A stretch of DNA of 64,000 bases, taken from contig JAZUCU010000002.1 of NCBI GenBank assembly GCA_045639325.1, positions 21,287 to 85,286 of the forward strand, given 5' to 3'. This document shows, piece by piece, positions 1 through 64,000 of the stretch (the stretch's first letter is position 1; every line of letters starts with the position of its first letter). The DNA is from Victivallales bacterium. Its GTDB lineage: Bacteria; Verrucomicrobiota; Lentisphaeria; Victivallales; UBA1829. The notes under the pieces are model-generated. The model saw nothing but the letters and a program-made list of their open reading frames with translations. It was not told the DNA's origin and did no database searches. The position numbers and the translations under genes were made by a program.

Positions 1-2158
1 CACCACTGACAAAAGTATTATTTACATCGCCAAGATTGTCAACCACCCCGCCAATAACAGAGGCAGAATAGATCGTTCCTTCCTTTTCCACTTTTACTTC
101 GCCGCCGGATCTTACCGTAACGATGTGGGCAATGCCATGTTCTTTGACAACCATATTGCCATTGGCACTTACTCCAACATTATTAGCAACACCGCCTTGG
201 AAAATAATTACCTCCCCCCCATCTCTCACAGCTGTACGATTAGCCACGCCGCCCTCATAAATATGCATTTTATTATCGTCATTGCGCCGCAATACAGCAT
301 CGTTGGATTCCGGACCCTCAAAGGTTTTTTCTGAGCCTTTGTAAATAACAACTTTACCTGCTCCATCAATTATAATGCTCAATAGCTTATTTTCTAACTT
401 TAACGTGTAAGTTTTTCCGTTATAGGTGAATGTGTATCCATTAAGCTGATCCGGATCAACCGTGATCCGGGCATGACTATTCGGGGGCTTTGCCTCGCTA
501 AAACTGAGCGTGCCATAGGTTACAGAACCATCTCCTACGGTAATTGTATGATTGAATGTTTCAACATTGCCGATCAGCAGATATTCGCCGGCCGCCTGTT
601 CTGCATTGACTGTGATACTTAATGTGCCATTATTGATAACTTTCGTCCAATCATTAAGTAACACCCCATCCTCTTCACTGCGTACGGAAATATTGAAGTC
701 CATATTGCCATAATTCTCTAAAGAGCCTATAATCGCAGAATCGCCGATGGTTATATCGCCATAGTTGCATATCACACCACCGGAGATGGTCGTATTGTTC
801 GCCACCCCGCCGGAGTAGATCCACATCCTGCCCCGAGAATTGATCGTCGTGCTGTTTGCCACCCCGCCGGAGGAGATGCGCATGGAGCCGCCGGAATTGA
901 TGGTCGTGTTGTTTGCCACCCCGCCGGAGGAGATGGACATGTAGCCCCAGTCATTGATCGTCGTGCTGTTTGCAATGGTGTTTTTATGAACGGTCATACC
1001 CGTGTTCGACAAAACAACCCCGTCAATCGTGTTGGATGCAAACGTTGCAAAGGCACCATCCGCAACGTATACATAACCACCATTTTCAATAATATCTGTT
1101 GCAGTCCCGCCGGACCAGATGTCCATGTAGCCCCAGTCATTGATAATCGTGCTGTTCGCCGTCCCGCCGGAGTGGATCCACATGTCGCCGCCGGAATTGA
1201 TCGTCGTACTGTTTGCCATTCCGCCGGAGGAGATGAACATGCTTCCGCTGGAATTGATCGTCGTGTTATTTGCAATCCCGCCGGAGTAGATGTACATGTA
1301 GCCGTAGGAATTAACGGTAGTGCTGTTTGCAATGGTGTTTTTGTGAACGGTCATTTTGTCCTGTGATAAAACAAATCCTTCAATAGTGTTTGAAGCAAAA
1401 GTTACATAGGCGCCATTCTGGACGCCAACCTCCCCCCCGTTCTCAACAATCTCTGTTGCTGTCCCGCCGGAGTAGATGTTCATGTAGCCGGAATTGATCG
1501 TTGTGCTGTTTGCCGTCCCGCCGGAGTCGATGCGCATGGAGCCGCCGGAATTGACCGTCGTGTTGTTTGCCACTCCGCCGGAGTCGATGTACATGCAGCC
1601 GCCATTGATGGTCGTGCTGTTTGCCGTCCCGCCGGAGTAGATGAACATCCTGCAGCCGTAGGCATTGATCGTCGTGCTGTTCGCCACCCCGCCGGAGGAG
1701 ATGTCCATGTAGCCGTGGTCATTGATCGTCGTGCTGTTCGCCATTCCGCCGGAGGAGATGTACATGTAGCCGTTGGCATTGATGGTCGTGCTGTTTGCAA
1801 TGGTGTTTTTATGAACGGTCATCATATCGTCGTATGATAAGACAAATCCTTCAATCGTGTTGGATGCAAACGTTGCAAAGGCACCATCCGCAACGTATAC
1901 ATACCCACCATTTTCAATAATCTCTGTTGCCGTACCGCCGGAGTAGATGTACATGTAGCCGGAATTTATTGTCGTGCTATTCGCCGTCCCGCCGGAGTAG
2001 ATGTACATGTCGCCTCTAGAATTGATCGTCGTGTTGTTTGCCGTCCCGCCGGAGGAGATGTCCATCAAATCATTACCTTTTAATATTATACCTGTGCTTA
2101 TTTCGCCGCTTGTAACTCCGTAGTACATGTTAAATTCCTTTTTCATTTTTTTATCCAT
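1..2158 (-). CDS. AIDA-like beta-helix repeat surface protein, partial (runs off the window start; not in the ORF track)
   Basis: I read the frame codon by codon from ATG 2158 to base 2 and found no stop. It has 16 turns of [xIxSGG(T/V)ANSTTINxxGxM] and three ~45-aa spacer modules. The likely true start is ATG 2128, behind SD AAGGAA. No signal peptide. Confidence 0.85.
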   Translation of the reverse strand, partial: MDKKMKKEFNMYYGVTSGEISTGIILKGNDLMDISSGGTANNTTINSRGDMYIYSGGTANSTTINSGYMYIYSGGTATEIIENGGYVYVADGAFATFASNTIEGFVLSYDDMMTVHKNTIANSTTINANGYMYISSGGMANSTTINDHGYMDISSGGVANSTTINAYGCRMFIYSGGTANSTTINGGCMYIDSGGVANNTTVNSGGSMRIDSGGTANSTTINSGYMNIYSGGTATEIVENGGEVGVQNGAYVTFASNTIEGFVLSQDKMTVHKNTIANSTTVNSYGYMYIYSGGIANNTTINSSGSMFISSGGMANSTTINSGGDMWIHSGGTANSTIINDWGYMDIWSGGTATDIIENGGYVYVADGAFATFASNTIDGVVLSNTGMTVHKNTIANSTTINDWGYMSISSGGVANNTTINSGGSMRISSGGVANSTTINSRGRMWIYSGGVANNTTISGGVICNYGDITIGDSAIIGSLENYGNMDFNISVRSEEDGVLLNDWTKVINNGTLSITVNAEQAAGEYLLIGNVETFNHTITVGDGSVTYGTLSFSEAKPPNSHARITVDPDQLNGYTFTYNGKTYTLKLENKLLSIIIDGAGKVVIYKGSEKTFEGPESNDAVLRRNDDNKMHIYEGGVANRTAVRDGGEVIIFQGGVANNVGVSANGNMVVKEHGIAHIVTVRSGGEVKVEKEGTIYSASVIGGVVDNLGDVNNTFVSG

Positions 2159-2201
2159 AAATATTATTACAATATATCATCAAAAAGAAACATTTTCAAG
2201 T
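2120..2201 (-). promoter_or_regulatory. Sigma70-like promoter plus leader, copy A of an 82-bp element shared with 55593-55674
   Basis: On the - strand: TTGAAA-17 nt-TATATT with an extended TG, then AAGGAA and ATG. Near-identical to copy B. Confidence 0.65.
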
Positions 2202-2582
2202 TAAAACAGACTGATTTATTATCATTTCAGAAAAAAACAGAATTCCAAAAAGAAACGGCATCTTGAAGTGTTTTTTACAATATATCCATAAAATAATTGT
2301 TGAAATGTCGACTGGATACATAAAAAAACATTGATAAATGAGACTTTTTCTATTTTTCGTTTGCATTTTCAGAAAAGTGCGCTATTGTATAGGAGTTATG
2401 AGGTAATTTCAAAAACATTCAAAAATGCTTGAAAGATCTTGTTGCGATCTGAATATGGAGCGTTTCCGGTGGTTACTCTACGAGTAGCCACACATAAACT
2501 ACCATATCCATCTCATCAACAACCTTATTTCAAATCCTTTTTTGAAGTATTTTTGAAATAACCTCGTTATTTCGTTTTTTGA

Positions 2583-3932
<1,350 letters not shown>

Positions 3933-3947
3933 ATTCCATCCGGAGCA

Positions 3948-5150
3948 TTGATGATGAAGCGGATGAATTCCAATATCAATCCGCCTCTCATCGGCGGAGA
4001 AGAAACCGGGGAAGTGGTACGCGGCCCCATTATGCAGTTTCTGCACAATTTCTTCTCCCATTTTGATTTAATGCAAGTGATTCCTGCACTGATTTTAGTC
4101 TCTGCAGGAATTCTTTTTATTTATGGGACTGGGGAGCAAGCAGGATACGGTGCCGGATTATTCTGGAAACGTCAATTTTTCTACGCCATTGCCGGAGTCT
4201 GCGTCTGGCTGTTCCTGACTTTCTTTGATTACCGATGGCTTTCCCCTGCATCGGTTCCATTCTACATCATTTCCAACATTTTATTGATTGCTGTATTGTT
4301 TCTTGGACCGGAAGTCAATAATGCGCACCGCTGGCTGGATATCGGCGGATACAGTCTGCAACCGTCTGAGTTTGGTAAACTAGCCGTGGTGTTGAGTTTA
4401 TCCTGGCTGCTCTCCTTAAAAAATGCCGACATCAACAAGCCGTTATGGGCGTTGGCATTTTTCGGAACCTTTCTCATTCCGTTTCTCTTGATTTATAAAG
4501 AACCGGACTTGGGCTCTGCCATGGTGTTATTGCCCACAGCCGCCGCAATTGCATTTGTGGCAAATCTGAAACTTCGGTATATTCTGATTGCAGTTGTTGC
4601 AATCGGGATTCTGATGCCGGTAACTTATCACTATTTCATGCGTCCGTATCAGAAAGAACGGATTCAAACCTATCTTGATCCCAATCGGGATATGGGGTGG
4701 AATGCCCGTCAGGCGGAAATTGCAGTGGGCAGCGGCGGTTTGACCGGAAAAGGTTTTATGAACGGAACCCACTGTGTATTAGGATACTTACCGAAACGCG
4801 TGGCGAACTCCGACTTTATTTTTCCCGTGATTTCGGAGGAAACGGGATTCCTGGGTGCATTTCTGCTGATTGTGCTTTACGGATGTTTGCTGTTCTCCGT
4901 TTTCCGGACAGCGTTACTTGCGCCGGATTCCTTCGGTCGATATTTGTGTACCGGAATCGGGACAGTCATTGCCGTTCATACGGTAGTTAATATGGGGATG
5001 AGTATCCGGCTCGTACCCATTACAGGTCTGCCGCTTCCGTTGGTGAGTTACGGCGGAACGTTCCTGGTTACCGTGATGATTTACCTTGGGATCGTGCAGT
5101 CTATTTATGCACACCGTGCCAGAGAAACGTTCCTGACGACCTCCGAATAA
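3948..5150 (+). CDS. rodA: SEDS family rod-shape protein RodA
   Basis: Multi-TM protein with RWLDIGGYSLQPSEFGK, EPDLG, IAVGSGGLTGKG, SDFIF, ITGLPLPLVSYGG. Confidence 0.9.
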   Translation: MMMKRMNSNINPPLIGGEETGEVVRGPIMQFLHNFFSHFDLMQVIPALILVSAGILFIYGTGEQAGYGAGLFWKRQFFYAIAGVCVWLFLTFFDYRWLSPASVPFYIISNILLIAVLFLGPEVNNAHRWLDIGGYSLQPSEFGKLAVVLSLSWLLSLKNADINKPLWALAFFGTFLIPFLLIYKEPDLGSAMVLLPTAAAIAFVANLKLRYILIAVVAIGILMPVTYHYFMRPYQKERIQTYLDPNRDMGWNARQAEIAVGSGGLTGKGFMNGTHCVLGYLPKRVANSDFIFPVISEETGFLGAFLLIVLYGCLLFSVFRTALLAPDSFGRYLCTGIGTVIAVHTVVNMGMSIRLVPITGLPLPLVSYGGTFLVTVMIYLGIVQSIYAHRARETFLTTSE

Positions 5151-5153
5151 AGG

Positions 5154-5795
5154 TTATCTTCCGTTGCCGATAAATACGGATTTCAGAAAGAGTTCACCCA
5201 ATTCTTTCAAACCGTGCTTTTCAATTTCATTCGGATACGCACAGCGAATGTATTTAACTTCAATAATATGATCCATTTCCATGGGGTCGGGCAGGGCGAA
5301 ACCATCAATATAAATCAATCTGCCGTCTTGCGGATTTCTTCCCTTTTCCTGAAAGCGGATAACATCAACGCCATTCCATTTGATGATATCAGACTTGAAT
5401 GAGAATGTATTGCGTTTTTTATTCCACATCTGTTTATAGAGAATATGCAAATCATGAATCGAGCTGTAAATATCTTTCTGCTGTTCCCGGAGTGCATGAC
5501 AGGAAAAATCAAAGCCGGCTTTTTTCGGGTAAATCAGCCATTCCGCATAATTGCTGTTGTTGCGGTCAACATAAATGCGAAAACGGGAGTCTTCCGGATT
5601 AACAATATAAAAACCATTATACACAACCCGGCTGATGTTGCTGCGAAGATCAACCATCTTATGTCCATACTGATCCGGAACAGACGGAATTGTCAAGGCT
5701 GTATTTCCGGAATCCGGGAACACAATTGCTCTGCTGCAGCCGCATGAGAGCATTGTCAAAACAAGAAGGGAAAGCAAAGACAGGCAGTTTTTCAT
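5154..5795 (-). CDS. Hypothetical lipoprotein
   Basis: 213-aa ORF with a signal peptide ending in a lipobox-like MLSCGC. Last gene of the - strand operon. Confidence 0.6.
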   Translation of the reverse strand: MKNCLSLLSLLVLTMLSCGCSRAIVFPDSGNTALTIPSVPDQYGHKMVDLRSNISRVVYNGFYIVNPEDSRFRIYVDRNNSNYAEWLIYPKKAGFDFSCHALREQQKDIYSSIHDLHILYKQMWNKKRNTFSFKSDIIKWNGVDVIRFQEKGRNPQDGRLIYIDGFALPDPMEMDHIIEVKYIRCAYPNEIEKHGLKELGELFLKSVFIGNGR

Positions 5796-5798
5796 AAA

Positions 5799-6722
5799 TC
5801 AAACAAAGTTAATGAATTTCTTAATGAACGGGTAGAGATATTGACCGAAAATGATCATTCCCAAAGCACAGATTGTCATGAACGGAGCAAAAGCAAAACC
5901 TCTTTTTCTGCGTTTGGGACGGAAAATCCAGTAAATCGGCATGTAAATCATGGCAAGCACAGATGCAAACAGCAGAATCAGCAACGTGATAAACCAACCA
6001 AGAGCGCCAGCCGTCACAACCAGATACTTGACATCGCCCCAGCCCAGCACATCCCGTTTGAAAATTTTCTTTCCACCAATGACAAAGGCTGACATAACTG
6101 CTGCAGTTCCAGCCATATTGGCAAGACAAACCAAGAATGCATTCCAATCGGGCTGGAATGGATAAATGCTTTTATTCAGAAGGAAAAATACGGGGATGAT
6201 GAACATGGCCGGAATGGTCAATTTATCCGGAATCACCCGCAAATCACAATCGGTAAATGCGGCGGAAAGCAGAACCGCAGTCAGATAGAAGAACAGGAAC
6301 ATCATCGAAAAGGGCATTTTGCAGAATAACACCTTGAGGTAAATCGCAGCAAAAAGTACGCCGGTGATAAATTCCACGATAATGTAACGCGGGGAAATGC
6401 GTTTCCCACATTCTTTGCAGGATGCCAACAGGAAAATATAGCTGAATAACGGAATGTTTTCGTACCAGCTGATCTTGTGTCCACATTTCGGACAATGGCT
6501 TTTCGGATGGCACAGACTCATACCAATCGGAAGACGATAAATACATACATTCAAAAAACTTCCAATGTTACACCCCAGCCAGAAGAATGCGACCATGCAG
6601 AATTGCCAGTAATCGCACAAAACTTCCTTGTATAATTTCTGATTGGTTATATCTGACCAGAACTGATCGAATGAGAACATCTCCAGAATTTCTTTCAGCG
6701 TAATAACTTGTTGTCCATCCAT
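5799..6722 (-). CDS. pilD: Prepilin peptidase/N-methyltransferase (A24)
   Basis: GSFLNVCIYRLP, Zn motifs SHCPKC and CKEC, catalytic Asp motifs TDCDLRVIPD and GWGDVK, C-terminal FAPF. Confidence 0.92.
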   Translation of the reverse strand: MDGQQVITLKEILEMFSFDQFWSDITNQKLYKEVLCDYWQFCMVAFFWLGCNIGSFLNVCIYRLPIGMSLCHPKSHCPKCGHKISWYENIPLFSYIFLLASCKECGKRISPRYIIVEFITGVLFAAIYLKVLFCKMPFSMMFLFFYLTAVLLSAAFTDCDLRVIPDKLTIPAMFIIPVFFLLNKSIYPFQPDWNAFLVCLANMAGTAAVMSAFVIGGKKIFKRDVLGWGDVKYLVVTAGALGWFITLLILLFASVLAMIYMPIYWIFRPKRRKRGFAFAPFMTICALGMIIFGQYLYPFIKKFINFV

Positions 6723-6725
6723 GAT

Positions 6726-8579
6726 TTATTTCTCCAAATTGTTCAGCCAGACCGCAGCGGATGCATCGGAAGGCATCAGCCAGCTTGCGCGTGGTGATAA
6801 TGAAATTTCTGTTGCCTGCGGTCCATCAGGCATACAGGAACGTTTGAATTGCTGAGTAAAGAACCGGCGGAAGAATAATTGCAGAGTGCGACGCAATTCT
6901 TCGTCCGGATACGTATCATCGAAGGCTTTTTTCGCCAGAATCTGAATTTTTTCCGGTGCAGCTCCGTATTTGATAAAGTGATACAGATAAAAGTCATGCA
7001 GCTCATAAGCACCGAGGATATTTTCCGTTTTCTGCTGAATTCCGCCTTCCGCATCCGCAGGCAGAAGTTCCGGAGAAACCGGAGTTGCCAGCACATCCAG
7101 CAGAATTTCTTTCAATGCGGCAGAGGCCTTTGTCATGGCATACCATTCCACCAGCTTGCGGATCAACGTTTTTGGAATAGAAGGATTTACCGAATACATA
7201 GACATGTGGTCGGCGTTATAAGTGCACCATCCCAAAGCAATTTCAGAAAGGTCGCCAGTCCCGATCAATAATCCACGTTCCCGGTTTGCCACATCCATCA
7301 AAATCTGTGTCCGTTCCCGCGCCTGCGTATTTTCATAAGTCACCGTATGATCCGCCGGATCATGTCCGATATCGGTAAAATGCTGCAGACAGGCAGCTTT
7401 AATATCAACGGTACGCAATTCTGCACCAAGAGCTTCCGCCATTTTTTCGGCATTGCCTTTGGTACGTTTTGTGGTGCCGAATCCGGGCATGGTCAACGTC
7501 AGAATATCGCTCAAGTCGCGCCCCATCATGTGGAATGTTTCCGCGCAGACGAGCATCGCAAGGGTGGAATCGAGTCCGCCGGAAAGTCCGAGCACGGCTT
7601 TGACGGAGCCGGTGACTTCCAGACGTTTTGCCAAGCCTGCCGTTTGAATGCGGAAAATATCTTCGTATTCCGCATCGTTTTTGCAAAGGAACGGGTGGGG
7701 CTCAACGGTGCGATATTTCAAATCATCGGTATTGCTGACCGGCTCCTGTAATTTGCAGCCGGAATTGTTTGTAACAAGTTTATTTTGAATGCGGATTGTC
7801 TGCAATGCCCCCAGATCCACATCAGCATACAGAATTTCGCTCGCTCTGGAATAACGGGTATTTTCTTTGACTGCGCCGTTTTCTGCAATCAGAAGCTGAC
7901 CATCACACACAAAGTCCGTAGTCGACTCCATAACTCCCGACGCAGCAGAAAGATAAACGGCATGTCCCAACGCCGAACGATTGCGGAATGTTTCCCGTTT
8001 CAAAGCGGCATCGGTGGCATTGATATTGCCTTTTGCCGGATTACAAACCACGGATACGCCCTGCTGCATCAACGTCATCGCAGGTGAACAAATAGCTTTC
8101 CAGTCGTCACCGACCTCAACCCCGAGAGTGAAAAGGTCGTTGATCCGGAACCGGTCAGAAAATTCGGGTGTGTTTGCGGTGAGCAATTGTGATCCATCAG
8201 CAAAATACCGGTCAGCCTTACAGCCCGGTGTCAAAGTGATGGTATTATTCTGCACCACAGCCGCACAATCATAAACATTATTATTATATAATACAGGGAG
8301 TCCGACAACCAGAATGGTGTTACCGGTGGTAAAATCTGCCGCAATCTTGCGGAGTCCATCCCAGGCTTTCCGGAGAAAGAAAGGCTGAAGAAACAAATCG
8401 CCGCAGGTTGCGCCGGTAATACTCAGCTCCGGAAACAGAATCAAACTTGCGCCTTCTGCTTCCGCCTGATGTCCGCAACGGATGATTTCGTTCACGTTGT
8501 AATCAATATCCGCCACCCGGATGACCGGGCTTACACTTGCAAATCGGTAAAATCCATACATTCTATTCAGCTCCTTCAT
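6726..8579 (-). CDS. nadE: Two-domain NAD+ synthetase (glutaminase domain appears degenerate)
   Basis: FPELSITG, LGLSGGLDST, ENTQARERT, GTGDLSE, SPEL. Start is either 8579 (ATGA overlap with mutL) or 8561 (behind AAGGAG). Confidence 0.93.
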   Translation of the reverse strand: MKELNRMYGFYRFASVSPVIRVADIDYNVNEIIRCGHQAEAEGASLILFPELSITGATCGDLFLQPFFLRKAWDGLRKIAADFTTGNTILVVGLPVLYNNNVYDCAAVVQNNTITLTPGCKADRYFADGSQLLTANTPEFSDRFRINDLFTLGVEVGDDWKAICSPAMTLMQQGVSVVCNPAKGNINATDAALKRETFRNRSALGHAVYLSAASGVMESTTDFVCDGQLLIAENGAVKENTRYSRASEILYADVDLGALQTIRIQNKLVTNNSGCKLQEPVSNTDDLKYRTVEPHPFLCKNDAEYEDIFRIQTAGLAKRLEVTGSVKAVLGLSGGLDSTLAMLVCAETFHMMGRDLSDILTLTMPGFGTTKRTKGNAEKMAEALGAELRTVDIKAACLQHFTDIGHDPADHTVTYENTQARERTQILMDVANRERGLLIGTGDLSEIALGWCTYNADHMSMYSVNPSIPKTLIRKLVEWYAMTKASAALKEILLDVLATPVSPELLPADAEGGIQQKTENILGAYELHDFYLYHFIKYGAAPEKIQILAKKAFDDTYPDEELRRTLQLFFRRFFTQQFKRSCMPDGPQATEISLSPRASWLMPSDASAAVWLNNLEK

Positions 8580-10537
8580 TTTCTTCCGAAACGGCGTTCC
8601 ACTTCGGAAAGAGGTATATTCAAAATCGTGGGGCGTCCATGGGGACAGGAGAATGGTAATTCGCATTTGGATAAATCTTTGACCAATGCCTTACATTCTT
8701 CCATGCTCAACTTTTCGTGCGCTTTGACCGCAGCTTTACATGCAGCCCGGGCAATCCGTTCGATAACATTTTTCTGAACTGCACCGTCCGCCGTCAAACG
8801 TGACAATAAATCCTGAAAAAATCCACCGGCATTCTCCTGTTTGATCGCAGCCGGAATACCATGCAGAATCAAAGTGTTCTGCCCGAATGGTTCAATTTCG
8901 AATCCGACTTTTTCAAATTCTGCAACATTGCGGGTAACAAACAACATATCGGACCTTGTCATTTCCAATGTAATGGGCAGCAGAAGTTTTTGACAATGTA
9001 CGCCGTTCAGACCACGCAAAATCTGTTCAAACAGAATCCGTTCGTGTGCCGCATGCTGATCGATCAGCACCATACCGCCCGGAATTGTACCGATGATATA
9101 GGAATTTTCAAAGGTTCCAAGAATCTGCATTTCTCCGGACATACTGGGATAATGCGGGCGGGCATCTTCCTGTTCCAGAGTGAAAGGTACTTCTTCCTGG
9201 GGCTCGGGCTCGGGCTCGGTTTGTTTTGTTTCTGTTGCAGCAAAAAGATCTGCGGAGGTATCGGAGGATGAGGTATTTTCTTCAGTTACAGCTGGGGTTC
9301 TTTTTACATTATCAGCAGTAATTGTATGCAGCGCAGAAACTTCCTGCCGTTCAGGGAAGATCCGCATGACGCCCGGACGATATTCCACCAGGCAATTCAT
9401 GAGAATTTCATCAATGGTTAAATTGCTCTGCGTCAAATGGGTATCTTCTTTCGCCGGAGCAGGAACAAAATCGGCATAAACTTTTGTATTTGACTTGTAA
9501 CTGTCGTTCTCTTTGCTGCTGTCCTGAGGAACGGTACCGGTTACCGGATCCTGTTCACGCAAAGCTTTTGCGATTGCCGAACGGACGGCGGCAGTCAATT
9601 CGTATTCATGACGGAAGCGGACTTCCCGTTTTGCAGGATGCACGTTGACGTCCACTTCTCCGGGATTGATCGTGATAAAAAGAATCGCTACGGGATAACG
9701 TCCTTTTTCCAACATCGGTCCGTAACCTTCCCGGATTCCGCGATAAATCGCCAGGGCTTCCACACAGCGGCCATTGACAAAGGTGCGTTGTTCATTTCTG
9801 GTATTGCGGGTGAAATCGCGTCGGGAAATATAGCCTTCCACCTGGATCCCATATTCGGAATAAAACACCGGAATCAGCGCATCGGCACAGCTTTTACCGA
9901 AAAGATCCCGAATTCGCGGCGTCAAATCCTGAGCGGCAGGCGATGAAATTGCAATCCGGTTATCCAGTTTCAGTTCAAATGCCACATCGGGATTGGATAA
10001 GGAAATATTGGTCACACATTCCAGAATATGACGTTCTTCCGTTGCCGTCGAACGCATAAATTTGCGTCGGGCGGGAATATTGAAAAAGAGATCCCGCACA
10101 GTCACTTCTGTCCCGGGTGCACAGCCGACCGGTTTCGTACCGAGCAGAGTGCCGCCGTTGACTGTGACCTCAGTCCCTTCCTGAGCTTCTTTGCGTCTTG
10201 TCCGAATCTGAAAACGGGAGACGGAAGCGATACTGGGCAGGGCTTCCCCGCGGAACCCGAATGAGGTAATCGCAAAAATATCTTCTTCTTTTTTAATCTT
10301 ACTGGTGGCATGGGATTCCAAACAAAGGAGCGCATCATCCGCATCCATTCCCTCACCATTGTCCCGAACCGCAATTGATTTCTGTCCGGCCTTTTCCACA
10401 GCGACGGAAATCTTGCGAGCTCCCGCATCGAGAGAGTTCTCCATGAGTTCTTTGACAACGGACGATGGTCTCTCCACCACTTCACCGGCAGCGATCCGGT
10501 TGCAAACTTCTTCTGTTAATAAATGTATCCGGCTCAT
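8576..10537 (-). CDS. mutL: DNA mismatch repair protein MutL (endonuclease type)
   Basis: IAAGEVVERP, ENSLDAGA, GFRGEALPSI, VNVHPAKREVRF, DQHAAHER, CPHGRP. Confidence 0.98.
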   Translation of the reverse strand: MSRIHLLTEEVCNRIAAGEVVERPSSVVKELMENSLDAGARKISVAVEKAGQKSIAVRDNGEGMDADDALLCLESHATSKIKKEEDIFAITSFGFRGEALPSIASVSRFQIRTRRKEAQEGTEVTVNGGTLLGTKPVGCAPGTEVTVRDLFFNIPARRKFMRSTATEERHILECVTNISLSNPDVAFELKLDNRIAISSPAAQDLTPRIRDLFGKSCADALIPVFYSEYGIQVEGYISRRDFTRNTRNEQRTFVNGRCVEALAIYRGIREGYGPMLEKGRYPVAILFITINPGEVDVNVHPAKREVRFRHEYELTAAVRSAIAKALREQDPVTGTVPQDSSKENDSYKSNTKVYADFVPAPAKEDTHLTQSNLTIDEILMNCLVEYRPGVMRIFPERQEVSALHTITADNVKRTPAVTEENTSSSDTSADLFAATETKQTEPEPEPQEEVPFTLEQEDARPHYPSMSGEMQILGTFENSYIIGTIPGGMVLIDQHAAHERILFEQILRGLNGVHCQKLLLPITLEMTRSDMLFVTRNVAEFEKVGFEIEPFGQNTLILHGIPAAIKQENAGGFFQDLLSRLTADGAVQKNVIERIARAACKAAVKAHEKLSMEECKALVKDLSKCELPFSCPHGRPTILNIPLSEVERRFGRK

Positions 10538-11295
10538 GGTTGATATTCCTTCCCGGTCTTTTCTTTCAAAACGCTCTGTACATCCTTATTCTGAAACAAC
10601 GGCTGAAACACAGGGTCCCACTTAATACCTTTCAGTAGGGCAGGGGGGGTCTTCTTTAATAAGGAAAGGAAAAGTTTCAGCGAGTCTTCTTTTCTTCCGG
10701 CACGCAAATATAATCCGGCGAGATTCCATTCTGATTTCTCAATTGAGCCGCCGCTGTATTGGATCGATTTCTCCATATTCCGGATGGCATCAATATATTT
10801 CCCCTGCATTGCCTGACTCATCGCAAGGTCATTATAGATTACTGCGGAACGGGACTGCCCCAATTTCAATGATGTAATATAATATCGTTCCGCTTCCGCA
10901 TATTGCTTGCTGGCAAAAAGCGTATTTCCCAACAGACGGGCAACCAATGCCGATTGGGGATAATACAAATGCAAGGTACGCAAGAGATTTTCCGCTTCTT
11001 TATACTCTTTCAAATCATAATGATCCATACTTTTCAGAACCGTTTTACCAAACAACGGCGGGATCACCATGCCATCATTGCTCTGGGATTCGGTGGGGAT
11101 AACTTTATGAAAATATAATGAGTCAGAATGCTCCGAACTATCCAAAATTTCGGCCTCTGCAACTTTTTTTTCAGTAGGGGAGGGGAGGAGGACATCCTGC
11201 ATCGACATCAACACAAGTGACATTAACACAATGCAAATCAGGATGATAATCAATGCAGTCAGCGGAAACTTCTGTTCGTTCTCGTTATTACCCAT
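10534..11295 (-). CDS. Membrane-anchored TPR protein
   Basis: N-terminal hydrophobic helix followed by TPR-like repeats (LLGNTLFASKQYAEAERYY, NDLAMSQAMQGKYIDAI). Confidence 0.75.
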   Translation of the reverse strand: MGNNENEQKFPLTALIIILICIVLMSLVLMSMQDVLLPSPTEKKVAEAEILDSSEHSDSLYFHKVIPTESQSNDGMVIPPLFGKTVLKSMDHYDLKEYKEAENLLRTLHLYYPQSALVARLLGNTLFASKQYAEAERYYITSLKLGQSRSAVIYNDLAMSQAMQGKYIDAIRNMEKSIQYSGGSIEKSEWNLAGLYLRAGRKEDSLKLFLSLLKKTPPALLKGIKWDPVFQPLFQNKDVQSVLKEKTGKEYQP

Positions 11296-11297
11296 AA

Positions 11298-12311
11298 TCA
11301 GGCATCCTGTTTTTGTTTGCAAAAATGACACGCACAGAAGTGACCGTTATCAACATCTGCCAACGGCGGACAGCACTCTTTACAACGCTTCTGATCTTCT
11401 GCCGATAACGTCAACGCATGATCACAGCGGTCATAAAAACGACATCCATTACTGAAATTTTCCGGGGCAGGGACCATGCCGCGAATCGTCTGAAGTCTTT
11501 CTTCTGAACCGTTTAACACCGGAATTGCCGCAATCAGAGATTTTGTGTACGGGTGAGCAGGGTGATACAGCAACTCTTCCACTCCGGCAGTTTCTACAAT
11601 CTGCCCTGCATACATCACCGCAACCCGGTCAGCCAACTGAGCAACAATTCCAAGGTTATGCGTCACAAGAATTACGGACATCTTCCGTTCTTTCTGCAAC
11701 GAAGCAATCAACTCCAGAATCTGAGCCTGAATTGTCACATCCAAAGCCGTAGTCGGTTCGTCTGCAATCAGAATGGAAGGACTGCTTGCCAATGCCATTG
11801 CAATCATCACACGTTGTTGCATGCCGCCGGAAAGTTCATGCGGATAACGATTTACACGATTTTCAGCATCCGGAATACCAACGTGTTTCAGTAAGGCAAT
11901 CGCTTCTGCTTTACGGTCTGTAATCTCCGGACGATGCAATTTCAATGCTTCCGCAATCTGATCTCCAATGCGGAATACAGGATTCAAACTCATTCCCGGT
12001 TCCTGGAAAATATAGGAGATTTCGCCGCCGCGAATCTGGCGCAATTCGGATTCTTTTAATTGCAGAACATCAACCGTTTCATTATCTTTGCGGCGTTTCA
12101 GTAAAATCTCACCTTTTGAAATGCGCCCCGGAGGGCAGGGAAGCAATCGGGCAAGAGAAAGACAACTGATGCTTTTACCACAGCCGCTCTCACCAACCAA
12201 CGCAAGTAATTCGCCTTCATTTAATTGAAAGCTGATTCCGGACACAGCCTGAGTGTATTTGCCTCCGTTGAGGAATTCTATGGTCAAATCGCGCACTTCC
12301 AATATCGGCAT
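11298..12311 (-). CDS. Oligopeptide/dipeptide ABC transporter ATPase (OppD/DppD-like)
   Basis: [35 protein letters not shown] and a Cys-rich tail. Start placed at MPILEV. Confidence 0.92.
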
Positions 12312-12699
12312 AAAGATGTTATCCTTTCCTTCGTCGGTCTTCAGATTTATGGTACTATACACCTGCCCTTGAATTTTATCAAGTCATCTTCTTATTAATA
12401 TTTAAAAAAGATGTTGCATATTTCACTCTCATTCCATCATCACCCCTGCACCATTTTTTAATATTGATTCTCATTTTTTCCATTTTTTCATTGGCAGCAA
12501 TCCATCTATTAAAAAGGATTATAACGACATCAAAAACAGAGAATGCCGATTTTGCCATCTGTGACCTGGATGACGTCAAACCGGTTGATAAGTGTTGATA
12601 TTTATCAATAAGTTATTAACATCACCTTTATGAGTATTTATAATCCATTGCTATATAATGAACTATAAATTAACAACCTCCCCTGTTGGCACATATGCG

Positions 12700-12727
12700 A
12701 CTTAACATAATATATATTATGCGACGT
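12700..12727 (-). other. dif: Chromosomal dif site (XerC/XerD recombination site)
   Basis: The - strand reads ACGTCGCATAA-TATATA-TTATGTTAAGT (11-6-11), versus E. coli dif GGTGCGCATAA-TGTATA-TTATGTTAAAT. KOPS polarity inverts around it. Confidence 0.93.
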
Positions 12728-12850
12728 AATGAATTCTCATAAAACACCCCGTAGAGCCACGAAAGGTAATGACCCGATCAAGAACCCGGAAGATGGAATA
12801 TCAGCGGTCAGAGACGTGTATTATGCAGTTTCGTTTTTTACCAATTTCAA
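12716..12850 (+). repeat. 135-bp direct repeat, copy 1 (begins with the XerC arm)
   Basis: 132/135 identical to 21626-21760 by manual alignment. Confidence 0.97.
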
Positions 12851-12891
12851 AAAAGAAATGATAAAAATTAAAAAAACTGATTAAGGTCTAT

Positions 12892-12960
12892 CCCCGGGAA
12901 ACTTTTTCCGGATCATGCAGCACTCAACCGTGTGCATGGATCCGGAGCCGTTTCCCGGGG
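12892..12960. other. Long imperfect hairpin downstream of the pIV-like gene (candidate packaging signal or terminator)
   Basis: ccccgggaaac pairs with gtttcccgggg. Inner tccggatcatgca pairs with tgcatggatccgga (one bulge). Confidence 0.6.
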
Positions 12961-12973
12961 TCCCAATCAGTTA

Positions 12974-14242
12974 TTATTTATCAGATTTCTTTTTTGGAAT
13001 AAAATCAGGATCAACAATTCTGTTATGGATAGATTGCGGATCATTATAAGGGTTTTTGAAGTCTAGTTTAAAAACCCGACAGTATACTTGCATATTAGTA
13101 AGTTCTGATTTCTTGCCAAGGGTTAATACATCACTAATCGATGTTGTACCTGAATCTCTCCGTAACTCTCCAATAAGATATATTTGGCCAGGGATGACAT
13201 TACAATCGGTAATAAGGGATGCTTTCTGGGTTTGAGGATAATAATCGACGTATCCGACGATCGAAGAATCTTCTAAATTAGTTCGTAAAATAGCACCATT
13301 AGAAGATTCCTGCAGGAGGACTTTGAGAGTTAACCCTATGTCTTTATAATCAACTCCTGTTGTAGTTACGGTTCCGGAATCTGATACTGTTTTACGGGGT
13401 ATAGGTACAGTCGTTGCATCCGTCCAAGTACTTTCTTTATTAGCTAACATCATAAGCAAAGGTGAAGCTACTACATGAATAAAAGAGGAATTGCCATTGA
13501 GTATCAATTTGAAATTTTGACCAATGTCTTGAAAGTCACCTGTGACGCCCTGCCCTTTTGCTATATTATAGGAAAGTTCACCAGAAGTTACTACTTGAGC
13601 GCCACCAGTAAGTTCTATATTATTTTTTTTTAGGAGAATAAAATACTGAACAATCCAAGTATCAGGAGAAGCATTGTCTAAAATGTCTAGTAAGGATTGA
13701 ATTTTAGAAAGATTCTCAGCTGTATCAGAAATAAGAATTAGATCAGCTATTTGTTTGATTTTACCTGTCTCAGAAAGATAAATCTGAAGTGAATCAGATA
13801 AAGTTTTCGAATCAAAATTTTTAATTTGTCTAGCTAAAATACCTCTATCGTCTTTTGTGAGTTTACCAAGAAATACAGTATTTCCTATATATACAACAGA
13901 TTGATCAAGACGACGAGCAACAGTAGATATTATTTCTGAAGCTGTAGCATTTTTGAATTCTCCAGTTACAAAATTCTTTTCAAGATCCTGAGGAAAGATA
14001 ACGCCTAAATTAGTTGAGTCAGAGAACCATCTAATGAAAGATAAAAAAGGCATCTTATTTAGTGATACTGATATTGTTTTGCGTTTTGAAACAGAATTAG
14101 AAGATATTTTTGTATCTGAAGAAGGAATGCGATATAATTCAATAAAGGGATCATTGATAGATTGGCTGCATCCGGATAATAGAACCGTCACTAAGAGTGT
14201 AAGAGCGATTATAAGTGTCGATAAAAACAACTTTTTTACCAT
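12974..14242 (-). CDS. Phage secretin (pIV-like; type II/III secretin family)
   Basis: Lipoprotein-like signal (LLSGC), N-domain pattern, and the secretin-like segment PIPRKTVSDSGTVTTTGVDYKDIGLTLKV. Lies directly after the Zot-like gene. Confidence 0.8.
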   Translation of the reverse strand: MVKKLFLSTLIIALTLLVTVLLSGCSQSINDPFIELYRIPSSDTKISSNSVSKRKTISVSLNKMPFLSFIRWFSDSTNLGVIFPQDLEKNFVTGEFKNATASEIISTVARRLDQSVVYIGNTVFLGKLTKDDRGILARQIKNFDSKTLSDSLQIYLSETGKIKQIADLILISDTAENLSKIQSLLDILDNASPDTWIVQYFILLKKNNIELTGGAQVVTSGELSYNIAKGQGVTGDFQDIGQNFKLILNGNSSFIHVVASPLLMMLANKESTWTDATTVPIPRKTVSDSGTVTTTGVDYKDIGLTLKVLLQESSNGAILRTNLEDSSIVGYVDYYPQTQKASLITDCNVIPGQIYLIGELRRDSGTTSISDVLTLGKKSELTNMQVYCRVFKLDFKNPYNDPQSIHNRIVDPDFIPKKKSDK

Positions 14243-15422
14243 AAAAGAGGGATCCTTTGTTTGAAAATTGAAAACCTACACCAAATTTAAGACCTCCAAG
14301 GGTCTCAACATAATTATTGGATATCATTACTGGAGATAATAATAATAAAGCATCTTTAACATCTTGATCTTTAGAAGATTCGTTAGCCTTTTTGGGTTGA
14401 ACAGTAGAAGATTTAGGTTGCTCAGGGCTTGATGATCTAGAAGAAACAATACTGGAAGACGGTGACTTTTTAGATGATACAGAAGTTATAAAAAAAGAAA
14501 GTAAGTAATTTAAACCGCCAAACAATAAAACCCAAGATAAAAATATAATCAAAAGGGAGCGTAAAAAAATAGTATAGAAGTTCTTACGAATAAACCAGAG
14601 AAGCAACCCCAATCGAGAATACTTTTGATATTCGTATAACGGAGATCTGTTCTCATCTATATTTTGGGTTGAATTCTCTTTTTCTTGATGTGAAGCAGAA
14701 AAAGAATTGTAAAATCTAAAATATTCTGGAATAATAAAGAATCGCCTTGAATAATTGATTTTCCAGCGTCCAGAACCTGTTTTTTTCTTCTCAATTTGAA
14801 ATACCGTTTTATGGAAATCACCAGTAAAAGAAGCTTTGAGTTGATACCAATCATACATTAATATCTTGAAAAAAGGATCACGAGTATGGTCTGCAGGATA
14901 TATTTCATAGCGTAAACCAGCACGGTTAACAAGACAAGAATGGACAGCTTTAAGATCCTGAGTTAAACCTTCAAATGTGCAGCCTCGATGACGAATCTGT
15001 CCAAGAAATTCATCCCATTTATCAATATAATCTTGACTTTTAGAAAATGAAATAATTTCATGGATTTCGTCAATTGCAATATGTGCGCCTTTAAGATCAG
15101 TATCTGAAAAGTAATCCCACGGACCGGATGTTTGATTACGCCAAGATACAAGAACATCATCAGGAATTATATATATACGTTTCTTAATATCGTCAATAGT
15201 TAGAGTCTTTTGAGATTTAATGAAACGAGACAAGAATGTTTTAGATGTAGAGTTTTTTCGGGTATAAACTTCTTCAGCAATTGCATCGACATTCAAAGGA
15301 AAATTAGATATATGAATTCCGTCAGAATTGACAAGAAATTCATCAACAAGAAAACGCGCAGCGCGGATATAAGATTTACCTGCCCCAGGTTCACCAGTAG
15401 TGATACAAATTACGGAAGCCAT
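14151..15422 (-). CDS. zot: Zot/pI-like morphogenesis ATPase
   Basis: Walker A TGEPGAGKS at the N-terminus, Walker B HIAIDEIH, RHRG..TQ motif, single C-terminal TM. Confidence 0.9.
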   Translation of the reverse strand: MASVICITTGEPGAGKSYIRAARFLVDEFLVNSDGIHISNFPLNVDAIAEEVYTRKNSTSKTFLSRFIKSQKTLTIDDIKKRIYIIPDDVLVSWRNQTSGPWDYFSDTDLKGAHIAIDEIHEIISFSKSQDYIDKWDEFLGQIRHRGCTFEGLTQDLKAVHSCLVNRAGLRYEIYPADHTRDPFFKILMYDWYQLKASFTGDFHKTVFQIEKKKTGSGRWKINYSRRFFIIPEYFRFYNSFSASHQEKENSTQNIDENRSPLYEYQKYSRLGLLLWFIRKNFYTIFLRSLLIIFLSWVLLFGGLNYLLSFFITSVSSKKSPSSSIVSSRSSSPEQPKSSTVQPKKANESSKDQDVKDALLLLSPVMISNNYVETLGGLKFGVGFQFSNKGSLFYGKKVVFIDTYNRSYTLSDGSIIRMQPIYQ

Positions 15423-15426
15423 TACA

Positions 15427-15852
15427 TTACCCCACTGTAGGTATAAAGAGTTTTATAATTAGTTTAACAGTTATCATTACCACAATAAAAACAAAATAAG
15501 AAGAAAGTAATGTTAAACAAGTATCAAGACCAAACCATTCACCAAAATAAGACAAATATGGCTCAATTTTTGAATAATGGGATGAAAATAATTCTTTAAA
15601 ATCAGGGATAAGTTCAAGAACAGATCCTATTGTTTTGTCAAACCATTCAGTACATGCACAAGTAACAGAGTTATATATAGATAGAAGCCCCTGCCAGAGC
15701 CAATTGAAAAAATCTAGATATAAATCAACGAACCAATCCCATATTTGCTTAAAAAAATTGAATATTGAATTAAAAAAATCAACAATATTTTGAAAAAAAT
15801 TTTTAATTTGGGAGACTAACCAATTATATATATTTTCAAGAAACTGAAACAT
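15427..15852 (-). CDS. pVI-like minor coat protein
   Basis: 141-aa amphipathic W/F-rich protein with a C-terminal TM (IVMITVKLIIKLFIP), positioned between the pIII-like and Zot-like genes. Confidence 0.7.
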   Translation of the reverse strand: MFQFLENIYNWLVSQIKNFFQNIVDFFNSIFNFFKQIWDWFVDLYLDFFNWLWQGLLSIYNSVTCACTEWFDKTIGSVLELIPDFKELFSSHYSKIEPYLSYFGEWFGLDTCLTLLSSYFVFIVVMITVKLIIKLFIPTVG

Positions 15853-15855
15853 AAA

Positions 15856-17919
15856 TCACCATTGACGAAGGGTTCGAATAAAAAGAAAAGAGAAAGATAA
15901 AACCCAAAACACAGAAAAGAGAGCATGAGAAATCTCTTTAGCAGATTGAACCGTTGCTGCATGTGAACCACCGTTTAAATCAAGACTAAAAGAGAAATCA
16001 AAAAAATCTGTTGTTAATGGTATATCAAGAATAAGAGGTTGATAAGAAGGATTAGTTGCTTTCGGTAATTTATCAAGAGCAGTTTTAATTTTTTCAGAAT
16101 TACTTGATAATTTATCAGTAGGAATAGATTTAGACGAATCTATAGGACCGATTTGAGTTTTATATTTGGTCGGATCTGCAACTTTAGGAACATTGAGGGA
16201 ATTACTTGTAGTAGAAGGCTGCCCCTGGGGCTGAACGTTGGTATTTAATTCCTTGAGGGTTTTATTAATTTCTGAAACCTGCGTATCTATATTTTTAACA
16301 GATTTAGAAGATTCTTCATTAGTTGTTTTGATCGCAGTTACATCAGATTTTATATCTTTGGATACTTTAAAAAAATCCTCATTTATTGTTTTGATTGAAG
16401 ATACGTCAGTTTTAAGATCCAAAACATTATTTGATAGGGTGCCAAGATCAGATTGCACTTCAGTCATTTTGTTAGCAATAGCTTTATTCGAGGAATCAAT
16501 GGATTCTGAATATTCTTTAATCTGAGTAGTATTAGAACGTATTTGAATTGTATCATCTTTAATATCAGATAAATTAGTTTTAATATGATTTGTGTTAGAG
16601 TTAATTAATTCTATCTGCTCAAATATATCATCAGACTTTGTTTTAAGATAATTGGAATTAGACTTTAAATCAGAAACAAAATCTTCAATATTAGATGTAT
16701 TGGATTTAATTGAATTAAGAGGGGATAAAAGGGAAGAAAAATCAAATTTTAAAGGACCAGACAAAAGAGTGTATAGATTATTTTGATTATTAATAATTTC
16801 TGCACTATTAGAATAAAGTGCATCAATCAATGTTTGAGAATTGGATTTTATTTCACGAAATAGATAGTCAAGATCCGGATAGATTTCATGACGAAACTCA
16901 CTTAAAAATTCTTTAATCAAGATTACATTATCATCGATATAACCGGCCGATTCAATAAGTTTAGATATATTATCATTTGTTTGAGATAAATGATTATTAA
17001 TTGATTTGTTAAATTCATCCTGTTGAGTAATAAAACCTTTTATTGTATTATCAATATTCTGCAAAAGAACATTAGCATTTTGTTGAGCTTGAACAAGCTC
17101 ATTAAAATCAGCTTCAACATTAACAGTAATATTGGCTCCGTTCTGTTGAGTCCAAACATTCCAAGGACCAGAAGGACCATTAGAGGCATTACCAACAGCG
17201 GTACAAATGTGCAACCCATGAGTTGAACAATAGGTTGATTTACAGGTAGAACATGAAGTTGTAGAACAATCAGGACGCGAAGGACATTTATTGTCTCCGC
17301 AAGTATGACCGCAAATTTTACAATAAATGGAATTGCATAAATTACAAGTTTGAATAGCTTGATTAGTAGCTGCAGCGTAAGAATTATACGCAGATTCATT
17401 ATCAGAACAAAAAGTATGCATATTGTGGGTACAATATTGTGAATGATAAGTATGTGCATAATGCTGAGAATGAACATAGCAATAAGTTGTTTTGCAGTAA
17501 GGACAAGTTAGAGACTGACATTCAGAAGTAGAAGGACAAAAAGCGCCCAAGGAAACAGAATAATTGCATGAAATACCACCACGCAAAAGAAAACTGAACC
17601 TAACAGTAACTACTCCTGCAGGAATAACAGCACTATAAGTACCTCCACTAAAGTCTATAGGTTGCTGATTATAAGATCCAGTTGAATATACTGATCCATT
17701 TAATAGAATTTCGATACGAGTAGTGGAATTATAACCACCTAAACCACCTGGAGAACTTATGGCACATTCAACAACAGTTGGTTTATCAAGATTAAAACTT
17801 TGAGAATATAATACACTAAAATTTTGATATGATCCCTTAGCGGTCACAGAATCACCAAAAAGATTTGATGCAACGAATAAAAAAGAAAAGATCAAAGAAT
17901 TAAACAAAAATTTAGTCAT
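15856..17919 (-). CDS. pIII-like attachment protein (signal peptide, Cys/His-rich repeats, coiled coil, C-terminal anchor)
   Basis: Largest structural gene, downstream of the coat gene. N-terminal signal; C-terminal TM ending IRTLRQW. ATG 17919 overlaps the upstream TGA. Confidence 0.75.
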   Translation of the reverse strand: MTKFLFNSLIFSFLFVASNLFGDSVTAKGSYQNFSVLYSQSFNLDKPTVVECAISSPGGLGGYNSTTRIEILLNGSVYSTGSYNQQPIDFSGGTYSAVIPAGVVTVRFSFLLRGGISCNYSVSLGAFCPSTSECQSLTCPYCKTTYCYVHSQHYAHTYHSQYCTHNMHTFCSDNESAYNSYAAATNQAIQTCNLCNSIYCKICGHTCGDNKCPSRPDCSTTSCSTCKSTYCSTHGLHICTAVGNASNGPSGPWNVWTQQNGANITVNVEADFNELVQAQQNANVLLQNIDNTIKGFITQQDEFNKSINNHLSQTNDNISKLIESAGYIDDNVILIKEFLSEFRHEIYPDLDYLFREIKSNSQTLIDALYSNSAEIINNQNNLYTLLSGPLKFDFSSLLSPLNSIKSNTSNIEDFVSDLKSNSNYLKTKSDDIFEQIELINSNTNHIKTNLSDIKDDTIQIRSNTTQIKEYSESIDSSNKAIANKMTEVQSDLGTLSNNVLDLKTDVSSIKTINEDFFKVSKDIKSDVTAIKTTNEESSKSVKNIDTQVSEINKTLKELNTNVQPQGQPSTTSNSLNVPKVADPTKYKTQIGPIDSSKSIPTDKLSSNSEKIKTALDKLPKATNPSYQPLILDIPLTTDFFDFSFSLDLNGGSHAATVQSAKEISHALFSVFWVLSFSFLFIRTLRQW

Positions 17920-18068
17920 CAAATCAAATCCCTTTGGTTTTTAGTATGAATCATTAGTTTGACGAGAAGAATTCCAGAACAAAAAGCTGAGGAAATACAT
18001 AACACTTTTGCATAAAATAATAATTCTTTCAATGTATTGATTATTATAATAGTGTCAGAAGATGTCAT
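17919..18068 (-). CDS. 49-aa hydrophobic phage protein (minor coat candidate; not in the ORF track)
   Basis: MTSSDTIIIINTLKELLFYAKVLCISSAFCSGILLVKLMIHTKNQRDLI*. Has a GAGG SD and is TGATG-coupled to pIII. Confidence 0.65.
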   Translation of the reverse strand: MTSSDTIIIINTLKELLFYAKVLCISSAFCSGILLVKLMIHTKNQRDLI

Positions 18069-18102
18069 ATATTACCTCAGGGGGAACACGATCCGTTACT
18101 GA

Positions 18103-18345
18103 TTAACCACGAACACCACCGGCAAGCCAAGATTTGGCAATCTTGACAATCTTGAAGCCAGCCCAAATGGTAAGAGCAACAGCAACAACGCTACCAAGGG
18201 CGGTAGCCATTCCCTGCATAAGTCCAGTCAAATTGACACCTTCAGGAAGCTGTACTTCAACATTTCCTTCAGCAGCAAAACCAGAGACAGCAGCAAGACC
18301 TGCAGCTACAGCAATGTTGGTTTTAGTAAGGGCGGAAGCAGCCAT
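18103..18345 (-). CDS. Major coat protein (pVIII-like)
   Basis: Leader ending GFA|AEGN (M13 pVIII: SFA|AEGD), acidic N-region, TM helix and basic C-terminus KIVKIAKSWL. The strong SD sits at an out-of-frame ATG 18382 (see findings). Confidence 0.88.
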   Translation of the reverse strand: MAASALTKTNIAVAAGLAAVSGFAAEGNVEVQLPEGVNLTGLMQGMATALGSVVAVALTIWAGFKIVKIAKSWLAGGVRG

Positions 18346-18436
18346 GTTTTTAGCTGCACAACAAATTTTTTTTGGAATCCATAGTATTTTCTCCTGTTTC
18401 CAAATTGATTAATTGTTCCCGATGCAAGTGCAGCTG

Positions 18437-18559
18437 TCACTTCCAGTCGCAGAACTCCTTAAAGTGGGTAAGACCCCACACGAATATATAAGTCATAATA
18501 GCGTAGACAACACCACGCCAAAAAAGAAAAACAAAATATTCCCAAGGTGAAGACGTCAT
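18437..18559 (-). CDS. 40-aa hydrophobic phage protein (pVII/pIX-like candidate; not in the ORF track)
   Basis: MTSSPWEYFVFLFWRGVVYAIMTYIFVWGLTHFKEFCDWK*. TAATG-coupled to the upstream ORF and located just before the major coat gene. Confidence 0.65.
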   Translation of the reverse strand: MTSSPWEYFVFLFWRGVVYAIMTYIFVWGLTHFKEFCDWK

Positions 18560-18843
18560 TATTCAGACCCCCCATCGAGAAAAAAAGAATCGCGACCTAG
18601 AGCATAATGTATATTTTTAATATATAAATGCTTTGGTAAATCTTTCTGATTAACGGACTGCTGCAAAATTAGAAGACGTTGCTTTAATTCTTCATTTTCA
18701 CGCATAAGGAAAGTCATACGGTTGAGAAGATCATAATAACGATGAATGAGACAATATATAGCGCCTGTCAAAGTTTTATGTCTGAAAGACTTTTTTAGTT
18801 TATCGGAAAGTTCCGGATCAAAATTTTTGATAAATAAAGTCAT
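18559..18843 (-). CDS. Small phage protein, possible Arc/ribbon-helix-helix DNA binder with a coiled coil
   Basis: MTLFIKNFDPELSDKLKK resembles the xLxIRNLDxELxxxLK RHH pattern. ATGA overlap with rep. Confidence 0.45.
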   Translation of the reverse strand: MTLFIKNFDPELSDKLKKSFRHKTLTGAIYCLIHRYYDLLNRMTFLMRENEELKQRLLILQQSVNQKDLPKHLYIKNIHYALGRDSFFLDGGSE

Positions 18844-19916
18844 TGCTGCACCGCCCTACCCTGCAGACCGAAAGCTTGCAATATTGAATTTCGGAGAACA
18901 TTATACTTAACGAGAAATTGACCACGGTATACAGAAGAAGGAGTTTCGAGGTTGAAACTTGATGCTTTTGTTTGTATAAGTTTCTTGTAGCGCTTTTTTG
19001 TAGTAGATGGCAGACAATTCAGAGTATTATCAAGACCGTAATTCATAGCATTTTTAAGAATCAGATCAAGACACCAGTCACCGGATGAAATGCCATCCGA
19101 ATAAAAGGAAAGCCGTTCAAACACTTTACCGAATTTATCAAATGGCGTTTCAAAAATGGAAAAAGGATCTTTAATTTCCAGCTCAATACGCCAAAGATCA
19201 CCCTGAACATCATGGCCCTTAACTTTCCGTAATTGAGTAGCTTTATCATAAATTCGAAACATATATTTACTGGCGCGGGAACCAAAATATAGAGTCTCAG
19301 TACCTTGCGAGCCATAAGCAAGGAAACCTTTACGCATCTTGTCACAATGAATAAGTTCGGGAACGATCTTATAAGGGTAATCAATCGCAATATCAATACG
19401 AGAAACCCGAATAAAACTCGAATAAAGGTTTGAACGGCATAATGTAGAAAGAAGAGGATTCAGAAAAGAAATATCTGTAAAATTAGGATTCCATTCTATT
19501 CTAAATCCATATTGTGAAGGAATATAATTATCAATGAACCCTTGCTCTTTCTCTTCTGCTGAACCAAAAGCCATAATATAAGACTCATCTGTGATTCTTT
19601 TTCGTACTGGAGATGTACAACCAAATTGTATATCGACCATATCATCTAAAGAAGAAGGAGAAAGAACCCGGTAATGATGCAGAAATAAATCTGATCGGAC
19701 GCCTTGAGGAAAATCCGGATCAAGAGCAATATTGAAAGATTGAAGCATCGTTTCAAATACTGAAGTAAAACGATCGATCTTATTCATACGCTTTATATAT
19801 CCCTCGTCTTTAGCCCATACACTCAGATGTGGACATTCAATCAATAAAGTAATTCTATCAATCGAAAGAGAACCAGAACAAGGCAAGAAGTCAGTAATCC
19901 CGCAATTATCTGACAT
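18840..19916 (-). CDS. Rolling-circle replication initiator, Rep_trans (pT181/RstA-like) family
   Basis: SRIDIAIDY, GTETLYFGSRAS, RIYDK, WRIELE. Confidence 0.88.
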   Translation of the reverse strand: MSDNCGITDFLPCSGSLSIDRITLLIECPHLSVWAKDEGYIKRMNKIDRFTSVFETMLQSFNIALDPDFPQGVRSDLFLHHYRVLSPSSLDDMVDIQFGCTSPVRKRITDESYIMAFGSAEEKEQGFIDNYIPSQYGFRIEWNPNFTDISFLNPLLSTLCRSNLYSSFIRVSRIDIAIDYPYKIVPELIHCDKMRKGFLAYGSQGTETLYFGSRASKYMFRIYDKATQLRKVKGHDVQGDLWRIELEIKDPFSIFETPFDKFGKVFERLSFYSDGISSGDWCLDLILKNAMNYGLDNTLNCLPSTTKKRYKKLIQTKASSFNLETPSSVYRGQFLVKYNVLRNSILQAFGLQGRAVQQ

Positions 19917-19932
19917 GTTACCCCTTTACAGC

Positions 19933-27800: not shown

Positions 27801-30175
27801 TCATTGTCGAACAGAAAGAAAATGATATCTTCACTCTGACAGTTGTCAACGGCGTATTGAAAAATCCCATATCAGAAATTCTGTTGGATCACGGCGATTA
27901 TTTCTGGGAATGGATAAGAGCAGAAAATACCAGCTCCGCTTATGATATTACGCTTGAACTTTCCGGCGAGGTATTTTCCATGGAACAGAAAGACCGTGAA
28001 ATCATTTCCGTCGGAGATGATCCGGATGACATGTATCTGGTTGAAGGCGTTTATACTGAAATTCTTGAGGGGGAAGTCGGCTTCTGCAATAAAGATGCCG
28101 TCTATGAGTATATGACTGATGACGGCGGGGAACTCGCCATTACAATCAAAAGCGGTACCGTATTTGAGTCCGATGTCAAACTCAACATCTATGTTCAGAA
28201 CAGTGCTGACGGTGAATATGACTGCATCAAGACTTTGACTGTAACCAGCGGAAAATACACGGCAGATACTGTACTTTTTGAACAGTTGTCGATCAAAAAC
28301 AATTTCTATGTTCAAGTTGCATCTCCGGATGACGGTGCAGGAAAATATAATACCGATTACAGTTTTGAGTTAAGTTTTGATATTTTTGAAGACAACGTTC
28401 AAAACAAGGATATTCTGGTAGTCAATGGGGAAGCGATCCACGACTGGATCGGATTCCGCAATGAAGCACACAGTTATCTGCTGCAAATCAAAACAGCAGA
28501 CCGTTACGCCATCCGTCTGCAGGGCGATGCATATGATGCAATTCTCAAAATTTGCGAAATGAATGGCACTGTTATTGAAGAAAAACAAATCGAAACAAAC
28601 GGAACTGCTTACATCGACAATATTTATCTCGAAAGCGGCAACTATTTTGTCACGGTGGACTCCATCGACAAGGGCGAAGGTCAGTTCAATTCGGATTACG
28701 TTTTGAGCGCATCTGCACTGCAAACACTGTATCCGTTGATTGATAACAGCGACGACACCCGCGAGTTGGCATCGATTAAAAACAGTACAGCATTTGACAC
28801 CACCATTGAAAACTGGGTAGGATCAGGAGACAGTGCGGACTTCTTCAAATTCACTCTTCCTGCAGAAAATCCGCAGACCGTTTCACTTATCCTGACCGTT
28901 GATGCACAAACGGCACAGGCGGTAAAAGACGGATCATTGCAAATAAACTGCTGTGATCGATTCGGTGAGAAACTGGAAATGGTTGCATTGTCCGATGGAA
29001 AATGGCATATTGAAACGGATCGCATTGATCAGGATATCTATATCGGTATTCAGTGTGCTTCTCCGGTTGAAGATCTGCCTTACTCCTTTATGGTATCAAA
29101 AACGGTTTCCCCGGGCAACCTTTCCGGCAGTACTGAAGGCGTAAGCTGGGATGCCGTTCCCGGTGTATCAAAATATATTGTGGAATATTCGCAGGATAAT
29201 TTTGCAAATGTAATCCGTTTGGAAACCCTTTCCAATAAAGTTGATTTCTTCGATTTACCTGCCGGTGTCTGGCAATGGCGGGTGAAAGCCATTGGCGAAG
29301 GACTTTCCAATGAGGAGCAATTTATTGCAAACGGTAATCTTGCGGTAGAAAAATTTATTTCAGAAGCAAACGGCAATACCGATATGTTCTTTGCCAAGGC
29401 ATCCGGCAAATGGAAGTCCGGCTACGTGGCACAGCACTCCGGCAATCACTCCAATTGGAGCGGGACAAATGAACAGGTCGCTCTTACTGGAAAAAATATA
29501 CTGGCAGATATTTTCGAAGGCTCAACAGATGCTAATATTCTGCTGATGACCGATGATGTCAATGGCGATGCATTGTTTGTGGATGATATTTACACCGCTC
29601 TGCCCGGCACGGTTGCAGAACAACAAGCCCGCATCGCTCAAATCAATGAAATCCGTGCCGGACTTGGCGATGATGTTATCGATATGACCAGTCAGCGTTT
29701 CGCTTATATTGGAGACGGCGTCAAAATCTACGGCGGTCTTGGTAACGACACCATCTGGGCAAATAATGGCAGCAACACACTCTTTGGTGATGCCGGCAAT
29801 GACCGGATTATCGGTGGCGTAAATGCCGATATCATCATCGGCGGCATTGGTAATGACCGGCTCCATGGCGGTGGCGGAGATGATATTTTCACATTCTGCA
29901 ACGACTGGGGTATTGATATTGTCGAACAGTTGAATGGCGGAAAAGTCACGCTCTGGCTGGAAAGCGGTTCCATGGAAAATTGGGATACAGAAACAACCAC
30001 TTACAGCGATGGCATAAATGTAATCAAAGTTCAGGGCGTTAAGAATTCCGATATTACCATCTGCTTCGGCGATAACGGAACAAGTCAATATGATACGCTG
30101 GCAAACATGGGGGCATTCCGTGATTATGCATCGGAAATGCTTTATGAAGATGTGACCAAAGGTCTCCTTGCATAA
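24833..30175 (+). CDS. Very large putative secreted surface protein with PPC/FN3-like modules and an RTX Ca-binding tail
   Basis: GGxGxD nonapeptides (GGLGND, GDAGND, GGIGND, GGGGDD), WVGSGDSADFFKF, SWDAVPGVSKY. No signal peptide. Confidence 0.75.
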   Translation: MEQDNKSDYTLVAANSNASLPDALQKFYDAFKDKTPGDFIWGGGTGVDNLAFGPVTITVDNVRVSIVRTNDYETTTVKNMELIVMQGYAQAVFFDRFYASCVMIGKASTVNPDDITSVLTYTFMTKEERQELEFGKIEKAKIDPTFYTQVQNDPINDAKNTNGIYILSNRSTDPSNVSFNTVFQGVGIAEFSDNPALGLAVAVSANINTFTSAMTFTVGASIRLGSSKRFSAAGEIGLLNGKLNAIGFSVGGKIQISPVVSITKLSCSVKGFQEPKLAVGVGGGMAIGSEVSVPEGLGTLQKALFPNNTSFVPLQLNVRGDMNPAHNYYSLSGEGKLFGVISVSAAFAYDDGDIKAEVKAGLVCNSFLNGSLSATFNMKQDNWNLHCNFNCSVSVDIWNLIGVSVRGNLNVLLNSQDYTLANRRYNRKDLTISVDGMATLKVLFSFSVSVHKTWVFNLSNTPLASRERLMTSISAGDMSVLENVSDVLVCESKDLTENEAPLLRFRNSSNVIDTKSWQIDEQCSESGLVTIQVVAEYTLADSNWRLTHNNGETITVYTAENAGNVVTVKEFTHNYYELLLDTPDAGNWTLELLGDSQNSGGIYMNALQDEKFVTELEILEQTDTAIKFRYTAVTGSKDDTTVIRLFAEEISTEPGADPYSGIIAYLEETDNGEFIWEIPEEFRHNAQYRFYISAASSNAGSIAESNEVEVFLARQDAELECSWELAYNADNTDTVTAYITITNTGAESTAFQWEILDYTNNNSIDDDNSYYGNTSNIAEVLASGSGIEIKGNSSVTLQAVITVTDELRDNPSSLYLSVTQETDLDGVSVKNNEEESTFADDTDEILFTAMKSENCQKQTISWQAVEGAVSYVLHYALEGDWETGGVYVNNIQNTSYVLSVTPGEYAYRVIAIGSDGKAIGSWSEEQEIDVLFHDEQTLNITANTSSARSQVFSLNDGFYNLNGIDLQNFTGSLTLIRNDLVKVGEENDSIIVEQKENDIFTLTVVNGVLKNPISEILLDHGDYFWEWIRAENTSSAYDITLELSGEVFSMEQKDREIISVGDDPDDMYLVEGVYTEILEGEVGFCNKDAVYEYMTDDGGELAITIKSGTVFESDVKLNIYVQNSADGEYDCIKTLTVTSGKYTADTVLFEQLSIKNNFYVQVASPDDGAGKYNTDYSFELSFDIFEDNVQNKDILVVNGEAIHDWIGFRNEAHSYLLQIKTADRYAIRLQGDAYDAILKICEMNGTVIEEKQIETNGTAYIDNIYLESGNYFVTVDSIDKGEGQFNSDYVLSASALQTLYPLIDNSDDTRELASIKNSTAFDTTIENWVGSGDSADFFKFTLPAENPQTVSLILTVDAQTAQAVKDGSLQINCCDRFGEKLEMVALSDGKWHIETDRIDQDIYIGIQCASPVEDLPYSFMVSKTVSPGNLSGSTEGVSWDAVPGVSKYIVEYSQDNFANVIRLETLSNKVDFFDLPAGVWQWRVKAIGEGLSNEEQFIANGNLAVEKFISEANGNTDMFFAKASGKWKSGYVAQHSGNHSNWSGTNEQVALTGKNILADIFEGSTDANILLMTDDVNGDALFVDDIYTALPGTVAEQQARIAQINEIRAGLGDDVIDMTSQRFAYIGDGVKIYGGLGNDTIWANNGSNTLFGDAGNDRIIGGVNADIIIGGIGNDRLHGGGGDDIFTFCNDWGIDIVEQLNGGKVTLWLESGSMENWDTETTTYSDGINVIKVQGVKNSDITICFGDNGTSQYDTLANMGAFRDYASEMLYEDVTKGLLA

Positions 30176-30195
30176 AAAACATTCATTCAAACAAT

Positions 30196-30243
30196 AAAAA
30201 ATCCCGCTGAAACGGCGTTCAAACTGTTTCAACGGGATTTTTA
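30196..30243. terminator. Bidirectional intrinsic terminator
   Basis: aaaaaatcccg...cgggattttt between convergent genes. Confidence 0.75.
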
Positions 30244-30278
30244 TTTATACCGGCATTGCTGCCGGTACGAGAATCATC

Positions 30279-32024
30279 TTACTTCTGATGGTAGGTAGTG
30301 TGAAGCAGGTGATGTGCTTTTTCACTGCCGGGTTCACCCAGATATTCTTTGTAGAGAGTCTGGATGTCTGCGTTTTCGTGAGAAAGACGCAGAGTCTTGC
30401 TTTCATCTTCAGTATAGATACCTTTCATGCGCTTTTCGAGCAGGTCGGACTGACCATGGAGGAAGGGCTGACCGCCACCATTGATACAGCCGCCGGGGCA
30501 AGCCATGATTTCGATAGCCTGGAAACGATTGGGATCCTGACGGACCATATCCAGAACTTTACGGGCATTACCGAGACCGGAGCAAGCGGCAACACGGATT
30601 GTCTTGCCGGGAGCGATTTCGACCATAGCTTCTTTCACGCCATCAAGACCGCGGACAGCGCGGAAGTTGATAGCATCGCCTTCGAGGTTTTTGCCGTTGA
30701 TCATGTAGTAGACGCTGCGGCAGGCAGCTTCGAGAACACCACCGGTAACACCGAAGATGTCAGCAGCACCGGAGGAGAGACCGAGCGGGCTGTCAAATTC
30801 TTCATCTTCCATGTTAGCGAGGTTGATACCGGCTTCGCGGAACATCTTGCAGAGTTCGCGAGTTGTAACAACGTAGTCAACGTCACGGACGCCATTGGGA
30901 GCGAACTCAGGACGGGCTGCTTCGTATTTCTTAGCCTGGCAGGGCATGATGGAAACAACGATGATATCTTCCGGTTTCACGCCGATCTTTTCTGCGTAGT
31001 AAGACTTGGCGATTGCACCGAACATCTGCTGCGGAGATTTGCAGCTGGACGGGATGTGGAGCAGATCCGGATAGTTGTGTTCGATGAAGTTGATCCAGCC
31101 CGGGCAGCAAGATGTGAGAATCGGGAGATTCTTGTTTTCTTTGATGCGTTCGACGATTTCGTGACCTTCTTCCATGATGGTCAGGTCAGCGGAGAAGTTG
31201 GTGTCGAAGACTTTATCAAAACCGAGAGCGCGGAGACCGGCAACCAGTTTCTTTGTGATGGATTTACCGGGTTCGAAACCAAATTCCTGACCGACAGCAA
31301 CGCGGACTGCAGGAGCAGTCTGAACGATAACAGTCTTAGCAGGATTGTTGATTGCAGCCCAGACTTTTTTCACATAGCTCATACCGACAATTGCACCGAC
31401 GGGGCAGACGTTAACGCACTGACCGCAGAAAGTACAGGATGTTTCGGCGAGAGGAATCATGCTGGCTGTGCCAACTTTAGCACTGAAACCACGGCCATTA
31501 CCTGTGAGAGCACCGACAGTCTGAACTTTGTTACAGACAGTTTCGCAGCGACGGCACATGATACATTTGGAGAGGTCGCGCATGATAGCTTCGCTGGAAT
31601 CATCAACATCAAATTTGTTGACGCTGCCGGAGAATTCGATTTTGCTGATACCGAATTCAGAAGCGAGCTTCTGCAGATCGCAATCCTGGTTCTTTGCGCA
31701 TGTCAAGCAATCCTGCGGATGGTCGGACAGCATGAGTTCCAGGATGGTGCGGCGTGCTTTGAGAGCGCGCTGTGTATTGGTATGAACGACCATGCCTTCC
31801 ATAACAGGAGTAGCACAGGCGGGAGCGAGGTTTCTGCGTTTTTCAACTTCGACTACGCAAATACGGCAGGAAGCGGGTTTGTTGGAAATTCCACAGCCGC
31901 CGAGTTTGTCGCAATAGCAAAGTGTCGGGATCTGGATGTTGAGCTCTTTAGCAGCATCAAGGATTGTGGAACCGGCAGGTACGGAAACAGATTTTCCGTT
32001 AATAGTAAGATTGACTTTGTTCAT
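30279..32024 (-). CDS. hydA: [FeFe]-hydrogenase catalytic subunit (group A3-like)
   Basis: H-cluster motifs TSCCPGW, MPCQAKKYE, EIMACPGGCINGGGQ. N-terminal 2Fe-2S and 4Fe-4S motifs. Confidence 0.96.
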   Translation of the reverse strand: MNKVNLTINGKSVSVPAGSTILDAAKELNIQIPTLCYCDKLGGCGISNKPASCRICVVEVEKRRNLAPACATPVMEGMVVHTNTQRALKARRTILELMLSDHPQDCLTCAKNQDCDLQKLASEFGISKIEFSGSVNKFDVDDSSEAIMRDLSKCIMCRRCETVCNKVQTVGALTGNGRGFSAKVGTASMIPLAETSCTFCGQCVNVCPVGAIVGMSYVKKVWAAINNPAKTVIVQTAPAVRVAVGQEFGFEPGKSITKKLVAGLRALGFDKVFDTNFSADLTIMEEGHEIVERIKENKNLPILTSCCPGWINFIEHNYPDLLHIPSSCKSPQQMFGAIAKSYYAEKIGVKPEDIIVVSIMPCQAKKYEAARPEFAPNGVRDVDYVVTTRELCKMFREAGINLANMEDEEFDSPLGLSSGAADIFGVTGGVLEAACRSVYYMINGKNLEGDAINFRAVRGLDGVKEAMVEIAPGKTIRVAACSGLGNARKVLDMVRQDPNRFQAIEIMACPGGCINGGGQPFLHGQSDLLEKRMKGIYTEDESKTLRLSHENADIQTLYKEYLGEPGSEKAHHLLHTTYHQK

Positions 32025-32034
32025 CGTGTCACAC

Positions 32035-33966
32035 TCATTCTTTTACAATGGCTTTCTTCGGGCAGCCGTCAATACAGGCACCGCACTTGATGCACTTCTT
32101 GACGTCGATCACATGCTTCTGTTTCAGTTCGCCTTCGATAGCACCGATGGGGCAGAAACGTTTACATTTTGTACAACCGATACAGGCATCTGTAATGGTG
32201 AGGTTGTACAGCTTCTGGCATGTACCGGCAGGGCATTTCTTGTCGCGGACGTGTGCAATGTATTCGTCCTTGAAGTAACGCAGTGTGCTGAGGATCGGGT
32301 TGGGAGCTGTCTGACCGAGACCGCAGAGAGCAGTATCAGTGATTGTTTTTGCCAGTTCTTCCAGTTCGACCAGCATTTCTTCTGTGCCGTTACCGTCGCA
32401 AATCTTTTCGAGCATTTCGAGCATACGGCGTGTACCGATACGGCAGGGTGTGCACTTACCGCAGGATTCGTCTTTTGTGAAGTCCAGATAGAACTTAGCC
32501 ATAGCGGGCATGCAGTCTTTATCAGAAAGAACGATCATACCGCCGGAACCCATCATGGAGCCGATTTTGCCGAGGTTAGCGTAGTCGATCGGAGTATCGA
32601 GGTTTTCTTTTGTGATACAACCGCCGGAGGGACCACCGGTCTGCACGGCTTTGAATTCACGACCGCCGGAGATACCACCCCCGATTTCGTAAATGATTTC
32701 ACGGAGAGTTGTACCCATGGGAACTTCAACGAGACCCACGTTGTTGATCTGACCGGCGAGAGCGAAAACCTTTGTACCGGAGTTACCGCTGATGGTCTTT
32801 ACCCAGTTGCCGTTGGCATCGAATTCTGCATTCCAGTTACCGATACCGGCATACCATTTTGCGCCGTTGAGGATGATAACGGGAACCATAGCGTATGTTT
32901 CAACGTTGTTCACGTTTGTGGAGCAGCCCCAGTAACCGCCACCGATGTTAGCGGGGAACGGAGGTTTCGTTGTGGGCTCACCGCGCATACCTTCCATGGA
33001 GTGGATCAGAGCAGTTTCTTCACCGCAGACGAATGCACCGGCACCGAGTTTGATTTCGATATCGAAGCAGAAGTCTGTACCCATGATGTTTTTGCCGAGG
33101 AGACCGAGTTCGCGAGCTTCTTCGATTGCTTTCTGCAAACGGGCAACTGCGAGAGGATATTCAGCACGGATGTAAACCAAACCGCTCTGTGCGCCGATAG
33201 CATAAGCACCGATCGCCATAGCTTCGATAACTGTGTTCGGGTCACCTTCCATGATGGAGCGGTCCATGAACGCACCGGGGTCACCTTCGTCAGCGTTACA
33301 GACGATGTATTTTTCATCAGCCTGAACACCGGCAGCGATTTTCCATTTCAAACCAGTGGGGAAGCCGGCACCACCGCGTCCGCAAAGACCGGAGTTGAGA
33401 ACTTCCTGAACGACTTCTTCGCGTTTCATGCTGAAGAGACATTTTGCGAGAGCCTGGTAACCTTTGTTTGCGATGTATTCTGTGATGTCTTCCGGATCGA
33501 GCAAACCGCAGTTACGCAGAGCGATACGCTGCTGTTTTGCATAGAAAGCCATCTTTGCATAGTCATGAATGCGTTCGTTGATTGCAGGTTCAACGAAGAG
33601 GAGGCGTTCGACCAATTCTTTGCCGACAACGTGTTTTTCGACGATTTCTTTTGCATCATCGGGAGTGACCTGAACGTAGAAGACGTTGTCAGGCATGACC
33701 TTGACGATCGGCCCCTGTGCACAGAAACCGAAGCAACCGGTCTGAACGACTTTCACGTCATTTTCCAAACCGTTTTCAGCGATGTATTTTCTGAGATTAT
33801 CCATCAATTCTGCAGCATTGGAAGCATGGCAACCGGTACCGCCGCAGCAGAGGAGTTCTTTTTTTGCAGATTTGATATCATGTTCAGCAGTTTCGCGCAG
33901 AACAAGTTTACCTTTACAGGCATTGTAAAAATCGAGCAAAGCTGCCTGAGAATTAATTTTATCCAT
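32035..33966 (-). CDS. hydB: NuoF-like flavin/NADH-binding hydrogenase subunit
   Basis: GRGGAGFPTG, NADEGDPGAFMDRS, GAFVCGEETAL, GGPSGGC, ESCGKCTPCR, C-terminal 2x[4Fe-4S]. Confidence 0.95.
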   Translation of the reverse strand: MDKINSQAALLDFYNACKGKLVLRETAEHDIKSAKKELLCCGGTGCHASNAAELMDNLRKYIAENGLENDVKVVQTGCFGFCAQGPIVKVMPDNVFYVQVTPDDAKEIVEKHVVGKELVERLLFVEPAINERIHDYAKMAFYAKQQRIALRNCGLLDPEDITEYIANKGYQALAKCLFSMKREEVVQEVLNSGLCGRGGAGFPTGLKWKIAAGVQADEKYIVCNADEGDPGAFMDRSIMEGDPNTVIEAMAIGAYAIGAQSGLVYIRAEYPLAVARLQKAIEEARELGLLGKNIMGTDFCFDIEIKLGAGAFVCGEETALIHSMEGMRGEPTTKPPFPANIGGGYWGCSTNVNNVETYAMVPVIILNGAKWYAGIGNWNAEFDANGNWVKTISGNSGTKVFALAGQINNVGLVEVPMGTTLREIIYEIGGGISGGREFKAVQTGGPSGGCITKENLDTPIDYANLGKIGSMMGSGGMIVLSDKDCMPAMAKFYLDFTKDESCGKCTPCRIGTRRMLEMLEKICDGNGTEEMLVELEELAKTITDTALCGLGQTAPNPILSTLRYFKDEYIAHVRDKKCPAGTCQKLYNLTITDACIGCTKCKRFCPIGAIEGELKQKHVIDVKKCIKCGACIDGCPKKAIVKE

Positions 33967-33970
33967 GGAA

Positions 33971-34486
33971 TCAACCTTTAGCTTTGTATTCGTTAACAAT
34001 TTCAACGGCTTTAGCCGGGGTGACTTTACCATAAACTTTACCGTTCACCATCATAACCGGTGCAAGTCCGCAGGCACCAACGCAACGAAGTGCGTTGAGG
34101 GAGAACAAACCGTCGGGAGTCGGGTTTGTATCAGCTTTGATACCGAGAACACGTTCGAGTTCCTGGATAACTTTTTCTGCGCCTTTCACGTAGCAAGCGG
34201 TACCGAGGCAAACGTCAACAACGTATTTACCTTTGGGTTCAGTGGAGAAGTAGTTATAAAAGCTAACAACACCGGAAACATGAGCTTCTGCGAGAGCCAG
34301 CTTTTGAGCAACGTGAATCTGTACTTCGCGGGGAAGATACCCGAAAATGGCTTGTGCGCGATGAAGAACCTGGATCAAACGTCCACGACGGCGTTCATCT
34401 GCCCGATCAATGCCGAGACCGTCAATAAACGCATCCAATTCTGCGAATTTTTCGGCAGCAGCTTCTGATAATTTTTTGCAACACAT
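33971..34486 (-). CDS. hydC: NuoE-like 2Fe-2S hydrogenase subunit
   Basis: VCLGTACYVKG, RCVGACGLAPV. Confidence 0.95.
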   Translation of the reverse strand: MCCKKLSEAAAEKFAELDAFIDGLGIDRADERRRGRLIQVLHRAQAIFGYLPREVQIHVAQKLALAEAHVSGVVSFYNYFSTEPKGKYVVDVCLGTACYVKGAEKVIQELERVLGIKADTNPTPDGLFSLNALRCVGACGLAPVMMVNGKVYGKVTPAKAVEIVNEYKAKG

Positions 34487-34850
34487 TTTTTGTTTCTACC
34501 TTCAAATATTAGTGTTCGTTTAGTATAAAAAACAATGAATACCGCATAAATACCTGCGGTGCCAAATTCTTTTATTGCAGTTACCCTGCTCCGTACACCT
34601 CATCTTTCTTTGTTATAATTGTTAAACATCAATCGGTTAAATTGTTTTAGAAAAATTTCATTTTCAAGTAGATGAAATGTCTTTTTAAAATACACTTCCC
34701 TACTCTCATATAACATATCACATAATTTCAAAAAGTCAAATCAAAATTCTAAAATAATGAAAAAAATATCGAAGTCCAAAAAAACAATTACTTCAATTCG
34801 TTTTAACTAACTGAAGAAAAACAGAATTACAACCGATTTTTTTACCCGGA

Positions 34851-34899
34851 AAAACAAACAAAACCCGCCAACGGAAAGTATTTCACGCTGACGGGTTAA
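34851..34899 (-). terminator. Intrinsic terminator after infA
   Basis: - strand aacccgtcagcg...cgttggcgggtt followed by a T-rich run. Confidence 0.6.
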
Positions 34900-34924
34900 A
34901 GAATCCGGGAGGATCAATCCGTAA

Positions 34925-35149
34925 TTACTTCTGACGGAATACGATTCTGCCTTTTGTCAAATCATAGGGTGACATTTCCAATGTAACGGTGTCACCGGGG
35001 AGAATACGGATGAAATTCAACCGCATTTTTCCGCTGATATGCGCAAGAACACAATGCTTGTTCTGCAGTTCCACACGGAACATGGTGTTCGGAAGCAGTT
35101 CTTTTACAACTCCTTCCAGCCGGATCACGTCTTTCGTCTCTTTAGACAC
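34925..35149 (-). CDS. infA: Translation initiation factor IF-1
   Basis: [32 protein letters not shown]. Confidence 0.97.
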
Positions 35150-35906
35150 GGGTCAATACCTCCACTTGTCCTTCTGTAATTAATATCATGTGTTCAAAAT
35201 GGGCAGACTTTGCACCGTCCGCCGTACGGACCGTCCACTGGTCCTTTTCTACGTAAATTTTATATGAACCAAGATTTAACATCGGTTCAATACAAAGTAC
35301 CATACCGGGTACAAGGCGTGGGCCTTTTACCGCGGAAGCAAAGTTGGGAACTTCGGGCGGCTCATGGAGTGCAATACCGCAGCCATGTCCAACAAAATCT
35401 CTGACGACGCCAAGAGAATGTTCTTTTGCAACCCGTTCCACTGCTTTGGAGATATCGCGAACGAAAGCTCCATTTTTTGCAGCTTTGATCCCTGCTTCAA
35501 GCGCAAGACGTGTTCCTTCCAGAAGACGTTTCTCCGCGGCAGGCATTTCGGTTCCCACATATACGGTTTTGGCAGTGTCGCCCATGGCTCCATTATACTG
35601 AATTCCCACATCAAGGCTTACAACGTCGCCTTCGTTGAGAATCCGATGAGGATTACCAATCCCGTGTACGACTTCGTCGTTCACAGAGATACATACATTG
35701 CCGGGATATCCATGATACCCGCGGAATGCAGAAACACCCCCGGATGCTTTAATAATAGCACCGGCGAGATCGTCCAGTTCTTTTGTTGTCATACCGGGAC
35801 GCACCTGCTCAGCGATCTGATCTCTGGCAATGGCAGTCATCCGGGCGGCAACACGGATCCGTTCGATCTCATCGGGAGTATGAATTATAAAATCGCGACG
35901 GGCCAT
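35142..35906 (-). CDS. map: Methionine aminopeptidase type I
   Basis: [36 protein letters not shown]. Confidence 0.96.
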
Positions 35907-35909
35907 GAC

Positions 35910-36563
35910 TTATTGCAATACGGCGCAGAGAGCGGCGTATCCTTCATCTTTGGGAAGAGAAGAATCAATTGTAACCAACAGACCGGCTGCTGTATAGAAA
36001 TCGATCAGCGGAGCTGTCTGTTCGCGATAGACTTTCAAACGGTTCTGAGCTGTTTCCAGAGAGTCATCGCTGCGCTGATAGAGTTCGCCACCGCAAGCAT
36101 CACAAACGCCTTCGACTTTCGGCGGGCAGAAAATCTTGTTGTAACCGGTGTTGCATTTGCGGCACATGATACGTGCTGTGAGGCGCTGAAGAAGAAGTTC
36201 TTCCGGAGCATCAAAAAGCACAACAGCATCAAGTTTGCTGCCGATTTTTTCCAGTTCTTTCTTCAGCAATTCAGCCTGGGCAACGGTACGGGGGAAACCG
36301 TCGAGAATGAAACCATCGGCACATTCGGGGGAAGAAAGTTTATTGGCAACCATTCCGGCGACGACGTCATCGGGAACGAGTTTACCGGCATCCATGCAGG
36401 CTTTTGCGGATTTACCGAGTTCTGTACCGGCAGCGATTTCGCCGCGCAGAATATCCCCGGTGGAAATGTGTGCAAGTTTTTCTGCTTCCATCAACGGAGC
36501 AGACAGAGTTCCTTTACCGGCTCCCGGAGGACCGAGAAACACCAGATTTTTCTTGTTGATCAT
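35910..36563 (-). CDS. adk: Adenylate kinase (Zn-lid type)
   Basis: GPPGAGKGT, HISTGD, LDGFPRT, CRKC...CDAC lid. Start behind AGGAG. Confidence 0.97.
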   Translation of the reverse strand: MINKKNLVFLGPPGAGKGTLSAPLMEAEKLAHISTGDILRGEIAAGTELGKSAKACMDAGKLVPDDVVAGMVANKLSSPECADGFILDGFPRTVAQAELLKKELEKIGSKLDAVVLFDAPEELLLQRLTARIMCRKCNTGYNKIFCPPKVEGVCDACGGELYQRSDDSLETAQNRLKVYREQTAPLIDFYTAAGLLVTIDSSLPKDEGYAALCAVLQ

Positions 36564-36707
36564 AATACTCTCCTGATTGTCAGGTACAAATGTTATTATT
36601 TCTGAATGGCAGTTTACCATTCATTTGTTATTGTTAAGCCTATAATATAAAGCGTGTTTGTGATTTTTTCAAGTCAAAATCAACACTTTCACGTTTTTTT
36701 CTTATTT

Positions 36708-37385
36708 TCAGCGCAATGCGGGGTCACGCATACCCAGCTCTTCGAAGGCACGAATACGCAAGGTGCAGCTGTCACATTTCTCACACGGATACCCTTCTGC
36801 ATCCGGATTGTAACAGCTGTGTGTCAGACCGTAATCCACGCCTAAATCCAAGCCGCGCTGAATGATTTCAGACTTCTTCATAAACTGAAGCGGCGCATGG
36901 ATATTGAATTCCCAATTTTCATCAATGGCTTTGGTTCCCAAGGTTGCAGTACGCTGAAATGCTTTCACAAATGCATCGCGACAATCGGGATAGCCGGAAT
37001 AATCCAATGAATTCACCCCGATAAAAATATCTTTCGCACCCAATGTTTCCGCATAAGAAACGCCGAAGGATAAAAAGATCAAATTCCGGGCAGGGACATA
37101 CGTCACAGGCGCCGTCTCATGAAATCCGCCCTCCCCTTGCGGCACATCGATCTCATCCGATGTCAAAGCGGAACCGCCCCAGAGACGCATATCGAACCGG
37201 ATCGTCATCAGCGGAATACCGGCACGGTCGGCAATGCGTTTTGCAGCGGCAAGTTCCACATTGTGACGCTGTCCATAATCAAACGTCACGCCATAAACAT
37301 CAAAATTTTCACTCTGTGCAATGGCAAGACATGTGGCGGAATCCAAACCGCCGCTCAACAATACAACTGCTTTCTGTTTTTCCAT
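36708..37385 (-). CDS. queC: 7-cyano-7-deazaguanine synthase
   Basis: LLSGGLDS, YGQRH, TYVPARN, GYPDCR, SCY, CEKCDSC. Confidence 0.96.
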   Translation of the reverse strand: MEKQKAVVLLSGGLDSATCLAIAQSENFDVYGVTFDYGQRHNVELAAAKRIADRAGIPLMTIRFDMRLWGGSALTSDEIDVPQGEGGFHETAPVTYVPARNLIFLSFGVSYAETLGAKDIFIGVNSLDYSGYPDCRDAFVKAFQRTATLGTKAIDENWEFNIHAPLQFMKKSEIIQRGLDLGVDYGLTHSCYNPDAEGYPCEKCDSCTLRIRAFEELGMRDPALR

Positions 37386-37391
37386 GATTGC

Positions 37392-38054
37392 TTAAACTCC
37401 TTCCGCTTCTGCGCCCCAGATGATTTTATGAAATTGTAAATTAATTCGTACATTCAGATGATCTTCCAAAATCCACTTGACCAATTCCGCACTGTCCATT
37501 GTCCCGGCGGCCGGACTGAACAACACGTGCCCTGCCCGATTTTCCAGATCGAATTCTCTCAACGCCTGTACGGAGAAATCATAGTCGCGACGATCTTCGA
37601 TGACAAATTTGACTTCATCGCAAGATCTGACATTCCGGAAATTCGATTTCAACATGGCTTGATCTTCTCCGCTTGACGGCGTTTTCATGTCAATGATCCG
37701 GATCACACCATCCGGCAAAACACTGCAATCGGCTGCGCCGTTTGTTTCCATCAGAACAGTATACCCGGCATCCAGAAGAGCCTGGGCAAGGACAACCACG
37801 TTTTTCTGCATCAAAGGTTCGCCGCCGGTAATTTCAACCAGAGGGATTACCGCATCTTTTGCCAGATCGAGCAACTGTGCAATGGTCATTTCCGAACCGG
37901 AATCAAAACTGCGAGCCTTGCGGGTATCACACCAGCGGCAGTTCAGCTGACATCCGGCGAGACGGATAAAAAAGCAGGGCTTCCCGGCATAAGAGGATTC
38001 CCCTTGAATGCTGGCAAATGTTTCATAAATGCGCAAGGTAGTCTGATTCATCAA
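37392..38054 (-). CDS. queE: 7-carboxy-7-deazaguanine synthase (radical SAM)
   Basis: SIQGES, RLAGCQLNCRWCDT, TGGEP, ETNG, QFHK. Confidence 0.94.
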   Translation of the reverse strand: MMNQTTLRIYETFASIQGESSYAGKPCFFIRLAGCQLNCRWCDTRKARSFDSGSEMTIAQLLDLAKDAVIPLVEITGGEPLMQKNVVVLAQALLDAGYTVLMETNGAADCSVLPDGVIRIIDMKTPSSGEDQAMLKSNFRNVRSCDEVKFVIEDRRDYDFSVQALREFDLENRAGHVLFSPAAGTMDSAELVKWILEDHLNVRINLQFHKIIWGAEAEGV

Positions 38055-38701
38055 TTATCCTTTCTGAAAATCATAAGCATCTGAGTCAATAAAATACACC
38101 GGATCCATTCGGAATGAAGCAAGGTCTGATTTCCGGCAGCCGATTTTACTTCGTGAGCAGTCAACGGACGTTCATCCGGAAAGTGCCAGCATCGGGACAG
38201 CTCGGCAAATTTCCGGACAGTCCAATACAACGTGGAATCCGCAGGAAAAAGAAACGCAGCAATTCCGCCCGGCTTTAATGCGGCAAAATGATTCTGTACA
38301 GCTAATGCGGTCTGTTCCGGTGAAAAATGTTCAATCAATCCGGCACTGAATACGAAATCAAAGTCTTTCTCCGGCGGAGCTTGCAATACATCATGCATCA
38401 TGCCATCAGACGGACAGGATAATTTCTGCTGTTTGAACAGTTCTACACCGGCGGCATTGGTATCGGCAACAACATAACGGTCACAAGAAAAATTTGTTGT
38501 TACGGCATGGGCAAAAGAGCTGTTGCCTCCACCGAATTCCAATATACGCAAAGGAGGTTGTTCCAATGAAAAACAGGATTGGGCTTTCAATGCACGGACA
38601 AGCCTGCCGGACGTAATCCGACGCAGACACAATGCCGTTGGGAACGGTTTACGATAATACCTGTCCCAATCTGTTTTTTCTGTATTGCTCATATTTGCCA
38701 T
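38051..38701 (-). CDS. Class I SAM-dependent methyltransferase
   Basis: ILEFGGGNS motif I, FDFVFSAGLIEHF, LKPGG. ATGA-coupled to queE. Confidence 0.8.
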   Translation of the reverse strand: MANMSNTEKTDWDRYYRKPFPTALCLRRITSGRLVRALKAQSCFSLEQPPLRILEFGGGNSSFAHAVTTNFSCDRYVVADTNAAGVELFKQQKLSCPSDGMMHDVLQAPPEKDFDFVFSAGLIEHFSPEQTALAVQNHFAALKPGGIAAFLFPADSTLYWTVRKFAELSRCWHFPDERPLTAHEVKSAAGNQTLLHSEWIRCILLTQMLMIFRKDN

Positions 38702-38887
38702 ATATAAGTTTGTTTTAATTTTTTACTAAAACAAGTAATATACAACATTTCAGCAGAAAATCAAGTATATTTCCATTCAATCCAAATATATCGTTATAAA
38801 AATATCGAAAGCTTGCTTGAAATATCTGTATTTATGCAGTATATTAACAGGATTGATTATTTTACTTCAAAAAAGAAAGAATATACT

Positions 38888-40258
38888 ATGGAAACGATTG
38901 CTAATTTTATTGCTGATTTCAACAAGTTCCTCTGGGGCCCGCCTTTACTTTTTATGTTAGTCGGGGTTCATATCTTCCTCACCTTCCGCCTGAAATTTAT
39001 TCAGCGTTATATTCCGCTGGGAATTAAACTCTCCATCAAAAACGATCATAACAGTTCCGGTATGATTTCCAACTTCGGGGCTCTTTCCATTGCACTGGCG
39101 GCAACGATCGGGACCGGTAATATTATCGGGGTTGCAACGGCTATTGTTCTCGGCGGCCCCGGTGCAGTTTTCTGGTGTTGGATATGCGGGATTTTCGGGA
39201 TTGCGACGAAGTATGGCGAAAGTTTGCTTTCTCTGAAATATCGCGTACAATCTCCCGATGGTCAATTCCATGGCGGTCCTATGTATGCCATCGAAAAAGG
39301 AATGAAGAATAAATGGCTGGCAGTTCTGTTTGCCATATTCACAGTCGGCGCAAGTTTCGGTGTGGGGAATCTGGCACAGAGTAATGCGGTTTCCACATTT
39401 ACATACGAAGCATTCGGCGTCCCGCAGTGGGTGACCGGTATCGGTGAAACCTTGTTCATTGCACTGGCAGTATTCGGCGGACTCAAGGTGATTTCCCGTA
39501 TCTGTTCCGCTCTGGTTCCGGTTATGGCGGTCTTCTATGTGATCAGCTGTTTCGTTATTCTTTTTATCTGCCGGGATATGATTCTGCCTGCGATTCAGTT
39601 GATCGTGACGGAAGCATTCAGTCTGCGTTCCGTTACCGGCGGTTTCACAGGAACCGTTATCATGCTTGCCATGCGTTACGGGATTGCCCGCGGCTTGTTC
39701 TCCAATGAATCCGGGCTGGGGTCTGCTCCTATTATTGCAGCGGCAGCGCAGACACGGAATCCTGTTCGTCAGGCATTGATTTCCTCCACAGGAACTTTCT
39801 GGGATACCGTATGCATTTGTGCCATTACCGGTATCACCATTGTTTCCGCCATGCTTTTTACCTACGGTAATTGCGGGGGTGTTGATTTCAGCAAATTCCA
39901 GGCACAGGAATTGACCAAGACAGCATTCAATGTTCTCCCGTTCTCCGGATTATCCATTTTGACGATTGCCCTTGCGATTTTTGCCTGCACTACGGTTCTC
40001 GGCTGGTTCTGTTACGGCGAACAGGCGATTCATTATCTTGGCGGAAAGAAAGCACTTTTTGTATACCGTTTGATTTTTATTGCAGCGGTCTATTTCGGTG
40101 CCGTCACAAAACTGGAAATTGTATGGAACTTCTCCGATATTGCCAACGGATTGATGGCAATTCCTAATATTATCTCCCTCTTTGTATTGCATAAAGTCAT
40201 TGCCGCAGAAACAAAACGTTATCTGCACGATGGCAAAATTGACGATTACGCAGACTAA
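38888..40258 (+). CDS. Alanine/glycine:cation symporter (AGCS family)
   Basis: ALAATIGTGNIIGVA, GGPGAVFW, GGPMY, GLFSNESGLGSAP, GLMAIPN. Confidence 0.93.
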   Translation: METIANFIADFNKFLWGPPLLFMLVGVHIFLTFRLKFIQRYIPLGIKLSIKNDHNSSGMISNFGALSIALAATIGTGNIIGVATAIVLGGPGAVFWCWICGIFGIATKYGESLLSLKYRVQSPDGQFHGGPMYAIEKGMKNKWLAVLFAIFTVGASFGVGNLAQSNAVSTFTYEAFGVPQWVTGIGETLFIALAVFGGLKVISRICSALVPVMAVFYVISCFVILFICRDMILPAIQLIVTEAFSLRSVTGGFTGTVIMLAMRYGIARGLFSNESGLGSAPIIAAAAQTRNPVRQALISSTGTFWDTVCICAITGITIVSAMLFTYGNCGGVDFSKFQAQELTKTAFNVLPFSGLSILTIALAIFACTTVLGWFCYGEQAIHYLGGKKALFVYRLIFIAAVYFGAVTKLEIVWNFSDIANGLMAIPNIISLFVLHKVIAAETKRYLHDGKIDDYAD

Positions 40259-40296
40259 AAAAAAGCCGGAAGCTTTTTGAGGGCTTCCGGCTCTTC
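40257..40296. terminator. Bidirectional intrinsic terminator
   Basis: gccggaagc...gcttccggc flanked by an A run and ctcttc, between convergent genes. Confidence 0.65.
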
Positions 40297-40322
40297 TGAA
40301 ATCTTCTTGATACCGTATCCGA

Positions 40323-41501
40323 TTAGAAATTATCCAAATCGGTGTGGAGTTTATCCATCTTCGTGCTGAACGGCACTGCGCCGTTTTCAGTGATTTCATA
40401 ACCTGTTTCAATACGGACACCGTTAAATTCCGGATGACCGAAGAAGCTGACGTCAACGCAAACAGTCATGCCGGGAACCAGCACGTCAACACTGTTGGGC
40501 CCGAAGAAGGGAGCTTCTGCTTCATTCAAACCGATGGTGTGAACGAAGGGGCAGACCAGATATTTTTCAAAACCGTGTTTCTTGAAGTATGCACGTGCGG
40601 GAGCATCAATTTCCTTACCGGAAAGACCGACTTTGAGCATGTCCTTTGTCAGGCAGAATGCTTCACGCAGATATTTCATGCATTCGATCTGTTTTGCAGA
40701 ATATTTACCATTGACAGGGAGTGCATCGCCCATCACACCGGTGCAGCCCTGGACTTTCGGAGAAAGACCGATCATCACAAGTTCGCCATCCTGCATGACT
40801 TTTGTAGTAGCGGTGGGAACGACGGCATTACCGCGGATACCGCTGCCGACGATAGCTGTGAAACCGAAACCGGTAGCACCACGGCTGCGTGCTGCATATT
40901 CACCGGCTGCAGCAACCTGAATTTCTGTGTTGCCGACCTGGATCATTTCTTTCATTGCATCGTAGCTGAGGTCAGCCAGTTTGAATGCCGCGCGCATCTG
41001 TTCAATTTCCCAGGTGGATTTGATGTGGCGCAGACGCAGGTAATCATCGGTAATATCAACGATTTCAACGCCCTGGAAACCGGCTTCGATCTGCATACGG
41101 CAACCGTAAGGCATCTGATCAGCACCGACAATACCGATACGTTTGACAGTACCGATTGTCTGATTCAATTCAGCAAACAGTTTCGGGAAGTCGATAATAG
41201 TAGCAGCAGGATATTCTTCGTCCGGAACCATGAAGACGGGGAAGTTTCTTGTTTCTTTGACGGCGCTGTCCTGTTTTGCGAACGGTTCACTTTCGGGACC
41301 GCCGAGCAGCAGAGGTGTGCCATTGCGGGGAACGAGAACAGCACCGCTTTCGAACTGGGGACACCATCCGGTGAGGTACCAGCCATTGGCGATATTGAGT
41401 TCATCATAATAAACAAGAGCGAGATCCAGATTTTTTGCTTCGAGGATCTTGCGGACGTTTGCCATACGGGCATCACATTCACTTTGGATCAAGTAACCCA
41501 T
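40323..41501 (-). CDS. M24 family (Xaa-Pro) aminopeptidase
   Basis: Creatinase-like N-domain, RHIKSTWEI, HTIGL, GVRIETGY. Confidence 0.85.
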   Translation of the reverse strand: MGYLIQSECDARMANVRKILEAKNLDLALVYYDELNIANGWYLTGWCPQFESGAVLVPRNGTPLLLGGPESEPFAKQDSAVKETRNFPVFMVPDEEYPAATIIDFPKLFAELNQTIGTVKRIGIVGADQMPYGCRMQIEAGFQGVEIVDITDDYLRLRHIKSTWEIEQMRAAFKLADLSYDAMKEMIQVGNTEIQVAAAGEYAARSRGATGFGFTAIVGSGIRGNAVVPTATTKVMQDGELVMIGLSPKVQGCTGVMGDALPVNGKYSAKQIECMKYLREAFCLTKDMLKVGLSGKEIDAPARAYFKKHGFEKYLVCPFVHTIGLNEAEAPFFGPNSVDVLVPGMTVCVDVSFFGHPEFNGVRIETGYEITENGAVPFSTKMDKLHTDLDNF

Positions 41502-41605
41502 TAGTTTTTCTCCTTTATGTTAAATTTAACAGGTCGATATCGTAAAATATAACACTGCAATATTAAATTGCAAATGGTATTTCAGAGTTTTTTGTGTTTT
41601 TTCTG

Positions 41606-42430
41606 TCAGATCTCAACCACCATGCCATCATAGGCAGGCGTGATCTTGTGGGGAAGGAAAAAGGATTCCAATCGATCCTGACGGGGATCGCCGTGATGAG
41701 AGAAGTGATTGACAATACATACCGTCTGTTCATCAATCACGCCAAGCTCCAATAACTTATCCCGGAAACGCAGCGTGGCATTGGCACCGAGATGATGTGC
41801 ATCAAAGTCCGGACGCCCGAATGCGGTTGTGGATTCCAGAATAAGCATATCGGCTTTTTTACCGTAATCGGCAGCCATTTTCCAGGATTCTTCGGACCAC
41901 CAGCCGGAATCGTTCTGAATCAGGAGCGTTTTGCCGTTACGGGTAAGGAAATAATTCAAAGGTGTGGTTTCAACAGGGTGCGCCGCACGTAAAGCAAAAA
42001 TCGTCAGGTCATCATCCTGAACAGTTTCGCCCGGAGAAATGTGGACGGCATTCAAAAACATTTCTTCAAAGGTACACCCTGTTTCGTTGTGGATTCGTTC
42101 CAGCGGTGCAGTATCACCAATGATCGTCAATGGCGTATGAACCACGCTGTACCGCTTCTGACGGATCAGGAAGGGATAAACATCCAGATGATCTTTATGG
42201 GCATGTGTAAACAATACCCGTTTCAGTTTCAAAGTCTGAATCTGGAATTCATCGCGCTGACGTGCAAAGTCCGGACCGCAGTCAATCAGGGTATCGTCAT
42301 CCAGCAGATAGGATGTCCTTCTGCGGAGATTTCTGCCTTTATTTGTACGTGCTTCGATACAAATGGGACATTCACAGAAATATCCCGGCACACCTTCTGC
42401 CGCTGCGGATCCGAGAATTTGCAGTTTCAT
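41606..42430 (-). CDS. MBL-fold metallohydrolase (PhnP-like)
   Basis: LGSAAAEGVP..C.C..C, LIDCGPD, THAHKDH, NHFSH. Confidence 0.85.
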   Translation of the reverse strand: MKLQILGSAAAEGVPGYFCECPICIEARTNKGRNLRRRTSYLLDDDTLIDCGPDFARQRDEFQIQTLKLKRVLFTHAHKDHLDVYPFLIRQKRYSVVHTPLTIIGDTAPLERIHNETGCTFEEMFLNAVHISPGETVQDDDLTIFALRAAHPVETTPLNYFLTRNGKTLLIQNDSGWWSEESWKMAADYGKKADMLILESTTAFGRPDFDAHHLGANATLRFRDKLLELGVIDEQTVCIVNHFSHHGDPRQDRLESFFLPHKITPAYDGMVVEI

Positions 42431-42437
42431 GATAACA

Positions 42438-43313
42438 TCAACCTTTAATGATCTGTGTGCCTACGCCGGATGTCGTAAAAATTTCCAGCAGCAGGGAATG
42501 GGGCTGACGTCCATCGACCATGTGGACCTGGGAGACACCGCTTTCCAGAGAGCCGACGCAGCTCTGAATTTTGGGGAGCATACCACCGGAAAGAACACCA
42601 TCCGCAATAAGGTTGGCAACTTCAGAGGTATGAATGACGCTGATGAGAGAACTTTCATCCTGCGGGTCACGCATGATACCCGGAACATCGCTGAGGAATA
42701 CCAGTTTTTTCGCATTGAGTGCTTTTGCAATTTCACATGCTGCGGTATCTGCATTGATGTTGTAGGTCTGACCGTGGAAGTCAGTTGCAAGCGGAGTGAT
42801 AACCGGGATCACATTGAAACGCAAAGCATCATGAATAGCAGCAACGTCAACAGAAACCACTTCGCCGACATAACCGATATCCAGCTGTTCGCCGGTTTCT
42901 TTATCATTGGTATAAAGTTTCTTTGCACGGAGCAATTTTTTACCGGAAATGGATGCACCTTTACCGCCGGCACGCAAGATACCGTCAACAAGCTGAACGT
43001 TGGTCACATTGTGCAGAACATCATCCACAACATCAATGGTCTTGTCATCGGTTACGCGCAAGCCGTTGATGAACTTCGGTTCAATCTGCATTTCGCGGAG
43101 ACGTGCAGAGATGGCTTTGCCGCCGCCGTGTACAACAACCGGCTTCATACCGATAGCTTCCAACAGAACAATGTCACGCATTGTTTTGTGGGTCAACAGC
43201 GGATCTTCCATAGCGGAACCGCCGAATTTGATTACGGCAATTGCACCGTGGAATTGCTGAATGTAGGGAAGTGCTTCAATAAGAACTTCCGTTTTCTTTA
43301 CAAGATCTTTCAT
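42438..43313 (-). CDS. argB: Acetylglutamate kinase
   Basis: IKFGGSAM, VHGGG, GLRVTD, NINADTAA, GGMLPK. Confidence 0.96.
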   Translation of the reverse strand: MKDLVKKTEVLIEALPYIQQFHGAIAVIKFGGSAMEDPLLTHKTMRDIVLLEAIGMKPVVVHGGGKAISARLREMQIEPKFINGLRVTDDKTIDVVDDVLHNVTNVQLVDGILRAGGKGASISGKKLLRAKKLYTNDKETGEQLDIGYVGEVVSVDVAAIHDALRFNVIPVITPLATDFHGQTYNINADTAACEIAKALNAKKLVFLSDVPGIMRDPQDESSLISVIHTSEVANLIADGVLSGGMLPKIQSCVGSLESGVSQVHMVDGRQPHSLLLEIFTTSGVGTQIIKG

Positions 43314-43334
43314 TCTTTCTTTATCCTTCTATAA

Positions 43335-44579
43335 TCAAGTATGATAATCTGCATTGATGGTCACATATTCATGACTGATGTCAGAGGTCCAGACCGTGTG
43401 TTCTGCATCCCCTGCCCCGAGGTTCAGATGAATGGTGAATTCACGGCGTTTCATCACTTCGCAAAGGGTGCTTTCCGGAGTTCCGGCATCCATACCGCCG
43501 CGTACGACTGCCATTTCATCATAATCCATATTTACCATATCGGGGTTGAACTGTGCTCCGGAATAACCGGCAGCGGCAAGAACACGTCCCCAGTTGGGGT
43601 CACATCCGAACCAGGCTGTTTTGCAAAGCATGGAATCCGCAATAGCACGGGCGCAAAGACGGGCATCATGATCGTTTGCCGCACCTTTGACTTCGACCGC
43701 GACGAATTTTGTGACACCTTCGCCATCCATCACCATGGCACGGGCAAGTGCGGCGGTGACAGCATTCAAGGCATTCTGGAACAAATCACCTTCCGGTGTG
43801 CCGGCTTTAATAGTGACTCCGCTGGCGCCGTTGGCAAGAACTACACAGGTATCGTTTGTGCTCATATCATTATCAACCGTAATGCGATTGAAAGACTGAT
43901 CCACAGAACCGGTAAGGAAAGCTGTCAGATCATCAGCAGAAATATCGGCATCGGTTGTAACGAAACACAGCATGGTTGCGTGGGGACGGCATATGATCAT
44001 GCCGGGAGCAATCATACCGGCACCTTTTGTCATGCCGCCGACGGTGATAGTTTTACCATTGAGTTCGAATTTTACGGCAACGGATTTCGGCTGTGTATCA
44101 GTAGTCATAATGGCTTGAGCAGCATCAAAACCGCCATTGACGGAGAGTGCATCTTTCGCCATGCGGATACCGCGTGCAAGAATATCCATGGGCAGCTGAA
44201 CGCCGATACGACCGGTGGAAGCGGTAAGGATATTATTTTCATTCAGGCCGAGAACAGCAGCTGCATCCTGTGCAGATTTGCAGGAATTTTCGTATCCTTC
44301 TTTTCCGGTACAGGCATTGGCAACACCGCTGTTGACGATAACTGCACGGATTTTTGCGCGTTCTTCAATACGTTTACGGCAGAGCTGAACGGGAGCCGCC
44401 GGAAAAAGGTTACTGGTAAAAGTTCCTGCAGCGTTGCAGTCTGATTGAGAGAACAACATTGCAAAGTCGCTTTTTTTACTTTTCTTGAAACCGGCGACAA
44501 CACCAGCCGCAAGAAAACCTGCGGGAGAAGTCACACTTCCGTTTTCAATGAACTCGATTTGAGTTGTGCCATTTTTCAT
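43335..44579 (-). CDS. argJ: Bifunctional ornithine acetyltransferase
   Basis: NSGVANACTG, IMTTDT, KGAGMI, ATML, DMSTNDT, DPNWGR. Confidence 0.96.
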   Translation of the reverse strand: MKNGTTQIEFIENGSVTSPAGFLAAGVVAGFKKSKKSDFAMLFSQSDCNAAGTFTSNLFPAAPVQLCRKRIEERAKIRAVIVNSGVANACTGKEGYENSCKSAQDAAAVLGLNENNILTASTGRIGVQLPMDILARGIRMAKDALSVNGGFDAAQAIMTTDTQPKSVAVKFELNGKTITVGGMTKGAGMIAPGMIICRPHATMLCFVTTDADISADDLTAFLTGSVDQSFNRITVDNDMSTNDTCVVLANGASGVTIKAGTPEGDLFQNALNAVTAALARAMVMDGEGVTKFVAVEVKGAANDHDARLCARAIADSMLCKTAWFGCDPNWGRVLAAAGYSGAQFNPDMVNMDYDEMAVVRGGMDAGTPESTLCEVMKRREFTIHLNLGAGDAEHTVWTSDISHEYVTINADYHT

Positions 44580-44634
44580 AATACACGTCCTTCATTGTTG
44601 AAAAAAGAATCATCTATATATTATAGCACAACTT

Positions 44635-45087
44635 TTATTTATTTCCACCCTCGGAAGCAGTAATTGTTAAAGAAATTCCACCTCTGGGGCGAAAAACACC
44701 TTTTACTTCCATCCAACGGGGCTTGCAGGCAGCAACAAGATCCGTAAGAATGCGGTTGACCGCTTCTTCATGGAACGTGTTGCAGGAACGGAAAGAGAAC
44801 AGATAAAGTTTCAATGCTTTACTTTCCACACACAGCTTGTCTGCAATGTAACGGATGGTGATGTGCCCGAAGTCCGGCTGACCGGTCACAGGGCAGAGGC
44901 TGGTAAATTCCGGGCAATCGAATTCAATGATGTAATCCCGTTTGGGGAACTGGTTGTCAAAGGTTTCAATGATGGCATCATCAGGGTTGGTGGGATACTC
45001 GGTATGATTGCGATTCAAGAGGGTAAGACGGCTGTGTCTGGAATCGGGCATTGCTTTTTTTGTTTCCGTTTTTGTTGTTTTTTTCAT
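44635..45087 (-). CDS. queF: preQ1 synthase (type I QueF)
   Basis: EFTSLCPVTGQPDF, ESKALKLYL, FHEE, RGGI. Confidence 0.95.
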   Translation of the reverse strand: MKKTTKTETKKAMPDSRHSRLTLLNRNHTEYPTNPDDAIIETFDNQFPKRDYIIEFDCPEFTSLCPVTGQPDFGHITIRYIADKLCVESKALKLYLFSFRSCNTFHEEAVNRILTDLVAACKPRWMEVKGVFRPRGGISLTITASEGGNK

Positions 45088-45284
45088 AAAAACACTCCTG
45101 ATTTATGATTTTTTTTGAAAAAAAACCGAAAAAATATAAAGTTATCGGCATTTTTTCACATTTTTGACTTGATTGAACGAAAAAATGGAATATATTACTA
45201 ATAATCTAAATTTTGGAAATTTCCATTCCGAAATTGAATTTTTTGCAATTTTTTTCATTTTTTTTAACAACTGAAGGAGAAGAC

Positions 45285-45755
45285 ATGAAAATCTGGAAGA
45301 AAATTTTTATTGCCGCCGCAATTTTGACCGCCATCGGAGCAGCTGATTTGTCTGCTATGCCTACAGGTAGCGGAGTGAATTTGAATCTTTCCCCTGAACA
45401 GCCGGAAGGATATGAAAACCTTTGGAACCGTATGACCAGAAAACTCGGTCGCGGTATCGTCAACGTCGGTTTCGGCGCTTTGGAACTCCCTATCCGTATT
45501 TTTGAAGTCAACTTCAACGAAGGCGGTCTCGCTGCATGTACGTTCGGCGTATTGTCCGGTGTCGGTTACGTCGTTGTCCGCGAAGTTGTCGGCGTTGTGG
45601 AAATTCTGACATTCCCCTTCCCGCTCCCCGGCTGCCCCAATGACCCGCAGGGTTATGGCGCAGGTTACGGCCCCATCCTCACTCCGGAATGGGTTGTAAC
45701 TCCGGAAACAAACTACTTCAATATTTTCTACTCCAGAGGAGCATTTGTTGACTGA
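45285..45755 (+). CDS. Exported protein resembling the TIGR04073 exosortase-associated family
   Basis: Signal peptide and RKLGRGIVNVGFGALELP. Start behind AAGGAG. Family recognised from memory of the motif. Confidence 0.6.
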   Translation: MKIWKKIFIAAAILTAIGAADLSAMPTGSGVNLNLSPEQPEGYENLWNRMTRKLGRGIVNVGFGALELPIRIFEVNFNEGGLAACTFGVLSGVGYVVVREVVGVVEILTFPFPLPGCPNDPQGYGAGYGPILTPEWVVTPETNYFNIFYSRGAFVD

Positions 45756-45757
45756 TT

Positions 45758-46621
45758 ATGACGGAAAAGAGAGTAATGAAAGAACGGCACTCTTCAACAG
45801 TCAAAGTTACTGCTGATATTCTTGAAGCAATCGGCCGTGCAACGGAATACTATGGCAATGTCTCTGCACTTGCAAAGATGATGGGGGTCGCTCACAGTAC
45901 GATCATTTTCTGGAGATCCGGTAAAACCTCCAGTATGAGCGGACGTTTGTGGGTAACCCGTATCAGACCCGTACTTGAACCTTTCTTACCTTCCTCAAAA
46001 ATCAATATCAGCGACATTAACGGTCAGTACACACCGCAATTCCCGGTGATGCCGCCTTACATGGAGGTAAAGAAAGTAGAACGCCATGAGGTCAATGTAA
46101 TGCCGGCTTCCATGCTCAAAGGTTTTGACCCGGCACTGGAATCGGCTCCTGTTTATGTCCGTTCCTGCTGTACGGAAAAGCGTACTTTCTATCACCCATG
46201 CCGTAAGTCTGCTTTTGCCTTGAAAAACGATGACCGTTTTATTGATGTTTTCCCCGAAAACTGTTATCTTCTTGCCTACCCCGACGGTTTGCAGAATGGA
46301 TGTCAGGTCCTCTGCAGACTTCAGGGCAGCAATGAAATCCTCGCAAGAAAATATACAAAAGATGGCTCCATTGTCACGCTTTCCGTTCTTCCCGGGGGTT
46401 CCGGTGAAGATATTTCCTGGGATTGCACAAAAGAAATCGGACGCCTTGCATGGTGTTTCCCGCTCGTTGAACTCAATCTCGACTTGCTCCCCAAGCGTAA
46501 CGTAAGTGCGTTTGAGGTCGATGAAGATTTTGATGACGATGATACGGATTCCGATAACGATAATGATTCAACTTCCGGCAAGAAACGGCGCGGAAAAAGG
46601 CGGAAAAATGTCACCGCTTAA
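45758..46621 (+). CDS. Cro/CI-like HTH regulator with a degenerate S24-like C-domain
   Basis: VSALAKMMGVAHSTIIFWRSG HTH, FAL...LARKY C-domain, acidic then basic tail. Confidence 0.6.
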   Translation: MTEKRVMKERHSSTVKVTADILEAIGRATEYYGNVSALAKMMGVAHSTIIFWRSGKTSSMSGRLWVTRIRPVLEPFLPSSKINISDINGQYTPQFPVMPPYMEVKKVERHEVNVMPASMLKGFDPALESAPVYVRSCCTEKRTFYHPCRKSAFALKNDDRFIDVFPENCYLLAYPDGLQNGCQVLCRLQGSNEILARKYTKDGSIVTLSVLPGGSGEDISWDCTKEIGRLAWCFPLVELNLDLLPKRNVSAFEVDEDFDDDDTDSDNDNDSTSGKKRRGKRRKNVTA

Positions 46622-46625
46622 AATC

Positions 46626-47066
46626 ATGAAAACTATGATTCTGACCGCTGGAGTTATTCCGGCGGTTTTTCTTTCTGTATCCTGTCAGGCCATTGAAGAC
46701 TGGTTCGATCGTAATAAGCCGGAACCGGAAGAAAGTTTGACCGGCAATCCTCAACAGCATGAAGTCCGCACTTATACTGTTGACGAAGCGGTTGCACTGG
46801 TATGTAATCGGCTGATTATGAAATTTTCCATGCATTACAGCAAAAAGCCTTACCTTATCGTCAACGCCAACGACGCCATGGGCAAGAAGGTTGCGCAGCA
46901 ATTATATAAGTCCAATGTAGCCGATTCATGGAATGCCGGTGCGAATGAAAAATGTCAGATCCGGACGCTTGTTGATTCGACCAGTAAAGTATGGCATGTT
47001 GTTGCTGTCGATCATAAAAACCGGCAAAAACTGCTCGTTCTCTCCCTGCCTCTGAAAAAGGAATGA
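46626..47066 (+). CDS. Hypothetical lipoprotein
   Basis: Lipobox LSVSC after a hydrophobic leader. Confidence 0.6.
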   Translation: MKTMILTAGVIPAVFLSVSCQAIEDWFDRNKPEPEESLTGNPQQHEVRTYTVDEAVALVCNRLIMKFSMHYSKKPYLIVNANDAMGKKVAQQLYKSNVADSWNAGANEKCQIRTLVDSTSKVWHVVAVDHKNRQKLLVLSLPLKKE

Positions 47067-47073
47067 TTTCCCA

Positions 47074-47550
47074 ATGCCTTCCAGAAATGAATATCTTTCT
47101 GCCGATGACGCAGCATTAATGCCTCAGATCAAATGGGACTTTCATAAAGGCAGCGGGAATGGCGGTCAGAAAGTCAATAAGACCTCTTCCGCCGTACGCA
47201 TTACGCATATCCCGACCGGTATCACCGTAACAAGCCGGGATTCCCGTTCCCAATCTAGAAACCGGCAGATTGCCATTGATAAATTGCGCAAACGCATGGC
47301 ATTGGAAATGCGCTGTCCGGCAGAACCATTTGCGATCCCCGCACAAATACCATCTTTAACGGGAACGGCATACCCCCTTTTCCTTGCACTGGTACTGGAT
47401 TCTGTTTCCGTATATGGTAAGGTGGAGGGCATGACACGTTCCGCACTGGAACGTTTTTTACGCCGGGATGAAGAAGTCTGGCGTTACATTTCGGAACGGC
47501 GTGAAAAAGAATACGCGATCTATTTTAACGCAACTCGTACTCAAAATTAA
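47074..47550 (+). CDS. Short RF-1-domain peptidyl-tRNA hydrolase (ArfB/C12orf65-like)
   Basis: SGNGGQKVNKTSSAVRITHIPTG, RSQSRNR. Confidence 0.8.
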   Translation: MPSRNEYLSADDAALMPQIKWDFHKGSGNGGQKVNKTSSAVRITHIPTGITVTSRDSRSQSRNRQIAIDKLRKRMALEMRCPAEPFAIPAQIPSLTGTAYPLFLALVLDSVSVYGKVEGMTRSALERFLRRDEEVWRYISERREKEYAIYFNATRTQN

Positions 47551-49756
47551 ACGGGGCGGCATCCTTTTCGCCGTATCTTGCAGCACGCAAATCCCATAAT
47601 TCGCCCGCGCAATCCCGAACAGACGGAATGGAAAAGACTTTATCCGAACGCAGACTGGTCAACATGCCGTCTTTCTCCAATTGAAACACCATACCACGGG
47701 CGTCAGTAAGTTTTCCCTTTGCCGGAATACGTGCACGGGTCGCAAGCAGAACGGGGCGGCCGTAACGGTATAATTCCGCAGGAAGACAGGACATTTCAGC
47801 CAGAGACTGCAATTCTTTTTTCTCCAATTCCAACCAGAGCTGAACCTTTTCGATACCATATTCTTTGAGCAGACGGACAGCCAGAGAATTGCAAACCGGC
47901 AGCGGCATACATGTTTTCAGATGCAAGTCCGGGAAATCTTTCAGCATAGTCAAATGGTGAAGTGAGGTAATGCGAACCGTCTTACCGCCTTTTTTCACAA
48001 ACTCTGCAATTGCCTGTTTGACATTCTGCAATTCCGTTTCCGGAATAAAGAACGGCAACAGCAATTCTTCATGGGGAGATGGTGCATCTTTGATTTCGCG
48101 GATGATTTTCCAATCATTTCCAGGCGGATGGGGATGTTTACGCGGGAGAATCACCGCATGTTCCGCCACCGCTTTTTTGCCGGCCACCGGAATTTCTCGG
48201 ATTGCCTGCTGATACTCTTCCAAATGCTTCCGGTACAACGCGGAAGATGAAAGATCGTTCGTATAATTGGCAAGCAAAAACTCCTTGAATTCCAAACGGA
48301 TCGATTTCAACACACTGGCAGGCAGGAACAAGTTGCCAGTCACGTCAGCCGTCACGGAAGAGACAGACAGGGTATCATAATTGGCAGTCTTGAATTCTTC
48401 GCACAAACGGTCAGAAGTCAGCGGATGACGTGCCGCCTCCCCCAGTTCCAAATCTTTTTTCCAGCTCAATGTACCGCATTGAATACCAATATGATTCCGA
48501 TCAATCTCAATCTGCAGCGCAAGACGTTCTTTCTGCGGTGTCAAAGCGGCAAGCCGTTTACTGTAATCCAGTTCACTTTCGCCGGTTTTATACACCAAAG
48601 AACCGGGCATCACCGCTTTATCTGTATGAATAAATACCGTTTCACCGGGGCGAACGGTGCGGACACTTTCATTGCCGCGCGACATTCTGGTAACGGAAAT
48701 GGCAGGGCCCTCATCGCCGCTGCGGGGCTGAACCCGGATCAAATCGCCGAGATGGATCCGTTTTGATGCAGAAAAAGTAAACCCGCCGCTACTGACATTC
48801 GTCACTTTACCGGAAAGAAGTCCGGATGCGCCAAGGGCATCGAACTTGATCAAATCCCGTGCGGATTCGGGCGTATAGAAACCACCGGACCATTTTCTGC
48901 CGCAGCTTTTTGCCAATTCTTCCTTAGCTTCCGGCAGGATTGCACGGAATGCTTCATCGGATACAGCGGCAGCATCCAGAGCCATACGATACGCCCGGAC
49001 GGTGTGAGTAACATAGTCGTTTCTGCGTAATCTGCCTTCAATCTTGAGGGAAGAAACTCCGCTTTTGATGATACGGGGCAGCGCATCCAACATACAAAGA
49101 TCCTGTGCGGAAAGGAAAAATCCGTTTCCTTCATCGGCATGATACCGTCTGCGGCAGGGCTGTTTGCATTTGCCGCGATTTCCGCTCCATCCGCCAAGCC
49201 AGCTGGAAAGCAGACAGGTCCCGGAAATACAGCAGCACAACGCACCGTGAATAAACATTTCCGTTTCCACTCCGGGCGGACAATGTTTCATCATCCGTTC
49301 CAGTTCGACCAATGTGGCCTGACGTTCCAGAATCACCCGTTTGATATCATGCTGTGCCGCAAATTCAAGCCCGGCGGAGTTATGAAGTCCCATCTGTGTG
49401 GATGCGTGAATGGTAAGTCCGGGGAAGAATTTTTTTGCAGCATAAAGCACACCGGCATCCTGCACGATCAAGGCATCGGGAGCCAGTTCTTCCAACAACG
49501 CCAGTGTCTCGCCGAGAGCAGGCAGTTCCGATTCTTTAATCAGGGTATTAAGAGTCACATAAACTTTTTTGCCGTTTTTGTGAGCATAAGCAATGATCTT
49601 ATCCATTTCCTCATCGGAAAAATTTTCCGTTCTTTCGCGGGCGTTGAATTGTTTCAATCCGCAATAAATAGCATCGGCACCCGCATCAAAGGCGGCAAGA
49701 GCGCAGGAAGGATTCCCTGCTGGAGCAAGAAGTTCAGGTAATTTTTTCAACATCAT
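47525..49756 (-). CDS. rlhA: U32 family protein, RlhA-like (23S rRNA hydroxylation)
   Basis: ELLAPAG, HASTQ, HGALCCCISGTC, NRGKCKQPCR, SLKIEGR, long C-terminal domain. Confidence 0.75.
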   Translation of the reverse strand: MMLKKLPELLAPAGNPSCALAAFDAGADAIYCGLKQFNARERTENFSDEEMDKIIAYAHKNGKKVYVTLNTLIKESELPALGETLALLEELAPDALIVQDAGVLYAAKKFFPGLTIHASTQMGLHNSAGLEFAAQHDIKRVILERQATLVELERMMKHCPPGVETEMFIHGALCCCISGTCLLSSWLGGWSGNRGKCKQPCRRRYHADEGNGFFLSAQDLCMLDALPRIIKSGVSSLKIEGRLRRNDYVTHTVRAYRMALDAAAVSDEAFRAILPEAKEELAKSCGRKWSGGFYTPESARDLIKFDALGASGLLSGKVTNVSSGGFTFSASKRIHLGDLIRVQPRSGDEGPAISVTRMSRGNESVRTVRPGETVFIHTDKAVMPGSLVYKTGESELDYSKRLAALTPQKERLALQIEIDRNHIGIQCGTLSWKKDLELGEAARHPLTSDRLCEEFKTANYDTLSVSSVTADVTGNLFLPASVLKSIRLEFKEFLLANYTNDLSSSALYRKHLEEYQQAIREIPVAGKKAVAEHAVILPRKHPHPPGNDWKIIREIKDAPSPHEELLLPFFIPETELQNVKQAIAEFVKKGGKTVRITSLHHLTMLKDFPDLHLKTCMPLPVCNSLAVRLLKEYGIEKVQLWLELEKKELQSLAEMSCLPAELYRYGRPVLLATRARIPAKGKLTDARGMVFQLEKDGMLTSLRSDKVFSIPSVRDCAGELWDLRAARYGEKDAAPFNFEYELR

Positions 49757-51096
49757 GATACCTTATTTTTATCCATGTAGGATGGTAATTCCGACAACGG
49801 CAGGTTCTTCGGCGAACATTCCGCATCTTTCCGGATCTCACCGGCAAGTTTACGCACAAAATCCAGGGAATCTGAATTGTATCCGCTGTGACCGTTCCGA
49901 TTGAGTTTGTAATATAATCCAATCGGCGTCAATGTATCCGGAGGAACGGCAATCTGACACTGTTCCTCTGTTTTGCTGTCGGAAAACGTCCGGGTCGCAA
50001 CATTGATTGTATACAAATCAAAAAGCACAGCCCGTGTGGTTCGGATCGGGATTTCCAGTCCTTCGGAAAGTTGAGAGGCAGTAAGACCACCCTGCCCTGT
50101 TTTGAACGCATGTGCCAGTTCAATCATAATGCGCAAAGCACAAAGATGACGGTATTCCGTGCTTTCATCTGCCGTCTCCCCTGCGGATAATTCATAATCA
50201 TGCACGTTCTGCACGGCAAACGCACTCTGGGCACCGAACAGGATCAGAGTCCAACTGATCTGCAGCCACAGGAGGAAGAACGGGACGGCAGCAAAACTCC
50301 CGTAAATAGCATTGTATCCGGTCAAAAATCTCTGAGCATAGATGTAACCGAACTGCAAGATCGTATAGAACAACCCGGTAACAGCGCCGGAAATGACACC
50401 TGCGCGAATCGAAACTTTCGTATTGGGAATAAAGACATAAAGAAATGCAAACGCACCCCAGGTAAGAACAAATGGCACGGATTTCGCAATAATAACCATA
50501 AAATGATTCCAAATGCTGTCACCGTAAGGCAGAGAACTACCCCAGGACTGAAGCCGGGTAACAAAAAATGCCGTACTGGTTGCAACAATCAGAAGAAGCA
50601 GAGGACATAACAGCAGCAAAGTCGAATAATCGCTGATTTTGCGCATCATGGAACGTCCCTGTTTCACCCCCCAGATCTCATTGAAAGAGGCTTCGATACT
50701 GGTCAACAATTTCAGTGCAGACCACATCAAAACAATAATCCCGACCCCGGCAACCAATCCGCCGCTGGCCTTCGTCAAAGCATTGTCTGAAAATTGAATG
50801 ATCCATTCCGTGACCTGACGCTGTCCCGCCATGCTTGCGAGTAATTTGGCTTTCAGGATCTCATCATAACCGTACCCCTTGGCAATCCCGAACAACATCC
50901 CGGCGACGGGTACGATGGACAGCAGAGTGAAAAATGTCAATGCGGAAGCATGGAGCGTACATTTGTTTTTAACAAAATAACGCAATGTCAGCAGAATCAC
51001 CCGGCAGATCTGTAAAGGAAAAGCCTGACGTTTCGGTAATTTGGAAATCTGAAACGTCCAGATTCGATGGGTCAAAAAATAATGCAGTTTTTTCAT
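49753..51096 (-). CDS. YihY/BrkB family membrane protein with a C-terminal HTH-like extension
   Basis: ASALTFFTLLSIVP, SFNEIWG, YNAIYGSFAAVP. Confidence 0.88.
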   Translation of the reverse strand: MKKLHYFLTHRIWTFQISKLPKRQAFPLQICRVILLTLRYFVKNKCTLHASALTFFTLLSIVPVAGMLFGIAKGYGYDEILKAKLLASMAGQRQVTEWIIQFSDNALTKASGGLVAGVGIIVLMWSALKLLTSIEASFNEIWGVKQGRSMMRKISDYSTLLLLCPLLLLIVATSTAFFVTRLQSWGSSLPYGDSIWNHFMVIIAKSVPFVLTWGAFAFLYVFIPNTKVSIRAGVISGAVTGLFYTILQFGYIYAQRFLTGYNAIYGSFAAVPFFLLWLQISWTLILFGAQSAFAVQNVHDYELSAGETADESTEYRHLCALRIMIELAHAFKTGQGGLTASQLSEGLEIPIRTTRAVLFDLYTINVATRTFSDSKTEEQCQIAVPPDTLTPIGLYYKLNRNGHSGYNSDSLDFVRKLAGEIRKDAECSPKNLPLSELPSYMDKNKVS

Positions 51097-51247
51097 TACA
51101 CTGTTTCTCCTTTATTCGCCTGATTTTCTTGCGTAATGTAATACCTTTTTCCCATTAAGTCAAATTGCGGATGATCTTTTTTAAAGAAATAAAGGGAGGA
51201 TACGCAATTTTTTGCAATATCCTCCGCTGTATGTGGTCTGAAAACAA

Positions 51248-52294
51248 TCAGCCTTTTCTCAAGAATTCAGCTGATTTCAGAATCAAATCTTTGGTTTCCT
51301 GCCAGCCGAGGCACGGGTCAGTTACAGAAAGTCCGGGGATCATCTGCCCTTTCTTGGCAATGGGCTGATTACCGTTCTTGATGTAACTTTCCAGCATAAC
51401 ACCGCGGATTGCAGTTTCACCATTCTTGAACTGACACAGAACATCCATCATGATTTCACCCTGTTTCGCAGGATTGCGTTTGGAGTTGGCGTGACTGCAG
51501 TCGATCACGATTGCAGGATTCACTTTCTCACGACGCATCAGTTCACGGGCAAAAGCAATGTGTTCGGACTGATAGTTCGGGGAATTCATGCCGCCGCGCA
51601 AAACAAGGTGGCAGTCCGGATTCCCGCGCGTCTGAAACACACCGGTACGACCGTCATCAATCACACCCAGGAAGGAGTGACTGGCGGAAGCCGTGCGGAT
51701 GGCATCCACCGCAACCGGAATCGATCCGTCCGTAGAGTTTTTGAAACCAACCGGCATGGAAAGACCGCTGGCGAGCTGACGGTGTGTCTGAGATTCGGAC
51801 GTTCTTGCACCGATAGATGCCCAGGAAATCAAATCTGCGATGTACTGGGGAATAATCGGTTCCAGAACTTCAGTCGCAACCGGCAGAGAAAGATTTGCCA
51901 GTTCCAGCAACAGTTTACGGGACAGACGCAAACCTTTTTCAATACGGAAAGAGGTATCCAGGTCGGGGTCGTAAACCATGCCCTTCCAACCAATGGTTGT
52001 ACGGGGTTTTTCAAAATAAGCACGCATCACCGGGAAGAAGACGTCAGAAACTTCATCCCTGATCGTGCGGAACAACGTAGCGTACTCAATCGCCGCAGGG
52101 ACACTGTCAATGGAACAGGGGCCGCAGAGCAACAGGATACGCTTATCTTTGTGATGGAGGATATTGCGCACCGTTTCGCGGGACTTCCAGACAAACTCTG
52201 AAATTTCAGGCGTTACCGGCAATTCAGCACGAATATCAAACGGTATCGGCAACGGAAATTCGTGCACAATATTTACGTTATGAATCTCTTTCAT
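51248..52294 (-). CDS. aroF: Class I-alpha DAHP synthase
   Basis: GPCSID, RAYFEKPRTTIGWKG, IGARTSESQTHR, GFKN, DCSHANS, SVTDPC. Confidence 0.93.
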   Translation of the reverse strand: MKEIHNVNIVHEFPLPIPFDIRAELPVTPEISEFVWKSRETVRNILHHKDKRILLLCGPCSIDSVPAAIEYATLFRTIRDEVSDVFFPVMRAYFEKPRTTIGWKGMVYDPDLDTSFRIEKGLRLSRKLLLELANLSLPVATEVLEPIIPQYIADLISWASIGARTSESQTHRQLASGLSMPVGFKNSTDGSIPVAVDAIRTASASHSFLGVIDDGRTGVFQTRGNPDCHLVLRGGMNSPNYQSEHIAFARELMRREKVNPAIVIDCSHANSKRNPAKQGEIMMDVLCQFKNGETAIRGVMLESYIKNGNQPIAKKGQMIPGLSVTDPCLGWQETKDLILKSAEFLRKG

Positions 52295-53538
52295 TGGAAG
52301 CAACTCTCAATGGCATCCAGTTTCACTTCTTTTTGACTGCCGTCCTTCATATCTTTCAACTGGCCGATGCCGCTGTCCAGTTCGTTGTCCCCGAGGATCA
52401 AAACATATTCCGCTTTGATACGGTCCGCAGTACGCATCTGGGATTTCATACTCTTTGCTTCGTATTCCAGGAAGCAGGAGATTCCCTGATGACGCAGTTT
52501 CGCCGCCAGAACTTCCTGATATGCCATGGCACGTTCGCCAAGTGAAAGCAGGAACACTTTCGGTGTGACAACCGGCGGAACCGGTGCTTTCAGTGCATCA
52601 CGGACAATCAAAAGACGTTCCATACCGGCAGCAAAGCCAACACCCTGAATCGGTTTGGTTGAGCCAGGTGTCAACAGCTGATATCTGCCGCCGCCTGCGA
52701 TCGCGTTCTGACCGCCCAATGCGGGGTGAGTCAGTTCAAAGACCGTGTGCACATAGTAGTCCAAACCGCGAACCAGTCTGGGTTCGACACGGAACGGAAC
52801 ATTCTGCGCAGTCAGAATATCGCAAACACGGTTGAAGTAATCTCTGGAATCCTGACCGAAGAGAGATGCGGCATCGGGTGCGGCATCAATGAACTTCTGG
52901 CAGCATTCCTGTTTGCAGTCAAGAATACGCCATACGTTTCTCTGGAGACGGTTGCGGCAATCTTCGCACATTTCATCAATGTGGGGAGCAAAATGTTCAC
53001 GCAAAGCATTTTCCGCATCCTTGCGGTCTTCGGGAACGCCGCGGGTATTCAGCATCAGATTGGAACCGGAAATGCCAGCTTCTTCGAGGAAGTGAAGCAG
53101 CATGGCAATACATTCCGCATCCAGACCGGGAGAAACTTTACCTGCATTTTCAACACCAACCTGATGGAATTGTCTGCGGCGTCCGGCGGCCGGACGTTCC
53201 CCGCGGAACATGGGGCCCATATAAAATACACGTGTTTCCACACCATTCATTGCTTCTGTGCCGGAAAGTGCACGCATAACGCCTGCAGTCCCTTCCGGGC
53301 GGAGCGTCAGAGAACGTCCACCGCGGTCTTCAAAAGTATACATTTCTTTCTGAACGACTTCGGTTTCATTCCCCAAACCGCGCTGAAAGACTTCTGTAAA
53401 CTCAAAGATCGGGGTGCGGATCTCACCGAATCCATAAAGAGAAAACACTTTACGGGCTGCCTGCTCAAGAAAGAGCCAGGAGTTGATTTCTTCCGGGAAG
53501 ATATCGCCGGTTCCCGGAGGCGGCGCATTTTTTGCCAT
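52291..53538 (-). CDS. hisS: Histidyl-tRNA synthetase
   Basis: TPIFE, LRPEGTA, FRGERP..GRRRQFHQ, RGLDYY, GFAAGMER. Confidence 0.97.
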   Translation of the reverse strand: MAKNAPPPGTGDIFPEEINSWLFLEQAARKVFSLYGFGEIRTPIFEFTEVFQRGLGNETEVVQKEMYTFEDRGGRSLTLRPEGTAGVMRALSGTEAMNGVETRVFYMGPMFRGERPAAGRRRQFHQVGVENAGKVSPGLDAECIAMLLHFLEEAGISGSNLMLNTRGVPEDRKDAENALREHFAPHIDEMCEDCRNRLQRNVWRILDCKQECCQKFIDAAPDAASLFGQDSRDYFNRVCDILTAQNVPFRVEPRLVRGLDYYVHTVFELTHPALGGQNAIAGGGRYQLLTPGSTKPIQGVGFAAGMERLLIVRDALKAPVPPVVTPKVFLLSLGERAMAYQEVLAAKLRHQGISCFLEYEAKSMKSQMRTADRIKAEYVLILGDNELDSGIGQLKDMKDGSQKEVKLDAIESCFQ

Positions 53539-53561
53539 GATTCTGTTACCTTCTTAATCTT

Positions 53562-53849
53562 TTATTTTACAAGTTGCGCAACACGGTCTTTCAACTCACG
53601 ACCGGCACGGAACTTGACAATTTTACGTTCAGGAATAGACACGGTTTCCTGGGGCCGTTTCGGGTTTCTGCCCTGACGGCTCTTCCGGGTCTGGATCTCA
53701 AACACCCCGAAATTTCTCAGTTCAATATCGCGGCCTTCTGCCAATTCATCCGCAATATAATCCAATGTCTTCTGCACAATTTCTGCAACTTTGTTCTGAA
53801 TCAAACCGGTTTCCCCGGCTATCCGTACTACAAGATCGCGCTTTGTCAT
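53562..53849 (-). CDS. HU/IHF family nucleoid protein
   Basis: MTKRDL, IELRNFGVF, GRNPK, VKFRAGRELK. Confidence 0.95.
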   Translation of the reverse strand: MTKRDLVVRIAGETGLIQNKVAEIVQKTLDYIADELAEGRDIELRNFGVFEIQTRKSRQGRNPKRPQETVSIPERKIVKFRAGRELKDRVAQLVK

Positions 53850-53870
53850 TATGATAATCCTCTTTTATGA

Positions 53871-55469
53871 TTATTTGACCGTATAGATCCAGCCTTTTGC
53901 ATTGTCCCAGGCGCGGGAAATGCTGAATGTAAGATCGCGGCGGGCTGTATTCATTGCAAGTTTCGCAAGAATACCGTCAAGTTCAAATTCCTTATCAGCA
54001 AGATCAAGTTTCTGTGCAAATTCAGAGACAGTACCGGCGAAAGCGCCGAGTTTGGAAAGCTTGTCTTCCAGATCCGTCAACAGCTTGATCACATCTTTAC
54101 TTGCCAGTTTGTATGCCTGAACGCCCGGCTGATGGAATGCATTGATATGAATGAATTCCGCATAAGCGGCAACCGCACGTTCATACAGCGCAATCAACAT
54201 ACCCAGATTGAATTCATCCACCTTTTCCAAACGCATTTCAATCACGTTACGGTTCTTGTTGCGCAATGCGTTGGAGAGACCGATCATGAAGCCGTGCAGG
54301 TAGTCACCCATGGCAATACCCGGAGCGATCGGAGCTTTTGCCGCATCTTCGAGAACTTCGATAAAGGTCACAAAGAAGTCGTCGCGACCATCATTGAGCT
54401 GCTGAATGAATGCATGAGCGTCTGTACCGCCTTTGTTACCGAACACGTTCAAGCCCTGATTGACAACGTTGCCATCCAGGTCAAGTTCTTTACCGAGACT
54501 TTCCATAACCAGCTGCTGGAGGTAACGGGACATGAGGATCAGGCGGTCGGAATAGGGAACGATGACCATATTGCGATCACCTTTGCCGGCACCAGCCATG
54601 TACCACATAGCAGAAAGCATATATGCCGGATTGTTTGTGAAATCTGCGGTACGGGTCAATTCATCCATGTGACATGCACCGCTGAGGAACTTTTTGAAAT
54701 CCACACCGGCAAGAGCGGCGGGGAGATGTCCGACAACACTGGTCACGCTGGTACGGCCGCCGATGGAGTCAGCCATATCAAAAACTTTGAGCCAGTTATT
54801 TTTCTTTGCGAACATATCGAGTTCAGAGCCCTGCATGGTGATTGCGCAGGCATGTTTTGCAAAATCAACACCGGCTTCGGCATATTTTTCCATGCAGAAA
54901 ATCATGTTATTCTTGGTTTCCTGTGTGCCGCCGGACTTGGAGATGTTGACGACCAATGTGGTTGCAGGATCGCAAACTTCAAACACGTCCATACCACCTG
55001 CTGTATCGGTGTTGTCGAGGAAGTAAATCTTCAGATAACCATTGCGTTTGCAGTCGCAAAGTTCATTCCAGTAAGGACCATTGATTGCCATCTGAACGAG
55101 CTGGGGACCGAGAGCGGAACCGCCGATACCGTTGATGATAGCACTCTGGAATTTTTCACCTTTGGAACCTTTGATGGCGCCGGAACGGATTGCTTCCACA
55201 AACTCTTCAACATCAGCAAATTCCTGTCCGCCGGTATAAGCGGAACGATCGGTAAAGTGAGTGACCTTACGATTTTCATCCGGGTTCTTGATTTCGCCCA
55301 ATTCGATTTTCTGCATTTCTGCATGTACGGCGGGAATTCTGGATTCGATTGCATTGAGATCGGTTTCCTGGAAATTCATTCCTGCGAAATTGACCTGAAA
55401 ACCGGTTGTACCGTCAACATAAGTATACTTGTGACAGCGTTCGATCCATGCTTGCTGATTCAGAGACAT
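53871..55469 (-). CDS. pgi: Glucose-6-phosphate isomerase
   Basis: GIGGSALGP, SKSGGTQET, GGRTS, QQLVMESLGK, NAFHQPGVQAYK. Confidence 0.95.
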   Translation of the reverse strand: MSLNQQAWIERCHKYTYVDGTTGFQVNFAGMNFQETDLNAIESRIPAVHAEMQKIELGEIKNPDENRKVTHFTDRSAYTGGQEFADVEEFVEAIRSGAIKGSKGEKFQSAIINGIGGSALGPQLVQMAINGPYWNELCDCKRNGYLKIYFLDNTDTAGGMDVFEVCDPATTLVVNISKSGGTQETKNNMIFCMEKYAEAGVDFAKHACAITMQGSELDMFAKKNNWLKVFDMADSIGGRTSVTSVVGHLPAALAGVDFKKFLSGACHMDELTRTADFTNNPAYMLSAMWYMAGAGKGDRNMVIVPYSDRLILMSRYLQQLVMESLGKELDLDGNVVNQGLNVFGNKGGTDAHAFIQQLNDGRDDFFVTFIEVLEDAAKAPIAPGIAMGDYLHGFMIGLSNALRNKNRNVIEMRLEKVDEFNLGMLIALYERAVAAYAEFIHINAFHQPGVQAYKLASKDVIKLLTDLEDKLSKLGAFAGTVSEFAQKLDLADKEFELDGILAKLAMNTARRDLTFSISRAWDNAKGWIYTVK

Positions 55470-55592
55470 AATGTCTTTACCTTTCGTTTTATAAAAAATA
55501 AGTGATAATACAACAATAACTTTGTTAATATAGCATAAAAAAGAAATTTTTCAAAGTCTTTTTCTGAAATAATAGAAAAACAGCCCGTTTCT

Positions 55593-55674
55593 ACTTGAAA
55601 ATGCTTTTTATGATGATATATTGTAAATAATATTTATGGATAAAAAAATGAAAAAGGAATTTAACATGTACTAC
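55593..55674 (+). promoter_or_regulatory. Sigma70-like promoter plus leader, copy B of the shared 82-bp element
   Basis: TTGAAA (55595-600)-16 nt-TATATT (55617-22), then AAGGAA and ATG 55666. Confidence 0.65.
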
Positions 55675-57792
55675 TATGTTTCAAGCGGTGTAATCAGCAC
55701 AGGTATAACATTGAATAGAGATTCAATGTCCATCGTCTCCGGCGGGACAGCAAACAGCACGAAAATCAATATAGGCGGACACATGCACATCTCCTCCGGC
55801 GGGACAGCAAACAGCACGACCATCAATGGCGACGGCAACATGTACATCTCCTCCGGCGGGACAGCGAACAGCACGATCATCAATTACTACGGCGACATGC
55901 ACATCTCCTCCGGCGGGACGGCAAACAGCACGACCATCAATAGAGGCGGATACATGGACATCGACTCCGGCGGTGTGGCGAACAGCACGACCATCAATTA
56001 CGACGGCTACATGAACATCTCCTCCGGCGGGGTGGCAAATAGTACGACGATCAATTCCAGCGGCTTCATGGACATCTTCTCCGGCGGGACGGCGAACAGC
56101 ACGGCCATCAATTCCGGCTACATGTACATCTCCTCCGGCGGGGTGGCAAATAGTACGACGATCAATTCCAGCGGCTTCATGTTCATCTACTCCGGCGGGG
56201 TGGCAAACAGCACGACCATCAATTCCGGCGGTTGGATGTACATCGACTCCGGCAGTGTGGCAAACAGCACGATCATCAATTCCGGCGGTGACATGAACAT
56301 CTCCTCTGGCGGGGGGGCAAACAGCACGACGATCTATTCCGATGGCTACATGTACATTTGGTCCGGCGGGGTGGCGAACAATACGACGATCAATTCCAGA
56401 GGCTCCATGTACATCGGCCCCGGCGGTACACATCGCGGCAGTTTACAGATCAAATCCGGTGCAGTTGTCTCTGCTTATTCCGGCGGAATCATCGACTTTA
56501 CCGTTGCAGACCGGACAAGTGCCGATGATTATTTGATCAATGATCTTTCTTTGATCAAAGGTATACCGACTTATACCATCACTGTTTCGGAAGATCAGGA
56601 AGCAGGGACTTACAAATTGGCACAAGGTGCATCTGCATTGAATGGAACTATTTCCATTTGCACTGAAGATACCTGTTTCGGTTCATTGACGGTCAACGGT
56701 GATGTTTTGACGGTCAATGGTATAACTTATGATCTGAACAATGTGGATGGTGATTTGACGTTGACAATAAATGATCAAAACAATATTGTATCTCAACCAC
56801 AATACGCTGCAGGTAACATTGGTGGTATCGGTGGAATTATTGAGATAACAAGTTCCGGTTCCGGATATCTTCATAACCGATTCGTAAAAATAGAAATCGC
56901 CGGAACTATTGATCCGGAATCCTGGGAACTGGCAGGTGCCGGGGACTTCAATAAGTCCGGAACCGATGGTTTGCTTTGGATTGAAAAGAATACCGGATAT
57001 GTTTATGTGCAGAACGATTTGACAAACTTTAATGAAGTCAATAACAAGTCCAACTGTCTCGGTGTACTCGGTGATGGATACAGTATTCTCGGCACCGGCG
57101 ACTTTACCGGAACGGGCATTGACGGCGTAATCATGCAAGGCCCGGCATTCGGTGATGCTTCCGTCTCTCTCAACTACGGATTGCCCATCTGGGGACGGGA
57201 AGCCGATGGAACCACATTCGCCGGATGGCTGGGCGCTCTCGTCAACACCTGGCAGCCCGGCGATGCCTTGAAAGGTGATACAGCTGACCTTGCCGACATC
57301 AATGCAAAAAATTACATGTATGAAGTCATCTCGGTCGGTGACTACAATGGCGACGGAGTAGATGATGTGATGTTGCAGAACATCATGCCGAAGACGGTCG
57401 ATGGTGTTACAATCACAGGTTCCGGTGACGTCTTCACCTTCCTGACGGGTGACATGGATGCAGTCAAGGCGGGTGCAAGTCCGACCGTTGCCTACGCCGG
57501 TTGCGCTACCGACGGATGGGAAATCATGGGATCCGGCGACTTTGACGGTGACGGCATTGATGATGTCCTGTTGTCCGATGGTACCGGTGTTGCCGGTTGG
57601 CAGATGGCGAATGGCCAACGCTTTGAAAATCAATGGTTCGGCAATCTTGGAGCAACCGAAGAAATTGTCGGAATCACGGATTTGAACAATGACGGCACGG
57701 ATGACATTCTTATCCTGAACGCCGCGACGGACACATATTCCGGCTGGTTGGTGAAGGATGGCGCAATCACCGGATCCCTTGCCCTTGCATAA
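55636..57792 (+). CDS. AIDA-like beta-helix repeat protein with C-terminal FG-GAP/VCBS-like Ca-binding repeats
   Basis: 12 turns of [xIxSGG(T/V)ANSTTINxxGxM], then GDFNKSG, GDFTGTG, GDYNGDG, GDFDGDG, DLNNDG. Probable start 55666. No signal peptide. Confidence 0.85.
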   Translation: MDKKMKKEFNMYYYVSSGVISTGITLNRDSMSIVSGGTANSTKINIGGHMHISSGGTANSTTINGDGNMYISSGGTANSTIINYYGDMHISSGGTANSTTINRGGYMDIDSGGVANSTTINYDGYMNISSGGVANSTTINSSGFMDIFSGGTANSTAINSGYMYISSGGVANSTTINSSGFMFIYSGGVANSTTINSGGWMYIDSGSVANSTIINSGGDMNISSGGGANSTTIYSDGYMYIWSGGVANNTTINSRGSMYIGPGGTHRGSLQIKSGAVVSAYSGGIIDFTVADRTSADDYLINDLSLIKGIPTYTITVSEDQEAGTYKLAQGASALNGTISICTEDTCFGSLTVNGDVLTVNGITYDLNNVDGDLTLTINDQNNIVSQPQYAAGNIGGIGGIIEITSSGSGYLHNRFVKIEIAGTIDPESWELAGAGDFNKSGTDGLLWIEKNTGYVYVQNDLTNFNEVNNKSNCLGVLGDGYSILGTGDFTGTGIDGVIMQGPAFGDASVSLNYGLPIWGREADGTTFAGWLGALVNTWQPGDALKGDTADLADINAKNYMYEVISVGDYNGDGVDDVMLQNIMPKTVDGVTITGSGDVFTFLTGDMDAVKAGASPTVAYAGCATDGWEIMGSGDFDGDGIDDVLLSDGTGVAGWQMANGQRFENQWFGNLGATEEIVGITDLNNDGTDDILILNAATDTYSGWLVKDGAITGSLALA

Positions 57793-57944
57793 GAGATTTT
57801 TTCTGTAATCGCACAAGGTTATCCGCTTTGGATGACTTTGTGCGAGAAAAAAACAGAAAAAGTATATATCCGGGGTTGAATTTTTTAAGAAATACGATAA
57901 ATTACCATATTGTATATATCCTACTAAAAAATTAACCGGAGCAG

Positions 57945-64000: not shown

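Follow-up and report, generated by a model that had tools for sequence, protein, structure and literature searches.

Two genes in a 64,000-nucleotide window of a Victivallales genome encode beta-helices of the TibA/AIDA type built from repeat units that are homogenised at the DNA level, and we propose with moderate confidence that five codons per unit (the slots, x1-x5), on one face of the helix, are under diversifying selection. The window is the whole stretch of DNA analysed; its source genome is a 60-contig MAG that is 94% complete. In the proposed mechanism, unequal crossing-over and gene conversion between units would keep a 33-nt SGG-x-ANSTTIN scaffold homogeneous within each lineage, the interleaved G, M and I codons would be homogenised by the same unit recombination, and the same events would alter the number and order of units. 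The five slot codons of each coil would meanwhile gain amino-acid changes faster than silent ones, within a restricted alphabet (Tyr, Ser, Asp, Gly, Arg, His and Trp), under diversifying selection acting on one exposed face: x3-x5 on the strand x-M-x-I-x, and x1-x2 in the corner before it. The probable role of this face is to bind a ligand or partner, and its serines may also be O-heptosylated.

Organisation and fold of genes A and B

The open reading frames of the window contain both genes as originally described. Gene A is represented by its 5' part (2..2128, minus strand; 719 of about 1505 codons, with a longer ORF to 2158), and in the genome the full 1505-aa reading frame runs on leftward past the window edge. 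Gene B (55666..57792, plus strand) encodes 708 aa from its likely start, or 718 aa if the ORF is read from 55636. Translation of both genes probably begins at the third ATG (MYY...; 2128-2126 on the minus strand in A, 55666 in B), because it is preceded by an AAGGA box and because the database copy of gene A (P0121, 1505 aa, beginning MYYGV) starts there. The promoter and leader of gene A (2129..2201, minus strand) are near-identical in alignment to those of gene B (55593..55665, plus strand), which are also kept at the syntenic locus L016.

The homogenised array of gene A (815..2053, minus strand) comprises 12 short coils of 18-20 aa, with five slots each, and three interposed long modules on the same strand, at 1802..1942 (SGGTATEIIENGG...HKNTI, with ordinary, AT-rich third positions), 1334..1471 (a subtype, GTA ACT ... 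GCT TCA, common to module P3_181 of L016) and 977..1114. The start of a second, old AIDA-like zone occupies 2..259 (minus strand), in which diverged coils with ordinary codon usage (GC3 0.46) lack the homogenised scaffold. In gene B the array (55738..56418, plus strand) has 12 coils, eleven of 19 aa and one of 18 aa, followed by a helix cap and beta-sandwich linker (56419..56832, plus strand; conserved 'GGTHRGSLQI...DFTVADR...YKLAQGA') and a C-terminal FG-GAP-type beta-propeller (56833..57789, plus strand; Pfam FG-GAP_3). Purifying selection (dN/dS about 0.14) has kept the propeller similar among paralogs, and Foldseek matches it to the seven-bladed PVL lectin. Long antisense ORFs over the arrays (e.g. 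55723-56433) were rejected as genes; they are a by-product of the stop-free repeat.

The original prediction had read the turns of both genes as IN-x-x-G-x-M-x-I-x-SGG, with nearly identical scaffold codons, freely varying slots and an antibody-like slot alphabet, and each of these points held. Both genes have turns of the form SGG-[TVMI]-A-N-[SN]-T-T-I-N-x-x-G-x-M-x-I-x; over 27 aligned turns of A and B, nucleotide diversity at codon positions 1-2 is about zero in the scaffold and 0.37-0.72 in the five slots. Counted over 82 turns from A, B and three relatives, the slots hold S (29%), Y (22%), D (11%), G (10%), R (6%), H (4%) and W (4%), while K, E, Q, I, V, T, M, L and P jointly make up 5%; so restricted an alphabet argues against an absence of constraint. 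The same 82 turns carry 75 distinct five-slot words, and units with identical non-slot DNA bear unrelated words. The genome has at least 10 further AIDA-type paralogs, whose scaffolds are synonymously scrambled, and the DNA-conserved unit belongs to A and B only: the 33-nt scaffold, searched with up to 5 mismatches, has 12 copies in A, 11 in B and 3 marginal copies in intact paralogs.

Profile searches and modelling agree on the AIDA-type beta-helix that had been proposed. Gene A matches the Pfam AIDA family at 1.9e-47 and TIGR04415 at 2.2e-82; PF16168 gave 159.6 and 94.2 bits (cut-off 27) and TIGR04415 gave 270.8 and 187.7 bits (cut-off 30). The AF2 model (pLDDT 92.4) is a regular, TibA/Ag43-like helix with two strands per coil, predicted at scaffold columns 3-9 and at x3-M-x4-I, and in gene B it spans residues 12-290. 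The top PDB matches are TibA (4Q1Q) and Ag43, with TibA at TM 0.82 and E 2e-51 (in Foldseek, E 4e-16). As to whether the variable residues line one face, x3-x5 alternate with the core M and I on one modelled strand, and x1 and x2 lie in the corner before it. Strand geometry and homology with TibA suggest that the five slots share one exposed face.

Evolution of scaffold and slots

Slot codons end in C far more often than the codon usage of the genome predicts. Where a C-ending codon exists, 80 of 89 slot codons use it, against 37.7 expected (z=9.3) from genome codon usage (TAC 0.39, GAC 0.33, CAC 0.37, AAC 0.43), and even highly expressed genes are C-ending just 52-63% of the time; as had been noted, the exceptions are occasional (TGG, to which we add AGA, AGG and CGG). 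The bias is weaker in the other AIDA paralogs (82/140 vs 59.5 expected). The highly expressed genes also show that translational codon selection explains neither the scaffold codons nor NNC: they prefer GGT and ACA, avoid the scaffold codons GGG and ACG and have about 55% C endings. Most slot variants lie one step from TAC, TCC or GGC; AAC is infrequent (3/95), CTC, CCC, ATC, ACC and GTC are nearly absent, and in L019 and L020 slot x3 is NNT (TAT, GAT, AAT, TGT, CGT). The best explanation of the NNC pattern is that the founder codons were TAC, TCC and GGC. As a change at their third base yields no different amino acid, and few silent changes have occurred, the pattern is a by-product, and such patterns, which can arise without a diversity-generating retroelement (DGR), should be read with caution as signatures of one.

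Replacement changes exceed silent changes at the slots, in line with the earlier proposal that they do not merely drift. For A and B together, pN is 0.49 vs a slot pS of 0.17 and a scaffold pS of 0.23, and the resulting omega of 2.9 (bootstrap 2.0-4.1; 2.4-3.2 in four other arrays) is approximate and has the character of a lower bound, being drawn from pairwise differences among paralogous units without a dated tree or tree-based site model, at sites that are saturated and carry almost no phylogenetic signal. The slot replacement difference is 0.36-0.53 across arrays. Silent diversity is not raised inside the slot region, so the slots do not merely escape homogenisation. Alignments of B with its syntenic relatives track periodicity only and yielded no positional orthology of coils and no reliable rates. 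Protein searches returned no B homologue above 74% identity (best 69-74%) and no strain-level homologue of A beyond its own copy, and the exact leader and scaffold patterns had no match in JGI metagenome contigs and matched one GTDB genome only.

Three related species have the same coil architecture at the syntenic locus, and four further Lentisphaeria arrays keep the architecture with different founder codons. Each lineage has its own scaffold codon set. Over five arrays, scaffold units differ at silent sites by 0.16-0.26 within an array but by 0.33-0.59 between arrays, which points to concerted evolution. The window clade is an exception, in that scaffold pS is equal within the gene, between paralogs and between species (0.23-0.27; flanking genes 0.19-0.42), which is not predicted by simple within-genome concerted evolution. 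By their C-terminal domains A and B are old paralogs (dS 0.78); their arrays nevertheless share one scaffold. In every lineage, with genome GC from 46 to 62%, almost all units encode the Asn of column 5 by AAC and that of column 10 by AAT. Universal scaffold codons, as pure constraint would give, were rejected, since apart from these two the codons are lineage-specific.

Diversification by shuffling of turns had also been proposed, and it is supported at one scale and not at another. The long modules are mosaic (135/351 site pairs fail the four-gamete test; PHI p=0.017), with subtypes common to several species. Single slots lie only 3 nt apart, so that their diversity must stem from point substitutions and not from shuffling. 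Array length varies widely at the orthologous locus, with 12 canonical turns in B vs 15-23 (regex count) plus long modules, and the arrays of the syntenic P0001 and P0003 are completely unlike B's in length and order. No identical tract of at least 40 nt was found between A and B; conversion between them has not been very recent.

The 33-nt scaffold recurs, codon for codon, in a 2247-aa RTX/Pmp-type protein of a distant Victivallaceae genome (PGI 60% identical). Elsewhere this protein shares about 40% identity with its local counterparts, and the housekeeping proteins of the two genomes are about 60% identical. The shared codons would need either horizontal transfer or nucleotide-level constraint. 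That the homogenised coil array is a horizontally mobile 'binding-face cassette' strikes us as doubtful, with the odds well against it. If the distant copy and the frozen AAC and AAT codons are taken together, the scaffold DNA itself may be under selection. In that case it might be the recombination substrate through which arrays are exchanged, expanded and re-diversified between genes and genomes, or alternatively it might be read by some nucleotide-level mechanism.

Alternative explanations for the variable slots

Relaxed constraint would account for the rate excess in another way: the exposed slots would drift about neutrally, third positions and scaffold codons would be held by codon or nucleotide selection or by GC-biased conversion, and omega above 1 would be an artefact of depressed pS. 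Several observations fit. Slot and scaffold differences in the window clade are stationary, within equalling between; the AAC and AAT of columns 5 and 10, kept at any genome GC, show that some silent sites are constrained; GC3 is 0.83 in the turns vs 0.43-0.51 elsewhere in the same genes; and in L019 and L021 slot pS about equals pN, which counts against positive selection. We nonetheless consider relaxed constraint unlikely. The strongly restricted slot alphabet is unlike the product of drift, the differences in scaffold codons between lineages show that most silent sites can change, and the GGG and ACG of the scaffold are avoided by highly expressed genes. With the bodies of the long modules, whose codon usage is ordinary, as a clock, moreover, the closest pairs differ by a pS of 0.2 while the slots of the adjoining turns are already saturated (pN 0.5). 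Far less probable is a dedicated mechanism that writes the slots, either DGR-like mutagenic retrohoming or donor-cassette or VLR-like assembly. Adenine mutagenesis of AAC codons classically yields NNC, and the genome encodes both a DGR reverse transcriptase (IGxxxSQ motif) and an AAC-rich template. However, this template (GGSWNNNARNCRSANR...GFRLA) is of the C-type-lectin type, with variable regions on C3, C49, C19 and C56 that change A-to-N only, and the single reverse transcriptase and template (C14) serve C-type-lectin targets, for which reason the DGR was rejected as the source of the slots. The many adenines and thymines of the coil scaffold are invariant, the rarity of AAC in the slots is matched by the lack of an AAC-rich coil template, and the near absence of five NNC codons is equally at odds with such mutagenesis; a special NNC-generating mechanism is thus not supported. 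Nor is the VLR-like or cassette-type assembly to which the original prediction had loosely likened the arrays: the scaffold 33-mer is confined to A and B, and the MAG, at 94% completeness, revealed no silent donor arrays. On the reading preferred here the slot diversity is evolutionary, arising between lineages and paralogs, and not the work of a programmed somatic mechanism.

Two further explanations concern the use of the face and the soundness of the assembly. Under the same evolutionary mechanism, but instead of binding a foreign partner, the variable face could be a homotypic 'Velcro' interface like those of Ag43, AIDA-I and TibA, setting cell aggregation and kin or strain recognition. 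The closest solved relatives, TibA and Ag43, are indeed self-associating autotransporters, the paralogs A and B share one promoter and leader, and ladders of aromatic residues with Ser and Asp suit helix-helix packing. Homotypic interfaces usually require matched changes, though, which limits free diversification, and the attached, conserved lectin-like propeller suggests that another part of the protein does the anchoring or binding; we give this use of the face a low probability, similar to that of relaxed constraint. An assembly artefact, with arrays that are chimeric or collapsed short-read repeats, is the least probable explanation of all. The genome is a MAG in 60 contigs, and fungal high-internal-conservation (HIC) repeats are known to have been misassembled from Illumina data (PMC12222747). 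Against this, the arrays have unbroken reading frames, their architecture recurs in independent assemblies from other samples, and exact repeats inside A and B reach at most 53 and 56 nt, below the length of usual reads and k-mers, which makes the assembly trustworthy. Diversifying selection on a homogenised beta-helix remains the reading we prefer.

Comparison with known systems, export and glycosylation

The nearest known relatives are AIDA-I, TibA and Ag43 of E. coli (PF16168, TIGR04415), which share the 19-residue coil (SGG-x-A-x-x-T-x-[IV]-N-x-G-G-x-[QM]-x-[VI]-x) and the beta-helix; the BAHT heptosyltransferases that partner them have family members in this genome too. A and B differ from them in that the long strand keeps its outward residues (N, S/N, T, T, N) frozen while one strand and one corner are hypervariable, and in that their units are homogenised at the DNA level and their host is a PVC-group gut commensal, not a proteobacterial pathogen. 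Paralogs and homologues combine coils with RTX nonapeptides, Pmp-like GGAI/FxxN repeats and CARDB domains, recalling the RTX or type I giant adhesins and the chlamydial Pmp proteins; A and B themselves have no RTX repeats. Like DGR proteins of the Bordetella phage Mtd type (C-type-lectin fold), A and B place scattered NNC-like codons and a Tyr/Ser/Asp/Gly-rich alphabet on a conserved frame, but their variation is spread over 0.7-1.2 kb of repeats instead of one 100-150-bp 3' region, there is no template repeat, and non-slot adenines are invariant. Lamprey VLRs, pilE/pilS, vlsE and msp2 likewise have a repeat scaffold with a variable concave or flat face and reshuffled units; unlike these, A and B showed neither silent donors nor flanking assembly loci, and their diversity is germ-line and evolutionary.

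The closest parallel in mode of evolution is with HIC repeats, namely the WD40 repeats of the Podospora het-d/het-e NLRs (PMC12222747; Dyrka 2014, PMC4986451) and the PRDM9 zinc fingers (PMC8925151). In these as in A and B, near-identical units are kept by concerted evolution and a few fixed codons diversify; in HIC repeats the diversifying codons map to the interaction surface, and unit number and order vary by allele or paralog. Repeat-variable diresidues of TALEs are a further system of this kind. A and B differ in being a beta-helix and not a propeller, zinc finger or alpha-solenoid, in having five sites per 19 residues, and in their lower unit identity (about 80%, silent difference about 0.2); their differences are known between species at a syntenic locus, whereas HIC arrays vary between alleles. 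The recipe of fungal immune receptors, PRDM9 and TAL effectors, a homogenised repeat scaffold with few fast-evolving contact codons, is thus seen on a bacterial beta-helix of gut or rumen Lentisphaeria, in a little-studied phylum, with an antibody-like Tyr/Ser/Asp/Gly/Trp surface. We nominate A and B as the organism's main variable contact surface, with glycans, hosts, phages and neighbours as candidate partners. A natural beta-helix 'binder library' may therefore need no dedicated diversity machine, only ordinary repeat evolution and selection. The 19-residue scaffold, which occurs in nature, folds well and has its tolerant positions mapped, could be of use in binder engineering.

Both proteins are large and probably extracellular. 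Neither a Sec signal nor a C-terminal barrel (PF03797) was found in A or B, the N-terminus (MYY[GY]V[TS]SG) having no basic or hydrophobic leader and the C-terminus ending, unlike in the E. coli proteins, in an FG-GAP propeller; the full-length autotransporter models NF033176 and NF033177 scored 201 and 146 bits, far below the cut-off of 1200. The lack of both a Sec signal and an autotransporter barrel makes type I secretion, or some other Sec-independent route, the likely means of export. The genome encodes an HlyD gene.

TibC modifies Ser in 'NSGG' (PMC4358343), and this Ser corresponds to slot position x1 in the coils of A and B. Two TibC/Aah-type heptosyltransferases in the genome suggest putative O-heptosylation of slot serines, and the pairing of TibC/Aah enzymes with their substrates would then extend far outside the pathogenic Proteobacteria. 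N-glycosylation of the conserved N-x-T was discarded, as no GT41 match was found. Enzymes of this family are classically encoded beside the gene of their substrate. Neither of the two TIGR04414 genes (C38:64541-65923 and C38:3961-5175; 577 and 491 bits, cut-off 200) neighbours A or B; one is followed by the gene of a Pmp-like repeat protein, and an AIDA paralog is found 5 kb from the other.

Genes A and B and their repeat unit

The host is a gut or rumen Lentisphaeria bacterium, represented by a 3.45-Mb MAG of 47% GC (G000, with the window on contig C2), and database homologues of the two genes bear the names 'Lentisphaeria' or 'Victivallaceae'. Gene A runs on the minus strand from 2158 or 2128 past the left window edge, with a full ORF of 1521 codons when read from the genome (1505 aa in the database copy), and its paralog, gene B, extends from 55636 or 55666 to 57792. 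Both match Pfam AIDA (1.9e-47 for A, 5e-27 for B) and NCBIfam TIGR04415, a family for the 19-residue strand-loop-strand repeat seen in AIDA-I and TibA, end in a C-terminal FG-GAP-type propeller, and contain neither an autotransporter barrel nor a signal peptide. The third ATG (MYY...) is the likely start codon, since it is preceded by an AAGGA box and agrees with the starts of relatives. Promoter and leader, including two upstream in-frame ATGs, are near-identical in A (2129-2201, minus) and B (55593-55665, plus); the leader is also kept at about 5900-6000 of L016, a locus syntenic with B in a species with 90% flank identity, suggesting that it may be a functional 5' region and not only a product of recent conversion. 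The genome encodes at least 12 further AIDA-repeat paralogs, some with RTX repeats, Pmp-like repeats or C39-like domains.

Aligned codon by codon, the 27 coils of A and B share the scaffold TCC GGC GGG [ACG/GTG] GCA AAC AGC ACG ACG ATC AAT .. .. GGC .. ATG .. ATC .., in which replacement differences are practically nil (pN 0.013). For the five slots (x1-x5; columns 11, 12, 14, 16 and 18), nucleotide diversity at the first two codon positions is 0.37-0.72, and three further columns are semi-variable: 3 (T/V/I/M), 6 (S/N) and 8 (T/I). C is the last base of 80 of the 89 informative slot codons, versus 37.7 predicted from genome-wide usage (z=9.3). The original prediction of hypervariable slots on a DNA-conserved scaffold, with an NNC bias distinct from genome codon usage, thus describes a real pattern, far beyond chance. 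In 13 highly expressed genes, C endings reach only 52-63% for the slot amino acids, GGT and ACA are favoured, and the scaffold's GGG and ACG are avoided; because both genome usage and highly expressed genes differ from the unit, general or translational codon bias does not explain it. GC3 is 0.83 in the turn units versus 0.43-0.51 elsewhere in A and B. Counted as a 33-mer with at most five mismatches, the DNA-conserved unit occurs in this genome only in A (12 copies) and B (11 copies); in the other AIDA paralogs the scaffold is synonymously scrambled and the C bias is weaker. The longest exact repeats within the arrays are only 53-56 nt, so short-read assembly should resolve them. Long ORFs on other frames or strands over the arrays (55723-56433 minus, 986-1366 plus, 994-1332 minus, 1480-1800 minus) are the same unit read out of frame (sense NNC giving antisense GNN) and can best be put down to a periodic sequence that lacks stop codons.

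Relatives and distribution of the arrays

The closest public homologues, P0001, P0002 and P0003, show an overall identity of 69-74%, and one of about 90% in the C-terminal domain. As with B, the genes upstream of P0003 (L016) are those for DAHP synthase, HisRS, HU and PGI, and, again as with B, ProA and MiaB-like genes lie downstream of P0001 (L014). DNA identity to the B locus is 87-90% in the flanks of these two loci (dS 0.22-0.61). At this syntenic position array length and coil order differ entirely: there are 12 plain coils in B, and 15-23 canonical coils and two kinds of long module in the relatives. The relatives use the scaffold codons of A and B, with C as the final base of the slot codon in 99/106, 78/82 and 51/69 cases. 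Among the 82 coils of all five proteins there are 75 distinct five-slot words, with an alphabet of S (29%), Y (22%), D (11%), G (10%), R (6%), H (4%), W (4%) and F (3%); K, E, Q, I, V, T, M, L and P jointly make up 5%. The gene B locus (53871-60608) is a synteny break point in the relatives. L016 (9327-15246) keeps the upstream genes, with RhuM, nitroreductase and other genes downstream; L014 (1-5607) keeps the downstream genes and has upstream a giant gene (2771 aa, AIDA/CARDB/C39-like) whose 3' end is homologous to the propeller of B.

Window-type coils are also found in a distant Victivallaceae genome (G031; PGI 60% and PurA 59% identical to the window genome), where seven coils with A/B scaffold codons lie inside an otherwise about 40%-identical RTX/Pmp protein. 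The DNA of this array is 75-82% identical to A and B, closer than G000's own other paralogs. Either horizontal spread of the array or nucleotide-level selection is needed to account for this match. Besides its seven window-type AIDA coils, this giant RTX/Pmp protein, a 2247-aa ORF on the minus strand of L017 (Victivallaceae MAG JAZUPO010000227.1), has a metzincin-like HETGHLLGTLDH motif, an extended series of Pmp-like GGAIxN...F.GN repeats, CARDB-like domains and, at the C-terminus, RTX nonapeptides. It shows that proteins of widely differing architecture employ the coil array as a module.

Selection, recombination and the origin of the slots

In A and B, replacement difference in the slots (pN 0.49) exceeds silent difference both in the same codons (pS 0.17) and in the scaffold (0.23). 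Slot omega is 2.9 when scaffold silent sites are the reference (2.0-4.1 on bootstrapping the coils) and 4.1 when those of the slots themselves are; for the scaffold, omega is 0.05. Silent diversity within the slot region is not raised, so this region is not merely escaping homogenisation, and the excess change is confined to the amino-acid-changing positions of the slots. The idea of a diversified, putatively binding-type face rather than mere drift was right in spirit. Slot difference is flat, about 0.52, at every non-slot distance, and units of different species that share identical 42-nt non-slot DNA have unrelated slot words. Neighbouring slots are weakly but significantly associated (p<0.05 in 17/66 column pairs).

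The long modules, which have ordinary codon usage, served as an internal clock. Their silent difference is 0.09-0.62 (mean 0.36 within and 0.39 between genes). Their subtypes are mosaic and common to several species (PHI p=0.017), bearing out the proposed recombination among units. Coils beside module pairs at only pS 0.2 already differ in their slots at pN 0.5, which points to fast slot substitution, scaffold recombination uncoupling coils from their neighbours, or both. A spacing of 3 nt between slots means that recombination can reassort whole coils and not single slots.

Programmed, VLR-like assembly, also hinted at in the original prediction, fared less well. A search of G000 for the 33-mer with at most five mismatches found no promoterless coil arrays, so a VLR-like or pilS-like system is not supported. 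The genome's single reverse transcriptase, on C14, belongs to a complete-looking DGR (C14:82017-85043), with the hallmark IGNLLSQ and an adjoining AAC-rich template that encodes GGSWNNNARNCRSANRNNNSPGNRNNNLGFRLA, its product also given as GGSWNNNARNCRSANR...GFRLA. We rejected this DGR as the source of the slots: its C-type-lectin-type variable regions lie in other genes (C3:2546-2684, C49:848-976, C19:119971-120099, C56:29853-29994). In at least two of these remote regions nearly all differences from the template fall at adenines (14/15 and 15/15); two older-looking copies are also present. The genome contains no coil-like DGR template; the non-slot A and T bases of the coils, though many, are invariant, and AAC is rare in the slots.

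Every comparison array, whether from other Lentisphaeria (the four arrays L019-L022, host GC 46-62%) or from a different genus of the family (the single array L006), is homogenised for a scaffold codon set of its own, that of L019 being AGC GGS GGC ACG GCC AAC AGC ACC ACC GTC AAT. Scaffold pS is 0.16-0.26 within arrays versus 0.33-0.59 between them, and slot omega is 2.4-3.2 in every array, as is classic for concerted evolution with hypervariable sites. In the window clade, within-gene, A-versus-B and between-species scaffold pS are alike (0.23-0.27), and flanking genes and the C-terminal domain have pS 0.19-0.49. In nearly all units of all lineages examined (window, L014-L017, L019-L022) Asn-5 is AAC and Asn-10 is AAT, a split independent of genome GC (46-62%).

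The suggested NNC-specific process is not borne out either. Slot x3 is NNT in L019 and L020 (TAT, GAT, AAT, TGT, CGT), so the conserved third base follows the lineage's founder codon. The founder slot codons of the A/B clade are TCC, GGC, TAC, TAC and TCC. Third-position changes in these codons are silent or, for TAC, create stop codons, which leaves only positions 1 and 2 open to selection for new residues; few silent changes and a founder third base of C then account best for the NNC pattern, without a special mechanism. Most slot residues lie one base change away from TAC, TCC or GGC (D, H, N, F, S, C, A, R), and the enrichment of W and R and depletion of T, P and V among them is a mark of selection.

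In mechanism, the arrays belong to a class of repeats that combine high internal conservation with hypervariable contact sites under positive selection. TALE repeat-variable diresidues fall into this class, too. Published examples of the class are the WD40 repeats of Podospora het-d and het-e (PMC12222747), fungal NLRs generally (PMC4986451) and PRDM9 zinc fingers (PMC8925151). Our literature search found no description of such hypervariable-slot arrays in Lentisphaeria. Of the interpretation first proposed, the diversified face and unit recombination stand, and programmed assembly and the NNC-specific process do not.

Fold, glycosylation and export

AlphaFold2, run with a 25-sequence alignment, returned the anticipated beta-helix (pLDDT 92.4), regular over residues 12-290 and followed by a beta-sandwich region and the propeller, which in B resembles the seven-bladed PVL lectin. 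The top matches of Foldseek and sequence searches are TibA (4Q1Q, TM 0.82) and Ag43 variants; A and B share the beta-helix type of AIDA/TibA but, unlike these, are not autotransporters. Each modelled coil consists of two strands, columns 3-9 and x3-M-x4-I. Because M and I are invariant core residues, x3, x4 and x5 are predicted to face outward, all on one face of the helix, and x1 and x2 to occupy the corner just before. The long strand keeps its outward residues (N, S/N, T, T) frozen, from which we infer that variability is concentrated on one face and is not general to exposed positions.

G000 encodes two TibC/Aah-family autotransporter heptosyltransferases (TIGR04414; C38:64541-65923, plus, and C38:3961-5175, minus; 577 and 491 bits), a family known chiefly from pathogenic Proteobacteria. 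One of the two genes is immediately upstream of that for a >1306-aa chlamydial-Pmp-like (GGAI/FxxN) repeat protein, which runs off the contig; the other is 5 kb away from an AIDA paralog. TibC acts on serines like the one in 'NSGG' (PMC4358343). The counterpart of this serine is slot x1, a Ser in 54% of coils, and Ser-to-Tyr or Ser-to-Asp slot switches may for this reason also toggle glycosylation. With an HlyD-type gene in the genome and RTX repeats in related proteins, export of A and B by type I secretion would be a reasonable guess.
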